Of a DNA stretch of 64,000 nucleotides, positions 1 to 64,000 are shown piece after piece. Each line of letters begins with the position of its first letter. Position 1 is the first letter of the stretch. Both the position numbers and the translations under genes were made by a program. The DNA comes from Thermodesulfobacteriota bacterium. Lineage in GTDB: Bacteria > Desulfobacterota > Desulfarculia > JACQYL01. The notes below the pieces were generated by a model. That model was given only the letters and a program-made list of their open reading frames with translations. It was not told the DNA's origin and searched no databases. The DNA is taken from NCBI GenBank assembly GCA_963675595.2, contig CAXXLZ010000002.1:3040001-3104000 (forward strand), read 5' to 3'.

Positions 1-670
1 CTCCACGGGTGGGATCCCTCAGAGCGTGAATTTCCGCTCCGCTTTGCAGCATGGCCTTGGTCAATCCCCATAGAGGACGAGCGTCGCTTCGAACGGGAGT
101 ATGCAAAGACAGCGCGGCTCGCGCAGCCAGAATCGCCACTCCGTGGTCTCCCACGGTTCCCGAGATCAAAACCCGGTCTCCCGGCAGGACGTGTCGACCA
201 CCGATGGGGTTGCGGGAGATCACCGCACCCACACCGGTGGTATTGATGAACACCCCGTCGGCCTTTCCTCGGGGGACGACCTTGGTGTCTCCCGCCACGA
301 TACGGACGCCCGCTTCACGCGCCGTTTCGACCATTGAGGAAACAATGTCTTCCAAGTCCCGGAGGGAAAAGCCCTCTTCCAGAATAAAGGCGGCGGTCAG
401 ACACAAAGGTTCGGCTCCGCTGGCGGCGAGATCGTTGACCGTACCGCACACGGCCAGGTGGCCGATATCCCCGCCGGGGAAAAACAGAGGATCCACCACA
501 AAGGAGTCCGTGGTCGTCACTAGATTCGTCCCCGGGGCCTGGAACGGAGCTCCGTCGTCCAGGTCCCTCAGACTTTTTCCTTCAAGGAGCCTGAGAAAAA
601 CTTTTCGCACCAGATCCTGACTAAGCTTTCCTCCGCTTCCATGATCGAGAAGCACTACGTCATTATCCAA
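1..670 (-). CDS. hypE: Hydrogenase maturation protein HypE (3' end runs off the window)
   Basis: Not in the ORF track; translated by hand from TTG at 670 after a GGAGAG RBS: MDNDVVLLDHGSGGKLSQDL...TTDSFVVDPLFFPGGDIGHLAVCGTVNDLA...GDTKVV...DPTRG. Directly follows hypD. Confidence 0.95.
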   Translation of the reverse strand, partial: MDNDVVLLDHGSGGKLSQDLVRKVFLRLLEGKSLRDLDDGAPFQAPGTNLVTTTDSFVVDPLFFPGGDIGHLAVCGTVNDLAASGAEPLCLTAAFILEEGFSLRDLEDIVSSMVETAREAGVRIVAGDTKVVPRGKADGVFINTTGVGAVISRNPIGGRHVLPGDRVLISGTVGDHGVAILAARAALSLHTPVRSDARPLWGLTKAMLQSGAEIHALRDPTRG

Positions 671-682
671 CAGGCTCTCCGC

Positions 683-1789
683 TTATCCGACGGTTTCTTC
701 CGTGCCGTCCCCATGATATCGGAAATACGCGGCACAGGTCCCTTCTCCGGACACCATGCACGGTCCCACGGGATTCACGGGGGTGCAACTTTTTCGGAAC
801 AAAGGACATTCCGGCGGGGTCTTCATACCCCGAATCACCTCACCACAGGCGCATCCTTTGGGTTCGACGGCCTCTTCGACTTGAATCTTCAGCACCTCCA
901 ACGCGTTCCGGTCACGGAAAGGCTCACAAAACCCGAGCCCGCCGGACGTTATGGTGCCCAATCCTCTCCAACAAGCGTCTTCCGGGCGAAACACGGATCG
1001 CATCATTTCCAGGGCGCCGGGATTCCCGTGAGGCGCAACGCCCCTTGAGTAGCAGTTCTCAACCCCCCCGGTCTCGCCGTCGATTCGGAGGAGCAAGCGG
1101 TATACGGCGTGAAGCAGGTCCACGGGTTCGAAACCGGCTATGACGCACGGGACCCCGTATTGCCGTGAAATGCTTCGGTAAGGCGCTTCCCCGATGATCG
1201 TGCTCACGTGACCGGGGCACAAGAACCCGTCAATCCCCAATTCTCCTTGGGACAAGAGCGCATCCATCGCGGGTGGAAGCAGCTTGTGCATGGACAAAAC
1301 CATGAAGTTGTCCAGACCCTCTCTTCGCGCCGTGAGCAGAGCCGCCGCCACCGTGGGCGCAGTGGTTTCGAAGCCGACCCCTAAAAATACCACCTTTCGC
1401 GACGGATGGCTCCGCGCGTGCTCCACGGCTTCCAGCGGACCGTAAACCACCCTGACGTCCGCACCCCGGGCCTTTTCTCCTGAAAGGGTGGATCGAGTGC
1501 CCGGCACGCGCATGAGGTCGCCGAAAGTCGCCGTGATGATTCCTGGAATCCCGGCCACCTCCACACAGCGGTCGATGTCTTGTTGCGACGTCACGCATAC
1601 GGGGCATCCGGGGCCGGAAATCAGGGAAATCCGATCGGGCAGCAGACTTCGAATCCCGTGACGAAAGACGGCCATGGTATGGGTGCCGCAGATTTCCATG
1701 ATCCGCACCGGGCGTCCACGCAAGGCGCGTATTTTCTCTACCAGGCGCCGAGCCGCAGCCGGGTCGCGATACTCATCCACGTGTTTCAC
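683..1789 (-). CDS. hypD: Hydrogenase maturation protein HypD
   Basis: MEICGTHT, GPGCPVCV, GFETT and PGHVS motifs; C-terminal CxxCx..PCMVSxEGxC. Confidence 0.97.
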   Translation of the reverse strand: MKHVDEYRDPAAARRLVEKIRALRGRPVRIMEICGTHTMAVFRHGIRSLLPDRISLISGPGCPVCVTSQQDIDRCVEVAGIPGIITATFGDLMRVPGTRSTLSGEKARGADVRVVYGPLEAVEHARSHPSRKVVFLGVGFETTAPTVAAALLTARREGLDNFMVLSMHKLLPPAMDALLSQGELGIDGFLCPGHVSTIIGEAPYRSISRQYGVPCVIAGFEPVDLLHAVYRLLLRIDGETGGVENCYSRGVAPHGNPGALEMMRSVFRPEDACWRGLGTITSGGLGFCEPFRDRNALEVLKIQVEEAVEPKGCACGEVIRGMKTPPECPLFRKSCTPVNPVGPCMVSGEGTCAAYFRYHGDGTEETVG

Positions 1790-4098
1790 GGCGCTTCGTC
1801 CTCCTCCGGATACCCGGCCGAGGAACGAGCGTGCGCCACCACCGCTTGTCCCAGGGCGATACAGGCATCGTTGGTGGGAAGCTTTTCATGGGCAAGGGCC
1901 TGAAAACCCTCTTCCTTCAAAAGGGAAAGAGCGTGTTCCAACAAAATCCGATTCTGGAAAACACCGCCGCTCAACGCCACCCGTCCCACGCCGGTCTCCT
2001 CCCGAACCCAAAGACAGACTCGCACCCAGGACCTGACCAGCACCTCATGAAATCTCCCCGCAATAACGGAAAGATCCTCGCCGGAAATCAAATCCCGCAC
2101 CATGCATCTGAACCACGGCTCCGGCCGGATCAACAACATCTCTCCTTCTCGCTCCAGAGTCACGGGATATCGACCGGACACGGGAAAAGCGGCAACATAT
2201 TCAAGGTCCATGGCGGCCTGCCCCTCGAAGGAGACGGTGTCCCTGACGCCCAACAGGGCCGAGGCCGCGTCGAACAATCGCCCGCAACTCGAGGTGAGAG
2301 GAGAGTTGACGTCCTTTTCCATCATCTCAGTGAGAATCCTCCTTCGGTCTTCTCCCACTCGGGACCAAAGGTCGAGCTTGAGTCCCTCCATGCCCGCACC
2401 GAAGGCGCGATAAAGAAGACTCACGGCCATGCGCCACGGTTCCCGGACGGCGGCCTCCCCGCCCGGCATGGGAACGTATGCGAAGTGTCCCATCCTGCGA
2501 TAGGAGGACGTATCCGCCAACAGAATCTCCCCGCCCCACACGCAACCGTCTTCGCCGTATCCGGTTCCGTCCATGGCCAGCCCGATTACCGGACCCGCCA
2601 CACCGTGTTCGGCCATGCAGGAAACCACATGGGCATGATGGTGTTGAACGGCCGTGCATTTTTCGTACAGAGCCTTCAATTCTCCGGCCAAACCCGTGGT
2701 GAGGTATCCGGGGTGCAGGTCATGGGCGAGTACCGTAGGATTCAAGTCAAGGACGCCACAGAGATTGTCCACTGTGGCCTTGAGGAAATCCAGGGCTTCA
2801 ACGTTGGCCGCATCTCCTACATGGCCGCTGATGAATGCTTGACGTCCCCGAGTGATGCACACGGTGTTCTTCAGATCGGCGCCCAACGCCAGCACTTCCC
2901 CGGCATCCCAAGCCAGCGGCAGGGGTAACGGAACGTAACCCCGGGATCTCCTCAGGAAACGAGGCGCCCCGGCCGCTACCTGAAGCACGGAATCATCGCA
3001 GGCCGTGTGAATGTCCCGATCATGCATTACGAAAGCGTCGGTGATGGGGCCGAGTTTGACAAGGGCCCGCCGATTGTCCGTTACGATGGGCTCCTCGCTC
3101 AAATTTCCGCTGGTCATGACCAGGGGCCCGCCGAACGCCTTCAGAAGGAGGTGGTGCAAGGGAGTGTAGGGCAGCAGAACACCGATGCGGGAATTTCGAG
3201 GAGCAATATTCTCCGGCAGAGGACCATCCGGTTTTCTTTTCAGCGTCACAATGGGGCGGGCGGGCGACTGGAGAAGCTCGGCCTCCTCATGGGAAATCTC
3301 GGCCAGGTGCACGGCCCGCTCCAGGTTTTCCACCATCACCGCCACGGGCTTCTCGTATCTGTGCTTTCGACGCCGGAGTCGCTCCACAGCGGCAGGGTCC
3401 GACGCGTCAACAGCCAGATGAAAACCGCCCAGGCCCTTGACGGCCACAATCATCCCTTTTTTCAGCAACTCCGACGCATCCCGAATCGGGTCCTCCGCCG
3501 GCACACACTCCCCGTTCGAATCGTATAACGTCACCTTGGGACCGCATCGCCGACAAGCGTTGGGCTGCGCGTGAAACCTCCGGTCCGCCGGGTCGGAATA
3601 CTCCCTTTCGCATTCCGGACACATGGGAAAGGACGCCATGGTCGTATTGGGGCGATCGTAGGGGATCGCCCGGGTTATGGTGAACCTCGGTCCACAATTG
3701 GTGCAATTAATGAAGGGATACTCATACCGTCGATCCCGAGGGTCCTCGAGTTCGTCCAGACAATCCGCACAGATGCAGACATCCGGCGAAACGAGCGTTC
3801 CGGCGGAAGGTGCCGGCCTGCTCTCCAAAATGGAAAAAGGTTCTAAGACCTTGAACGGAACCTCTTCCACATGAAAAGCGGTAATGCGGGAAAGGCTCGG
3901 AGGCGTGTCCCGGATTTCCGACACAAAAAGGGTCAAGGCGTCTCCGTCCCCGGCGGCTTCCACTTCCACGCCTTCCGCCGTATTGAGGACGGATCCGCGT
4001 AGGTTCAGACGGCCGGCGGACCGGTAGACAAAAGGCCTGAATCCCACTCCCTGAACAACGCCGGAGATACGAATCCTCACCCTTTTGGGCGTGCTCAA
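1786..4098 (-). CDS. hypF: Carbamoyltransferase HypF
   Basis: Acylphosphatase domain (GVVQGVGFRPF), two CxxC-x18-CxxC zinc fingers, KGLGGFHL, QHHHAH, DGTGYG. Confidence 0.97.
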   Translation of the reverse strand: MSTPKRVRIRISGVVQGVGFRPFVYRSAGRLNLRGSVLNTAEGVEVEAAGDGDALTLFVSEIRDTPPSLSRITAFHVEEVPFKVLEPFSILESRPAPSAGTLVSPDVCICADCLDELEDPRDRRYEYPFINCTNCGPRFTITRAIPYDRPNTTMASFPMCPECEREYSDPADRRFHAQPNACRRCGPKVTLYDSNGECVPAEDPIRDASELLKKGMIVAVKGLGGFHLAVDASDPAAVERLRRRKHRYEKPVAVMVENLERAVHLAEISHEEAELLQSPARPIVTLKRKPDGPLPENIAPRNSRIGVLLPYTPLHHLLLKAFGGPLVMTSGNLSEEPIVTDNRRALVKLGPITDAFVMHDRDIHTACDDSVLQVAAGAPRFLRRSRGYVPLPLPLAWDAGEVLALGADLKNTVCITRGRQAFISGHVGDAANVEALDFLKATVDNLCGVLDLNPTVLAHDLHPGYLTTGLAGELKALYEKCTAVQHHHAHVVSCMAEHGVAGPVIGLAMDGTGYGEDGCVWGGEILLADTSSYRRMGHFAYVPMPGGEAAVREPWRMAVSLLYRAFGAGMEGLKLDLWSRVGEDRRRILTEMMEKDVNSPLTSSCGRLFDAASALLGVRDTVSFEGQAAMDLEYVAAFPVSGRYPVTLEREGEMLLIRPEPWFRCMVRDLISGEDLSVIAGRFHEVLVRSWVRVCLWVREETGVGRVALSGGVFQNRILLEHALSLLKEEGFQALAHEKLPTNDACIALGQAVVAHARSSAGYPEEDEAP

Positions 4099-4757
4099 TC
4101 ACCCCTCCGGAGCCGGGAAAGGCGCTCCTCAAGCCACTCGATCCACGTCTCGAGTCCTTCACCCGTGGAGGCGGAAACCTCCAGAATGCGAAGATCGGGA
4201 TTCACCTGTCGAGACGTTTCTCGAATGACCTCGACGTCGCATTTTATGTAGGGCAGCAAATCAATCTTGTTCACAAGCAAGACATCGGCGATCCGGAACA
4301 CGGTGGGATATTTCGCCGGCTTGTCGTCACCCTCCGTCACACTCAGAATGACGACTTTCGCATGCTCGCCGAGCTCGAATTCCGCCGGGCACACCAAGTT
4401 ACCCACGTTTTCGATCACCAGGAGGTCCAGACCTTCCAGGTCCATCTTGTCGAGAGCCGCCCGGACCATGTTGCCGTCCAGGTGACATCCTCCCTCCGTA
4501 TTGATCTGTACCGCCTGAACTCCATGACGGGCGATGCGTTCGGCGTCGGCGGTGGTCTGAAGGTCCCCTTCGACGACCCCCACCCTCCAACGATCCTTGA
4601 GTCGGTCAATGGTTTTCTCGAGAAGCGTGGTCTTCCCCGCACCCGGAGAACTCATCATATTCAACACCAATATTCGCTTCTCGTCGAACAGCCGGCGATT
4701 CTCTTCGGCGATCCTTTCATTTACTTCCAGCACTTTTCTGACGATGGGAATATTCAG
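4095..4757 (-). CDS. hypB: Hydrogenase nickel-insertion GTPase HypB
   Basis: SSPGAGKTT, CHLD, ENVGNLVCP and NKIDL motifs. Conserved part starts at (L)NIPIVRKVLE behind an AGGAG RBS; the track start at 5003 is probably too long. Confidence 0.95.
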   Translation of the reverse strand: MNIPIVRKVLEVNERIAEENRRLFDEKRILVLNMMSSPGAGKTTLLEKTIDRLKDRWRVGVVEGDLQTTADAERIARHGVQAVQINTEGGCHLDGNMVRAALDKMDLEGLDLLVIENVGNLVCPAEFELGEHAKVVILSVTEGDDKPAKYPTVFRIADVLLVNKIDLLPYIKCDVEVIRETSRQVNPDLRILEVSASTGEGLETWIEWLEERLSRLRRGD

Positions 4758-4905
4758 GGGTTTCTCCTTTCCTTTCAAGGAATGGCGGCCCACTTGACCC
4801 GCACACCGATTCTCGGCAGGAAACCCATCGCACGCCCGACCCGTTTCACGCGGCGGGCGCCTCTCACACGGTGCGGGGTTTAGGGGACGAGCCCTTTCCG
4901 GGCGT

Positions 4906-5277
4906 TCATGGTTGTTCGTAACTGCGACCGGGTTCTTCGGCCGCTGTGAGTTCGTGAATGTAAAATTCTCTGCCTGAAAGCAGCTCCAGGTTCGCGCCTC
5001 CACAGGCCGTACACACGTAGCGATGTTCGTGCACTTCGAAAAGTTCTCCGCAATCTTCGCACCGGGCCCGGACCTGAATGGTTTCCATCTCGAGAACCGA
5101 ACCCTCGGCGGGAGTTCCTTCGGTAACCATCTTCCAACAGAAACTGAGAGCTTCCGGCACCACGGCGGTCAGCACTCCGACTTTTAGGGCCACGGCCTCG
5201 ATTCGACGCACCTCGTGAGCGGCCATTTCCTCCAAAACAATGTCCAGAATGCTTTGAGCCAATGATAATTCATGCAT
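4906..5277 (-). CDS. hypA: Hydrogenase nickel chaperone HypA
   Basis: Begins MHELSLAQSIL (canonical MHE) with two CxxC motifs (CEDC, CTAC); true start is ATG at 5277. Confidence 0.95.
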   Translation of the reverse strand: MHELSLAQSILDIVLEEMAAHEVRRIEAVALKVGVLTAVVPEALSFCWKMVTEGTPAEGSVLEMETIQVRARCEDCGELFEVHEHRYVCTACGGANLELLSGREFYIHELTAAEEPGRSYEQP

Positions 5278-5916
5278 GAGTGCCGGCCTTTCGAGGAATT
5301 TCGCTATCGCGAGCGCTTCAAAAAAGAATGTTCCCACAAGAATTCTAGACAAAACAAATCCCACCTCTTTTTGCAACTCGTTTACGAGGTGCGTTGAGGC
5401 TTTTTCCTCACGCCGTTTTAGGCAACCGTGCGGGGGACCGATCGGAAGCTCGCAGCAGGACACACCGGAGACGGGTCCGACCCTAACGTAGGTGAACGGA
5501 ACGGCTCCGACCCTTTTCTTCGAAGGTTCCCCGAACGGGCTTGAAACAAGTCCCACCAAGATTCCAAAAACAAGTATTCCCCAATTTCGATGGTCGCCTT
5601 CTTGTTGGTTTCGAGGGGATACGGAGCTGAAAATGAATGGGTGTTGCATCTTCTTGTTTATCCCTGTTATCCTTTTTCTTTGAGGACTCGTTCATCAGGC
5701 GCATCTTGGACTCGACAAACCTTAACAATAAGGCGGGGGCTTGTTGAAAACCACATCCGTTGACGTGCCCTTTGGGTATGAAGTCGATCCAAGACAACCG
5801 GTTTTCCATCCGGATTCCGCTTCGTTTCCATGGCGCTTACAGGTTCATGGATCAAGAAACCGATCGGATTATCCGGGCCGTTACCCGACGGAAAAGGATT
5901 GAAGGAGGCTGAGCCA

Positions 5917-8775
5917 ATGGGGGGGGTATTTAGAAACAAGCAAGGAAAGTATTTCATCGCCGGGGTTCTGGCAGGCCTACTTATTATCGCGGCGATATCC
6001 ACCGAGTGCCAAGCGGCTCTAAAAGCCAAAAACCTGGATGCATTGATCGAGTCGCACGAATACATCCCGGGGATCGATGCGCTTGCGATTCTCATGGATA
6101 CCTCCATGTCCATGGAAGAGCCCTACCAGGGAGAAAAGAAGATCGCCTACGCCAGGGACTTGGTCAACCGCCTGAATTACACCGTTCCAACCATGAAGCT
6201 TGCCGTGGCCTTGAGGAAATTCGGGTCCGACACCCGCTCGGCGGGCACCGGGAATGCGGCCATATACTCGTCGTCCGGTTTGTCCAAAGAGGAACTGGAA
6301 CGCGTTTTGATGACTCCTAAATGGCCCGGAGGAGACGGGAATCTCTCTTCCTCCATGGCGGTGGCCGCCGAGAAATTCGCTTCGTACAAAAGAACGGCTC
6401 TGATCATCGTGAGTGACGGTCGTCTCAGGGATCCGTCCGCGGTCACGGCCGCAGCGGACCTTAAGACCAAATACGGTGATCGGTTGTGCGTACACGCTCT
6501 TGCCGTGGGAGATGATGTCGCCGGAAAAATGCTGCTTCGAAGCATTGTGGAAAACTTTCCCTGCGGGGTTATGACCAGCGCCGATGAAGCGGCCACTCGG
6601 GACGGCATGGCGGATTTCGTTACGCGTGTGATGTTGACCGAGCCGGTGGACACGGACGGCGACGGCATCACTGATGATCTCGATGATTGTCCCGGCACAC
6701 CCGCGGACTGGCACGTCGACGACAAGGGCTGTCCTCTGGACGGAGACCGGGACGGCGTGTATGACGGCATCGACCGTTGTCCGGGAACTCCTTTGGGCGC
6801 GAAGGTCGACGCCCATGGTTGCCCCACGGACGCCGACGGGGACGGGGTCTTCGATTTCTTCGACATTTGTCCCAATACGCCGGAGGGAGCGCCCGTTGAT
6901 GAAAAAGGCTGTCCCACCGATACCGACAAAGACGGCGTGCCCGATTACCTGGATGATTGTTCCGGCACACCCGCCGGAGTACAGGTGAATGAAAAAGGCT
7001 GCCCGTTTGATAAGGACGGGGACGGCGTTTTCGATTATTTGGACGACTGCCCCTACACGGCGATAGGGATAAAGGTCAACGAACAAGGTTGTCCTCCCGA
7101 CCAGGACAAAGACGGCGTGCCTGATTTCCGTGACGGATGCGCGGATACGCCGTTCGGAATCGCTGTGGACGATAACGGCTGCCCCTTCGATACCGACAAA
7201 GACGGCGTGCCCGATTACCTGGACAAATCCGTCGACACTCCCATCGGTGTTGCGGTGGACGCCTCGGGTTCTCCGCTCGATTCGGATGCCGACGGCGTGC
7301 CGGATCACCTGGACGAATGTGCGGGTACTCCGCCCGGCTTACAGGTGAATTCCAAAGGCTGCCCGCCCGATAAGGACGGAGACGCGGTACCCGATGTTCA
7401 GGACGAGTGTCCCAACACCCCGGAACACGTCCAGGTGGATGCCCGGGGTTGTCCTCTTGACTCCGACAAGGACGGGGTGGCCGATTACCTGGACCGCTGC
7501 CCCAACACACCGACGGAAATTCCGGCCGACGACAAAGGCTGTCCCGCCGATGCGGACGGCGATGGTGTTCCGGACTACCTGGATCAGTGTCCCAACACAC
7601 CCACCGGGCTCCAGGTCGAAGCCTCGGGATGCCCGCTGGATTCCGACCAGGACGGCGTTTATAACTACGTGGACGATTGTCCCGAAACACCTAAAGGAGT
7701 GCCCGTCAACGCCTTCGGGTGTCCCACGGACTCCGACCGGGACGGAGTCCCCGACTACCTGGATCGTTGCCCGGGAACGCCTTCGGGTTTCGTGGTTGAT
7801 TCCCGGGGTTGCGCCAGGGATTCCGATTCGGACGGCGTTTATGATCCCTTGGACGCCTGCCCGGAAACCCCCCGCGGAATTAAAGTGGATGCCACCGGAT
7901 GTCCTTCCGATTCGGATAAGGACGGAGTCTATGACTATTTGGACAAGTGCCCGGAGACGCCCAAAGGAGTTCGGATCGATGAGATGGGATGCCCCAAGGA
8001 CTCCGACGGCGACCAGGTTCCGGACTATCTGGACAACTGCCCCGAAACCAAAGCCGGTATGACCGTGGACCAGCATGGATGCCCCCCCGATGCCGATGGT
8101 GACGGTGTGCCGGATTCCCTGGACAAATGTCCCGACAGCCCCAAAGGCGCACGTGTGGACGCCCGAGGATGCGCCTACGATTCGGACGGGGATGGTGTGG
8201 CGGACTACAAGGACGATTGCCCGAACACGCCCGAGGGTGAGAACGTGGACAACCGGGGCTGCCCGTATGACGGAGACGGAGACGGGGTGGCCGACTATCT
8301 TGACCGGTGTCCCGGAACCGCCGCCAACGTCCGTGTGGACGATCACGGCTGCCCCAAGGACTCGGATGGAGACGGGGTCACGGACGATCGAGACCGGTGT
8401 CTCGGAACACCCAAGGGCGCCCAGGTCAACGACAAGGGTTGTTGGGCCCTGAGCGGAGTCCACTTCGGCTCCGGACGTTGGATGGTCAAAGGAGGAGCGG
8501 AAGGCTTCCTTGATCACGTGGCCGAGGTCCTCGAGAAGAATCCGTCCCTGAAAGTGGAAATTCAAGGACACACGGACAATCGAGGGTCCGGCAGCTTCAA
8601 CCGGGAGCTTTCCTGGAAGCGGGCTTTGGCGGTGCAGGAATATCTTGCGGAAAAGGGAATCGACAAGGACAGGATTCCCGCCGTGGGATTGGGATCGGAA
8701 CAGCCCATCGACTCCAATGACTCGGAGGAAGGCAGGGCCAATAATCGACGGGTTGAATTTCAGCCGATCAACTAG
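5917..8775 (+). CDS. Exported VWA + 20x thrombospondin type-3-like repeat + OmpA C-terminal peptidoglycan-binding protein
   Basis: Hydrophobic N-terminal signal, MIDAS DTSMS...SDG, 20 repeats of DxDxDGVxDxxDxCPxTPxGxxVDxxGCP, OmpA domain (IQGHTD...LSWKRA...NRRVEF). Start uncertain (5830 or 5917). Confidence 0.9.
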   Translation: MGGVFRNKQGKYFIAGVLAGLLIIAAISTECQAALKAKNLDALIESHEYIPGIDALAILMDTSMSMEEPYQGEKKIAYARDLVNRLNYTVPTMKLAVALRKFGSDTRSAGTGNAAIYSSSGLSKEELERVLMTPKWPGGDGNLSSSMAVAAEKFASYKRTALIIVSDGRLRDPSAVTAAADLKTKYGDRLCVHALAVGDDVAGKMLLRSIVENFPCGVMTSADEAATRDGMADFVTRVMLTEPVDTDGDGITDDLDDCPGTPADWHVDDKGCPLDGDRDGVYDGIDRCPGTPLGAKVDAHGCPTDADGDGVFDFFDICPNTPEGAPVDEKGCPTDTDKDGVPDYLDDCSGTPAGVQVNEKGCPFDKDGDGVFDYLDDCPYTAIGIKVNEQGCPPDQDKDGVPDFRDGCADTPFGIAVDDNGCPFDTDKDGVPDYLDKSVDTPIGVAVDASGSPLDSDADGVPDHLDECAGTPPGLQVNSKGCPPDKDGDAVPDVQDECPNTPEHVQVDARGCPLDSDKDGVADYLDRCPNTPTEIPADDKGCPADADGDGVPDYLDQCPNTPTGLQVEASGCPLDSDQDGVYNYVDDCPETPKGVPVNAFGCPTDSDRDGVPDYLDRCPGTPSGFVVDSRGCARDSDSDGVYDPLDACPETPRGIKVDATGCPSDSDKDGVYDYLDKCPETPKGVRIDEMGCPKDSDGDQVPDYLDNCPETKAGMTVDQHGCPPDADGDGVPDSLDKCPDSPKGARVDARGCAYDSDGDGVADYKDDCPNTPEGENVDNRGCPYDGDGDGVADYLDRCPGTAANVRVDDHGCPKDSDGDGVTDDRDRCLGTPKGAQVNDKGCWALSGVHFGSGRWMVKGGAEGFLDHVAEVLEKNPSLKVEIQGHTDNRGSGSFNRELSWKRALAVQEYLAEKGIDKDRIPAVGLGSEQPIDSNDSEEGRANNRRVEFQPIN
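6649..8448 (+). repeat. Intragenic array of twenty 90-bp (30-aa) TSP3-like Ca-binding repeats
   Basis: Counted in the translation; includes an identical 36-bp segment at 6918-6953 and 7188-7223. Confidence 0.93.
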
Positions 8776-8812
8776 ACCGGGATACCGGCCTGATGGCCGG
8801 TCCGGAGTTCCG

Positions 8813-8848
8813 TCGCCGGGGGAACGAGGATCAGGTTCCCCCGGCGAT
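8813..8848. terminator. GC-rich hairpin between convergent genes
   Basis: TCGCCGGGGGAAC-N9-GTTCCCCCGGCGA, without a clear U-tract. Confidence 0.45.
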
Positions 8849-8862
8849 TCGAAGAAGCGGTT

Positions 8863-9642
8863 TCATTCGTCTTGGGGACCCCACGGCGGGTATAGCGACG
8901 CGCAGAGCCTCCCGTAGACGAGATCCATGATGGGTTGGAGATTCACCGTGTCTTCCCGATTGTAGCGAACCAGGAGTTCCAGGGCCCGGGTTTCTCCATC
9001 CAGGTATGCCGCCCACAAGCGCACGGCGTCGAAACCGTTCATTTCTCGCACGGAACTCGGTCGTTCCATGCCGAGGTGCTTTTCTACGCGCTTGAGCCCT
9101 CCTTTGAGTCCGGCTTTTCGGCAGGCGTGCATGAGGTCGATGTGGGCGGCCTCCACCCGAAAGCCGGGGAAACAACGTTCAAGCACCGGAACATCGAAAG
9201 ACATTCCGTTGAACGTGATCAGGAGGTCGAACCGCTTCATCACGTCCTGAAACTTTTCGAGATTCCTCCCCTGAATAAACGGCCTGTAACAAGAGCCGTC
9301 GTAGGTCCCCACCACCGTGACCTCTTCCTGAAATTCCCCCATGGAATAAGTCTCGATGTCCAGGAAGCACCTCTCTCGAAAGGCGCCGTATAAACGCCAA
9401 AGGCCCTTCTTGCGAAGAAGACCGGCAAAATAGGACGGATTATCCCTTTGCGCGAGACACTCCTCCAGGTATGGCGCGTATCTCCTGTGAATGGACGGAG
9501 AGAGCAGCCGACCCCCCTTGCCCAGAAAATCCCGCCAAGTTCGGATGCCCAGATTCCAGTACTGTCGTTCCTTGAATTCTCCAATGCCCGGAAGCATAAC
9601 GAAGGTTCTTTCCAGAAGGGGCGTTTCTTCACGGAAATTCAT
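8863..9642 (-). CDS. YprB-like RNase H-fold (DEDD) exonuclease with N-terminal HhH-like motif
   Basis: FLDIET, TFNGxxFDVP, HIDL, GGLKxVE, YNREDT; N-terminal LPGIGE. Confidence 0.8.
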   Translation of the reverse strand: MNFREETPLLERTFVMLPGIGEFKERQYWNLGIRTWRDFLGKGGRLLSPSIHRRYAPYLEECLAQRDNPSYFAGLLRKKGLWRLYGAFRERCFLDIETYSMGEFQEEVTVVGTYDGSCYRPFIQGRNLEKFQDVMKRFDLLITFNGMSFDVPVLERCFPGFRVEAAHIDLMHACRKAGLKGGLKRVEKHLGMERPSSVREMNGFDAVRLWAAYLDGETRALELLVRYNREDTVNLQPIMDLVYGRLCASLYPPWGPQDE

Positions 9643-9675
9643 AGACGCAACCTGACCGAGCCTGCAGACGGAACG

Positions 9676-9704
9676 AAAAAAAGGTGAGGCCGGAGCCTCA
9701 CCTC
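9676..9704 (-). terminator. Rho-independent terminator of the acs operon
   Basis: Minus strand AGGTGAGGC-TCCG-GCCTCACCT followed by a T-run, just after acsE. Confidence 0.85.
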
Positions 9705-9731
9705 GTGATTCTTGGCAACCCGACCGTGGAT

Positions 9732-10613
9732 TTAGATATCCAGGTACGAGTCGGAGTACAAGGAATGCCCCATGATGACGCGAGCCGTCTTGTAGAATTC
9801 AAGCTGCTCTTTGTCCAACTTCGCGGGATCCATATCTTCCCCGTCCATGACCTTGTGGACGACTTCCACCAACTCCGGACGCTTACCCCAAGCGATCTGG
9901 TGCAGTCTTTCGTCGAAGGAATCCACGATGCAGGAGTACATGCCTTTTCTCTCCAGCATGATCATATAGGTCTGATTCAGGATCGGGCGAAGGTGTTCCG
10001 GAGGACCGTTGGACACATTGGAGAGTCCACAGGTCGACCTCGCACCGGGAGCGATGTCGTCCAGCATTTCCTGGAAGGCCAACAGGCTCATGCACTGCTG
10101 CTGCTGGATGTTGACGGGAGTGACGATTCCGTCCACGTAGATCTTCTCATTGGGGATGCCGGCCTCGTTCATGGCGTACACAAGCTCCACCACCAAAGCG
10201 GCCCGTTCGTTCTCGTCCCTCGGCAGGCCTTCGGGTCCCCACATGAGGGCGACCACGTCGGCGTTGTACTTGGCCGCTATGGGGATCATGGCTTCGTAGC
10301 GTTCCGGACGGCACATGATGGAATTCACCAGAGCCGTGCCTTTGTGAACTTGAAGACCCGCTTCCATGGCGGCGATGTTGGACGTGTCCAGTGCGAGAGG
10401 CACATCCGAGACCACTTCCTGGATCGTTTCCACCACCCAGGCCATCAGCTCATCGCCTTGTTTTCTGGCGGGGCCGAGGTTCACGTCGATCCAATCGTCC
10501 CCGGCCTTTTTCTGGGCCAGAGCCATCTCCTGGATCGGCTTCGGGTCGCGCTCTTTGAAGGCCTTCCCGATAACCTTGCTGATTACATTAAGGTTTTCGC
10601 CGATGAGTTTCAT
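9732..10613 (-). CDS. acsE: Methyltetrahydrofolate:corrinoid Fe-S protein methyltransferase
   Basis: Pterin-binding TIM barrel (IGENLN, IDVNLG, LALDT, CGLSNVS); last gene of the acs operon. Confidence 0.92.
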   Translation of the reverse strand: MKLIGENLNVISKVIGKAFKERDPKPIQEMALAQKKAGDDWIDVNLGPARKQGDELMAWVVETIQEVVSDVPLALDTSNIAAMEAGLQVHKGTALVNSIMCRPERYEAMIPIAAKYNADVVALMWGPEGLPRDENERAALVVELVYAMNEAGIPNEKIYVDGIVTPVNIQQQQCMSLLAFQEMLDDIAPGARSTCGLSNVSNGPPEHLRPILNQTYMIMLERKGMYSCIVDSFDERLHQIAWGKRPELVEVVHKVMDGEDMDPAKLDKEQLEFYKTARVIMGHSLYSDSYLDI

Positions 10614-10630
10614 TCTCCCCTCCTCTGTCT

Positions 10631-11980
10631 CTATTCAGGCTTCCATTCCTTGAGAAATTTGGGCAGGTGAGCTGCTTCCCTGGGTCCGATGAGCACCTTC
10701 CAATCGGGGAGCTCTTCTTCCATGTCGCCGCTGATGGCCGCGGCATACCCGGGAATAATGATGTTTCTGTGGGAAATCTTGTCGGTGATCCCGCACTTCT
10801 TGATATACGCCCCCACCATATCGCCCGAGAACTTGCCGGCGGCCCAGGCGGTCATGACGGAGAGACCTTCCGCATCCACGATGATTACCCAAGAGGGGAC
10901 GCGGCTGGCTTCGATTTCTCCGGTCACGATGAAGTACGTGAGTGAGAAGTTGGTGGTAACCATCACCGGCGAATTCTGATCCGGGTTGTTGATTTCGTAG
11001 ATTCCCGGTACCACGGTCATGGGCCGCTGCGGGTCGGTGTAAATGTTGAGCCGTTCCAGAAGCAGAGGGAATACGGTTTCGCCTTCGAAATCGGACATCA
11101 CGATGATGCCGCCGTATTTGGCCACCAACATGCCCGCAATGAGCGTTTCCATCTGAAGGTCCGCCGCCATTTCGCAGGGGAAGCAAATGGTTGGAAAACC
11201 CACTTCGCGATTCTGCTTCAACAGAGCGGCCCGACGGAGACCCATCTGATCTTCAAACAATTGCTTGACCGAACGGGCTCCCGAATCCATGACGATTTCC
11301 TTCAACCCCGCTTCGACGGCTTTGGCGGTCAGGGCTGTAAGGCCCTCGGCGGTATCGGCCTTGACGGCCAACGGAAATCCGCTTTCTTTCGCCAACGCTA
11401 CAACATCGTCCACGTTGTCTTTGGTCGCCGCATAGATCAGGGGATTCTTGCCTTCGGACACACCCACTCCGGCCTTCAGCACGTCTACGCTGTCACTCAT
11501 GAGCACGAGGCCGAAATCGGACACATCATAGATGCTCTTGGCCACTGCGGCAAAACGTTCCGCGTTTCCGTCCATGTCCTTCAAAGCGATCAGTTCGGGA
11601 CGGAGCATTACGCCCACGCGTTCATAATTGAAAGTATTCCATTTTCTCAACTTGGCGTCGATCACGTCGTCCGCCATATCCGTGGTGATCACTCCGGCGA
11701 ATCCGGGAGGTCCGTAAAAGGTCTTTTCATGCCTGAAAAGAACCGTTTCTCCGCCGATACTGACCTTTCTCGCCCCATATCCGATCTTCACCGGACGAAT
11801 GGGAGGGGCGGAGGCCTCGGCCAGCTTTTCTCTGGCCTCGTCGGACACGTAGGGACAAGCGTCCAAGTCGGCCTTTCCCGAGGCAAGATTCATTGCAAAA
11901 GCCAGGCAGGTGGGGACCCCGCACTCCTTGCAATTCGTCTTGGGAAGCAATTTAAAAATCTGAATTCCTGTCAATGCCAT
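10631..11980 (-). CDS. acsC: Corrinoid Fe-S protein large (gamma) subunit
   Basis: LPKTNCKECGVPTCLAFA...CPY cluster motif; IYTDPQRP, TTNFSLTY, SVMTAWAAGKF. Confidence 0.96.
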   Translation of the reverse strand: MALTGIQIFKLLPKTNCKECGVPTCLAFAMNLASGKADLDACPYVSDEAREKLAEASAPPIRPVKIGYGARKVSIGGETVLFRHEKTFYGPPGFAGVITTDMADDVIDAKLRKWNTFNYERVGVMLRPELIALKDMDGNAERFAAVAKSIYDVSDFGLVLMSDSVDVLKAGVGVSEGKNPLIYAATKDNVDDVVALAKESGFPLAVKADTAEGLTALTAKAVEAGLKEIVMDSGARSVKQLFEDQMGLRRAALLKQNREVGFPTICFPCEMAADLQMETLIAGMLVAKYGGIIVMSDFEGETVFPLLLERLNIYTDPQRPMTVVPGIYEINNPDQNSPVMVTTNFSLTYFIVTGEIEASRVPSWVIIVDAEGLSVMTAWAAGKFSGDMVGAYIKKCGITDKISHRNIIIPGYAAAISGDMEEELPDWKVLIGPREAAHLPKFLKEWKPE

Positions 11981-12005
11981 GTTCGTCTCCTTAGCTCTTT
12001 CCGGA

Positions 12006-12028
12006 TCCTCCCCCGATCAGGGGGAGGA
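12006..12028. other. Intercistronic stem-loop between acsB and acsC
   Basis: TCCTCCCCC-GATCA-GGGGGAGGA; possible mRNA stabiliser. Confidence 0.4.
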
Positions 12029-12058
12029 TATATCAACCAGCGATCATGAGAAGCGGGT

Positions 12059-14272
12059 CTAGCCGACAATGGGGTCCATCTTCAGCGCGGGATGTCCCAC
12101 CTTCTCGAGCCACGGATAGATTTCTTCTTCCGTCACACCCACAGTCTCATCGGCGATCAAGTCGATGAGGTTGGGAACTCCGAGTTCTTCTCCACGCCTC
12201 AGGAGACGATCCCGAATCTCTTCCTTCAAAGACTTGGGCATCCAGACCATCCGTAGGAGTCCGCCGTCACCCGCGATGAATTTTCTCTGGGTGATGTTGA
12301 ACTTGCTGTGACCCACGAATCCGGGGCTGGAAGCGCCGCCGCCCATGACGCCGGCCAACGTGGTGAACTTCATTCCGCTGGGAGTCATGCCGGTGTAATC
12401 CCTGTGTACGGTCATAATGCCGTTGCACATGGGCAGAACGGCCGCGATGGCCTCGCAGCAGCCGCAGGTGGTCATGGGTTCGTATACCAGGCTGTAGAAG
12501 TTGTAGCTCTGCACGGCACCGCGGCTCGCCTTCTGCACGAACTCGTTGACGCCCTTCCACTGGCCCAGGACCGTATCCAAACATTCGCCCTTTTCGATGG
12601 GCTGGTTCGGACCGGTGGGATTGATTTCATAAGAAGCCTTGCAGTCCATCCAATTGTACGCTCCGCAAAGACCCGTTCGTTCCGGGCTCACGGTGCACAC
12701 ATGGTTGGGAGCAAATGACTGGCAAAGAGTGCAGGAGTAGAAGATTTCGACGCTCTCGTCGGTCATCTTCTCGACGCGTTCGTCGCGATGTTTGTATTCG
12801 CCCCTGGCCCTTACCGTCAGTTTATCCACGTCTTCCTTCTTGGTGTACAGGGTCACTTCCACCTTATCCAAAATGGAGCCGAAGTCCTGATGCAGTTTGG
12901 CATGCAGGATGATTCCCAAATGCTCCAGGGTAAAGCCCTTTTCTATGGCCCCTTCACCGACTCGAATCCATGCAATGTCGCGCTGTCCGATATGCATCAA
13001 GCCTTGCGCATAGTTGATCAGGTGGTGAATCTGACGTTCGAGAATCGGCTCGAAGTCTTCCTGCATTTCACGCCCGGCCACCTGCACATAAATGCCCAGG
13101 GGAAGCCTGTCGCCTTTCTTGATGTCCTTGACGTTGGGACCGACCACCGTGACTTTGCCGTCCTCGATTTGGCCCATGTCCGCCATTTTCACCAACTCGG
13201 TCGCCTGAGTCTTGCCGCCGCCCATTTCCATGTACAGGTCGTCCTTGCGAACGCGCTCACCTTCGAAGGCCGGACCGTAAGCCAACGGGATGTCCACTTT
13301 GGCCACGGTAACCTTCAGACCGCGAACCTCGATGGACCGCTGCGGCATATCCTTGTGATCCACATTGGCCACCACGTGTTCGTAAGTACAAACACCGGTG
13401 GGCAGAATTTCGGGAACGTCCGTGTCCGCCAGGGTCGGGAAACCCCAGTTGACACATCCGGCCGCGTTGGCGGCCCATTCGGCGTTCACCTCGCCCAGCG
13501 CGTTGACGAAAGCGAAGATGCGGTCTTTATTGTAATGCAACATGCGCTTATAATCGCCGGGTTTGATACCACCGAACGCCATGGCGGCGCGGTTGGCGAA
13601 TCCGAGAGCGAACACCGCCGCGGAGATGTCGGGCCCAAAAGGCACCAAACGAGTACCCCAGCCGATCTGAACTCCGGCCTCCATGAGCTGTTGCGCGAAC
13701 GTGGTTCCATTCTGGTTCGCGCACATGAACACGTACAACATCTTTTTCTGGTATTCTTCAGCGATCCACTTGGCCGTCTCCGCATCGGGAGCCGCGCCTA
13801 CGATGGCCGCAAAACCGGGCGCCGTGCCGTCCACGAACTCCACGCCGCGTTTGCGGAAGATGGTGTCTTCAGCCGCGCCCAGCCAGATCTTCCCGTTTTC
13901 TTCGTCAATATCCTCTCCCACCACGTAGAAATCGGGATCGTCCACGTAACGGATGGCTTCCACGATTTCTTCGGCGAACAGAGCGGCCATACCGGCATCC
14001 AGCAACGGCCCAAGGTAAGGCAGATGATTCACACCCTTCATGTGGGCAGGCAGAAGCTTCTTGGCCACTCCCAGGGGCTGAGCGGCTTCTCCCAGGGTTT
14101 TCACCGGGATGCCGAGCAGGGAATAGATGATGGGCAGATAGTAAGCGGTATTAGGGAATTCCAGTTTCTGATCCGGTCCGTACTGCTCAATGGCCCGCTT
14201 CAGCGTGCCTTCAGCCTTCGAGACGATATTGTAGGCCCCTTGAATCGCGGCAAACGCTACCAATCTGGACAT
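12059..14272 (-). CDS. acsB: Acetyl-CoA synthase (bacterial-type, with N-terminal domain)
   Basis: FPNTAYYLP; A-cluster ligands CTLCQSFAPNHVC...GLCG...CGCC. Confidence 0.97.
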   Translation of the reverse strand: MSRLVAFAAIQGAYNIVSKAEGTLKRAIEQYGPDQKLEFPNTAYYLPIIYSLLGIPVKTLGEAAQPLGVAKKLLPAHMKGVNHLPYLGPLLDAGMAALFAEEIVEAIRYVDDPDFYVVGEDIDEENGKIWLGAAEDTIFRKRGVEFVDGTAPGFAAIVGAAPDAETAKWIAEEYQKKMLYVFMCANQNGTTFAQQLMEAGVQIGWGTRLVPFGPDISAAVFALGFANRAAMAFGGIKPGDYKRMLHYNKDRIFAFVNALGEVNAEWAANAAGCVNWGFPTLADTDVPEILPTGVCTYEHVVANVDHKDMPQRSIEVRGLKVTVAKVDIPLAYGPAFEGERVRKDDLYMEMGGGKTQATELVKMADMGQIEDGKVTVVGPNVKDIKKGDRLPLGIYVQVAGREMQEDFEPILERQIHHLINYAQGLMHIGQRDIAWIRVGEGAIEKGFTLEHLGIILHAKLHQDFGSILDKVEVTLYTKKEDVDKLTVRARGEYKHRDERVEKMTDESVEIFYSCTLCQSFAPNHVCTVSPERTGLCGAYNWMDCKASYEINPTGPNQPIEKGECLDTVLGQWKGVNEFVQKASRGAVQSYNFYSLVYEPMTTCGCCEAIAAVLPMCNGIMTVHRDYTGMTPSGMKFTTLAGVMGGGASSPGFVGHSKFNITQRKFIAGDGGLLRMVWMPKSLKEEIRDRLLRRGEELGVPNLIDLIADETVGVTEEEIYPWLEKVGHPALKMDPIVG

Positions 14273-14316
14273 AAAGGTTCTCCTTTTTTATTGAAGTTTT
14301 CGTAACCCGATTGGGA

Positions 14317-16355
14317 TTAAGCGGCGTCGAGCTTCTGACGGTCGGCCATATCCATGAGCACGCGTTCCTTCTTCTTATCGATGCCCAGAGCCTTACGCTT
14401 CATGTTGATGTGGTCGATCATCTTCTGAGCGTGCTCGTAAGGATCTTCCACCAGATCCCACATACCTCCGTAGATGTCCGCCAGTTCCTGGAACAGGTGT
14501 TTCTGCAGCCTCGGCGCTCCGCCTACCGGCAGGCCCACGCCGAACACCGTGTACACACCGGAGACCACGAAGTAGTGGCCGATGCTGATGGCTTTCTCGC
14601 TCATCCATTCCGGAGCGGAACCCGCGGCCGGCAGATCGCTGATGTCGTTGCCCAGTCCGCCCGTCTTCACCACTTCCGCCGCGGCCATCAGAATCCGGCT
14701 GTTGTCCACGCACGATCCCATGTGCAGCACCGGCGGAATTCCCACCGTCTCGCACACTTCCGCCAGACCGTCTCCACAGTAGACTTTCGCCGCTTCCGGC
14801 GTCAGCAAGCCCGCCTTGCCGCACGCCATGGCGTTGCAGCCCGTGGTCAACACGATGATGTCGTTCTTCAGCAGTTCCTTCACAATGGTCAGGTGCGCGC
14901 TGTCGTGACACGTACGCGCGTTGTTGCAGCCCACCACACCGCCGATTCCTCGAATGCGGCCGTTGATGATGTTGTCATTGAGCGGCTTGTAGGAGCCACG
15001 GAACGTTCCACCCAGATGATAGTTGATCGCCTCGTAGGAGAAGCCCGCCACCATCTTTTCCTTCTCCGGCGGAATCATCACGTCCGCGTGACGGTTCGGG
15101 AAATTGTCCACCGCCGTCTTCACGATCTCTTTGGCGTCCTCGTACGCGTGGTGCTCGTCGAACTCGATGTGTACCGTGTCTCCGCTCTCGATGCGCGCCC
15201 TGGGGTTCGTGGTGATCAGCTTGGTGTGGAAGCAAGTGGCGACGTTGGCCACGTTCTCCATGATGCACTGCACGTCCACCACCATGGCGTCCACCGCGCC
15301 CGTGATGATGGCCAGCTCCTGGGACAGGTAGTTCCCCGCGATGGGCATGCCGTGACGAACCAGAATCTCGTTGGCCGTACAGCACATCCCCGCCAAAACG
15401 ATCCCCTTGGCACCCTTGCTTCGGGCGTAATCCTGCATTTCGGCGCTCTGCGCCGCCACTACGATCATCTCGGAAAGCAGCGGCTCATGACCGTGCACGA
15501 TGATGTTCACGTGGTCCTGCTTCAAAACGCCCAGATTGATCTCACCGTGCACCGGGTAGGGCGTACCGAACATCACGTCCTGCAGGTCCGTGGCGATCAT
15601 GGAACCCGCCCAGCCGTCCGCGATCGCCGCGCGGCTGCACTGCTTGATGATGTTCTTGTAGTCCTGATCCACACCCATGTGCGTGCGGTGCATGATCTCC
15701 ACGATCTCCCGGTCGATGCCCCGGGGAATCACGTTGAGCTTCTTCCACAAATCATATCGGGCCTGGGGCGCACGCTTGGCGTAGTAAATTTCACCCTCCT
15801 GCTTGCCCCACTCGCCCAGAGCCTTGACTCCCACTTCCTCGGCGATCTCGAAAATGTCCCGATCCTTCATCTCGCCGTCCACTTCCACCTGAGTATCCAC
15901 CTCAAAGTCGCCGGCGATTTCCAGCAGCTTCACCGTATCCTTGATGGTGTAATCGTGGGTCTCCTTGCGGGCCGCCGCCAGGAAGGTTTCCGCCACGCCT
16001 CGGCCGTGGTCCGAGTGAGCCGCCGCGCCACCCGCCACCATGCGGGCGAAATTCCTGGCCGCGATGGTCTCGGGCGTGGCTCCACACAAGCCTTTCCTCG
16101 TATCCTCTCCCTGAATTCCTCCCTTGGCAGAGGCAAACGGCACGGACCCTGGGAACAAATCTTACAACAAATTCCCTGCACACCGATGTTGCACGGCTTC
16201 ATGGACTCCGCACGATCGAAAATCGTCTCGATGCCCATCTTCCGCGATTGCACGATCATTTTGGCCGACGCGCTGTCCACCGTCAGCTCTTGTACCTTTT
16301 TTCCTTCCTTGGCCTTCGGGGCAACGCTTTTCACCTTGGCTTCTTCAGTCGCCAT
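14317..16355 (-). CDS. cooS: Ni-dependent carbon monoxide dehydrogenase (AcsA/CooS), split by a 1-nt frameshift near 16122-16128
   Basis: N-terminal frame has PCNIG..CCKICSQGPCRLPLP; the C-terminal frame continues KGGIQGEDTRKGLCG...HSDH, HGHEP, MCCT, VQC, GCNN, TGC, GSCVDN, SEKA. Confidence 0.93.
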
Positions 16356-16490
16356 TATGAACTCCTTAATTATCCGGTTTGAGTATGGTCTTTAGAGTTC
16401 CGAAAAACATCACACTACGCGGGTTCCCTCCGGTTTCACTAGACCCTTTCATATAGAGCCGTTCCGGAAAGAAACATACGCCCTAAAGGG

Positions 16491-18050
16491 CTAATAGAGA
16501 CGTTTGTTAAACCGATCGACCTGTTTCATCAGTTTTTCGACAGGTCCTGTCTGCTCGGCCGCAGCGGTTTTCGGTATATCGACCGCGGCGCACACTTCAT
16601 GTTCATGGCCGGCCTTTTCAGCACGGCGAGCGTCGATTCTGGCCTGTTCCGCCGCTTTGGCTTTGGCTTTGGTTTCCGCTTTTTCTTTGGCTTCCGCCTC
16701 CGCTTTCGCCTTGGCTTCCGCTTCCGCCTTTACCTTTGCATCGGCTTCCGCCTTGGCTTTGGCTTCCGCTTCCGCCTTGGCTTTGATTTCGGCATCGGCT
16801 TTGGCCTTAGCTTCCGCCTCCGCCTTGGCTTTGGCTTCCGCTTCTTCCTTCGCCTTCACGTCCACTTGGGGCTCCGCAGCGGCGGGCTTGGCTTCCGGCG
16901 CGGGAGCGGCGGGCTTGGCCTCGGGTGCCGCAGCAGCGGGCTTGGGCGCGGGAGCGGCTTCTTTCTTAGCCTCTTCCTTCTTGGGCGGCGCCGCTTTCTT
17001 GGCTTCTTCTTCAAAGGCTTCCTTGACGATGGCCGGAAAGTCGCCTTCGGGTTTCTGCTTCATCTGCGCCAACTTGGCGGCGAGTTCATCGGGGCTGACG
17101 GCCAAGTCACCAGTGACCATCAATTCCAGGAACTTCTTCGCCAGCTTCACGGCTTCGGGATGACGCATGAAAAGAATGTCGGATCCTGCCAGAGCGTACG
17201 CCACGGCGGCCACGGATTCCATCATGACGCCTCTCTTCATGGGGTCGCCCAGGTCCGGAGCTTCTTCTTTGGTCAGTTTGGCTTCTTTGGATTTCCAGAT
17301 TTCATTGCCCAGGTTGTTCACCATGGGGAACTGGAGCTTCTCGTCTTCCTGCGCCAGCGCGGCCATTCTCAAGCGTTCCATAACGGAATAGCTGTATTCC
17401 ATGCCGTAGCCCAGGCCGCCTGTCGTGGGATCGATAAGAAGATCTTCCTTGACGCCCAGGTTTTCGAGAAGAATGTTCACCTGTTTGGCCAAGTTGACGT
17501 CGATGGGGCTGGAGGAAATGATGGTGTGTTTGTACCCAAGGGCCGCGGCGCCGATTGCCTTGTGATTCTTTTCTTCGACGGGACCAATGGCGAGATGTTT
17601 GCCTTCGAAGTCTTCGGCGATCTTCTTGAGAACTTCGGCGTCCTTCTCGGGATTGGCGCATCCCCAGATGATGATGGGAACGTCGACGGCGTCGACGACT
17701 TTCTTGACCTGGGCCGAGGCTTCTTCCGCGCCCGCGTTGCGACCGTTGGGATCGATGCTTTTCAATTGGACGACGATCATGTCGGCACCGTAGGTTTCGA
17801 CGCACTTCTTGGCCCACGCACCGGGATCTTTCACGACGTCTTTAAAGGGTTCCAAGGCGGCTTGCGGCCAGTCTTCAGGCTCCATGTCCCACACTTCCAT
17901 GGCAATACGAGTAGGATAGGGCATTTTACCTTCGAATAGATGGAAATTATATGCATTCTCTCCGCCCAGCTTGAGAGTGCTTCCAGGCCGACCGATCTCC
18001 ACTTCTCGAATGGCGCCGGCGTACTGAATTTTTGGAAGTTCGTAGGCCAA
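16491..18050 (-). CDS. acsD: Corrinoid Fe-S protein small (delta) subunit with about 190-aa Ala/Lys/Glu/Pro-rich C-terminal extension
   Basis: GGENAYNFHLFEG, SPIDVNLAKQ, DPTTGGLGYGMEYSYSVMERLR, MRHP. Probable TTG start 7 nt after GGAGG. Confidence 0.93.
   Translation of the reverse strand: MAYELPKIQYAGAIREVEIGRPGSTLKLGGENAYNFHLFEGKMPYPTRIAMEVWDMEPEDWPQAALEPFKDVVKDPGAWAKKCVETYGADMIVVQLKSIDPNGRNAGAEEASAQVKKVVDAVDVPIIIWGCANPEKDAEVLKKIAEDFEGKHLAIGPVEEKNHKAIGAAALGYKHTIISSSPIDVNLAKQVNILLENLGVKEDLLIDPTTGGLGYGMEYSYSVMERLRMAALAQEDEKLQFPMVNNLGNEIWKSKEAKLTKEEAPDLGDPMKRGVMMESVAAVAYALAGSDILFMRHPEAVKLAKKFLELMVTGDLAVSPDELAAKLAQMKQKPEGDFPAIVKEAFEEEAKKAAPPKKEEAKKEAAPAPKPAAAAPEAKPAAPAPEAKPAAAEPQVDVKAKEEAEAKAKAEAEAKAKADAEIKAKAEAEAKAKAEADAKVKAEAEAKAKAEAEAKEKAETKAKAKAAEQARIDARRAEKAGHEHEVCAAVDIPKTAAAEQTGPVEKLMKQVDRFNKRLY
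16641..16857 (-). repeat. About nine 24-bp repeats encoding KAKAEAEA-type octamers in the acsD tail
   Basis: KAKEEAEA KAKAEAEA KAKADAEI KAKAEAEA KAKAEADA KVKAEAEA KAKAEAEA KEKAETKA KAKAAEQA. Confidence 0.85.
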
Positions 18051-18223
18051 TTTCATACCTCCTTGGTGTATTTGTGAATTTTTTAACAAGGCACGGGTCA
18101 ACACATAACTTTAGTGAAATAATTCCCATGCTGTCAAGGAAAATTCCGCTCTCCCCGACGGCACGCCCATCGCTTCCCTTCTCGTTTTCCCTTGGCTCAA
18201 ACCTCTTTCGTTCGCCTCCCCCT

Positions 18224-18973
18224 TCAGTCCCCCAATATCTTCTCGAAAACCGAAAAGGAGGAAACTACCGAAACAGAATTGTCAGGCAGATTATAGGTTG
18301 GTTTTCCCTCTCCATCATAGTCGGATACCAGGGAATCCTCCGGAATCGTGCCCAAGAGGGGAAGATTCTCCTCATCCGCCAACTTCTCGACAATTTCCGG
18401 ATTGTCCGACTTCATCCGGTTGACGATCAAACCTCTTTTTCCAATCACCAACTTGAGGTCGTCCGCCAGTCGACTGATTCGCCCCGCCGCCTGAATTCCT
18501 CGACGGCTTGGGTCGGAAACCAACAAAAACACGTCGATGACTTTGGCGTTCATACGACTGATGTGTTCCATGCCGGCTTCATTGTCCAACACGATGTAAG
18601 GATAGTTTTCACTGAGACGGCTGATGTATTCGGCCAGCAGGGTGTTGGCGGCGCAGTAGCACCCCTCACCCTCCGGACGACCCATCACCAAAAGATCGAA
18701 ACCTTCCGCCTCCGCAAGGGCCTCCCCGATCTTCATTTCCATGAAGACATCTTTGGTCATGCCTTCCGGTACGCCTCGCTTCATTTCTTCCCGGGCGTTT
18801 CCCACCGTGTCGGGCACTTTCAGGCCCAGCACTTCGTTCAGATTTGAATTGGCATCCGCGTCAACGGCCAAGACCGGCTTCTTGTTCCGGCTCAACAGAT
18901 ATCGGACCAGCAGTGCGGCCAAGGTGGTCTTTCCAACCCCGCCTTTGCCGGCTAAGGCGATCGTCATTGCCAC
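18224..18973 (-). CDS. cooC: CODH/ACS nickel-insertion ATPase CooC/AcsF
   Basis: GKGGVGKT, DADAN, GCYC, DNEAGMEHISR. Confidence 0.93.
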   Translation of the reverse strand: MAMTIALAGKGGVGKTTLAALLVRYLLSRNKKPVLAVDADANSNLNEVLGLKVPDTVGNAREEMKRGVPEGMTKDVFMEMKIGEALAEAEGFDLLVMGRPEGEGCYCAANTLLAEYISRLSENYPYIVLDNEAGMEHISRMNAKVIDVFLLVSDPSRRGIQAAGRISRLADDLKLVIGKRGLIVNRMKSDNPEIVEKLADEENLPLLGTIPEDSLVSDYDGEGKPTYNLPDNSVSVVSSFSVFEKILGD

Positions 18974-19226
18974 GACTTACGTCTCCTTCCTTCAGGACCA
19001 AGAGATCGTTCTATTGAGAAACCGATCCCCTCCGTGGGGTCGGTTTGTTTCATTCCAACCCTTCTCTCTTATAACAAAACATTTTCGCGATCAACCTTCC
19101 TTGGATGTAGAGCCCCAACACCGCAAAAAGATTCAATTTCGATCTGAGGCTTGTCAACGGCCTTTCATTCCCGTATAAGGTAGGCTGGATTGGAGTATTT
19201 TAATCGTTTAATCAGGTTCTTATCTT

Positions 19227-20537
19227 ATGCTGGACTGGCAGACTCTCTGCACTGAAATCAGCCGAATCCTACCTGCGGAAGAATCTCCGGCGGCTCTTCA
19301 TTCTCTTACTCCCATCCGGATCGAGCACGATCTGATCCTGCTCGAGTCTCCCACCGATTCCCAAAAAACGATTTTTCTCGGCCGATACGGTCCCGCTTTG
19401 GAAAAAGCTCTCAAAAACCTGGGAATGGATCACATTCAAATTCGCTTCCAAGTCCGCTTTCCGGACAAGCCCGTCATTGATGACCGAACAGCTTCCATTC
19501 ATGCCCGGTCTTCCTCTTTTTCCGCTCCACTGAACCCGGCCTTCACGTTTTCTTCTTTCATCGAGGACTCATGCAACTCTCTCTGCCTGCAGGTTGGAAA
19601 ACAAACGGCCGCGTTCAAAGATACTCCGTATAATCCTTTTCTCGTCATCGGCGGCGGCGGTTGTGGAAAAACGCATCTCCTTCAGGCCATTGCGAACGAA
19701 GTCATGATCTCCTCTCCTCAACGTCGAGCCTGCTACCTTTCCGCATCCGAATTCTCGACTTCTTTGGAAATGTGCATTAAGTCCGGTATGCCTGAAAGCC
19801 TCAGATCGTCCATTCTTAAGAGCGACCTATTTCTTCTCGACGACATCGAGAAACTCGCCCATCATCGAAAGGCTCAAGACGAGTTTATTGTCATTTTCAA
19901 CGAGTTATATGATTATGGAAAACACATCGTGCTTTCCTCCGGCTCCTTGCCTAAAGAGATATCGGGATTGGACGAGCGCCTCAGGTCTCGACTCGGCTGG
20001 GGACTCGTAGCTGAAATTTGCACCCCGAGTTCCGCCCTGAAAAAACAAATTCTCCTCAACGCATGCGAAGCGGAGGGCATCCGGCTTTCCGAGGAGATCA
20101 TCTCATATTTGCTGGACCACCCCGATTCAAGCATCCTATTCCTGGAACGAATCGTGGTCCGCCTTGCCGCCCGCCTTTCTCTTTCTCAAGAAGCGCCGGA
20201 TCTGAATCTGGTGGTCAAATTGCTCAACGAGGAGGAGACGTCCGGAAGGAAGGATATCGGTGAAACCGTTCGGAGCGCGGTAATGAAATATTTCGGTGTC
20301 TCCGAGGAAGACCTCGATTCAAGCCGTAAGAACCGAGACGTCGTTTTCGCGCGCCAAACGGCCATGTATCTCATTAGGCGTCTGTCCGACGCCTCCTTTG
20401 CCGCCATTGCCCACCGTTTCGGGGGGAAAGATCATTCCACGGTTGTGAGGGCCTGCAAAAGGATCGCTGATCTCCAGGATCGAGATATTCAAGTTAAAGA
20501 AATTATTGATAAACTTATGAAGATGACTCAGATCTGA
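19227..20537 (+). CDS. dnaA: Chromosomal replication initiator DnaA (divergent)
   Basis: LNPAFTF, YNPF, Walker A GGGGCGKTHLL, Walker B LLDDI, RLRSRLGWG, domain IV ARQTAMYL...GGKDHSTV; directly upstream of dnaN. Confidence 0.88.
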   Translation: MLDWQTLCTEISRILPAEESPAALHSLTPIRIEHDLILLESPTDSQKTIFLGRYGPALEKALKNLGMDHIQIRFQVRFPDKPVIDDRTASIHARSSSFSAPLNPAFTFSSFIEDSCNSLCLQVGKQTAAFKDTPYNPFLVIGGGGCGKTHLLQAIANEVMISSPQRRACYLSASEFSTSLEMCIKSGMPESLRSSILKSDLFLLDDIEKLAHHRKAQDEFIVIFNELYDYGKHIVLSSGSLPKEISGLDERLRSRLGWGLVAEICTPSSALKKQILLNACEAEGIRLSEEIISYLLDHPDSSILFLERIVVRLAARLSLSQEAPDLNLVVKLLNEEETSGRKDIGETVRSAVMKYFGVSEEDLDSSRKNRDVVFARQTAMYLIRRLSDASFAAIAHRFGGKDHSTVVRACKRIADLQDRDIQVKEIIDKLMKMTQI

Positions 20538-20774
20538 CAGAGAGGTCGGTTTGATTTCCGCATGGATTCTCACTATTGTGGCTCACCTGTGATTTTCTTT
20601 TTCGGAAATGATTTTTCTGAGAATTCGGTGATCGAACGATAAGGAACCGATGAATTTCCAAGAACGTGAAGAGTTCATAACCGGCTTATAAAATTAGAGA
20701 AAATTAGTTACTGAATATCACACATCCCTTATATATATTATTAACTTCCTTACTTCTATTTTAGGAGAGCATAC
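20538..20774. other. Putative oriC (dnaA-dnaN intergenic region with AT-rich DUE and DnaA-trio-like tract)
   Basis: Position between dnaA and dnaN; TATCACACA-TCCC-TTATATATATTATTAACTTCCTTACTTCTATT resembles the box + GC + trio basal unwinding motif. Only degenerate DnaA boxes are present. Confidence 0.65.
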
Positions 20775-21896
20775 ATGGAGTTCCTGATCAATCGAAGTCG
20801 GTTCGTCAGAACATTGAGCATGGTTCAATCCATCGCAGAACGAAAATCCAGCATGCCCATCCTTTCCCATGTTTGCTTGTCTGCTCGAAATAATGAGGTA
20901 ATGGCGGAAGCCACGGATCTCGAAGTGGGATTTCAAGGGACTTGCGAAGCCGAAGTAAAGGCCGAAGGCACCCTGGCGGTGCCTGCGAGAAAGCTTTTTG
21001 AAATCGTTCGTGAAATCGCTTCGGAGACCATTCGCTTTGAAGGCGCGGAAAGCAAATGGGTGACTATTTCCGGGGCATCGGCTAGTTTCAAACTGTTCGG
21101 ACTTCCCGCCGAAGATTTTCCGGGGGTACCCAAGTTCGAACAACTCAATACCGTCGAGGTGGAAGCGGCTGAGCTGCATCGCATGATCGAGTTCACACTG
21201 TTCGCAGCCGCCGTGGATGATACTCCGCCTTATTACACTAGCGGAATCTATGCTGAGAAGATTCCGGAAGAGGAAGGTTCCGGGCTTCGGATGGTAGCCA
21301 CCGACGGCCATCGACTCAGTATGGTGGATCGATCCCTTTCGGGCGTGAACGATCTGGATTTCGATGCGGGAGTGGTGATATCAAGGAAGGGAATTACGGA
21401 GGTTCGGCATCTTCTGGAAGAGTCCGAGAAAGTCAAGCTCGGCCTCAGCAAGGAAGCGGGGGTTGTGATGTCGGATCATTCCATTGTGTCGCTCAGGCTC
21501 CTGGCCGGCAAATATCCCAATTATCGCGTTGCCGTACATTCGGATGAGCCTATCAAAGTGGAGGCCGAGCGACGACCTTTGCTGGAGATGCTTCGAAGAG
21601 TGCAGATCATGACCACCGAGAGGTATCGGGGGGTGCGCATGGAACTGCTTCCCGATAGTCTCGAACTCTTTCTGAACAATCCCGAAGTGGGAGACGCTCA
21701 TGAAGCGATGAAGATTACGTATCGCCATGAACCCATGAAGATAGGGTTTAATCCTAAATACTTCATCGATGTGCTGAGCATCATGGAGAGCGAGAAAGTC
21801 ACTCTGGGATTTCTCGATATGGAACACGGCTGTTCCATTCGAGGAGAAGCCGATGCCGGTTTTGTGGGGCTGGTCATGCCCATGCAACTCGCCTGA
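20775..21896 (+). CDS. dnaN: DNA polymerase III beta sliding clamp
   Basis: MPILS, ATDLE, ATDGHRL, GKYPNY, IGFNPKY, VMPMQL; 373 aa. Confidence 0.97.
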   Translation: MEFLINRSRFVRTLSMVQSIAERKSSMPILSHVCLSARNNEVMAEATDLEVGFQGTCEAEVKAEGTLAVPARKLFEIVREIASETIRFEGAESKWVTISGASASFKLFGLPAEDFPGVPKFEQLNTVEVEAAELHRMIEFTLFAAAVDDTPPYYTSGIYAEKIPEEEGSGLRMVATDGHRLSMVDRSLSGVNDLDFDAGVVISRKGITEVRHLLEESEKVKLGLSKEAGVVMSDHSIVSLRLLAGKYPNYRVAVHSDEPIKVEAERRPLLEMLRRVQIMTTERYRGVRMELLPDSLELFLNNPEVGDAHEAMKITYRHEPMKIGFNPKYFIDVLSIMESEKVTLGFLDMEHGCSIRGEADAGFVGLVMPMQLA

Positions 21897-21940
21897 CATG
21901 AAGAAATCCCGTTATAATTTATCAAGGAGGCGCGACCTGA

Positions 21941-24345
<2,405 letters not shown>

Positions 24346-24346
<1 letters not shown>

Positions 24347-24735
24347 TGTTTCGTTTTAGAATGGGAGCACTGTGGATCAGGCGCGTAGTCGTGATCTGTT
24401 GTTGGTTGTATGGCGCTCTCTCCCTGGCGGGGAGCTTTGGATGCGCCGCCGTGGTGATGGGGGGAGCCGCAGCGGCCGGAGCTTATGTGGTGGCCAACGA
24501 CGAGCGTTCCGTGGAAGCGCAAATCGATGATTCCGCCGTGGTTCTCGAAATCACCGAACGATTCGTTCGGGACCCCGATGTGAGTACGTTGCATATCGAC
24601 GTCACCGCCGTTCAAGGATTGGTGACTCTAAAGGGTGATATCCCCGATGAGGGGCGAATGGAAAAAGTCCTTCAGATTACCGGCAGCGTACCGGGCGTGC
24701 ATATCGTCAAGAACGAAATGCAGATTAAGAACTAA
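24346..24735 (+). CDS. Single BON-domain lipoprotein
   Basis: Lipobox-like SFGC, Gly/Ala zipper, DERS..QIDD..., IDV...GLVTLKG, VPGV..VKNEM; TGATG overlap with gyrB. Confidence 0.75.
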
Positions 24736-24861
24736 TCGCCGAAACTCCTTTCTCGTTTCGAGATTCGGCCGTCCCACGCCGTGGGACGGGTTCTCTCCAT
24801 CCCGGCTTTCTTCCGAACATCGACACAAATCTTACTGAAGCAAACAAAGGAATATCGTCCC

Positions 24862-27303
24862 ATGGACGGCATCGAACAACAACTCGTAAAAGTCAGTATA
24901 GAAGACGAAATCAAACGTTCCTACATGGACTATGCCATGAGCGTCATCATCGGTCGCGCTCTTCCCGACGTGAGGGACGGCTTAAAGCCGGTGCATCGTC
25001 GAGTGCTCTTCAGCATGATGGAACTGGGGAACGATTGGAACAAGCCCTATAAGAAATCCGCCAGGGTGGTCGGCGACGTAATCGGTAAGTATCACCCCCA
25101 CGGCGACTCGGCCGTTTACGACACGCTCGTACGTCTCGCTCAGACCTTTTCCATGCGGTATCCCCTGGTGGACGGTCAGGGCAACTTCGGCTCCATTGAC
25201 GGAGACAGCGCGGCGGCCATGCGTTACACCGAGGTCCGCATGGCTAAACTCGCGAATGAGTTCTTGGCGGACATCGAAAAAGACACGGTGGATTTCGATC
25301 CCAATTATGACAGCACCCTCGTGGAGCCCGTGGTCTTTCCCACCAAGGTACCCAATCTTCTGGTGAACGGAAGTTCCGGGATCGCCGTGGGAATGGCCAC
25401 CAACATTCCTCCTCATAACCTGGGAGAAGTGGTTGATGCGCTGCTCGCCTATATCGAACGACCCGACATTACGGTGGATGAACTGCTCCGGGTGTTGCCC
25501 GGGCCGGACTTCCCCACCCACGGCTTCTTATACGGTTCCAGCGGTATCAGGGAAGCTTACGAAACGGGCCGGGGTTCCATACAAATCCGAGCCCGGGCCC
25601 GCATCGAAAGCGTAGCGAAGAAGGGTCGAGAGCAGATCGTGGTGACGGAGATTCCCTACCAGGTGAATAAGACGCGTCTCCTCGAGAAGATTGTGGAACT
25701 CATCAAGAGTAAGAAAGTCACCGGAATTCAGGACATCAGAGACGAATCCGACCGGGAAGGCATGCGCATCGTTTTGGAGCTCAAACGGGATGAACTCCCT
25801 GAAATCGTTCTCAATCAGCTCTACAAGTTCACTCAGATGCAAGTTTCTTTCGGGATCATCATGCTGGCCATTGTGGACCGCCGGCCGGAGGTCCTGAGTC
25901 TCAAATCCATTCTTCGGCATTTCGTTTCTCACCGAAAAGAAGTCGTCATTCGCAGGACCATTTACGATCTGAACCAGGCGGAAGAGCGGGCCCACATCCT
26001 CGAAGGTCTCAAGAAGGCGCTGGACCATCTGGATGAAGTGATCGCCTTGATACGAGCCTCTTCCAGCGTGGCCGAAGCACGCACGGGCCTCATGAACACG
26101 TTTGGGTTCAGCGAAAGGCAAGCCACGGCCATTCTGGAAATGCGTCTCCAACGACTTACCGGAATGGAGCGCGACAAGATCGACCGCGAGTACGAAGAGC
26201 TGCTCGAAAAAATCGCGTATTTCAAAAGAATCCTTGGGGATGAGCAACTTGTGCTGGATATTATCTCCGAAGAACTTCGGGAATTGAAAAAGAGCTATTC
26301 CGAACCTCGTCGAACCGAAATCATCCCCGAAACCAAAGACCTGGATCCCAGGGACCTGATTGCCGACGAAGAAATGGTCGTGACCATCAGCCATCGGGGA
26401 TACATCAAAAGGAACGCCATCAGTATCTATCACAGCCAGCGTCGAGGAGGACGGGGAAAGACGGGCATGGAGACCGTCTCCGAAGACTTTGTCGAACATC
26501 TTTTCATTGGTTCCACTCACGATACGTTCATGTTTTTCACGAACCTCGGCAAAGTATACTGGCTTACGGTTCATGAGATCCCCGAAGCGGGGCGTGTGGC
26601 CAAGGGCAAAGCTTTGGTGAACCTCCTGCCTTTGCAGCAGGGAGAGCATCTCGCCACCATCCTTAACGTCACTTCCTTCGAGGACGACCGATACGTTCTC
26701 CTCGCCACTCGCAAGGGCCTCGTTAAAAAAACGTCTTTATCCGCTTTTGCCAACCGCCGGACCAATGGAATCATCGCCATTCAGATCGACGAAGCCGATG
26801 AGGTAATCGCGGCCCGCATTACGGACGGCAAAGAGGATGTTCTCCTTGGTTCGGCCAAAGGAAAAGCCATTCGGTTCCAGGAATCGGAAGTACGGGGCAT
26901 GGGAAGAACTGCGCGGGGTGTTATCGGAATGAGGATCGACGACCAAGATCGCGTTGTTTCCCTACAAATCCTTGATCCGGATAAGGAACAGACCATTCTT
27001 ACCGTCACTGAGAACGGGTTCGGAAAGAGAACTCGACAAGAGGACTACCGGCGCCAGGGACGCGGAGGGCAGGGTGTCATCGATATCCGCACTTCACCCA
27101 GAAACGGGGATGTGATCGGAATGGTGACCGTGACGGACGAGGACGATATCATGTTGATCACGAATCGTGGTATTACCATTCGATTGAGAGTCCGAGAAAT
27201 CAGTGTCATAGGACGTGCCACCCAGGGAGTTAGATTGAAGACAGTGGAAGACGGTGAGTGGGTGGTCAGCGTTGCTCACCTGGCGGAAAATGGAGAAGAC
27301 TGA
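24862..27303 (+). CDS. gyrA: DNA gyrase subunit A
   Basis: [25 protein letters not shown], GyrA-box QRRGGRG. Probable start is ATG at 24862. Confidence 0.98.
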
Positions 27304-27307
27304 GATC

Positions 27308-28330
27308 ATGAAACCTGCAATCGGAGTCATCGGTGCCGGAAGCTGGGGAACCGCCCTTGCCAATCTTCTCGCCCTGAACGGCCATGACGTCCACTTGTGG
27401 GTGTTCGAGGAGCCGGTTTTGAAGGAAATTCGAGACCATGGGGAGAACAAGACATTCTTGCCCGGAATCCGGCTCGAACCCAACATTCGTCCAACGGGAG
27501 ACCTGGCGGAAGCCGCTTCCCGGAAGGATATCCTGCTCTTGGTAGTCCCTTCCCACGTCTATCGGGGGGTCGTGAGACAAGCAGCCTCCTCAGTGGACCA
27601 ACATTGTGTGGTTGCCAGCGCGGCCAAGGGCATCGAGAATGACTCCCTCGATCTGATGTCCGAAGTGTTGGATCAGGAACTCAGCCATCGTGTCGCGTCC
27701 AGGCATTGCTTTCTTTCCGGACCCAGTTTCGCTCGAGAGGTGGCCGCCAAGCTGCCGACCGCCGTCACGGCGGCTTCCCACTCTCATGAAGCTGCGAGCC
27801 TTATTCAAAAGGTTTTCTCCAACGAATTCTTTCGAGTGTACACTTCCCAGGACGTGGTCGGCGTGGAACTCGGCGGAGCGGTGAAGAACGTCGTCGCCAT
27901 CGCCGCCGGAGCCTGCCAGGGTCTGGAACTCGGGCAAAATACCCTTGCCGCTCTGATCACCAGGGGGTTGGCCGAAATGACGCGTCTCGGGATAGCCATG
28001 GGAGCCAATCCACTATCGTTTGCGGGTCTGGCGGGTATCGGCGATTTGGTTCTGACCTGCACCAGCGGCATGAGTAGAAATCAGTCCGTTGGATTCAAAC
28101 TCGGCCGGGGTATGACCCTCGCGGAAATTCTAAAGGATATGGTCATGGTGGCGGAGGGAGTGAGAACTTCCATATCCATCCATGATCTGTCCCATAAACA
28201 CGGCATCGAAATGCCCATTTGTGAACAGGTCTACCGTATCCTGTACAAAGACAAATCCCCCATGGAAGCGGTCAAGGAGCTCATGACACGTGAGCTCAAG
28301 TCCGAATTTTCCGGAATTGAGGCCCTATAA
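27308..28330 (+). CDS. gpsA: NAD(P)H-dependent glycerol-3-phosphate dehydrogenase
   Basis: GAGSWGTA, KGIE, SGPSFA, GGAVKNV, GDLVLTC..SRN. Confidence 0.96.
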   Translation: MKPAIGVIGAGSWGTALANLLALNGHDVHLWVFEEPVLKEIRDHGENKTFLPGIRLEPNIRPTGDLAEAASRKDILLLVVPSHVYRGVVRQAASSVDQHCVVASAAKGIENDSLDLMSEVLDQELSHRVASRHCFLSGPSFAREVAAKLPTAVTAASHSHEAASLIQKVFSNEFFRVYTSQDVVGVELGGAVKNVVAIAAGACQGLELGQNTLAALITRGLAEMTRLGIAMGANPLSFAGLAGIGDLVLTCTSGMSRNQSVGFKLGRGMTLAEILKDMVMVAEGVRTSISIHDLSHKHGIEMPICEQVYRILYKDKSPMEAVKELMTRELKSEFSGIEAL

Positions 28331-28406
28331 GGGAGTTTCCCGGTCAACCATCCGCAGTTCAGTCCTCTCGGAACCCATCCATTGAAAATACAAGGGAGAA
28401 AGCCCC

Positions 28407-30140
28407 ATGACTCTCGCTCTGAAGCCCCGGCCGAAGAAGCGCGCGCGGAAGATAGTTTTTGTGTCTTTCGAGACGGAATTTTCGCCTTTCGGCGGTCTCA
28501 CGGCGGTTATGAAGATCCTTCCCAAAATGATGACCCGTTTTGAAACAAACGGATGTTTCACCATCGCACCCTATTTCCGGAATATAACCCGGTGCCGCGA
28601 ACATCTCTTTCTTGAGGTTCGAGACACCGGTCTTCGTCTTCAGATACCTTTCGACGGGGTTGGACACGAAGCGAGCCTTTATGTGCACACGGACTCGAAA
28701 GGATTCGAAACATTTCTGGTCTATTCCCCTTCTTTTTTTCAGTCGCCTTGTGATTGCGGCAATCCTCCGGCTCCCGAGGCTCCCTGCAATCCCTATTGGG
28801 ACCCCTCGAAACCCGAACAACTCCTTCAGGATGCTTTGTTCTTCTGTGCGGCCGTTCCCAAGGTTCTCGTGGCGCTGAAGCGGACTCAGAACCTGGTGGT
28901 TCATCTTCAGGATTGGCAGAGTTCTTTGGCTGTTTTCACGTTGAGGCAGGAGCCGGCCATAGGTTCGTGTTCGTGCCTGCTGACGCTTCACAATCCCTAC
29001 GATACGGTTATAGACGACTACCAGTTTCGAAAGATCTGCGATGAGCCGGTGTTTCACGGAACCGCTCTCACCCGGGCCATACCTTTCATGGACGGCCCGT
29101 TGTCCACAGTGTCCGAAAACTTCGGCCAAGAGCTCACCGGAGAGGTTCTGCACACCGAAGTCTATGCTCCCCACCTTCAGGAATTCTTCCGTTCGAAAGG
29201 GTTGATCGGCGTCAACAACGGTTCGTTTCTGGAGCACGATTTCCCGCAAGAGCTTCTAAATGCTGCGGATCAGGGAGATCTGGAGCCACTGCACGAAGAA
29301 AAGCGGAAGCGAAGGAAGCGGCTGGACAAGAGCCTTCTAAATAGTCCGCTCTCGGGTGCATGGGGACGCCTTGATCTGGAAGGATATGAAGGTCCCATCT
29401 TTTTCATGTTTGGACGCGATGATCCCAGGCAAAAGGGATACGATCTCGCCGCCGCAGCAGTCTATCGAATGGAACCGCGAAGTGCCCGATTCATTTTCGC
29501 TCCCATTCCGGGGGAGGAGCAGTTGGAGGGACTCAACTTTTTGAACAAGCTGGCTACCGAACATCGGGTTGGGGAGGTCCTTGTGTTTCCATATCGCGTG
29601 GAGCCCGAGTTGTATGGAAATCTTCTGCAGGGCGCTTCTTTTCTCTTTATGCCCTCCCTTTACGAACCGTTCGGCGGGTCCACGGAAGGGTACGCCTCCG
29701 GAACTCCGGTGGTAGCCAGGGCCACCGGAGGACTGGTGCAGCAAGTGGTTCCAAGAAGAGGAAAATCGTTCAGCCATGCGGTTTCCTGGAGGGCTTCAAG
29801 ATTCCACGGACCATCCGCTCCCTCCACTGGATTCCTTTTTCGTGAACCGGATATGGAACCGTGGGAGACGACCGCCGGCTGGAGGGGAATCGTGGAATGT
29901 TCCTACCAACGTCAGACGCCTAGAGGAAGCAGAGTCCAGGACCGCCTAAGGTTCAGGCTGTTCGACGGCATGGTTCAGGAGGCCGCCTGGACTTTGCAGG
30001 AAGCCATAGAAATCTATGAACGGTATCCAATGACCTATGTTCGAATGATTCGTAACGGTATCGCCATGTTGGAGAACTTCCCCTGGGAACGCTCGGTCAG
30101 GGATTACCAGAGGTTATACGACATGGTCACCGATATTTAG
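28407..30140 (+). CDS. Glycogen/starch synthase-like GT-B glycosyltransferase (divergent)
   Basis: FxSxE...GGL, HLQDW, TLHN, TVS, GRDDPRQKG, PSLYEPFG, TGGL. Confidence 0.75.
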   Translation: MTLALKPRPKKRARKIVFVSFETEFSPFGGLTAVMKILPKMMTRFETNGCFTIAPYFRNITRCREHLFLEVRDTGLRLQIPFDGVGHEASLYVHTDSKGFETFLVYSPSFFQSPCDCGNPPAPEAPCNPYWDPSKPEQLLQDALFFCAAVPKVLVALKRTQNLVVHLQDWQSSLAVFTLRQEPAIGSCSCLLTLHNPYDTVIDDYQFRKICDEPVFHGTALTRAIPFMDGPLSTVSENFGQELTGEVLHTEVYAPHLQEFFRSKGLIGVNNGSFLEHDFPQELLNAADQGDLEPLHEEKRKRRKRLDKSLLNSPLSGAWGRLDLEGYEGPIFFMFGRDDPRQKGYDLAAAAVYRMEPRSARFIFAPIPGEEQLEGLNFLNKLATEHRVGEVLVFPYRVEPELYGNLLQGASFLFMPSLYEPFGGSTEGYASGTPVVARATGGLVQQVVPRRGKSFSHAVSWRASRFHGPSAPSTGFLFREPDMEPWETTAGWRGIVECSYQRQTPRGSRVQDRLRFRLFDGMVQEAAWTLQEAIEIYERYPMTYVRMIRNGIAMLENFPWERSVRDYQRLYDMVTDI

Positions 30141-30165
30141 GACTGGTTCTTCAGTAACAACCCCA

Positions 30166-31425
30166 ATGAGCGGAAAGGAAGGAATAATGAGAAAGTATTT
30201 GCCGTTAGGGGCCGTGGCGCTCCTGTTGCTGTTCACCTTGGGCTGCGGAGGAATGCTTGCTCGCGACGCTTTTCAGCCTGTGGACTTGAACCCCGAATGG
30301 GGAACGGGCCGATGGGTCAAGAAGGTCGACCAGTTTGCGGTGATCCTGGATTCCTCCATGTCCATGGCGGGCGACTGCCGCGCGCAGGGTAAGTTTGACC
30401 GTGCACACGCATTGGTCGGCCGTTTGAACCAAACCATTCCCGAGATGGAACTGACGAGTGAGTTGCGAACCTTCGGTGCGGGCACCAGGAGATTCGGCAC
30501 TCGGAATCTGCTGGTGTACGGTCCCAAACCCTACTCTTCCGACGAGTTCGCGGCCGCGCTGGACACCATAAGATGGGCCGGAGGCGAGAGTCCCCTTGAC
30601 AAAGCCATAGAGGACGCGTGCGCGGACTTCGCTTCCAGCGAGGGTCGAACCGCCGTCATCATCTTCAGCGATGGGGAACTCATGGACGACGCTCCCAAGA
30701 ACGCCGCGCGAAAGATGGCGGCCCAATTTGGTGATCGCCTCTGCTTTCACACCGTTTTCGTGGGTAACAGCTATAACGGCAAGATTCTGATGGACGAAAT
30801 CGCCGCTGAAGGAAACTGCGGGTCCTCAGTGAACGCGGCGGACATCGCCTCCCCGGAGGGCATGGCGGACTTCGTCAGGAGTGTCTTCTTTGATGACTCC
30901 GGAATCATGGACAGTGACGGAGACGGTGTCCCGGACCATTTGGATCAGTGTCCCGGTACGCCCAAGGGAGTCCGGGTCGATTCCAAAGGATGCCCCATCG
31001 AACCCCGGGACAGTGACGGGGACGGCGTTATCGACGACAAGGACGAGTGTCCGGGAACACCCAAAGGTGCACGAGTCGACGAAAGAGGATGCTGGGTGGT
31101 GGAGAACGTCTTCTTCGACACGGACAAATCCAAAATCAAGCCGCAAGGGTTCAAAGTACTTGACGAAGTGGTTCCGGTCCTGGAACAGAATCCGGATCTG
31201 AAGGTGGAAGTTCAGGGTCATGCCGATATTCGGGGAACCGAGGAGTACAATCGGAAGCTGTCTCTCAGGCGGGCAAACGCCGTAAGGGCCTATCTGGTCA
31301 AGAAAGGCGTCGATGCGGAACGCCTGACGGTGGTGGGTTATGGTTTTTCAAAACCCGCGGCGCCCAACGATACCAAAGAAGGCATGGCGAAAAACCGCCG
31401 AGTTGAATTCATGCCTTTGCCCTAG
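30166..31425 (+). CDS. Lipoprotein VWA + 2x TSP3-like repeat + OmpA domain; paralog of 5917-8775
   Basis: Lipobox TLGC, MIDAS DSSMS...SDG, two DSDGDG..CPGTPKG repeats, VQGHAD...LSLRRA...NRRVEF. Start may be 30187 (MRKY). Confidence 0.9.
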   Translation: MSGKEGIMRKYLPLGAVALLLLFTLGCGGMLARDAFQPVDLNPEWGTGRWVKKVDQFAVILDSSMSMAGDCRAQGKFDRAHALVGRLNQTIPEMELTSELRTFGAGTRRFGTRNLLVYGPKPYSSDEFAAALDTIRWAGGESPLDKAIEDACADFASSEGRTAVIIFSDGELMDDAPKNAARKMAAQFGDRLCFHTVFVGNSYNGKILMDEIAAEGNCGSSVNAADIASPEGMADFVRSVFFDDSGIMDSDGDGVPDHLDQCPGTPKGVRVDSKGCPIEPRDSDGDGVIDDKDECPGTPKGARVDERGCWVVENVFFDTDKSKIKPQGFKVLDEVVPVLEQNPDLKVEVQGHADIRGTEEYNRKLSLRRANAVRAYLVKKGVDAERLTVVGYGFSKPAAPNDTKEGMAKNRRVEFMPLP

Positions 31426-31451
31426 CTCCGACTTAGGCGGCAACGGACAAT

Positions 31452-31490
31452 AAAGGGGAAGCCGATCGCTCAGAGGTTTCCCCTTTTTTT
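31452..31490 (+). terminator. Rho-independent terminator (possibly bidirectional)
   Basis: AAAGGGGAAGCC-loop-GGTTTCCCC followed by a T7 run, between convergent genes. Confidence 0.8.
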
Positions 31491-31505
31491 GTCGTCCCGT
31501 TTCGT

Positions 31506-32408
31506 CTAACGCAGAATAACAACCGAACAGGGGCTGTTTCGAACCATCTCTCCCGACCATCCTTTCGGTGTGAAACGGTTCAGTAAGGATTTCTTACCCA
31601 TCCACAAAGCCGCAAGGTCGGGAGCATCGTCGCTCACAAGGAGCCTGTCGAGCTCCGAGACTTCCTTTAATTGCACAAAGGTTTCTATTCCGCGGGAGGA
31701 GAAATACTCCTGAGTTCGCCACAGTTGTTGATCCACATCATAACGAATTCCCAAGTCCCTTGTGAGGCCCACCAAGCTTAGTCCGGCGGCATGCATCGTC
31801 GCCAACTGATTGACCATTTCCAGGGATTCCTGGCTCACGTTGTCTTCATCCAAGTAACAAGAAATATTCTTGATTTCACGGTCCTCCTTCACCACCATCA
31901 CCGAGCAGCCGGACTCGTCCACCACGCGCTGTGGAACATTCCCCGGATTCTTCCAGGTGCAACCTTCCCCTTTGCCGCATCCGATGATGATCAAGTCGTG
32001 ACCATCCTCTTTGGCTTCCTTGATCAAATTGTCGGCAGGGGGTCCCTGTCTGAGTCTGAGTTTCAGATCCTTGCGTCGCGAACGAATGATTTTCACCTCT
32101 TCAAAAGTCCTATCTTTCACCTCCGCCAGATAGAACTCCACCGATTCCTCGAAATATGGAGCATCTGCCGGACAATGGTCCATGAATATCTTCCAATATC
32201 GACGCAACATGTCCGCTTCCGCGGGAAAACTTGCCGCCGGGTACAAACGATGGCTGGATATTTCTCCGAGTTGCAGCGCTCCTTCCGGTCGTGACGGGAC
32301 CGAGGCCAACATGGTGACGTCCGCCCACACGTTGGAGGCCAATTTGGCGGTTTGCTTGACCGCGAACTCGCTGTAAGTTTGGTCGTCCAAGCCTAGCAGA
32401 ATTCTCAT
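31506..32408 (-). CDS. Tandem universal stress protein (UspA) domain protein
   Basis: MRILLGLD...DLIIIG...VVDESGCSVMVVK; ends MVRNSPCSVVILR. Confidence 0.8.
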   Translation of the reverse strand: MRILLGLDDQTYSEFAVKQTAKLASNVWADVTMLASVPSRPEGALQLGEISSHRLYPAASFPAEADMLRRYWKIFMDHCPADAPYFEESVEFYLAEVKDRTFEEVKIIRSRRKDLKLRLRQGPPADNLIKEAKEDGHDLIIIGCGKGEGCTWKNPGNVPQRVVDESGCSVMVVKEDREIKNISCYLDEDNVSQESLEMVNQLATMHAAGLSLVGLTRDLGIRYDVDQQLWRTQEYFSSRGIETFVQLKEVSELDRLLVSDDAPDLAALWMGKKSLLNRFTPKGWSGEMVRNSPCSVVILR

Positions 32409-32449
32409 GTCTACCTCCTACACACCAGATCCAATCCAATTTGTCGTTG

Positions 32450-33247
32450 TTAATACATGACTATGAGCAACGACACATCCAGAGACGCCGGCAGGCTCAG
32501 TCGGCCCGCTTTACCGAGGTGTTTCGGAACGGCCGCAGCTACAAGATCGAACTCGCCGAGAAATCTCTCGCGCATATCGGAATTCTCCTCCGGAATCTCC
32601 ACGATTGTGACATCGCAGCGAGATTCCGTCAGCAGATTCCCGGCCCGTTCCAAGTCTTGAACGGCCACCTTTTCAAACCCGTCCGAATCTTGGTCCGTAA
32701 CGGGAATCGCCAAATGAAGCGGTGTGGCGCAGTCCGCCCAAAGTCTTTGAAAACAAGCAGCGAGGACGTCAATGCTCGCGGAATCGTGACAAAGAATCAG
32801 GACTTTTCGGATTTCGCTTACACCCCGAGCCAAAATCACAGGGCAACGCAAGCGCTGATACAGCCTGGATTGCAGCTTCTTATGAAGCGAAGACGCGTTC
32901 CAAGTGAAGTCGACTCCTTCGATGAAGAGATCGTAGGGGGTTTCATCCATGACTCTCAAAAGCTCGGCCTCACGGTCGCCCAGAAGCACTTCGGGAGGTC
33001 GAACCATGGGGCAGAATCCCTCTTCGGAACTCATCAACTCCGCCATTTCCTGTTCGCCTTGGTGCAGAATTTCGCGTTCCCAGGTGTGACGAGCCCACCC
33101 GGAACCCGTGGCCGGCTCGAGAGACAGCGATTCCTTGACGTAAACCGGCTGTATTTCGATATCGATGAGGCTTCCCAATCGGCAAGCGAACCGGATCGCC
33201 CTGCTGGAAGATAGATCCACATAGGTGGCCACAAGCGTCTTAATCAC
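32450..33247 (-). CDS. Divergent tandem USP-like protein
   Basis: KTLVATYVDLSSSRAIRFA..., LRCPVILARG, VSLLIV; GTG start after GGAGGGG. Confidence 0.65.
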   Translation of the reverse strand: MIKTLVATYVDLSSSRAIRFACRLGSLIDIEIQPVYVKESLSLEPATGSGWARHTWEREILHQGEQEMAELMSSEEGFCPMVRPPEVLLGDREAELLRVMDETPYDLFIEGVDFTWNASSLHKKLQSRLYQRLRCPVILARGVSEIRKVLILCHDSASIDVLAACFQRLWADCATPLHLAIPVTDQDSDGFEKVAVQDLERAGNLLTESRCDVTIVEIPEENSDMRERFLGEFDLVAAAVPKHLGKAGRLSLPASLDVSLLIVMY

Positions 33248-33303
33248 GATTTCCCCTCCTCTTGCTCGCATCTTGCCGCAAGGCCCGGTGACATACCTCC
33301 GAA

Positions 33304-33693
33304 TCAGCCCACGGATGACTGCTGTTTCGCAACGACCTTCATTACCGATTGTTGAATTTCGCCTATCTTGAACGGCTTGGCGATGAAGTCGAATACCCCT
33401 TTGCGAAACGCTTCCTTCGCGGTTTCCATAGTGGCAAATCCGGTGATTACGATCACCTCCGTCCTCGACGAACGTTTCTTAACCTCCTCAAGAAACTGCA
33501 TGCCGTCGATTCCCTCCATCTTCAGATCTGTAATGATCAAATCATAGGTCTTCTCTTTGATTCGATTGACCGCTTCCTCACTTTGGGTGAACGTGTCGAC
33601 CTGAAAACCCAGTTTTTCGAGAGCCGGTTTGAGTCTTTTGCAGACGATGGGTTCATCGTCTAGTACCAGGATACTGAGCATGTCCTTATCCAT
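33304..33693 (-). CDS. Stand-alone response-regulator receiver protein
   Basis: ILVLDDE, ITDLKM, ITG, FIAKPF; about 129 aa. Confidence 0.9.
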   Translation of the reverse strand: MDKDMLSILVLDDEPIVCKRLKPALEKLGFQVDTFTQSEEAVNRIKEKTYDLIITDLKMEGIDGMQFLEEVKKRSSRTEVIVITGFATMETAKEAFRKGVFDFIAKPFKIGEIQQSVMKVVAKQQSSVG

Positions 33694-36268
33694 GTATTCC
33701 TCCCTCCTGTGGCAGGACGTCCCCGGAGAGGCCTTGGTGGAAGAAGGCCTCGACAAACTTCGGAACATCACCGTCGGTTCTTAACCGGATGTCCAATTGC
33801 CTTGTGAAGCCGATCAACCGGCCGATGATTTCCAGAGTTCGTTCCGCTTCCTGCTGGGAAATTCCTGACATACGCCCTATGACGAGATCATCTTTGGTGT
33901 TCACTTTGAAGTTGCACCGCGACAGGATTTCGGAGAGCAGTTGGGCTCTTCGAGACCTCCTGACCAGATCGGTTACTCCCCCGATAAATCGAAAATAGAC
34001 GTGATTCCGCTCCGGCTGAGGATCGATCCTGGCATCGATGAGGGTGAAGTGGTAACCGAGAGCAAGATGAACATTCATATAGCCGGCGCCGATAACGGCG
34101 AGATTCACCCCTGTAAGGGAGGTGGAGGAGGGTGATAGGGCGAAGGTTTTCGTCATACTCGACATCATTCCGCCGAAGTCAACGGGCACCGGGTCCGTGT
34201 TCCATACACCGGGACCGGACAGCCCTTTCCACATGGCTTTGAACGGAAGCGACAAAATTCGGTCCTCCGAGACTTCTTTTTGATCCCCTTCGGAATCGAT
34301 GCCTCCGCCGATATCCAGAATCTTCAAGTTCAACGGTACGTTGGATTTCAGATTCCACACCCGGACGCCCTTACCCTTTTTGGTGAATCTGGGAATATCC
34401 ATCAATTCATGAACCGCCTTCTCGTGGATGAAACGGATCATGTCGTGTACCGATTTGCATCCTTGTGATGTGAATTGCGGCGATTCCGGATCCAAAAGGG
34501 ATAAACGGGAAACTCGTTTGAGAATTCTGCGAAGAAGGCGGAACTCGGGGGTTTCTTCAAAAACCGAAGACTCCATGAGCTCAAAGTCGAGCAATTCCTG
34601 AGCCCTGCCTTCATAGATGACTCGTTGATGCGTGTCCAACGTAATCTCTTTCCCAACGGGAAGAATCGAAGCGGCATTCTCTACGTCGAAAAGAGCCGGA
34701 ACCCTGAATTCCCGCGCTATCGTCGCCAAATGTGAGGCGGCCGACCCCATCTCCGTCACTATGGCCGAGGCTTTGGGAAGAAGTCCGGCGAGGGACGGAG
34801 AGGCGAACCTGCTCACGATAATCGCTCCTTCGGGAAAGTCGCCGTGGTCTTCGTCATGCTGAACCACAAACACGGGCCCGGAACCCACCCCCGCATGGAT
34901 GACCACTCCTCGGTCCTTGAGCAGGATGGGATTGCAGGAACAGACTCTTCCGAGCTCCAATTTGGGAGAAGGCCTGTTCCAGGGGATCGTAAGTCGGCGG
35001 CTCTGCAAAATCCATAGTCGCCCATCCTTGCCCGCAGTCCATTCGATTTCCTGAGGGCATTTAAAATAACGCTCCAGCGCCAGAGCCCACTGGGACAGGG
35101 TCTTGATATCGGATTCGGAAAGGTAGGACTGAGGGTCTCCGTCGGCCATCCGAGACCCTGATTCGCCGTCGCCGGCTTTGCCTGCCTTTGCTTGTGACAA
35201 TCGAGTCGCAAAATCCACCGTTATGACTTGATACGGCGCGGCTCGATCGATCACGTATCGGACATGCGGGGAGTCTCCTTCCACCAGGCTGCGACCAAAG
35301 CCTCGGCAGGCGTAGACGGTCATGTGGTCGCTTCCTTCTTCGACGAAGTCCAACGTATGAGTCACTCCGCTGACACGACTGTCGATCATTTCCTGGCACA
35401 ACACCGCCATGGCGGGTTCTTCTCCCAGCAGTCCCATCTTCTTTCGATAAACCAATGCTTCCGGGGAAAACAGGCTGGCGATTACCCTCTTATACGCCTT
35501 TTTCAGTTCATCCTTTGTCACCTGAAGGAAGCTTTCATGCAAACCGGTGAAAGACAGTTCACCGTCCTCTCCGTAAGCACTGCTTCTAAAGGACCAAGAT
35601 GCGGATTTCTCCGCTTTGGCCAGAATTTCCCGACCGACGTTCTGGGGCACCAGACCGGCTAGAACAGCGAACTTGATTTGTCTGGATGTGATGGTCTCGT
35701 CCGTGTCTCCGGCAAGCCAGGATTCCAGCAAACCCAGAATTCGATCTTCCAGCTGATTGAGTTCCAGAAAACGATGATAGGCCTTTGTGGTCACGACAAA
35801 TCCGTTGGGTACCGGAATCTGAAGCTGCTGAGTGATTTCGGCCAGCGTGTTCGCCTTACCCCCGGTGAGTTCGGGAGTATCCAACGGTGCCTCGCTCAGG
35901 GAAGTCACAAAAGGCATTTTGTCCGAAAGAGTCAATCGCCCTCGAAGCTCCGCCAGAAGGGGAAGGAAGACACGGTCCAAGGTTTCGTATAATTCCTTGT
36001 ATTTATTGGATGAAATCAGGTTCAAATCCTTCACCATCTGTAGCAACAGACTTTGAAGCTCCGTGACCGAATCGTTCAAGTACTTTCGATCGAAAATGTA
36101 CTCTCCCCCCGACATTTCTCCCAGAGCCGTGACCAACTCCATGGCACGTTGGTGTTGAGCGAGCAGTCTTTGGAAGTGCTCGAAGATTTCGGGAAAGGAA
36201 ACCTCCTCGGATTGCGGCCGCTGCCTTCCGGTCCAAAGGGATCGCCATTTGTCGATCAAATGTTTCAT
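33686..36268 (-). CDS. PEP synthase/PPDK-like protein (ATP-grasp + phospho-His swivel domain, no PEP/pyruvate TIM barrel)
   Basis: GGKA, VPNGF, RSSAYGED, SFTG, QEM, EIEW, LQSR; swivel motif GSAASHLATIAREFRVP; unrelated C-terminal domain. Start 36268 or 36295. Confidence 0.8.
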   Translation of the reverse strand: MKHLIDKWRSLWTGRQRPQSEEVSFPEIFEHFQRLLAQHQRAMELVTALGEMSGGEYIFDRKYLNDSVTELQSLLLQMVKDLNLISSNKYKELYETLDRVFLPLLAELRGRLTLSDKMPFVTSLSEAPLDTPELTGGKANTLAEITQQLQIPVPNGFVVTTKAYHRFLELNQLEDRILGLLESWLAGDTDETITSRQIKFAVLAGLVPQNVGREILAKAEKSASWSFRSSAYGEDGELSFTGLHESFLQVTKDELKKAYKRVIASLFSPEALVYRKKMGLLGEEPAMAVLCQEMIDSRVSGVTHTLDFVEEGSDHMTVYACRGFGRSLVEGDSPHVRYVIDRAAPYQVITVDFATRLSQAKAGKAGDGESGSRMADGDPQSYLSESDIKTLSQWALALERYFKCPQEIEWTAGKDGRLWILQSRRLTIPWNRPSPKLELGRVCSCNPILLKDRGVVIHAGVGSGPVFVVQHDEDHGDFPEGAIIVSRFASPSLAGLLPKASAIVTEMGSAASHLATIAREFRVPALFDVENAASILPVGKEITLDTHQRVIYEGRAQELLDFELMESSVFEETPEFRLLRRILKRVSRLSLLDPESPQFTSQGCKSVHDMIRFIHEKAVHELMDIPRFTKKGKGVRVWNLKSNVPLNLKILDIGGGIDSEGDQKEVSEDRILSLPFKAMWKGLSGPGVWNTDPVPVDFGGMMSSMTKTFALSPSSTSLTGVNLAVIGAGYMNVHLALGYHFTLIDARIDPQPERNHVYFRFIGGVTDLVRRSRRAQLLSEILSRCNFKVNTKDDLVIGRMSGISQQEAERTLEIIGRLIGFTRQLDIRLRTDGDVPKFVEAFFHQGLSGDVLPQEGGIHG

Positions 36269-36400
36269 GTGGAACAACCCCGAAGGTTCGGGCAAGAAGG
36301 CGATTTTTTTCGGTCCTTAAAAGAACTCCGCCGTATACAATTATGAAATCCTCTTCGCCGCATACGGAATTCCCGTAACTCAAAACCGGCCTTCGACCTG

Positions 36401-37186
36401 TTAATGTGCTCCCCCTTTGCCTTTGAACAAGAATCCCATGGCAAACCCAACAAAGATGGCGATCAATACGGCCACAATTCCGTATACCGCCTCGTGGTGA
36501 AACGCCATGGAATTCATGAGCGCCGGAAAGCCGACCATATCAACCTGTAGAGGAGTGCATTCCTTGTTCAGCAAACGACCGTTTCCCACCACCGACATAC
36601 AGACCGTATAGGCTCCGGGCCGTACCGATCCGGGTAGACGAAAGGAGCATTCAACCGCGGATCCGTCCTCTCCTCCGGGGGAAACCAGAACTTTTTGCGC
36701 GGCTTTAGAATAGAGCTTCTCGCTTTGTTTCAGGTCGATAAACTGTTGGAACAGCTCGGAGGAGTTATCCAAGCCTTGGCCTGTGAAGGAGATGAGGCTC
36801 TGAAGATAACCGTAACCCCAATCTTCGTTTGAGCCCGAAAGTAGTTGATCGTCATCGCTTGCGACAAGGAACAGATCCGGAGCGCCTTCGACTTCCATTT
36901 CCCCTACGTTCATCCAGAGTCCGCCTCGGCGACCCTTGCGCATCAGGCGAATGTCGTGAGTCGGACCGATCACCTCTATGACCGCGTGGGTTTCATTCGG
37001 AATCTTTCCCGTGACCTTGACGTTTGCCCCATCAAAGGTTGTACCGATATGGACAAGGTTGGGAAGCACATGAAGGCCGCCCACGTTCGCCGCCTCCGCA
37101 CTCTTCAACGTGCAGGCGAGAATCAGGCAGCAAAGGATCAAGAACAGCGTTGAGTTCGCCGATCGGTCGCAACTTTCCCTCAACAT
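36401..37186 (-). CDS. TIGR02186-like membrane-anchored protein (usual TSUP partner)
   Basis: Signal peptide, IGTTFDG, MRKGRRGGLWMN, C-terminal TM helix; directly after TSUP. Confidence 0.75.
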   Translation of the reverse strand: MLRESCDRSANSTLFLILCCLILACTLKSAEAANVGGLHVLPNLVHIGTTFDGANVKVTGKIPNETHAVIEVIGPTHDIRLMRKGRRGGLWMNVGEMEVEGAPDLFLVASDDDQLLSGSNEDWGYGYLQSLISFTGQGLDNSSELFQQFIDLKQSEKLYSKAAQKVLVSPGGEDGSAVECSFRLPGSVRPGAYTVCMSVVGNGRLLNKECTPLQVDMVGFPALMNSMAFHHEAVYGIVAVLIAIFVGFAMGFLFKGKGGAH

Positions 37187-37187
37187 C

Positions 37188-38120
37188 TCAATGTCCCCCT
37201 TTATAGGCTATCATGTGATGAGGGGTCAGCATAAGGCCGAAAAGCATCTTAAACATTACGATCAGCACAATGGAAGCCAGGAGAATTTTCAACTGATCGG
37301 CTTTGAGTCTACGACTCATCTTGGCGCCGAATTGGGCTCCCAGAGTCGAACCGAGCAACAAAAGCATAGCAAGAATTAAATCCACGGTGTGATTGGTAAT
37401 TGCCTGCATAAAGGTTACATTGATGCAGGTAAACAGTATCTGAAAAAGGCTCGTTCCGACCACCACATGCATGGGCATCCTCAGCATATAAACCATGACG
37501 GGAACCATTATGAACCCGCCGCCGACACCCATTATTGCCGATAATACACCTACCAATACGCCAAGTACCAGAGGAACCAGCGGTGAAAGTGTGATACCCG
37601 ATTTTTCAAAATGGGTTTGATAAGGAAGCGATTGTATAATCCGGATATATATTGAGCTCTTTGGAGAACTCTCTTTCTTTTTCTGTGTGTATTTATGCTT
37701 CTTCAGTGCCTGGAGGCTTTCTATGAACATGAATGCACCAACCAAGCCAAGCATGACAACATAGGTGATCTTAATGACGAAGTCGGCGCTTCCAAGGCTG
37801 TTCAATATTTTGATCAGCCGGACCCCGGCGGTTCCACCGATCACACCACCGATGAGCAAATATAAACCCATTTTAAAGTCGACATTTCCCAGGCGGTAAT
37901 GGGCGAATGTCCCCGACGTGGATGCGGCGACAATCTGGTTGGAGTCGGAGGCGGCCGCCACCATGGGGGGAATGCCTACCATGATGAGAAGAGGGGTCAT
38001 CAAAAACCCGCCCCCGACACCGAACAGACCTGAAAGGAATCCAACGCCACCCCCAAGTCCGAACAACAGAAGAATATTGGTCGAATGACCTGCGAGTGGG
38101 AGATAAAGATTAAGGAACAT
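37188..38120 (-). CDS. TSUP (TauE/SafE) family sulfur-oxyanion transporter
   Basis: Two repeats GFLSGLFGVGGGFLMTP and GVLSAIMGVGGGFIMVP, VVGTSL; multiple TM helices. Confidence 0.9.
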   Translation of the reverse strand: MFLNLYLPLAGHSTNILLLFGLGGGVGFLSGLFGVGGGFLMTPLLIMVGIPPMVAAASDSNQIVAASTSGTFAHYRLGNVDFKMGLYLLIGGVIGGTAGVRLIKILNSLGSADFVIKITYVVMLGLVGAFMFIESLQALKKHKYTQKKKESSPKSSIYIRIIQSLPYQTHFEKSGITLSPLVPLVLGVLVGVLSAIMGVGGGFIMVPVMVYMLRMPMHVVVGTSLFQILFTCINVTFMQAITNHTVDLILAMLLLLGSTLGAQFGAKMSRRLKADQLKILLASIVLIVMFKMLFGLMLTPHHMIAYKGGH

Positions 38121-38139
38121 CGTGATTCTCCTTCGGCGG

Positions 38140-38604
38140 CTATTGGATAGTGGATTCCGAGTAACGACGGACGTTGCCTTTTTCTTGAACGATCAGAATT
38201 TCCCCTTCGAACGCGCCCCTGAGATTTTCCAGATTTGAAGAAAACCCGGCATAGCCTGTCTTGCCGGCCACATGCGTTACTCCCAACACAATGAATTGAA
38301 TCCATGGCTGAGAGGTTACGAGACGGATGATCTCATCAAAGAACAGCCCCCTGGACAGGTAGGTTGAAGTGGTCACCCCTGCCGATCGGGAAAGTTCGAT
38401 CATTCCGTCTAATCGAGAACGTTGTTCTTCACTGAGGCCCTCCAGGATGAGTTCTCCCTCCTTGGGACCTCCCCCACCAACCCCGGGGACAACGGCCATC
38501 AAGAGCAGCGCGGACTTGGTACGAGCGGCGAGCTGCAATCCGTACCGAGCGGCCGCGAGGCCGGTCTCCCCTAAATCCAGACTGACAAGAACGGTCTTCT
38601 GCAC
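38140..38604 (-). CDS. Universal stress protein-like
   Basis: KTVLVSLD...AARYGLQLA...FIVLG...ILIV; GTG start after GGAGG. Confidence 0.65.
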   Translation of the reverse strand: MQKTVLVSLDLGETGLAAARYGLQLAARTKSALLLMAVVPGVGGGGPKEGELILEGLSEEQRSRLDGMIELSRSAGVTTSTYLSRGLFFDEIIRLVTSQPWIQFIVLGVTHVAGKTGYAGFSSNLENLRGAFEGEILIVQEKGNVRRYSESTIQ

Positions 38605-38629
38605 ATGACAACCTCCTGCTCTGCCCTTT

Positions 38630-38645
38630 AGCAAGAGCCGTTCCA
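38630..38645 (-). promoter_or_regulatory. Sigma54 (-24/-12) promoter of the USP-TSUP operon
   Basis: Minus strand TGGAAC-GGCTC-TTGCT matches TGGCAC-N5-TTGCW; an enhancer-binding protein is encoded nearby. Confidence 0.8.
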
Positions 38646-38707
38646 TTTGGTTTATTTATTAATTTCAATAGGTTAAATTGGGTGGGTCCCAAAAGGGGGA
38701 AGGGAAT

Positions 38708-38786
38708 TGTTTCAAAATGAAAAAACGTCGAGAGAATCGCGGAAAACACTGAAATGGCAGGCTTGAACGTGTTCCATATTGGAACG
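38708..38786. promoter_or_regulatory. Two putative upstream activator sites for the adjacent sigma54 regulator
   Basis: TGTTTCA-AAA-TGAAAAA (38708-38724) and TGTTCCA-TAT-TGGAACG (38770-38786); IHF-like TTTCAATAGGTTA between them and the promoter. Confidence 0.6.
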
Positions 38787-39342
38787 CTTGGGGAAGTCAA
38801 AGTGGAATGGACCGGCCGGAACCGGAAGTATGTGGCCGCTGTTTGCCGCCGATTCGCGCCGGTTCAAGGGGAAGGAAAGGGGCTCTCTTCGCAGGGCACC
38901 GGATTAACAAGCTCCGTAAGTAAACTTTCGGCGTTTTCCGGAAAAAGGATTGTTCAAAGTTTTCCGGGGGAGGTCCGGAGCCGCTGCGAAGCCCACTGCC
39001 GATCTCCGAATATCCTCCACAAGCATGCCTGGCCGAACAGAAGTCCGCTCATTGAATCGGCGTTCCGGTTTCGTCGGGGCGGGCCGTGGGGGCTGTGGAC
39101 TTTACTCAAGGAAGAGCGGGGCACGGAATCCGGGCAACTGAAGATAAATAGGATTGGCCTCGGCCCGTGATTTTCCGGTGAAGACCGTTTCCGCGGCATT
39201 ACCCGCCCATCCTGTGAACGTGCACGGATCTTCGGCCCTTGCGATCGGACTTCCGAACAGGTCGGCAAGAGAGGAGGATGGGAAGCGAGAAGGGCTGTAC
39301 CAAAGGTGAGTCATTCCACCGTTCGACGGGGCGGGAGGCCTG

Positions 39343-40701
39343 TTAGTCTTCAGCGAGGGCCACGCGCTTTTTCGAAAAACCGTACTTCTTCATCTTCCGC
39401 CACAAGGTCGTCCGAGGAAGGCAGAGAATTTCCGAAGCCTTGCCCATGTTGTAGTCCGTTGCGGCCAATACCTTACCGATATATTCGCGCTCGTGATCTT
39501 CGAGTGTGATCCATTCACTAAGGGGAGTTACGGAGTAGGTCCACAGGTCTTCGGGCAGGTCGTCGGTCATGACCATGTCCCTTTCCGCCAAGGCGACGGC
39601 TCGCTCGATGATGTTTTCGAGCTCCCGCACATTTCCGGGATAGGTGTAGTTCAGGAGAATTTCCCGGGCTTGCGGATGAATTCCCGCCAAATTCTTGCGA
39701 AATTTCCCGTTATAACGTGAGAAAAAATAGTTGATGAGGAGAGGAATGTCCTCTTTTCTGTCTCTAAGCCTGGGGAGCTCTATCTTAACCACGTTGAGTC
39801 GGAAATATAAATCCTCCCGGAATCTTCCATCGCCTACCGCCCGTTTCAGGTCTTTGTTGGATGCGGCCAAAAACCTCAGGTCGAGACTGATCGGCCGGCT
39901 CCCACCTACTCGTAGGATTTGTTTTTCCTGAATGACTCGCAGCAGTTTTGCCTGCATGGTCAGCGGCATATCGGCGATTTCATCCATCAACACGGTCCCG
40001 CGATGGGCCGTTTCGAGAATCCCGATCTTCGTCATGGTCGCCCCTGTAAAGGCTCCCCGCTCATACCCGAAAAGCTCGCTGGCAATAAGCTCCTCGGTAA
40101 ATCCGGCACAGTTGAATGCAACAAAAGGACGATCCTTTCGGGCGCTTTGCCTATGGATGGCACGAGCAACCAATTCCTTGCCCGTACCGCTTTCGCCTTG
40201 GATAATAATGCTGCAGTCCAGCGGAGCGACTTTTCGAATCGCCAGGAAGATATCCTTCATCGAATTGCCGCCGCCGACCATTTCCCCCCATCCCTCGATG
40301 GGGTCTAGTTGCGCCTTGAGTTGAGAGTTCTCGCGCAGAACACGCCTGTATTCCAGAGCCTGTCGTGCTAAATGCCGCACGTCCGCAAGCCTGAGAGGTT
40401 TGGACAAATAATAGAAGGCGCCGGCTTTGACGGCCTCGATGGCGGAGTCGATGGACGCGTACCCCGTGATTAGAATAATCTCCGTGTCGGGCGATGATTC
40501 CTTGATCTTGCGAAGCACCTCGGTACCGTTCATACCGGGGAGAACCACATCCAAAACGACCAAATCGAAAAGCTTAGACTCCAGGTCTTCCAGCAAGGCT
40601 TCACCCGTGCCGTAGGTGTCTACGCTTGAACCGTCCTTGGAGAGTTCGGCACTGAGACGTTTTCGAACGATGGGCTCATCGTCGACAACTGCTATACGCA
40701 T
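39343..40701 (-). CDS. NtrC-family sigma54-dependent response regulator
   Basis: Receiver domain, GESGTGKE, GAFTGA, RFREDLYFRL, PGNVREL, Fis-type HTH. Confidence 0.95.
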   Translation of the reverse strand: MRIAVVDDEPIVRKRLSAELSKDGSSVDTYGTGEALLEDLESKLFDLVVLDVVLPGMNGTEVLRKIKESSPDTEIILITGYASIDSAIEAVKAGAFYYLSKPLRLADVRHLARQALEYRRVLRENSQLKAQLDPIEGWGEMVGGGNSMKDIFLAIRKVAPLDCSIIIQGESGTGKELVARAIHRQSARKDRPFVAFNCAGFTEELIASELFGYERGAFTGATMTKIGILETAHRGTVLMDEIADMPLTMQAKLLRVIQEKQILRVGGSRPISLDLRFLAASNKDLKRAVGDGRFREDLYFRLNVVKIELPRLRDRKEDIPLLINYFFSRYNGKFRKNLAGIHPQAREILLNYTYPGNVRELENIIERAVALAERDMVMTDDLPEDLWTYSVTPLSEWITLEDHEREYIGKVLAATDYNMGKASEILCLPRTTLWRKMKKYGFSKKRVALAED

Positions 40702-40708
40702 TCTCTCC

Positions 40709-42172
40709 TCACGATGATGCGGATTTGATCCGGCACACATTGGTGGGAAGAATCACGGTGAAAGTGGATCCTTCGCCTTTTTTGCTCTTCACCTCGAGCC
40801 TGCCGCCGTGTTTCCGCACGATGTTGTAGCTTACCGACAAACCCAATCCCGTGCCTTTGCCCACTTCCTTCGTCGTGTAAAACGGATCGAAAATATTGGG
40901 GAGGTCCCGTGCGTCTATTCCCGCACCGGTATCGGATACGTCCACCATCACCGATTCGCCGTCGGGCGACGACGCGGCGTGGACCGTCAGATCTCCTCCT
41001 TCCGGCATCGCCTGGAAGGCGTTAATGATAAGATTGAGGAAAACCTGCTGCAGGCTCTTGGCTTCACCATAAGTGGGGGGCAGGTCTTCAGGGATTTCGG
41101 TGATGAATCGGACGCGGGAGAAAGCCAGTTGGTTGCGGACCAGTCGGGCCGTGTCTTTGATCAGTGAGTTGATCTCGATGGACTCCAATTCCGGTTTTTC
41201 CGCGCGGGCGAAGTCGAGCAGGTTTTTCACGATCTCCGACGCCCTCTCGGACTGGATGAGGATGTCCTGAAGCATTTCGTGGATGTCTTCTTCTTTCATT
41301 TCATGGAAGTCTTCTTTGATTGCTTCGGTGGTGAGCACGATGTTGTTGATGGGATTATTGAGCTCGTGAGCGACGCCGGAGGTGAGCGTGCCGATGGCGG
41401 CGATCTTTCTGGACTGAACCAACTGCTCCTGCCGATCCTCCAGTTCGCGAATCATTCTGTTGAACGTGGTGAAGACGGCCCTGAATTCCTCGGATCGAAG
41501 GTCGTCTTCCGGTATGAAGGAAAAGTCGCCTTGAGCAATCCTTGTCATGGCGGCTTCGAGCTTGATCAACGGATAGACCAATATTTGTGAAAGATGAAAT
41601 GCGACGGCCACGCCAAGGATCAGAAACACTCCCATGGAAGCGGCAAAAAGTTGAATGGTTTTTTTAAATAGTCGACCTATTTGTTCTCTTTCCTCTTTTC
41701 TCCATTGATGCGCAATATCGAGCATAACCTGTCCAAAGCTGCGTAACCGTCCCTCCAAGCTGGAAATTCCCAAGGGAGTACTTTCCTGTGCGGCTCCGAA
41801 GCTCAAGGACTTTATTTTTTCCAGGGTGACTTTGTAATTCTCCAGTGCATCCCGGAACGATTCCCCGCTATGCGACTCATCTCTGTCTGAAATGGCATCA
41901 CCATACGCTGAGTATAATCCTTCAACGCTGCTGATATAGTATTCGGCTTCATGGATACTGGTCGGCTCGTGGTACAGAAAGTAGTTCTTTTCGAAACGAC
42001 GCGTCTCCAGAATATTGTCCATCAGGTCATCCGCCACTTCCACGAGACGCAGCTTGGTTCCAATCTCTTGGTGAACTTGAAGGCTGATGATTCCGAAGAC
42101 GGCTACGGAAAAAACGCAGAAAAGAAAAGCAAGCAGGATTCTTTTGCGGATTTTAATTGTGGATTTTTCCAT
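40709..42172 (-). CDS. Membrane sensor histidine kinase (periplasmic domain, HAMP, HisKA, HATPase)
   Basis: Two TM helices, GVAHELNNP, NLIINA, DTGAG, FDPFYTTK, GTGLGL. Confidence 0.95.
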   Translation of the reverse strand: MEKSTIKIRKRILLAFLFCVFSVAVFGIISLQVHQEIGTKLRLVEVADDLMDNILETRRFEKNYFLYHEPTSIHEAEYYISSVEGLYSAYGDAISDRDESHSGESFRDALENYKVTLEKIKSLSFGAAQESTPLGISSLEGRLRSFGQVMLDIAHQWRKEEREQIGRLFKKTIQLFAASMGVFLILGVAVAFHLSQILVYPLIKLEAAMTRIAQGDFSFIPEDDLRSEEFRAVFTTFNRMIRELEDRQEQLVQSRKIAAIGTLTSGVAHELNNPINNIVLTTEAIKEDFHEMKEEDIHEMLQDILIQSERASEIVKNLLDFARAEKPELESIEINSLIKDTARLVRNQLAFSRVRFITEIPEDLPPTYGEAKSLQQVFLNLIINAFQAMPEGGDLTVHAASSPDGESVMVDVSDTGAGIDARDLPNIFDPFYTTKEVGKGTGLGLSVSYNIVRKHGGRLEVKSKKGEGSTFTVILPTNVCRIKSASS

Positions 42173-42642
42173 CCGAAAGGAGGCCTTTAATTCGTCGTGT
42201 ATCGGTCCAGAGATTTGGAACTTAGGATATTCGGAATGATATCAGCAGTCATCGACCAAATCAAATTTAGGGAAATTTTTCCTCATTAGGATGGAGCCGG
42301 CGAAAACATTCGCACCCGTTTCGCAGCCTACCGAGCGTGTCCCGAGACGTGCGACCGGATCGGCGGTATCGGAATTACACGGAAACCTCCGGCAACAGGA
42401 TCGTGTGAGGTGCCGGTGGACGAGGATGAATGGGGGTGTCGGCTTGCGTGCTTGCCGATGAAATGCACCGACGGGAAGCGTCGAGGCCTTCTAAACTGAA
42501 TCGAGGAAAGCCCGTTCACAAGCTTTCCCCGTAGTTCCGTTCGCGTTGATATCCCGCGCGCCGGGCCGGAACCGGTAGACGCGGAGCATTGGGATATTTC
42601 AAGTGGAAGCCGGCCGATTCTCTCCTCTCGCCTTTGTCATTC

Positions 42643-42723
42643 TCACAACATGAACAAGTAGATCACCCAGAGAATGACGATCAGGCTCATGAGCATATTA
42701 CCCCACGCAGATTTGCGGTTCAT
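42643..42723 (-). CDS. Putative 26-aa single-TM small protein
   Basis: AAAGGAGGA RBS then MNRKSAWGNMLMSLIVILWVIYLFML*; below the ORF-track cutoff. Confidence 0.55.
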   Translation of the reverse strand: MNRKSAWGNMLMSLIVILWVIYLFML

Positions 42724-42897
42724 GATACATCCTCCTTTCGCCTCGGAGAACCGGCGACTTCGATATGGACCGTCGCCGGATCTTCCGGCCGGGCTCATTC
42801 CTTGCCCACCTGCTTATATAGACCGTTCAAAGGAGGATGCGGTTAAAGGATTCGCATTCCAGAAAGGAAGCGACACCGAATGCTTCGTAGGCCGTCG

Positions 42898-43314
42898 TCA
42901 GGATTCGGTTTTCAGGTAGGCAATCTCAAGCGGAACGACGTGGAGGCTGTTGGAGAGGATCCGAGTGGGACCCAGTTTCCAGTCCTTGAGCTGCATTTGA
43001 CCGTTCAGCAATTCCTGAACCTCCGACACAAAGCCTTTCACATTGATCACGGGGTGGCGGGTAAATACTTGCGTTAGTCCGAAAGTCAAACTGCAGGCAA
43101 GGCACTTGCCCGGTCTTTGATGAAGTTCGAAGGCGAAGTTCAGCGTCTTCCTGTCAGGGTCCTCACCCAGGAAAGACACCGAAATATCGTAGGCGCCTTC
43201 GGTTGCATCCCCATAAAGCGCTTCGAAAAATTGGTCGGCTTTCCCGGCGGGGAACAGGCTTTCCAGTGTATTCCGGTTCAGAAGTCCTTCCAATTCGGTC
43301 ATATTGACGGTCAT
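42898..43314 (-). CDS. Conserved hypothetical CxxC protein of Desulfobacterota type
   Basis: FFEALYGD..EGAYDI, RPGKCLACSLTFGL..VFTRHPVI; family recognised from memory. Confidence 0.7.
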   Translation of the reverse strand: MTVNMTELEGLLNRNTLESLFPAGKADQFFEALYGDATEGAYDISVSFLGEDPDRKTLNFAFELHQRPGKCLACSLTFGLTQVFTRHPVINVKGFVSEVQELLNGQMQLKDWKLGPTRILSNSLHVVPLEIAYLKTES

Positions 43315-43582
43315 GCGTTCACCTGTTTAATCGTTTGAGATTATTTTTCACAGCGGTTGGTTCCCTCGCGCTCGATCGCGGTTCGCCCATTGAGCCGTCG
43401 GGCTTCGATCGTTTGGGTTCCGGCAGTTTACCGATTCACCTTATTTCGGTTCAACTTCTTTTCTTCACCATTCTTCGTCCAGGTTTATGATCGCTTGCGC
43501 GTAATGCGAGACCGTGCATAATGGTCGGTTCACCCGGGGGCCGAAAATCCCCCTCCAACGAATTCCGCCGGGAGAAGATCGG

Positions 43583-44497
43583 ATGCTCGGAAAAAGAGAC
43601 TTGATCCTGCTGACCACCGTGTACGCGACCATGGCTGTCGGTATCGCCTTTCCCGGGTCGGGACGCCTTTTCCAGCCCTATCTCACCCTGATGATCATGA
43701 TCTTCCTGTTCCTCAGTTTTCTAAACATACGCATTACCGCGGTGTGGAAGGCCATTCGCTCTTCCTGGTCCTTCGTTCTCTACCTTACCTTTCTCAAAAT
43801 GGTCGTGCTGCCCATTTCCGTCTGGTGGGTCTTCTCCTTATTGCTTCCTGAATACGCATTGTCCGCCCTTTTGCTGGCCGGGGTGTCCACCGGTGTGGTG
43901 GCACCGTTCATTTCCGGCCTGGTTCGCGCCAACAGCCCCCTGGTACTAGTCCTTGTAGTGATTACGTCCCTCATGGCCCCCTTTTCGCTTCCGTTTCTCG
44001 TAAACCTGCTTTCAGGCCAATCTCTGAACATTTCCGTGGGATCCATGATCCGAATGCTGGCCACCGTGGTGCTGGTGCCGTTGGTCATGGTGGAACTCCT
44101 GGACTGGAAATTCTCACGAATGCTCGATCGAATCCGCAACCGTCGGTTTCCACTCACGGTCGGTTTTCTGGCCGTGGTGAACCTTGCGGTATTTTCCAAG
44201 TATTCTCAGTTTTTCAGAAACCAGCCCGCCACCATCCTTACGGCCACGTTGGTGGCATTTCTGCTGGCGGCGCTCTTTCTGGTCTTGGGCTTGGTTACGC
44301 TTTGGAAGGCGGATTTGGAGGATCAGTTGGCGTCCGCCATCGGCATGGCCAACATGAACAACGTGCTGGTGCTGGTCTTCGCGTCCCGGTTTTTCGGGCC
44401 GTTGGAGCCCACGGTTGCCGCGATGTACCTCATACCTTTCTATTTCGTCATTGTTCCGCTGCGGGCGTTCCGAGTCCGGCGGGAGAGAAGCCGATAA
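43583..44497 (+). CDS. Bile acid:Na+ symporter (BASS/SBF)-like transporter
   Basis: About 9-10 TM helices, LKMVVLP, STG and N-N motifs. Confidence 0.75.
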   Translation: MLGKRDLILLTTVYATMAVGIAFPGSGRLFQPYLTLMIMIFLFLSFLNIRITAVWKAIRSSWSFVLYLTFLKMVVLPISVWWVFSLLLPEYALSALLLAGVSTGVVAPFISGLVRANSPLVLVLVVITSLMAPFSLPFLVNLLSGQSLNISVGSMIRMLATVVLVPLVMVELLDWKFSRMLDRIRNRRFPLTVGFLAVVNLAVFSKYSQFFRNQPATILTATLVAFLLAALFLVLGLVTLWKADLEDQLASAIGMANMNNVLVLVFASRFFGPLEPTVAAMYLIPFYFVIVPLRAFRVRRERSR

Positions 44498-44655
44498 ATT
44501 CCTTTCGGCGGAAGGAATCTTCGGGTGCGGACCCGGGGAGCAAGGCTCGAGCCGCTCGTGGCCGCGGTACCAATCGCTTTGAAGGTGAGAAAAAAACCGA
44601 GGGAAACGGACAAGCGTTTCCCTCGAGAGTCAACGAAGGTATCGGCAAGCGAGGA

Positions 44656-46506
44656 TCAGGCGCAGTGGGCCAACCGATCCGTGTTGTGGTGCCTCAAAAA
44701 GGCCTCTAAGCCCTCCTTACCCATATATCTCCCCAATATTCTGCGATCCGATTCCCGAAGATCCACGAGAATCAGCGCGTCGAGCACGTCGCTGAAATCC
44801 GGATCCACATTGTAGCCGACAAACTTGCCGCCCAAGTTCACGTAATGTTTAAACAGAATGGGGATTCCCTTGTGGTCTCTTTCAATGTCGGAAACCAATT
44901 CGGAAAGATCCCGAATGTCTTTGAGCAAGCTCACGGCCGTTTTGAGTTCATCTTTCCGAATGATTTTCTTTTTCAAAGGATTACGCGGCTTGACAAGCCT
45001 GGCAAGGTCGGTTCGGTGATTATTCTGTCTGAAGAACGCCACGATGATTTGGCGGGAAAGAGAGTGATACTTGTTGTTCAGACTTACCGGCCCGAACAAC
45101 ATTCGGTATCTGGGGTTCGATGCGACAAAAGAAGCGATGCCTTTCCACAAAAGCATGAAAGGCTCGACATTCCCCTGATATTCCGGTCTCACGAAAAATC
45201 GTCCGAGCTCGATGGCCGGGTCGATTTCCTCTATGAATTTCCACTTATACTGAAACAAGGTGTGGGTGTAGAGACCGGAGAGCCCGTGGGCCCGCTGAAT
45301 CTCGTCGGTGAGTCCCAGACGATAGGCTCCGCAAACCTCATGGGCGGCTTTGTTCCAGACGAAAAGATGAAGATAGTGATCGTCGAAACGGTCGAGGTCC
45401 GTGGATCGACCGGTGCCTTCACCCACTTGGCGGAAGGAGATTTCTCTCAAGCGTCCGATTTCTCTTAATACGCCGGGGATTTGCTGTTTCTTGGCGTAAA
45501 ATACGGCGCACCTTCGGCTTTCGGCGAGAAGCTGGCGGCCGGGCAAGGACCGTACCTCCCGGGCCAAGGCGTCCGAGTTGCCCTGCGGAGCGATCGGTTG
45601 CGGTTCTTTGGACGCCGGCGGCTTGGGAATCAGGGTGGGCCGTTTGAAGCCGGTCGGCTCATGCTTACCCATCACGTAAGTGCGTAACCGGAGGTAGTCC
45701 ACCATCTCCTCACTGGAAGAAAAGCGACTCAGGCGCTCATGGGGGATCAGGTCTCCAATATCTACCTTTACCTTTTTGTTGATCTTTTTGAGTACTTCTC
45801 TGGGCAGCATGCCGGTTCTAAGCCGAGGGTGCACCAATCCCGAAAGATGAAACAGCAGACTGTTGCAGCCGGAAAAGAACATGGGAAGAACCGAAGCCTT
45901 GGTCTTCTTAACGAGTCTCGCTACGGTAGTGTCCCATTGCGGATCGGAAATCCTCCGGCTGCGCAATTGGAGATGGGAAACCTCTCCCGCGGGAAAGACG
46001 CCGAGCATTCCGCCTCGGCGGACCCATTGGATGGTTTCTCTCAAAGGGCCGATGTTGGACCGGATGGAATCCGTCCCGCCGAATGGGTCCACCAGCATGA
46101 ATCGATCTCGAAGCGCCGGGAATATTCCTAATAGGTAGTTGGCCATGACCTTTACGTCGGGGCGAACCGAAAGCAGGATGGAATTCATAATGATGCCGTC
46201 GATGGCCCCGAAAGGATGGTTCGACACAACGATCACCGGACCTTGCACGGGAATCTTCTCACGGTCGGAGTTGGAGAGTTCGTAGCTGATGTTCAGGACA
46301 TCCAGCACTTTGTCGACGAATGAGGCGTCGCCCTCTTTGGTGGATGCCGCGGCGTAAATCTCGTTAAGCTCCCTGAAATGCAGGAAGCGCTCCAAAGCCC
46401 CTCTCGTCAGCATGAACAATCCGTTGAGCAGGGGATTGCCCACGGTGATATCAAGCTTAAGGGGGTTGGAGTCCGAAGGAGCAAAATCGTTCATCCTTCC
46501 CTCCAT
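44656..46506 (-). CDS. Fused lysophospholipid acyltransferase + GNAT N-acyltransferase (OlsF-like amino-lipid synthase)
   Basis: NHPFGAID and FPAG in the N-terminal half; IGRLREISFR..GEG, DLDRFD, GAYR, ELGR, LLWKGI in the C-terminal half. Confidence 0.8.
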   Translation of the reverse strand: MEGRMNDFAPSDSNPLKLDITVGNPLLNGLFMLTRGALERFLHFRELNEIYAAASTKEGDASFVDKVLDVLNISYELSNSDREKIPVQGPVIVVSNHPFGAIDGIIMNSILLSVRPDVKVMANYLLGIFPALRDRFMLVDPFGGTDSIRSNIGPLRETIQWVRRGGMLGVFPAGEVSHLQLRSRRISDPQWDTTVARLVKKTKASVLPMFFSGCNSLLFHLSGLVHPRLRTGMLPREVLKKINKKVKVDIGDLIPHERLSRFSSSEEMVDYLRLRTYVMGKHEPTGFKRPTLIPKPPASKEPQPIAPQGNSDALAREVRSLPGRQLLAESRRCAVFYAKKQQIPGVLREIGRLREISFRQVGEGTGRSTDLDRFDDHYLHLFVWNKAAHEVCGAYRLGLTDEIQRAHGLSGLYTHTLFQYKWKFIEEIDPAIELGRFFVRPEYQGNVEPFMLLWKGIASFVASNPRYRMLFGPVSLNNKYHSLSRQIIVAFFRQNNHRTDLARLVKPRNPLKKKIIRKDELKTAVSLLKDIRDLSELVSDIERDHKGIPILFKHYVNLGGKFVGYNVDPDFSDVLDALILVDLRESDRRILGRYMGKEGLEAFLRHHNTDRLAHCA

Positions 46507-46964
46507 TAGTCTTTCGGATTAAATAAATGCCCCTTATTTAATTCCGGTCTCGTTTCTATGAATACAATGTGAATCTTCTGTGAAGTCGGTGGGGTGACTG
46601 ATTTCCGATACAAAATGTACGTCGCCGGGAGGTCCTGCGGAGCTTGAGATGAACTTCTTTTCGAAGGGGACGGCAGTAGGTTCGGGGGCCTGATAACGGG
46701 AAAAGTCCGGGCGGGTACGATCGCTCGTCCGCCGTTTCTCCCCTTATTCTTGACAGGAAAATCCATTCCGTCACAAGTCCATGCGAACGGATTCGCCCTT
46801 TATGGTGCTATGATGATTGCCAAACGATTTCAGTAGGATACCGGGTCAGGGGGAACAGAGAATCGAGGGATGTCGGAGCGGTCTGCAACGGGAACCACGA
46901 AGAACCATGGTCCGCAGTCGGAAGAAGAAGGAGGGAAGGACTTTTCCTTCCCTCCGGGAGACGG

Positions 46965-47588
46965 CTAGCGAATAACGAATTCGTCTCTTCGGTTCTTGGC
47001 CCAAGCTTCTTCGTCGTGACCAGGATCCACGGGGCGTTCTTTTCCGTAAGAAACAGTGTCGATTCTCGCAGCATCGACGCCGATGTTTGCGAGGTAGTTC
47101 CTCGCCGCTTCGGCCCTACGTTGCCCAAGGGCCAAGTTGTATTCAACGCTTCCTCGTTCGTCGCAGTGGCCTTCGATGAGGAGTTTCATATCTTTGTTCA
47201 CGGAAGTCATATAATAGGCCTTCTGCAAAAGAGTCGCTTTGGAGGCGCCGGTAAGAACCGCGGAATCGAAAGCGAAGTAGACCTTATCCTGCTCGAAGCG
47301 CTCCTTTTGTTCCCGGGCGGTCATCGTCGCCATTTCCTGGGCGGTTTGAGCTCTCAAGGCCGCCATTTCCTTTTCCCGTTCGGCCGCCCAATCCTTTTCC
47401 CTTTCGACTTCGGTGGAGATAATTCGGTCTTCCTTGGACAGGTCGGCGTTTTCAGGATAAACCGGGCCCTTCATGCCGGGTTGCTCGGGGGATTCCCGCA
47501 ACCCTTCCTTGGTACATGAAACCAACAAAGCCGTGCTACAAACGAATACCAAAAAAATAAAGCAGACCGTGCGACACCTCTCCCACAT
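46965..47588 (-). CDS. pal: Peptidoglycan-associated lipoprotein
   Basis: Lipobox [45 protein letters not shown]. Confidence 0.9.
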
Positions 47589-47606
47589 GCTCGTCTCCTC
47601 CTTGTT

Positions 47607-47627
47607 CAGGGTACAGGGTACAGGGTA
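47607..47627. repeat. (CAGGGTA)x3 tandem repeat just upstream of the pal RBS
   Basis: Seen directly in the sequence. Confidence 0.7.
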
Positions 47628-47988
47628 CTGGAACCACGGTTTGGATGGCGGATATGATTCGAAGGCCTATATTTCGGCTCGTTCAAGAGTGATGGGTTGT
47701 GAGCGCGACCATGAATCGGTAGTCTCGCACAACAAACCGACCCAATAATAGGGTTCATCCCTAATATCAAGCGCTTTCCGTTTACAGGGAATCCGGGTGC
47801 GTGTCAATGTGTTTTGAAGATTCGGGATACGGACGAAGATTATGGGAATCCGGTTTTCCAGGGTCATCATAGGGAGTCCCGGTAAATCGGTCGCCTGCGG
47901 GGAGAGGTTCGGGAATCCACCCTCAAGTACGAACCGGTCGTCTTCAAGGGCGGATTCAAAAACGCGTCCGGGACGGGATGTCCCGGGG

Positions 47989-48417
47989 CTAAAGCTGGTA
48001 CAGCTCTTCCCCACATAGGTGGAACCAGTTTTCTCCGAGAAGCTCCACGGATTTTTTCACGTCCGGTACTCCAAGAACCGCTATCCGGCTTCCCGTAGCG
48101 GACCATAAGCCATAAACATGAGCCACGTTGACTCCGGCATCGGCCAAGGGCTTGAGCACAGCGTACAGACTCCCCGGGTGGTCGGGGAGGCGGACGGCGA
48201 TCACTTGCTTTTCTTCGACGGTAAATCCTAAGCCTTCCAGAATATTGCGGCTCTTCTCGGGATCGTTGGTCATCAAACGCACCGTGCCTGTTTGGGCGGT
48301 TGTTTCCGCCGACAACCCCAGAACGAAAACCCCATTGTCATGCAGCAAACCGATGATTTCCGCGGCTTTGCCCGGGGCGTTTTCGGTCGTCACCGTTATT
48401 TCTTTCACCGACGCCAT
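47989..48417 (-). CDS. Tandem ACT-domain protein
   Basis: ENAPG and DHPGSL loops; two beta-alpha-beta-beta-alpha-beta units. Confidence 0.85.
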   Translation of the reverse strand: MASVKEITVTTENAPGKAAEIIGLLHDNGVFVLGLSAETTAQTGTVRLMTNDPEKSRNILEGLGFTVEEKQVIAVRLPDHPGSLYAVLKPLADAGVNVAHVYGLWSATGSRIAVLGVPDVKKSVELLGENWFHLCGEELYQL

Positions 48418-48424
48418 GATTTCC

Positions 48425-48967
48425 TCACTTTCCTTCGACGTATTCCATTCCCCGGATCAGAGCCTTCACGTTGCTGTCGAGCACCTTCTCTCCCTTGGCC
48501 GCAAAAATTTCGGCCAATGCCTCTTTGGCGGAGTCGAGGGAGACGGCACCGGTCTTTTTGATCACGGCTCCGAGCATGATCATGTTGAGAGCACGATCGT
48601 TGCCTGTTTCGTGGGCCAGCGTATTGCAGGGCACCTGGATCAACTCGAAGTCTTTTCTTCCGGGCAGTTCCGAAATCAAGTCGGAGTTGAGAAACATCAT
48701 TCCGCCGGATCGCACGGAGCTCTGGAACTTCAGCAAGGAAGGATAATTCATGACGACCGCCGCATCCGGCGACGATGCGACCGGTGAGGCGATTTCGTCG
48801 GAAGACACCACCACGGTGCAGTTGGCGGTACCGCCTCGGACCTCGGCGCCATAAGCCGGCATATAAGTCACGTGGCGGCCTTCCCGCATGGCCGACATGG
48901 CGAAGACGTAACCCATCATCAGTACGCCTTGGCCGCCGAATCCCGCAAAAACCGATCTAACTAACAT
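48425..48967 (-). CDS. 2-oxoacid:ferredoxin oxidoreductase gamma subunit
   Basis: [22 protein letters not shown]. Confidence 0.92.
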
Positions 48968-49694
48968 CGCGGATCACCTTAAGAGGAAAAGTCTGGGTCA
49001 TCACCTCATCCACCCATTTCACGGCTTGGACAGGGGACATTTTCCAGTTCGTGGGGCAGGGACTCAAGATTTCGACCATGGAAAAACCAAGGTCGTCCAT
49101 TTGCGTCTGGAAGGCCTTCTTAATCGCCTTTTTTGCCCGGTTGATATTCTTGGGAGTAGTCACCGCGCATCGCTCGATGTAGGCCGCTCCCTGAGCGACG
49201 GCCAGCATCTCGCTCAGGTTTACCGGATTCCCGTCCCTGAGAGGAGTTCGCCCGCCGGGGGAAGTGGTGGTGGCCTGCCCGACAACCGTGGTGGGCGCCA
49301 TCTGACCGCCGGTCATTCCGTAGACGGCGTTGTTCACGAAGATCGCAGTGATTCGTTCGCCTCGATTGGCCACGTGAATCGATTCCGCCGTACCGATGGC
49401 GGCGATGTCGCCGTCGCCCTGATACGTGAATACGACCCGATCGGGAAGAACCCGCTTGATCCCGGTGGCAACCGCGGTGGCCCTCCCGTGCGGGGCCTCT
49501 CCCATGTCCACGTCGAAATAATTGTAGGCCAGCACGGCACAACCCGCGGGCGGAACACCGATGCAGCGTTCACGGATCCCCAATTCGTCGATCACCTCCG
49601 CCACCAACCGGTGGATGATACTGTGACCGCAGCCGGGGCAGTAGTGAAACACCGCGGGTTTGAGCGATTCAGGCCTCTGGAATATCTTCTTCAA
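48957..49694 (-). CDS. 2-oxoacid:ferredoxin oxidoreductase beta (TPP-binding) subunit, VOR-type
   Basis: YCPGCGH, HGRA, GDGD...NN, YGMTGGQ, SPCPTNW. Confidence 0.92.
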
Positions 49695-49833
49695 AGCGGC
49701 CTCTCCTTCGTGGTTCGTTGGGCTGGAGCCGTGATCGAAACCGACCCTTCAAACGGGTCCGGCATCGCGTTCGCCCTGGCAATCAGGCTCCCCAAGGCCG
49801 GAGGCGTCTTTCGTCCGGCCCGACAGACAAATT

Positions 49834-50922
49834 TCAGGCCCCGCATGCCTTCGAGGACCCGGCCGCGTGCAAATGGCTCGACAGCACGTGCGCGATTTCT
49901 TCCGGAGTGGACACGATTCCACCTGGGCGGCCGTAGAATTTCACCTGGGCGGCGTCTCCAAGGCAGAGACGAACGTCTTCCACCATTTGCCCCGTCGACA
50001 TCTCGAAAACGGTGAACACACTCACTCGTCGAGAGAGTTCCTTCAGAGCAACGCAAGGAAACGGCCAAAGGGTGATCGGCCTGAAAAGACCCGCCTTGAT
50101 TCCCTGCTTTCTCAACCGGTTCACGGCACCTTTGGCAATGCGCGCGGCCGTACCATAAGCCGCGACCACGATGTCGGCGTCCTCGGTCAGGTAGGATTCG
50201 GAAGCCTGTTCCTTTTCCGTGATGACCTCGTACTTACGGTACAGCTTCCAGTTATGTTCTTCTTCCCTGCGAGGATCCAAAAGGAGGGAAAGAATGAACC
50301 GGCTGGGACGTCCGGCGGCGCCGGTGAGCGTCCATTGCTTCGGAGGCAGGGATTTCGGATCGATGGGTTCGGGAAAGATCACCGGTTCCATCATTTGTCC
50401 CATGAGCCCGTCTCCGAGGATCATTACGGGGGTTCGATAACAGTCCGCCAAGTCGAAGGCCTTGCGAGTCAAGTCCGCGATTTCCTGGCCCGAGGCGGGT
50501 GCCAAAACGATGGTTCGGTAATCTCCGTGACCGCCGCCGCGGGTGGCCTGGAAATAGTCCGATTGACTGGGCGCGATGTTCCCCAATCCGGGTCCGCCCC
50601 GCATCATGTTGACGATGACCGCCGGCAGCTCCATGGCTGCCAGGTAGGAAATGCCTTCCTGTTTGAGACTGATGCCCGGGCTCGAGGAGGAAGTCATGAC
50701 CCGCCCTCCGGCCATGCTGGCACCCATGACCAGATTAATGGAAGCCAGTTCGCTTTCCGCCTGCACAAAAACGCCGTCGGGCATGGCTGCGAACTGCGTG
50801 GCCATGTATTCGGGCAACTCGTTCTGCGGGGTGATGGGGTAACCGAAATAGTAGCGGCAGCCGGCGCGAATGGCGGCCTCCCCCACTACATGGCTTCCCC
50901 TCATGAGTCTTTTGTCAGTCAC
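49834..50922 (-). CDS. 2-oxoacid:ferredoxin oxidoreductase alpha subunit (2-ketoisovalerate VorB-like)
   Basis: GYPITPQ, QAESE, TSSSSPG, RGGPGLG, RGGGHGDY; GTG start at 50922. Confidence 0.92.
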   Translation of the reverse strand: MTDKRLMRGSHVVGEAAIRAGCRYYFGYPITPQNELPEYMATQFAAMPDGVFVQAESELASINLVMGASMAGGRVMTSSSSPGISLKQEGISYLAAMELPAVIVNMMRGGPGLGNIAPSQSDYFQATRGGGHGDYRTIVLAPASGQEIADLTRKAFDLADCYRTPVMILGDGLMGQMMEPVIFPEPIDPKSLPPKQWTLTGAAGRPSRFILSLLLDPRREEEHNWKLYRKYEVITEKEQASESYLTEDADIVVAAYGTAARIAKGAVNRLRKQGIKAGLFRPITLWPFPCVALKELSRRVSVFTVFEMSTGQMVEDVRLCLGDAAQVKFYGRPGGIVSTPEEIAHVLSSHLHAAGSSKACGA

Positions 50923-51145
50923 GGTACACCTCGATGGCGATGTCCGGGCAGGTTGTTGCGCACAAGGTACAGGCCGTGCACTGTCTTTGCGATGGATCGG
51001 CGATGTCTTCCTCAACATAACAGGCCGGAAAATATCCCATGCGATTGAGCTGCCCCGAAACCTGGATGACCTGCTTGGGGCATACCTCTACGCAAAGCAG
51101 GCACCCCTTGCACAGTTCCCGGTTGATGACGATGTGTCCTTTCAA
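50915..51145 (-). CDS. 2x[4Fe-4S] ferredoxin (delta subunit)
   Basis: CKGCLLCVEVCP and CTACTLCATTCP. Confidence 0.92.
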   Translation of the reverse strand: MKGHIVINRELCKGCLLCVEVCPKQVIQVSGQLNRMGYFPACYVEEDIADPSQRQCTACTLCATTCPDIAIEVYRD

Positions 51146-51307
51146 AACATGTTCCTCACAATTGGGTTGGGATCAGGCGCACATGAATCCCGGAAAGGAG
51201 CCGACCTTTAGTCGGTCCTTACCTTCCAGAGAATTCAGTCTCGCTATCAGACTGCGGACGCTTGTGTCAACGGATTTTTTTCCAACAGGCCCAAACCCGC
51301 CGTCCCG

Positions 51308-52744
51308 TCAGTCTTCATCGGACAGCAGCAGGAAGACGGGAGTAAACTTCGCGGCATCGTTCGGGGAGGGAGCGGACATCGGCTCAAGACAGGAGGCGAA
51401 CGTCCCCGCAGTCAAGTTTCCAATGTAATCGCGTACCCGCTGGTGAAACTCCATGTCCACGTTTGCGTAACCGCCGCAAAGGTGACAGTAACTCATGATG
51501 GTTCCCCTGGAACACTCCTCGGGTCCGTCGTAACAGGATTCTTCGTTGTAGCAGGTATCGATGGGCGGCGTATAGCAATGGGTGTGCGCGGAGCCGAAGT
51601 TGTGGCCGATTTCGTGGGAAACGGCGAGCAGGTCCCAGACGGTTGCCGGATTGGAGAAGTCGGCATCGCCGTCGATGTTTCCCACGACGCCGTAACACCA
51701 GTAAGTAGAGCAGACGGCGCCGATATAGGCGATGCCTCCTCCCAGTTTGCGTCCGGACAGCATGTGGGCGATGTCTCTTTCCACGCCGGTCATGGAGCCG
51801 TTCCAATAGTTCTGGAATTCCGTCAAAGCGCCGTAACCGCTCGTGGCGCCGTAGGGATCCGTATTTGTCGTCCAAATCCGGAGGTAGGCGAGGCGGAGTC
51901 GAACCCCCAGATCCCGCTCATAAATCGCACTTGCAGCGGCCGTCAAATCGCTCGCATACTCCATCGCTTCGTTTTGGGACGCGAACAAAGAGAAGTACTC
52001 ATAGTCCGTCTCGACGGCCAGATCCGCCACAACGCCCGAAGCCGCGGCTCGGATTCCGCCGGTGATGGACTTCGAATCCGACGGAGTGCGTTCTTCAGGG
52101 TCGGTCCCAACCTGCAGCGTGGAAGGATACTCGTGAGCAAGGCAGAGCGGGCGGGAGGGAAAATAGACCGAAGGGTCCACGTCTTCGAGAGCGAACACCC
52201 GGTGTGAGGACGCCTTATGGGATGACGAATTCCGGCCTATCACGAAAGTCCTTCCGTCCATTCCGACAATGCCGGTGAAGGACTCGGGGCCCACGGCGAA
52301 AAACGCGAAACTGTCGGGTTTGCCCGTCGCATGCCCGGTAAAATAACTACGTGAAGGCGGCGTCAAGGCCTTGGTTCCTTCCGGAGTCACGACAACCAAC
52401 TGAGCACCGGGTTTCAGCACGCTGAACCGAGTCAACTCGAAATCCGCTTCTAAATCTTCGGCCAAAGGGACGTTCTTCAAAGTCAGACGCGCCGTTCGAC
52501 CGGATGCCTTCCGATGTAACAACGACAGGTTCGGGGAGAACTCGACCTGGCTTCGGATGCCGTGCACGTGGGTCGTTTTCACCGAACCTTCCCGAATCCA
52601 GGTTTGAGCGGCGGCGTTCTCGACCGTGTCTCCCAACGATGCGACAAGGAGCGACAACGAAACGACGATCATCATCAAGCCTTGAAAACGAGGGGGGATC
52701 TTGCGATTCATCCAAAATTGCGGAGGCTTGCACTGAGGAGCCAC
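51308..52744 (-). CDS. Secreted M12 (reprolysin-like) zinc metalloprotease with pro-domain
   Basis: HEIGHNFGSAH zinc motif, Met-turn TIMSY, signal-like N-terminus; start uncertain. Confidence 0.85.
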   Translation of the reverse strand: MAPQCKPPQFWMNRKIPPRFQGLMMIVVSLSLLVASLGDTVENAAAQTWIREGSVKTTHVHGIRSQVEFSPNLSLLHRKASGRTARLTLKNVPLAEDLEADFELTRFSVLKPGAQLVVVTPEGTKALTPPSRSYFTGHATGKPDSFAFFAVGPESFTGIVGMDGRTFVIGRNSSSHKASSHRVFALEDVDPSVYFPSRPLCLAHEYPSTLQVGTDPEERTPSDSKSITGGIRAAASGVVADLAVETDYEYFSLFASQNEAMEYASDLTAAASAIYERDLGVRLRLAYLRIWTTNTDPYGATSGYGALTEFQNYWNGSMTGVERDIAHMLSGRKLGGGIAYIGAVCSTYWCYGVVGNIDGDADFSNPATVWDLLAVSHEIGHNFGSAHTHCYTPPIDTCYNEESCYDGPEECSRGTIMSYCHLCGGYANVDMEFHQRVRDYIGNLTAGTFASCLEPMSAPSPNDAAKFTPVFLLLSDED

Positions 52745-52835
52745 AAAGCAGCCTTCATAGAGTAAGATTGGGGAAAATGATCAAGGGAGCCGACAAGGAC
52801 GGTATCATTTCGGTGAGAACGGGATACCCCGTTCC

Positions 52836-53912
52836 TCACCCGATGCCGGCCGGCATGTAAGTGCAAAGGGGTTCTTCTGCCAGGACGTCGCCGGTGGCCT
52901 CATACGCTCTGGCTCGGCAACCGCCGCAGACTTTTCTGTATTCGCAGACGCCGCATTTCCCTTTGTAATCATCGAAGTTCCTGAGCTTGAGGAACAGTTC
53001 GGATCGTTCCCAGATTTCCCGAAAAGGAGTTTGTCTCAAATTGCCGGCGGATAGTTCCAGGTATCCGCAGGGTTGGACCTGTCCCACGTGAGATATGAAA
53101 CAAAAGGAAATTCCCCCCAGGCATCCTCGAGTGACCGCGTCCAGCCCGTGGGACTCGTAGGAAATCTTCTTCCCCTCTTGCCGCGCTCTCTGACGCATGA
53201 TCCGGTAGTAGTGGGGCGCGCAGGTGGCCTTGATGTGAATCGGGGCCTTTTCCCTCTGGTCATACAGCCAATTGAGCACTTTCTCGTACTCCACGGCGTC
53301 GATGGATTGGTCTACCAGGTCTTTGCCCCGACCTGTGGGCACCAAGAGGAAGAAGTGGTGTGCCGCCGCTCCCAGGTGCACCGAAAAGTCCAGCAACGCC
53401 GGAATCTCACTCAAATTCTTACGAGTGATGGTGGTGTTCACCTGGAATTCGACTCCGGCGCGACGGAGTTCCTCAATGCCTCGCAGGGCGCCCTGGAAGG
53501 CACCGTCCACCTGACGAAATTGATCATGGGTTTCACGGGCGGCGCCGTCCAGACTGATACTGACCCGCTTGATTCCCGAATCCTTCATTCGTTTCGCCGC
53601 CTCGGCCGTGACAAGGGTGCCGTTGGGCGCCATGACCATGCGAAGCCCCAACGCCGTTCCTTGAGCGGCAAGTTCGAAAACGTCTTCCCGAAGCAGAGGT
53701 TCGCCCCCGGTGAGAATGATTACCGGTTTGGCCCAGCCGGCGAGGTGATCAAGAAAATCAAGTGCTTCGCGAGTGGACAGTTCTCCCTCGGGAATCTTGT
53801 TGTCCGCGGAGGCCCTGCAATGGATGCAGTTCAGATTGCATCGTCGCGTCACTTCCCAAGCGATCATGCGGGGTGTGTTCGGTTCAAAGACCGTGGTGCC
53901 GGATGAATGCAT
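52836..53912 (-). CDS. ahbD: Radical SAM/SPASM heme b synthase (alternative heme pathway)
   Basis: AWEVTRRCNLNCIHC, LVPTGRG, TCAPHYYR, RGCLGG, CGVCEY..CGGCRARA. Confidence 0.9.
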   Translation of the reverse strand: MHSSGTTVFEPNTPRMIAWEVTRRCNLNCIHCRASADNKIPEGELSTREALDFLDHLAGWAKPVIILTGGEPLLREDVFELAAQGTALGLRMVMAPNGTLVTAEAAKRMKDSGIKRVSISLDGAARETHDQFRQVDGAFQGALRGIEELRRAGVEFQVNTTITRKNLSEIPALLDFSVHLGAAAHHFFLLVPTGRGKDLVDQSIDAVEYEKVLNWLYDQREKAPIHIKATCAPHYYRIMRQRARQEGKKISYESHGLDAVTRGCLGGISFCFISHVGQVQPCGYLELSAGNLRQTPFREIWERSELFLKLRNFDDYKGKCGVCEYRKVCGGCRARAYEATGDVLAEEPLCTYMPAGIG

Positions 53913-54099
53913 AAAAGCGGGTTACCCAGAGGTTGTATTCCGGCATGATGGACCGTGAGCCGTGGAAAGCATTCCATTGTGTCGGTGTGCCGGTTCGCGA
54001 CCAAGGAGCTTTCCGCCGGCGGACAACAGCCGGAAGAGAGTGAATGGCGTCCGCCCGGTCGAATACGGCCGGGAGCGGAGGTATCCGGAGGATCGGGAC

Positions 54100-55077
54100 T
54101 TATGACCCGTTCAACACGCCTGCGGCGTCTTTGGCGAAGTAGGTGATGATCAGATCGGCTCCCGCACGCTTAATGGACAGCAGAGTCTCCATCATCACCC
54201 GGTCCTTGTCCAACCAACCTCGCTCCGCCGCGGCCAGAATCATGCTGTACTCACCGCTCACATTGTAGGCGGCGATGGGCAGGTCGAACTCTTCCCTGGC
54301 GCGACAAATCACATCCAGATAGGCCAGGGCGGGTTTCACCATTACGATGTCGGCTCCTTCTTCCACGTCCTGAGCGATCTCTCGAAGGGCTTCCAGCGCG
54401 TTTCCGGGGTCCATCTGGTACGTTCGACGGTCTCCGAATTGAGGCGCCGAGTCGGCGGCTTCCCTGAAGGGTCCATAATAGGCGGAGGCATATTTCGCCG
54501 AATAGCTCATCAAGGCCGTCATCTCGAAGCCGTTTTCATCCAGAACATCCCTGATTTCCGCCACACGGCCGTCCATCATGTCCGAAGGCGCCACCATATC
54601 GGCCCCGGCCTGAGCATGGGAGAGCGCCGTCTTGGCCAACAACTCGAGGCTCGGGTCGTTCCGGATTTCTCCATTCTCCACAAATCCGCAATGGCCGTGA
54701 TCCGTATACGCGCACAAACAGACGTCGGTGACCACGCACAGGTCGGGGACACGGGATTTGATTTCCCGTATCGCTTTCTGAACAACTCCGTCCTTGTGAT
54801 AAGCCCTGCTTGCCACCGGGTCTTTGGATTCGGGCAGACCGAAGAGCAACACCGCGGGAATGCCCAATTTGAATGCCGCCTCCGCTTCCTCGGCCACTTT
54901 GTCCACGGACCAGTGATACATGCCGGGCATGGCCGCAATGGGCTCTTTGAGCTTCTTGCCCGGCGCCACGAAAAGAGGATAAATGAAATCATCCACCGAG
55001 AGGGCGGTCTCGCGAACCATTCTTCTCAAAGCCGGGCTTCTGCGCAATCGGCGGAGCCGGGATTCAGGAAACATCAT
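54100..55077 (-). CDS. hemB: Porphobilinogen synthase
   Basis: [39 protein letters not shown]. Confidence 0.97.
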
Positions 55078-56257
55078 GATTGTGAATCTCCTCTTCGGTC
55101 AGGTAGCAAGCGGGATCGGGAGCCCAAACGTCTCCATGTACCGCCTCCGCGCGAACTCTGAAATTCCCTGCGCACACGTCCAGCCAGCGGCATTGGGCGC
55201 ATCTTCCCTTCATATACTCCTTCTTGTTCTTGAGTCGAGCCATCAAAGGATGGGACAAATCGGTCCAGATTTCGCTGAAAGGCCGCTCGCGCACGTTGCC
55301 GAAAGACACATGTCGCCAGAATTGGTCCGCGTGAACGGTCCCGTCCCAGCTCACGCAACCGATGCCTCGTCCGGAGCTGTTGCCCTCGTTCATCTTGAGC
55401 AGTTCCAAGACCTCGGGAGCCCTGGGATCTCCTTCCCGGAGCATGCGCAGATAGACGTAGGGGCCGTCGGCGTGGTTGTCCACCGTTAAGACTTCTTTGG
55501 GTTTGCCCCGATCATGCAGGTCCTTGGTCCGATCCATGATCAGGTCCACTACTTGCCGGGTCTGTTCGAGAGAAAGGTCGTCTTGTACCATGGATGACCC
55601 CCTGCCCGCATAGACCAGATGATAGAAGCAGATTCGCGGGATGTCCAGCTCCTCCAACAGGTCGAAGAGAGGGCCCACTTCCTCATAATTCATGCGGTTG
55701 ATGGTGAACCGAAGGCCTACTTTAATGCCTGCGTCACGAGCGTTGCGGATGCCGTCCATGGCGTCGTCGAAGGCCCCGGCCTTGCCCCTGAAAAGGTCGT
55801 TCACGTCCCGCCTGCCGTCCAGGCTGATGCCCACGTAGGACAATCCCACCCGTTTCAGCTCACGGGCCTTTTCCCGCGTAATCAACGTGCCGTTGGTGGA
55901 AATGACGGCCCGCATGCCTTTCCGAACAGCGTAGTCCGCCAACTCCACCAGGTCCTTGCGAAGTAGGGGTTCGCCTCCGGAGAACAAAACCACCGGGGAT
56001 CCAAAAGCGGCCAGATCGTCCAGAAGCGCCTTGCCTTCTTCGGTGGAGAGTTCGCCGCGAAGTTCCTCCTCCGTAGCCTGGGCGTAACAATGAACACATT
56101 TGAGATTACACGCCCGGGTCATGTTCCAGACCACCACGGGCTTCTTGTCCTCGGAGAACTGGAGCAGATGGGAAGGGAGCTTTCCCGAGTGCCGACCGTA
56201 ACGCAACACGTCCGACGGCTCAACAGTGCCGCAATAGAGCTTGGAAATTCCGATCAT
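55064..56257 (-). CDS. ahbC: Radical SAM 12,18-didecarboxysiroheme deacetylase
   Basis: [10 protein letters not shown] start, [38 protein letters not shown]. Confidence 0.9.
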
Positions 56258-58077
56258 GATTCGGTCCTGCAGGTTTGGTCGATGCCTTCCCGGATTTCTT
56301 CCTGGGAAAAATACTGCTTTATGAGGTTGCTCAAAAAGGATTCCGGATCGCGCAGCGCCTCGTCGGTAAGATTGAATTCCCTGCAACCGGTGCGTTCTTT
56401 GATGAGCCGGAGTCCGTATTCGAAATCCTTGGCCAGACCGGCGCAGATGTCCGATGCTTCGGTGTCCGACTCCAAGGCGCGGAGCAGAATCAGGTTCACC
56501 GCGTCCTGGGTGAAATGAACCGCGAAGCCGTACCGTTCCTCCAAGGTGGATTCGTATTCCTTCACCTGAGAGTACAAAGAGAAAACTTCCTCCAGTGCGT
56601 GATTGGTGTCAATACCCATTTGCACATGGAATTCGTTGATGAGGTCGATGGTCGCATCATTGAGATCCAGGCCGAATTCATCGATCTGCTTGCTTTTCTT
56701 ACGAATAAGTATCTCTTCGATGGCTTTGCGGTCGTCCTGGACGGCTTTTTCGAACCGTTCGTCTCCCGGGAGCATACCGCCTCGTTCAAGCAGCGCGGCG
56801 AGCTCTTCTCCGGGTTTTTCCACCAGTTCAGGTGTGACGAGCAACGTCTTGATCTGCGTGGACGGCAGTTTCTTTTCGAAGGGGATCAACGCCTTTTCCA
56901 CTACGCTGACCAATCCGCGGGCTCCCGTTTTCTCCAGGGACGCCATTTCCGCCAATCGGTGCAACGCACCGTCCTCGAAGCGAATATCGATCCCATAAGA
57001 TCGGAAGTCCCTCTTTTTGCTGATGATAATGGGATTATTGGGGTTCCGCAGAATCTGATACAGGTCTTCAACTCCGAGCTCTTCAAAAACCGCCGCCACC
57101 GGAAGCCGACCAATGAACTCGGACTCAAAGCCGTATTTAAGAAAATCCTCGGTCTTGATATCTTTTAGAATGGAACCGGGGACTTCTTTGGTCTCCACTT
57201 CTCCTCCGAATCCGATGCGGGCCTTGCTCAACCTTTCGTGAATCATCTTATCAATGCCGGTAAACGCTCCGCTGACGATGAACAGAATGTCTTTGGTGTT
57301 GACGGTCTTTTTCTCGCGCTTACCCGTCTTTCGATAGTTTTCGATGGCCTGGATCTGCGAAATGGGATCATGGGGAACCTTCAGGTCCACTTCGGTTTCT
57401 TCCATGAGTTTCAGCAGAGCCCGCTGGACTCCGCTGCGGGAGACGTCCGGGCCGATCATGCTGTGGCTGGAAGCGATCTTGTCGATTTCGTCGATGTAAA
57501 CGATGCCGTATTGTGCGAGCTCGATATCCTCGTCCGCCTCGTAAACCAGGTCGCGGATCAAGTCCTCCACATCGCCCCCCACATACCCCGTTTCACTGAA
57601 CTTGGTTGCGTCGCCTTTGACAAAGGGAACGCCGATATGGCGGGCGATCAGCTTGATAATATAGGTCTTGCCTACCCCGGTGGGACCCACAAGAATAATG
57701 TTGTTTTTAATGGAACCCACCAGTTCGCGTCTTTTCCTTCGTGCCGAACTTCCCGCGAACTTGATCCGATTGAAATGGGTGCAAATCTTGGTCGCCAGAA
57801 TGGACTTGGCCATATCCTGCCGAATGACGTATTCATCCAGATAGGATTCCATTTCCTCCGGTTTCATGTCGAAATGAATATCTTCCACGGACCGTTTCCC
57901 TGATTCGGAAGCGGATTCATCGGAAGCGGAAGGTTTGGGTATCATAAAAGGAGATACGATCTTAACTCGGTCTCCGTATTTTTTGGACAGGTAGTCACTC
58001 AACTCTTTTTCGAGTTCCTTCTGATCGGGAATCTTGGAATCCTTCACCGCAGAGGACTCGGGCTTGTCTAACGTCAT
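56254..58077 (-). CDS. ClpX-like AAA+ ATPase lacking the N-terminal zinc-binding domain, with C-terminal extension
   Basis: GPTGVGKT, DATKFSETGYVG, IDEIDK, IGF loop, EFIGRLP, TGARGL. Confidence 0.85.
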   Translation of the reverse strand: MTLDKPESSAVKDSKIPDQKELEKELSDYLSKKYGDRVKIVSPFMIPKPSASDESASESGKRSVEDIHFDMKPEEMESYLDEYVIRQDMAKSILATKICTHFNRIKFAGSSARRKRRELVGSIKNNIILVGPTGVGKTYIIKLIARHIGVPFVKGDATKFSETGYVGGDVEDLIRDLVYEADEDIELAQYGIVYIDEIDKIASSHSMIGPDVSRSGVQRALLKLMEETEVDLKVPHDPISQIQAIENYRKTGKREKKTVNTKDILFIVSGAFTGIDKMIHERLSKARIGFGGEVETKEVPGSILKDIKTEDFLKYGFESEFIGRLPVAAVFEELGVEDLYQILRNPNNPIIISKKRDFRSYGIDIRFEDGALHRLAEMASLEKTGARGLVSVVEKALIPFEKKLPSTQIKTLLVTPELVEKPGEELAALLERGGMLPGDERFEKAVQDDRKAIEEILIRKKSKQIDEFGLDLNDATIDLINEFHVQMGIDTNHALEEVFSLYSQVKEYESTLEERYGFAVHFTQDAVNLILLRALESDTEASDICAGLAKDFEYGLRLIKERTGCREFNLTDEALRDPESFLSNLIKQYFSQEEIREGIDQTCRTES

Positions 58078-58508
58078 AAATGTTTCCTTCTCTTACGAAA
58101 TTTTGTTTGATTATAGTCATCGACTTGGTGGGGCGCAACCTGGCCGGGGGAAGGGGCGCCGGCGGAGATCAATGTGCCTCCGGAAAGGACCCGGATCCGT
58201 GCGGCATTCAACGAGGCGCCGTTGTGCATCGTTGCCGGGCACATTGAGAAAGCAGAGCCGGCTCGAAATTTGCTTAAATGTGAAAGCTAGAAACGAGTGA
58301 AAATCGACTCGCGAGGTCGCCGGCGGTCCTACTAGAAATGGGCAGGGTAGCGTAAGGCCGCTCTCTTATAAATAATTGTTGAATATTTAAGTTTAATTAT
58401 GCATAATTATAATAATTGTGAATGCCGGGAACATGCATACCGGACTCCGACGCCGGAGCCTGCGAGGCCTACCGGAATGTGGCCGCGGGTTACCCCTGCG
58501 TCGGAGAT

Positions 58509-58537
58509 TTGACAGGAACCATAATATGACTATTATG
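58509..58537 (+). promoter_or_regulatory. Sigma70-like promoter overlapped by an inverted-repeat operator
   Basis: TTGACA-16 nt-TATTAT; CATAATA-TGAC-TATTATG overlaps the -10 element. Confidence 0.55.
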
Positions 58538-58633
58538 AAGCGCATGACGGAGGGACGATCCCACGAGATTGTAGACACGAGCCGCCGCGGAGCAAAGTCC
58601 GAAAGGCAACGGATCTGCTACGGGAGCAGTAAC

Positions 58634-59866
58634 ATGGGGCCGGTTACCGGTTTAGATGGAAGCCGTGGAGGCGCCTCACGCCTCATCGTTTGTACGCTGA
58701 TCGGAGTGCTGGTCCTCACTTTGGGGATGAGCGCGGCCTTTGCCGATCCGGAAAAAAGCGTATCGGCACCTTCCGCCCTGGAAAACGATCTTACCTACCT
58801 TTTCTCTTTTTCAGACTCTAAATCCAACGATTTTGATCCGTCACGAGTTCGAACGCTCATCGATTTCGTCTCTGAAGAAAAACGCGAAGATGTCCTGTAC
58901 CGTCCCGCGGACCGCGACGGGATGGAAGGGGCCTACTTCGAAAACGACGTACACGCCGAGCTAGACAAAGTACTGGCCTACAATTATCATCCCGACGTTC
59001 CCGGTTTCCTAATGCGCCCCATGAGCATTCGCTACAGCGGATGGCGTGAAGCTTCCTCGACTCGGGAAGATCTGCTTCGTATTTGTCGGGCCGGGACGGA
59101 AAAGACTCCCCTTGTCGTACGGGGCGTCGAATACCAGGAAAACACTCCGGACAGCTACTCGGGCGGATATTATAACTACGATTCCCATCGCACGCTCATC
59201 AAGTTTGAACTGGACGGTCGGGAGGTGCTGCTGTCCATCTCCAAACAGGTCGCACCCTCGGCGCCGGGAAAGAAAGGCGTGATCATCGGACGGGACGAAG
59301 ACTGGAATTATTTCTATTCCGGCGAAAAAGGCCTTACCAAAGAAGGGTTGGGCTGGGCCTCGACCTACGTTTATGATTCCATGAGCGTGTTTATCTACTG
59401 CGAGAACGACCACAAGAGCGGTGTCACCCGTGCCGGAGGATTCAGTTGGCTCAAAGCCGGCTGGATGTCCATCAACGTGGTGAGCTCCTCTCACATCCGT
59501 TCGGGGCTCGAGCGTTCACTGGAGGGACTGAGACAAGTGGTGGAAGCCGCCTCCCTGCCGGAACCCAAAGAGTTCGCCGAGATCTACGAAGAGGTGCAAT
59601 CCCTGTCCGAGCGCGATCTGCGGGAGCGGATGCGCCCTTATGGCCGCGCCCTCAAGCGTGTGGCGCAAGACGATCCCGTTCTCTCCAGAGACGAATTCGC
59701 CTGCATCATCTCCAAGGACAACTACCTGGAGATGTTGTCCAAGAAAGAACTGGAAAGCCTTTTCCTGGTGGAATACCTTAAACGGCGTCTCGGCAAGACT
59801 TCCCTCATGAGAGACACGGCCATCACCTGGAGAAAGGACAAGGAGCCGGCCGTCAAATCGCGTTAG
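58634..59866 (+). CDS. Exported hypothetical protein
   Basis: Signal peptide ending AAFA-D; about 410-aa ORF with normal codon usage; probable ATG at 58634 after GGGAG. Confidence 0.65.
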   Translation: MGPVTGLDGSRGGASRLIVCTLIGVLVLTLGMSAAFADPEKSVSAPSALENDLTYLFSFSDSKSNDFDPSRVRTLIDFVSEEKREDVLYRPADRDGMEGAYFENDVHAELDKVLAYNYHPDVPGFLMRPMSIRYSGWREASSTREDLLRICRAGTEKTPLVVRGVEYQENTPDSYSGGYYNYDSHRTLIKFELDGREVLLSISKQVAPSAPGKKGVIIGRDEDWNYFYSGEKGLTKEGLGWASTYVYDSMSVFIYCENDHKSGVTRAGGFSWLKAGWMSINVVSSSHIRSGLERSLEGLRQVVEAASLPEPKEFAEIYEEVQSLSERDLRERMRPYGRALKRVAQDDPVLSRDEFACIISKDNYLEMLSKKELESLFLVEYLKRRLGKTSLMRDTAITWRKDKEPAVKSR

Positions 59867-59974
59867 CGAACCGACTCCCTCGAACTTCACGGTTAACGGC
59901 GTCTCGTTCCGGGACATCGAACCAATCTCCGTCTCCCACGCCTAACGCCGCAGACCGCGTTTTTCCCCGACCTG

Positions 59975-61072
59975 CTAGCCGTTGAATTCCTGGTAGAGCA
60001 ACTCTTCGAGCTCCGTTCCCTTGACGGCCCAAGGGAGAAGTTCCTCATCCGCCGTACCGGCGTTCCAGCAGAACACGAACAGTCCCTTCATATGGAACCA
60101 GCGGGCGATGGCTTCGCGAATGGCCCGAATGGCGTTGAGCTTGCCTTCGGCTTCTCTCGTGGGATCGATGTGATTGCATTCCGTCAGGATGACGTCGCGG
60201 TCGATGAGCATGTCCATTTCAATCAGTTTGGCTTCCGTGGACGCGTCCACGCCGCCGTCCGAGTAGTAGTGGAAGTTGAACTGGTCCGTGTAGTCCTCCA
60301 ACCCGGCGTCCAAAAGGTCCTTGGTAATGGAGTTGTAATAGGATTCCACAATGCTCGTCATGCCTGAATTCAACACCAGGGCATCGGGGTCTTCGGCTTT
60401 GAGAATGGAGCGGACTCGCGCGAGAAACGTCACGTACTCGTCGGCGGTGATCTTCGCCCCCGTGGGTCCCAACATGTACCGATCCGGGTGCCACGCCTCG
60501 TTCCAGACCTGATACGCGTAGGCTCTGCCTTTCGCGTATTGCGCCACGGAACGGATGTAGGGCTCGAACTCATTGACGAACCAGGTTTCGTCCGTGGCCG
60601 CGGCATAGGCGTAATTGGAATTGCGCGTCTGATCCTCCAATCGGATGGTGAGGTAGAGCCCGTTTCCGGCGCAGCGCTCGATGACGTTGCGCATTTCCCG
60701 GGCGTCCTGCGCGTCCTCCCAATATCCCTTCCAGATGTTGCTGATGACGAAGTCCCCGATGCGCTTCATCCGCTGATAATCGTCTTCCGTAGGATAGGCT
60801 TTGGTCAACCCGTCGGCCAAAGGAAGCTGAACGTGCCGGACCCCGAGGCCCGTGGAATAGCTGAAGAAAGGCGCGTCGGGATCCGTGGGCGCGAGGGCCT
60901 TCAGGCTCTTGCCGAGGGCGGATGAACCTGTACTGTTGAGCAGAACCGGGTTCAGGTGAAAACCAAAGGCTTCTCGACCCACGTCGCTTCCACCGGAAGA
61001 ACAGGACGGCAGCATCGTTCCGGCCAGGGCGAGGGAGACCAGTTTGAGAAATTCTCTTCTGGAAGGCGTCAT
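59975..61072 (-). CDS. Tat-exported lipoprotein, clan GH-A glycoside hydrolase-like
   Basis: SRREFLK twin-arginine motif, lipobox LPSC, WNE acid/base, FHYY, LTE nucleophile. Confidence 0.7.
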   Translation of the reverse strand: MTPSRREFLKLVSLALAGTMLPSCSSGGSDVGREAFGFHLNPVLLNSTGSSALGKSLKALAPTDPDAPFFSYSTGLGVRHVQLPLADGLTKAYPTEDDYQRMKRIGDFVISNIWKGYWEDAQDAREMRNVIERCAGNGLYLTIRLEDQTRNSNYAYAAATDETWFVNEFEPYIRSVAQYAKGRAYAYQVWNEAWHPDRYMLGPTGAKITADEYVTFLARVRSILKAEDPDALVLNSGMTSIVESYYNSITKDLLDAGLEDYTDQFNFHYYSDGGVDASTEAKLIEMDMLIDRDVILTECNHIDPTREAEGKLNAIRAIREAIARWFHMKGLFVFCWNAGTADEELLPWAVKGTELEELLYQEFNG

Positions 61073-61552
61073 CTTGGGACTCCTTGCGTTAAGCGGGCTA
61101 AAGGTTCTTTTGCGGGAAAGCCGACCGAGTCCGCCGGATTCGAGAAAAAGAGCACGGTGAAGAAGAAACGGAGAATCCCTTTGGAGCGGTTCCCACAAGT
61201 CGGCGAACCGCAAACGGGTCGGCTGTCGCACCCGGACACGGCATATTCAAAGACTTCCGACGGATCGCACCCTTGTCGCGAAAGAAATAGGCTTCAATGG
61301 GTCCTTCGCCCTCTTCCAAGGTCGATGGGAAAACTCCGGGCCGGGACTATATCAAAGGGAATCAATGAAGAGTACCACGACGACCGCGAAAGCTCAAAGC
61401 CGCGAGACGCTTGAGTCACGAGCGGTTCATAGGAAAGACGATCCCCGGACAGGGGAAGATCGACGAAAAAGGATCAAAATTGAAGAAAAATCCCACCCGA
61501 TTCCCCTTGATCCCACCTCGGTCAATGGGTTATAAAAACGTTTCATCTTCAT

Positions 61553-61626
61553 TGGGGGATCGTCTAGCGGCAGGACGGCAGACTCTGGATCTGTCTACCG
61601 AGGTTCGAATCCTCGTCCCCCAGCCA
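61553..61626 (+). tRNA. tRNA-Gln (anticodon CTG)
   Basis: Cloverleaf: TGGGGGA/TCCCCCA acceptor stem, GCAGA-CTCTGGA-TCTGT anticodon arm, GGTTCGAATCC, encoded CCA; 74 nt. Confidence 0.96.
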
Positions 61627-61634
61627 GTAAATTC

Positions 61635-61670
61635 AAGGGGTCAGCGGCTGTCGCTGACCCCTTTTCCTTT
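61635..61670 (+). terminator. Terminator hairpin after tRNA-Gln
   Basis: AAGGGGTCAGCG-GCTGT-CGCTGACCCCTT followed by TTCCTTT. Confidence 0.75.
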
Positions 61671-61689
61671 TCGTCCCGGCCAAGGTGTG

Positions 61690-61967
61690 CGGTTTCTTGA
61701 GTCGAGTCCGACGAGAACAGCTCGAATACCTCCATCGCTACCCTTTCGGCACGACCGATGCTGTGGAGATAAATCTCGGTTGTCGAACGATTCTCATGGC
61801 CCAAAATGCGCTGGATGCTTCCGAGACCCACATTGGCGTAATCCAGGACCGAAGACTCAAAATGTCCGAGTGCATAGAATCCGAAGGGCTTCACTCCGGC
61901 CTTCTTGCAGAGGCTCGACATCGTCTTGTTACGATGCAGAAAAGGACCTTCATTTCTTCTTCCGGAT
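61690..61967 (-). pseudogene. C-terminal remnant of a tyrosine recombinase/integrase
   Basis: CKKAGVKPFGFYALGHF...IQRILGHENRSTTEIYLH (degenerate HxLR, LGH, catalytic Tyr); truncated at the IS end; points toward the tRNA. Confidence 0.8.
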
Positions 61968-63523
61968 CTAGAGTTTAGAGTCCGGCGACCCTTTGGTATG
62001 GGAAAACTGCGAATAAATTCAACAAAGTACTCGACATTGCCGCGCGGATGCGCGGCCGCCTTTGGCGGCCCTTTAAGGAAAGAAACCTTTCCTTGGGAGT
62101 CAACCAATGGATTCGACGGCTCAAGTACTTTCGCTCCTATTGCATTGGATTTCCTTTCTATTTCAGGCCGTTCCGCGCAGAATCGCTCCGACTCTTCCGG
62201 CACTCCTGATGGGATGTATGGTCTGCCGCGGCGGCCATATTTCTTCCGCCCTTCCGGCGGTCCGACCCCGGTTGTCATGGACCGCCTATTACAAGGCCGC
62301 CGAAAAGGCCGATTCCAATGGCTTGTACTGGCCCGCCAATGGATGCCCCTGATTCTGAAGCGGATTCCAGACCGATCCATCGAGTTCACTATAGACGACT
62401 TCCCTTTGCCCCGATCGCCCAAGAAAGCTCCCTGCGCCGCTTGGCATTACGATCACGCGCACCGACCCAACCGCCCCAAATTCCTGTGGGGACAGCTTCG
62501 AGTTTCTCTGGCGGTCATCTGCCGCCACAAGGGCCGGGTAGCCGCATTTCCCCTCTTGTTTCGGCTCATCCGCAAGAAAGGGAACACCAGCAAACTGGAC
62601 GCAGCACGGCTTTTGATGTCCGTTCTCTTGAGTTGGCTGCCGGATCGCTTCCTCCTTATTCTGCTGCTCGATGCCTGGTATATGAAAAGCTCCCTGGTGG
62701 TTCCCCTGATTCGCCAAGGTGTGACGGTCATCGGCCAAGTCCGCAAAGATACCGCCCTGTTTTTGCCTCCGGACAATCCGCCTCGGAAGAAACGGGGCAG
62801 ACCCGGAAAGTATGGGCAAAAAATCACCTTGGAAAACATCGAACGATTCTGTCGTCCGGTGGAGAAAACCCTCTTTGCCTGCGGCTCGGAACAGGTTTTC
62901 CAGTTCTACCAAACCAAAGCCAAAGCCAAAGTCCGCTTCCTGGACGGCCGGTTGTGCAAGATCGTGTGGTGCCGGTTTATGTCCGACAACCCCTCTTGGT
63001 CGGATTGGCATCTTCTGATCAGTACCGATCTCGCCATGGACGACGCGAAAGTCATTACACGCCATGCACGGCGGTGGTGGACCGAGCCCATGTTCAACGA
63101 GATCAAGCACCTGTTCGGACTGAAAAATGCTTGGCAGCAGACGCGGCAGACATTGGCTCGATGCAGCATGATCTTGTGCCTGGTCTACGGCTTGCCACGG
63201 CTCTTGGCACTCTGCCCGGGTCCCAACGCGGCCTATACCATGTTTCCTATCCCTTGGAGAAAGAACAGACCCGCCACCGCCGGCTGGATGGCCGCGGCCA
63301 TCGGTCGTCTTTTCGGCAACTTAAACGTTCGAGCCATGTGGAACCGGAAATCCAAAAAATTCCAACCGGATTTGACCGATTCTCCAAGAAACTTCGGGCG
63401 CTCCGCCTGATATCCGTGTTCAGTCAATCATCTCAAAGCCTTACGTCAACGGCATTCAACCCGTCTTGGAGAACTATGCTCTTGTGAACAAAATTGGCTG
63501 GCTCGCACGGCTCTAAACTCTTG
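61968..63523 (+). mobile_element. IS701-like insertion sequence (about 1.56 kb)
   Basis: 13-bp terminal IRs CTAGAGTTTAGAG and CTCTAAACTCTTG (12/13 match) enclosing a DDE transposase. Confidence 0.75.
62107..63410 (+). pseudogene. DDE transposase split by a frameshift at about 62302-62308
   Basis: Frame 1 MDSTAQ...YYKAAEK; frame 2 GRFQW...IDD...LDAWY...RGRPGKYG...RWWTEPMFNEIK. Confidence 0.75.
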
Positions 63524-63628
63524 TAATATTAAAATGTTGCCTCATTTCATGAAAGTACGGCCGTCGAATGTAGGCTTACGACCATCACCCTTTTGCTCGT
63601 ATTGGCATTGCGTGAACCGGCCTCCCTC

Positions 63629-64000
63629 TCAGGATGTCAACGAGTTGAGTTTGGTCGAAGTTACATCCATGATGGTTCCGATGACTTTGAGCACTCGTTC
63701 GTCCTCCAACACGGCTTCGGCTCGTGTGCGAACACGTTTGGTCCGGCCCGAGAAATCCACGAAATCGCATTCAAGGTCATAAGGCTCGCCGACTTCGCAG
63801 CAGGCCTCAAACGCCTTTTGGACCCGTTCACGATCCCCGGGAACGTAACAATCCAGGCTGTGATCGATATGCTTCTTGGAACCCGGTTGAATCGCCAGGG
63901 GGTCCAGCCCGTGAATGCGATAGACTTCGTCGGACCAGTACATGGTGCTCGTTCCAATGGTCCATTCCCAGCCTCCGATGCGGGCCAGTCGCTGCGCGGT
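63629..64000 (-). CDS. PAS/PAC domain protein (C-terminal part; 5' end outside the window)
   Basis: QRLARIGGWEW...YWSDEVYRIHG...PGDRE...GTIMDVT. Confidence 0.75.
   Translation of the reverse strand, partial: TAQRLARIGGWEWTIGTSTMYWSDEVYRIHGLDPLAIQPGSKKHIDHSLDCYVPGDRERVQKAFEACCEVGEPYDLECDFVDFSGRTKRVRTRAEAVLEDERVLKVIGTIMDVTSTKLNSLTS

Follow-up and report, generated by a model that had tools for sequence, protein, structure and literature searches.

Replication in bacteria is held to be controlled almost universally by the ATP/ADP switch of DnaA, a protein in which the arginine of sensor 2 and the aspartate of sensor 1 hardly ever vary. A 64,000-nucleotide stretch of a Thermodesulfobacteriota genome (hereafter the window) carries, beside dnaN, a dnaA gene that encodes neither residue. 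Is its product still the initiator of this genome, a relic on its way to loss, or one of two DnaAs that act side by side?

Position and identity of the dnaN-linked dnaA

The window dnaA (19227..20537, plus strand) is an open reading frame of 436 aa, whose start is preceded by five in-frame codons and then a stop. Pfam searches matched Bac_DnaA (PF00308) to residues 102–262 (1.1e-41, 143.2 bits, profile positions 1–161 of 162) and Bac_DnaA_C (PF08299) to residues 347–413 (2.8e-24), where KDHSTV keeps the DHxT signature. In length and four-part layout the protein resembles canonical DnaA (E. coli K-12; 8btg, 2z4r, 1l8q/2hcb; TIGR00362), with which it also shares both Pfam domains, the GKT and DD motifs, R281 and R285, D433-H434-(S/T)435, synteny and tree group. 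Two other identities were rejected. Hda/HdaA proteins are ~230 aa with AAA+ only, whereas the window DnaA has 436 aa and a domain IV and, at 98.6 bits, stays below the 194.8-bit cutoff of the Hda profile TIGR03420. Nor is the protein of the T2 type, the second DnaA of this genome: GKT, DD and FGGKDH are present and it falls in the other clade of the tree.

Downstream on the plus strand lie dnaN, encoding the beta clamp (20775..21896; three Pfam DNA_pol3_beta domains), and gyrB (21947..24346; named by eye from its translation). Upstream, gene orientation switches in the intergenic region between a divergent CooC-like gene and dnaA (18974..19226). The dnaA–dnaN intergenic region (20538..20774) is AT-rich at ~20670–20770, making it a candidate unwinding region. 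Cumulative GC skew on contig C2 reaches its minimum at ~3.06 Mb, the position of the window dnaA, with a flat bottom over ~3.06–3.10 Mb; the skew maximum is on contig C1, giving roughly balanced replichores. All five genomes of the order have dnaN within the dnaA flank. In an IQ-TREE phylogeny of 82 rows, the dnaN-linked proteins of families f1 and f2 grouped together as a single clade within the canonical DnaAs (SH-aLRT 99). By tree grouping and by dnaA-dnaN-gyrB synteny at the skew minimum, the window dnaA is thus an orthologue of the dnaN-linked DnaAs (T1-derived), and the origin linkage claimed in the first-pass annotation holds.

Searches for DnaA boxes gave little by which to judge binding specificity. 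Across the 64-kb window, 11 TTATCCACA sites with at most one mismatch were present against 7.8 expected, a count reached by 15 of 100 shuffles, and none of these lay in either intergenic region flanking the window dnaA. Allowing two mismatches, we found no site in 18974..19226 and a single one, TGAGCCACA at 20577, in 20538..20774. In the whole 6.79 Mb, no 400-bp stretch held four or more TTATCCACA sites with at most one mismatch, and a de novo search for 7-mer repeats in the two flanking intergenic regions returned nothing convincing. Relatives with canonical DnaA likewise have few boxes near dnaA, and box counts in the flanks did not cleanly separate genomes with canonical DnaA from those with derived DnaA.

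Residue losses and selection in the window DnaA

HMMER alignments to solved DnaA chains and a MAFFT alignment with E. coli K-12 DnaA ran through all motifs without gaps. They bear out the reported retention of Walker A (GGGGCGKT, 19650..19673, with K148 and T149), Walker B (LLDDI, 19833..19847, with D235 and D236) and the box VII arginines (RLRSR, 19977..19991, with R281 and the arginine finger R285), all on the plus strand, as are the positions that follow. At sensor 1, TSDRYPKE of E. coli reads SSGSLPKE, placing G239 (codon GGC, 19941..19943) at the position of D269; at sensor 2, NVRELEG reads SILFLER, placing L304 (20136..20138) at that of R334. A further change, absent from the first-pass annotation, puts S174 (19746..19748) at the E204 position, with a Glu next to it at 175.

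Both sensor losses, reported earlier from a by-eye alignment, are real and rare. Among the 119 other best homologues of the window DnaA, D269 and R334 are each present in all 119, as are R281 and R285. Of 66 near-invariant columns, each at least 97% conserved in those 119, the window DnaA keeps 43, against 63 for E. coli and 59–65 for the dnaN-linked DnaAs of families f4–f7. Its score on the TIGR00362 equivalog, 327.7 bits, is below the cutoff of 343.9. The protein departs from canonical DnaA in its sensor-1 Asp, sensor-2 Arg and E204, in 23 of the 66 columns, in its TIGR00362 score and in the lack of a DnaA_N signature. A passage of PMC4245941 ties E. coli D269 to stable nucleotide binding and R334 to ATP hydrolysis. 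The window DnaA is changed at the same positions as the E. coli laboratory mutants R334A and D269N/A; unlike those mutants, its changes are natural, its R334 loss is order-wide, and it has many more substitutions and no Hda in its genome.

An alignment artefact, with the sensor residues present but shifted, is highly improbable. Some clade members do have an Arg (G004, P0125) or Lys (P0126) one position past the sensor-2 column, and the window DnaA has an Arg (R308) four positions past it. However, other clade members do not share this +4 Arg and have K, S, Q and H there, and both alignments are gap-free across the segment that starts at Walker B and closes with the sensor-2 helix, with LPKE, RLRSR, L336 and R342 in register as anchors. 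No displaced Arg or Asp was found in the window DnaA, and a 95%-identical relative has Asp exactly at the sensor-1 column.

The sensor-2 loss is shared across the order. R334 is absent in all five species of the order and in all nine clade members found among 1.84 billion representatives, where the column holds L, L, V, H, E, N, N, H and D. By contrast, just three of the nine have lost the sensor-1 Asp, and the position varies within the family (G, D, Q, E). The 95%-identical relative (P0001, found in sequencing run X5) has an A at 19942, which encodes Asp; because it keeps this residue, the loss in the window DnaA is very recent. The X5 contig encoding the P0001 variant differs from the window at 122 of 2101 bases. 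No RNA run was among the listed sequencing runs that contain the locus.

These losses raise the possibility that the window dnaA is a functionless relic heading for loss. Family f3, in which the dnaN-linked copy is missing, may have gone that way. The disappearance of many conserved residues and of the DnaA_N signature would suit such decay, as would the freedom of the sensor-1 position to vary within the family. Comparison with P0001 over codons 1–262, drawing on 40 of 121 variant rows, nevertheless gave a pN/pS of 0.15 (23 synonymous and 11 non-synonymous changes), which indicates that the gene is under purifying selection and not decaying. In addition, all nine clade members have an intact frame of constant length (~427–436 aa), and although clade members share only 25–35% identity, none departs from GKT, DD, the box VII SR, H403 or T405. 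The AF2 model of the window DnaA, with a mean pLDDT of 90.5, also speaks against decay. We regard the relic as improbable, the selection signal having largely refuted it.

Evolution of this type of DnaA has nonetheless been fast. Terminal branches of the f1 and f2 dnaN-linked DnaAs measure 0.75–0.95, compared with 0.04–0.35 for canonical members of the class. Between the window genome and two members of its family (G001 and G002), identities are 61% and 53% for DnaN and 56% and 56% for T2, but 35% and 36% for the dnaN-linked DnaA (T1). Control pairs from other families had about equal values for DnaN, T2 and T1 (for example, 60%, 59% and 56%).

Divergence extends to the N terminus. The first 100 residues (19227..19526, plus strand), in the position of domain I, matched no Pfam family even at E ≤ 1, PF11638 (DnaA_N) included, whereas T1 of the four other members of the order (G001–G004) and T2 of the window genome matched PF11638 at 2e-10 to 3e-16. 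AF2 predicted an a-a-b-b-a-a-b fold for this region (pLDDT 84–91), a prediction driven by the alignment. In E. coli, domain I recruits the helicase.

Within the domain IV DNA-contact positions (20328..20453, plus strand), SLPEIG reads SFAAIA (P423 to A392, G426 to A395), DHTTVLHA reads DHSTVVRA (H439 to R408) and R399 is replaced by K368, while the core DNA-reading D433-H434-(S/T)435 is kept as D402-H403-S404. The first-pass annotation took the replacement of P423 and H439, which stands, as a sign of new DNA specificity; this second step is weak, given the retained core. Of the 119 other homologues, 99 have P at position 423 and 114 have G at 426. At 439, 88 carry H, 29 carry Y and 2 carry N; at 399, 72 carry R and 45 carry K, which makes K common there. 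Passages of PMC5043019 report P or L at 423 in Epsilonproteobacteria with similar specificity, and Lys at 439 in 54% of epsilon- and delta-proteobacterial DnaAs; canonical relatives within the class examined here have K at 439.

T2, a second DnaA in the same genome

A second full-length dnaA, T2, lies at ~1.988 Mb of contig C2 (positions 9809–11188 of locus L011), ~1.07 Mb from the window dnaA, mid-replichore and without dnaN linkage. The first-pass annotation had proposed looking for a second, canonical dnaA. The gene exists, but its product is not canonical: Walker A is GLGKS (Ser for T179), Walker B is LLEEV (EE for DD), D269 and R281 are missing, and one residue is deleted at G430. T2 is like the window DnaA in being full-length, in lacking the sensor-1 Asp and in residing in the same genome. 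It is unlike it in its Walker motifs, its lack of R281 and of a dnaN link, and its retention of E204, R334, R399 and domain I (DnaA_N, 1.3e-14); R285 is also kept. T2 passes TIGR00362 with 397.7 bits against the 343.9 cutoff and keeps 36–45 of the 66 near-invariant DnaA columns. Apart from the window DnaA and T2, the eight PF00308 matches in the window genome are of the IstB type, which leaves the genome without an identified Hda-like gene. RIDA as it operates in E. coli, invoked earlier for the nucleotide control of the window DnaA, is thus not the relevant frame.

T2 forms a clade apart from the dnaN-linked DnaAs, evolves more slowly than the window DnaA type and was found in 39 of the 41 class genomes. 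T2-type loci occur at no fewer than 547 places in GTDB species genomes, the best 80 of which are all titled Thermodesulfobacteriota or delta-proteobacterial. T2 is therefore an old paralogue across class and phylum, not a peculiarity of the window genome. The suggestion that the window DnaA is one half of a two-DnaA system remains a live reading, since a second full-length dnaA is present; its proposed partner, however, is old and phylum-wide. Most relatives have T2 beside a fully canonical dnaN-linked T1, so the presence of T2 alone does not cause T1 to degenerate.

In four genomes (G005, G015, G016 and G020), T2 is the only PF00308 match. One of these, G016, has no dnaA in the slot upstream of dnaN-gyrB, and family f3 has dnaN without a preceding dnaA. 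It is these T2-only MAGs (91–97% complete) that suggest T2 may be competent as an initiator. A further candidate, G025, was rejected as a T2-only complete genome: dnaN was also undetected there, probably reflecting an assembly gap, so it was not counted.

Among 26 flanking ORFs from 12 T2 loci, we found no replication genes. What recurs near T2 loci, and only patchily, is an FAD-linked oxidase, and an HD-domain gene together with ddl. A literature search for functional studies of paired DnaAs in Desulfobacterota or Desulfovibrio turned up one passing sentence, in bioRxiv 10.1101/2025.08.05.668638, which notes that Desulfovibrionia and Chlamydiales have two complete dnaA genes.

Possible roles of the two DnaAs

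On balance, and judging from sequence, we lean towards the window DnaA being a selected, hydrolysis-impaired vertical orthologue of the dnaN-linked initiator that works beside T2. Its history would have unfolded in one order of the Desulfarculus-related class, where this type of DnaA would have evolved at three to five times the usual rate. The sensor-2 arginine would have been lost first, throughout the order. Constraint on other residues for hydrolysis and tight nucleotide binding, namely E204 and the sensor-1 Asp, would then have relaxed in the family of the window DnaA, and the Asp change in the window genome would be the recent last step. The resulting protein probably still binds ATP, DNA and neighbouring protomers, without ATP hydrolysis as an off-switch. 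Such degeneration may have been tolerated because the second, old and slowly evolving DnaA is present. Since T2 has kept E204, R285, R334 and domain I, and some relatives have no other DnaA, it would supply the regulated initiator activity, leaving the window DnaA as a non-hydrolysing co-initiator or modulator at the origin. The two might form one mixed oligomer or act separately.

Several observations count against this co-initiator arrangement. T2 is itself non-canonical, and most relatives retain a fully canonical T1 next to it. It is the window dnaA that lies at the skew minimum with its classical neighbours dnaN and gyrB, which would fit a gene that is still the main initiator, while T2 sits in a non-replication neighbourhood. 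Possibly, though we think it doubtful, the window DnaA is the sole true initiator, its switch replaced by proteolysis, titration or transcriptional control, and T2 has another role, for example regulating initiation or controlling transcription by binding DnaA boxes. The synteny at the GC-skew minimum agrees with a sole initiator, as do the mid-replichore position of T2 among unrelated genes, the purifying selection on the window dnaA and its retained P-loop, Walker B, arginine finger and D433-H434-S435. In a summary table of PMC3905854, the row for the E. coli R334A mutant starts with '+', has one more '+' further on and ends with three columns of '-'; the first '+' could also favour a sole initiator, although the passage holding the table gives no column headings. 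Yet a sole initiator would have to manage without 23 of 66 near-invariant columns and without a domain I signature, while evolving far faster than DnaN and T2 of the same genomes. Moreover, it is T2 and not the window DnaA that passes the TIGR00362 cutoff, and several relatives have T2 alone.

A more specific division of labour, which we consider unlikely, would make the two proteins subunits of one machine. The window DnaA would be a hydrolysis-dead scaffold at the origin that donates an arginine finger, and T2 would contribute a functional ATP site together with the domain I that recruits the helicase. Eukaryotic ORC and the clamp loader are AAA+ assemblies with degenerate subunits, and the likeness, by analogy, would lie in a dead ATP site with an intact arginine finger serving beside an active paralogue. 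Were such a machine real, an ORC-like division of labour would have arisen inside Bacteria, and by extension Thermodesulfobacteriota at large would have in T2 a true alternative initiator.

A whole order thus has an origin-located, dnaN-linked DnaA that lacks the sensor-2 Arg and is still under selection, in a phylum-wide setting of a T2 paralogue that has seemingly had no functional study. The order offers a natural system for asking whether initiator ATP hydrolysis is dispensable when a paralogue is present and whether two DnaAs can share one origin. It also offers one for asking which gene encodes the real initiator where sulfate reducers and their relatives have two annotated dnaA genes, a question that bears on oriC prediction and on genome start-point conventions in the phylum.

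Position and motif residues of the dnaN-linked DnaA

The dnaA gene of the window (19227–20537, + strand) is a 436-codon open reading frame (ORF), with merely five in-frame codons preceding its ATG. It is followed by dnaN (20775–21896, +; three beta-clamp domains by Pfam) and gyrB (21947–24346, +; named by eye from the ORF translation), and the genes upstream lie in the opposite orientation. Beyond a CooC-like ATPase gene (18224–18973, −), an ORF at 16491–18104 (−) has a C-terminal tail, some 150 residues long, of Ala/Glu/Lys/Pro repeats (AEAKAKAEAEAKAKA...); on visual inspection the ORF resembles a CO dehydrogenase/acetyl-CoA synthase corrinoid subunit. The window spans 3040001–3104000 of contig C2, whose cumulative GC skew is lowest at about 3.06 Mb, coinciding with the dnaA gene, and stays flat as far as about 3.10 Mb before it rises. 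The skew maximum lies at 1.24 Mb on contig C1, and together the two contigs give one origin and one terminus, with replichores of about 3.2 and 3.6 Mb. The first-pass annotation's description of this DnaA as origin-linked therefore holds, with a precision of a few tens of kb.

Pfam matches cover the AAA+ domain (PF00308, 1.1e-41) and the C-terminal DNA-binding domain (PF08299, 2.8e-24) and do not include DnaA_N; against the NCBIfam equivalog TIGR00362, the protein scores 327.7 bits, below the cutoff of 343.9. HMMER alignments to solved DnaA chains (best 8btg_A, 8.9e-58) were gap-free across all motifs, as was a MAFFT alignment with E. coli K-12 DnaA in which residue numbers were verified. In E. 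coli numbering, the sensor-1 Asp D269 is replaced by Gly239 and the sensor-2 Arg R334 by Leu304, as had been read from the sequence by eye, and the replacements at the DNA contacts P423 (Ala392) and H439 (Arg408) hold as well. So does the retention of Walker A (GGGGCGKT), Walker B (LLDDI) and the box VII arginines (RLRSR; R281 and R285). Three further changes are G426 in domain IV to Ala395, the DNA contact R399 to Lys368 and E204 to Ser174, the last absent from the earlier annotation and with a Glu at the next position. Neither alignment placed a shifted Arg or Asp at the sensor positions; the Arg found four positions beyond the sensor-2 column varies among relatives. An alignment artefact as the source of the missing sensor residues is extremely improbable.

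As a baseline we used the 119 other best homologues from 120 listed of 860 proteins at E ≤ 0.001 (7999 candidates scored). D269, R334, R281 and R285 are each present in 119 of 119. Position 423 is Pro in 99, position 426 Gly in 114, position 439 His in 88, Tyr in 29 and Asn in 2, and position 399 Arg in 72 and Lys in 45. According to PMC4245941, D269 contributes to stable nucleotide binding and R334 to ATP hydrolysis; a summary table in PMC3905854 gives R334A a '+' in its first column and '−' in the last three, the column headings lying outside the retrieved passage.

Divergence extends beyond these motifs. Of 66 columns with a conservation of 97% or more in the baseline, the window protein matches 43, whereas E. 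coli DnaA keeps 63 and dnaN-linked DnaAs of other families in the class keep 59–65; a third of the family's invariant residues has been lost. The domain I signature is also gone: the first 100 residues matched no Pfam family, even at E ≤ 1, and DnaA_N was found at 2e-10 to 3e-16 in the equivalent region of the order's four other species and of T2, a second DnaA of the same genome. An AlphaFold2 model from a 67-row alignment (mean pLDDT 90.5) predicts an alpha-alpha-beta-beta-alpha-alpha-beta N-terminal domain at pLDDT 84–91, a prediction that leans on the homologues in the alignment. Among the matches listed from 5.8 billion clustered proteins, the only close relative is P0001 (95% identity), the rest being at most 40% identical.

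DNA recognition and DnaA boxes

The base-contacting set of DnaA comprises R399, P423, D433, H434, T435 and H439, according to PMC7561715. The window protein retains D433, H434 and S435. PMC5043019 reports Pro or Leu at position 423 in Epsilonproteobacteria of similar specificity and Lys at position 439 in 54% of epsilon/delta-proteobacterial DnaAs; the canonical DnaAs of the window's class also have Lys at 439. The recognition helix, which the first-pass annotation had called altered, is therefore within known variation save for Ala423 and Arg439, each found in 0 of the 119 baseline homologues.

Canonical boxes with up to two mismatches number 0 and 1 in the two intergenic regions flanking dnaA, 22 exact boxes occur in 6.79 Mb, and no 400-bp stretch anywhere in the genome holds four or more one-mismatch boxes. 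Relatives with canonical DnaA show no clear excess of boxes near dnaA, so box scarcity here says little about specificity. The densest box-like spot near dnaA, three one-mismatch sites in 540 bp (12822–12872 and 13356), lies about 6 kb upstream inside long overlapping ORFs and is within chance expectation for the window.

Loss across the order and constraint on the gene

The dnaN-linked DnaA is fully canonical in families f4–f7 of the class, but not in the window's order (five species). The five proteins of the order and P0001 form one clade within the canonical group (SH-aLRT 99, IQ-TREE), with terminal branches of 0.75–0.95 versus 0.04–0.35 for the canonical members of the class. Searching 1.84 billion representatives with a profile of this clade yielded 66,983 matches at E ≤ 0.001; the best 150 contained seven clade members (P0001 and P0121–P0126), three of them new. 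Across the nine clade members now available, position 334 is L, L, V, H, E, N, N, H and D, never Arg, and the following position is Arg in two and Lys in one. The sensor-1 Asp is gone in three of the nine (Gly in the window, Gln in G001 and Glu in G002, two relatives' genomes) and present in P0001 and all five f2-type members, while position 204 is Glu in one, Asp in three and another residue in five. Among the other 135 representatives of at most 620 aa in the best 150 (8 longer ones excluded), 128 have R at position 334, with K in 6 and G in 1; at position 269 there are 128 with D, 4 with K and 3 with N. Such losses are thus uncommon without being confined to this clade. The loss of sensor-2 came earliest and dates to the base of the order; the remaining residues serving hydrolysis and affinity, including E204 and recently the sensor-1 Asp in the window protein, drifted afterwards.

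Identity between the window's genome and G001 is 61% for DnaN, 56% for T2 and 35% for the dnaN-linked DnaA; with G002 the values are 53, 56 and 36%. In control pairs from other families, DnaN, dnaN-linked DnaA and T2 change at about equal pace (60/59/56, 44/47/41 and 48/41/41%, respectively).

A contig from sequencing run X5 spans 18900–21000 with 122 differences and no gaps, and encodes the P0001 variant. All 34 changed codons yield the P0001 residue, and 11 alter the amino acid. Codons 1–262 carry 23 synonymous and 11 non-synonymous changes, giving a pN/pS of 0.15 (40 of 121 variants, the gene's 3′ third lying outside). One of the eleven is the sensor-1 codon, where the window has G at position 19942 (Gly) and the relative has A (Asp). 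The window gene is under constraint, a real, selected, origin-located DnaA orthologue. That it is instead a decaying relic is very improbable, being opposed by this pN/pS and by intact frames in nine lineages.

A second DnaA and its possible role

Whole-genome searches with PF00308 and PF08299 found exactly two full-length DnaA homologues and did not find Hda. The remaining eight PF00308 matches are of the IstB type from IS21 elements (four representatives tested, the others with identical scores). These helper ATPase genes, on C1 and C2 (loci L003–L008 and two more places), comprise at least three sequence types with several identical copies, which points to active or recent elements.

The second homologue, T2 (459 aa; C2 about 1988075–1989106, +; 9809–11188 of fetched locus L011), lies at about 1.988 Mb, mid-replichore and with no skew turn, flanked by an unknown protein and large sensor kinases. 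It has Walker A GLGKS and Walker B LLEEV, retains E204, R285, R334 and R399, matches DnaA_N at 1.3e-14 and passes TIGR00362 with 397.7 bits. A second dnaA, which the first-pass annotation had suggested looking for in canonical form, is present as a full-length gene but is not canonical, given GLGKS, LLEEV, a Ser at the sensor-1 Asp position and the absence of R281.

DnaA matches occur in all 41 genomes (40 relatives and the window's), two in most. We aligned 71 ORFs from all full-length matches with E. coli DnaA and 10 of the 120 listed homologues, leaving out fragmentary or weak matches (G019:C124 and C97, G037:C219 and C110, G039:C89, G022:C93 and three of G038). The 82-row IQ-TREE (quick search, SH-aLRT support only) splits into a canonical group, holding the outgroup proteins and dnaN-linked DnaAs, and a T2 clade of 44 rows. 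T2 is an older, slower-evolving paralogue coexisting with the window gene; it is present in 39 of 41 genomes and was not found in G004 (71% complete), while G038 was left unclassified. A query built from 17 of the 44 T2 proteins placed T2-type loci at no fewer than 547 places in GTDB species genomes. The titles of the top 80 all belong to Thermodesulfobacteriota or to delta-proteobacterial lineages (Desulfobacterales, Desulfatiglandales, Desulfobaccales, Syntrophobacterales, Desulfarculus, Desulfatibacillum alkenivorans), some of them in the vague form "Pseudomonadota/Proteobacteria bacterium". The class is Desulfarculus-related, since Desulfarculus supplies the closest titled relatives of family f4.

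Beside the T2 gene of G031, four TTATCCAC(C/T) sites fall in about 320 bp (L056, G031:C13, 4126–4442), and box-like sites, one or two per gene, lie 100–250 bp upstream of several other T2 genes; these could reflect autoregulation or a binding cluster. Family f3 holds a third DnaA type, extremely divergent and carrying Walker A "GPWGKT" (L078, L080, L081 and L082, from G008, G011, G024 and G032), which keeps 27–34 of the 66 conserved columns, has a tree stem of 2.33 and lacks dnaN in its flanks.

T2 is the sole PF00308 match in G005, G015, G016 and G020 (91–97% complete). In G016 (f3; L168, G016:C75 995–4136), dnaN-gyrB is preceded by a gap of 535 bp followed by an ABC-F ATPase, with no dnaA; in G020 (f3; L167, G020:C34 996–3529), the 1.4 kb upstream of dnaN, up to the contig end, has no ORF of 120 aa or more. 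G025 was discounted as a T2-only genome because dnaN was likewise not found there.

One sentence in bioRxiv 10.1101/2025.08.05.668638 notes the occurrence of two complete dnaA genes in Desulfovibrionia and Chlamydiales; our literature search found no functional work on these pairs and no published dnaN-linked DnaA without the sensor-2 arginine. A two-subunit, ORC-like DnaA initiator, conceivable by analogy, seems unlikely. A rival reading, also rather unlikely, is that the window protein is still the sole initiator, under another control, with T2 in a different role. On balance we lean towards a reading in which the window protein would still bind ATP, DNA and its neighbours but would no longer hydrolyse ATP, the presence of T2 having probably made this loss tolerable and T2 supplying, we suggest, the regulated activity.
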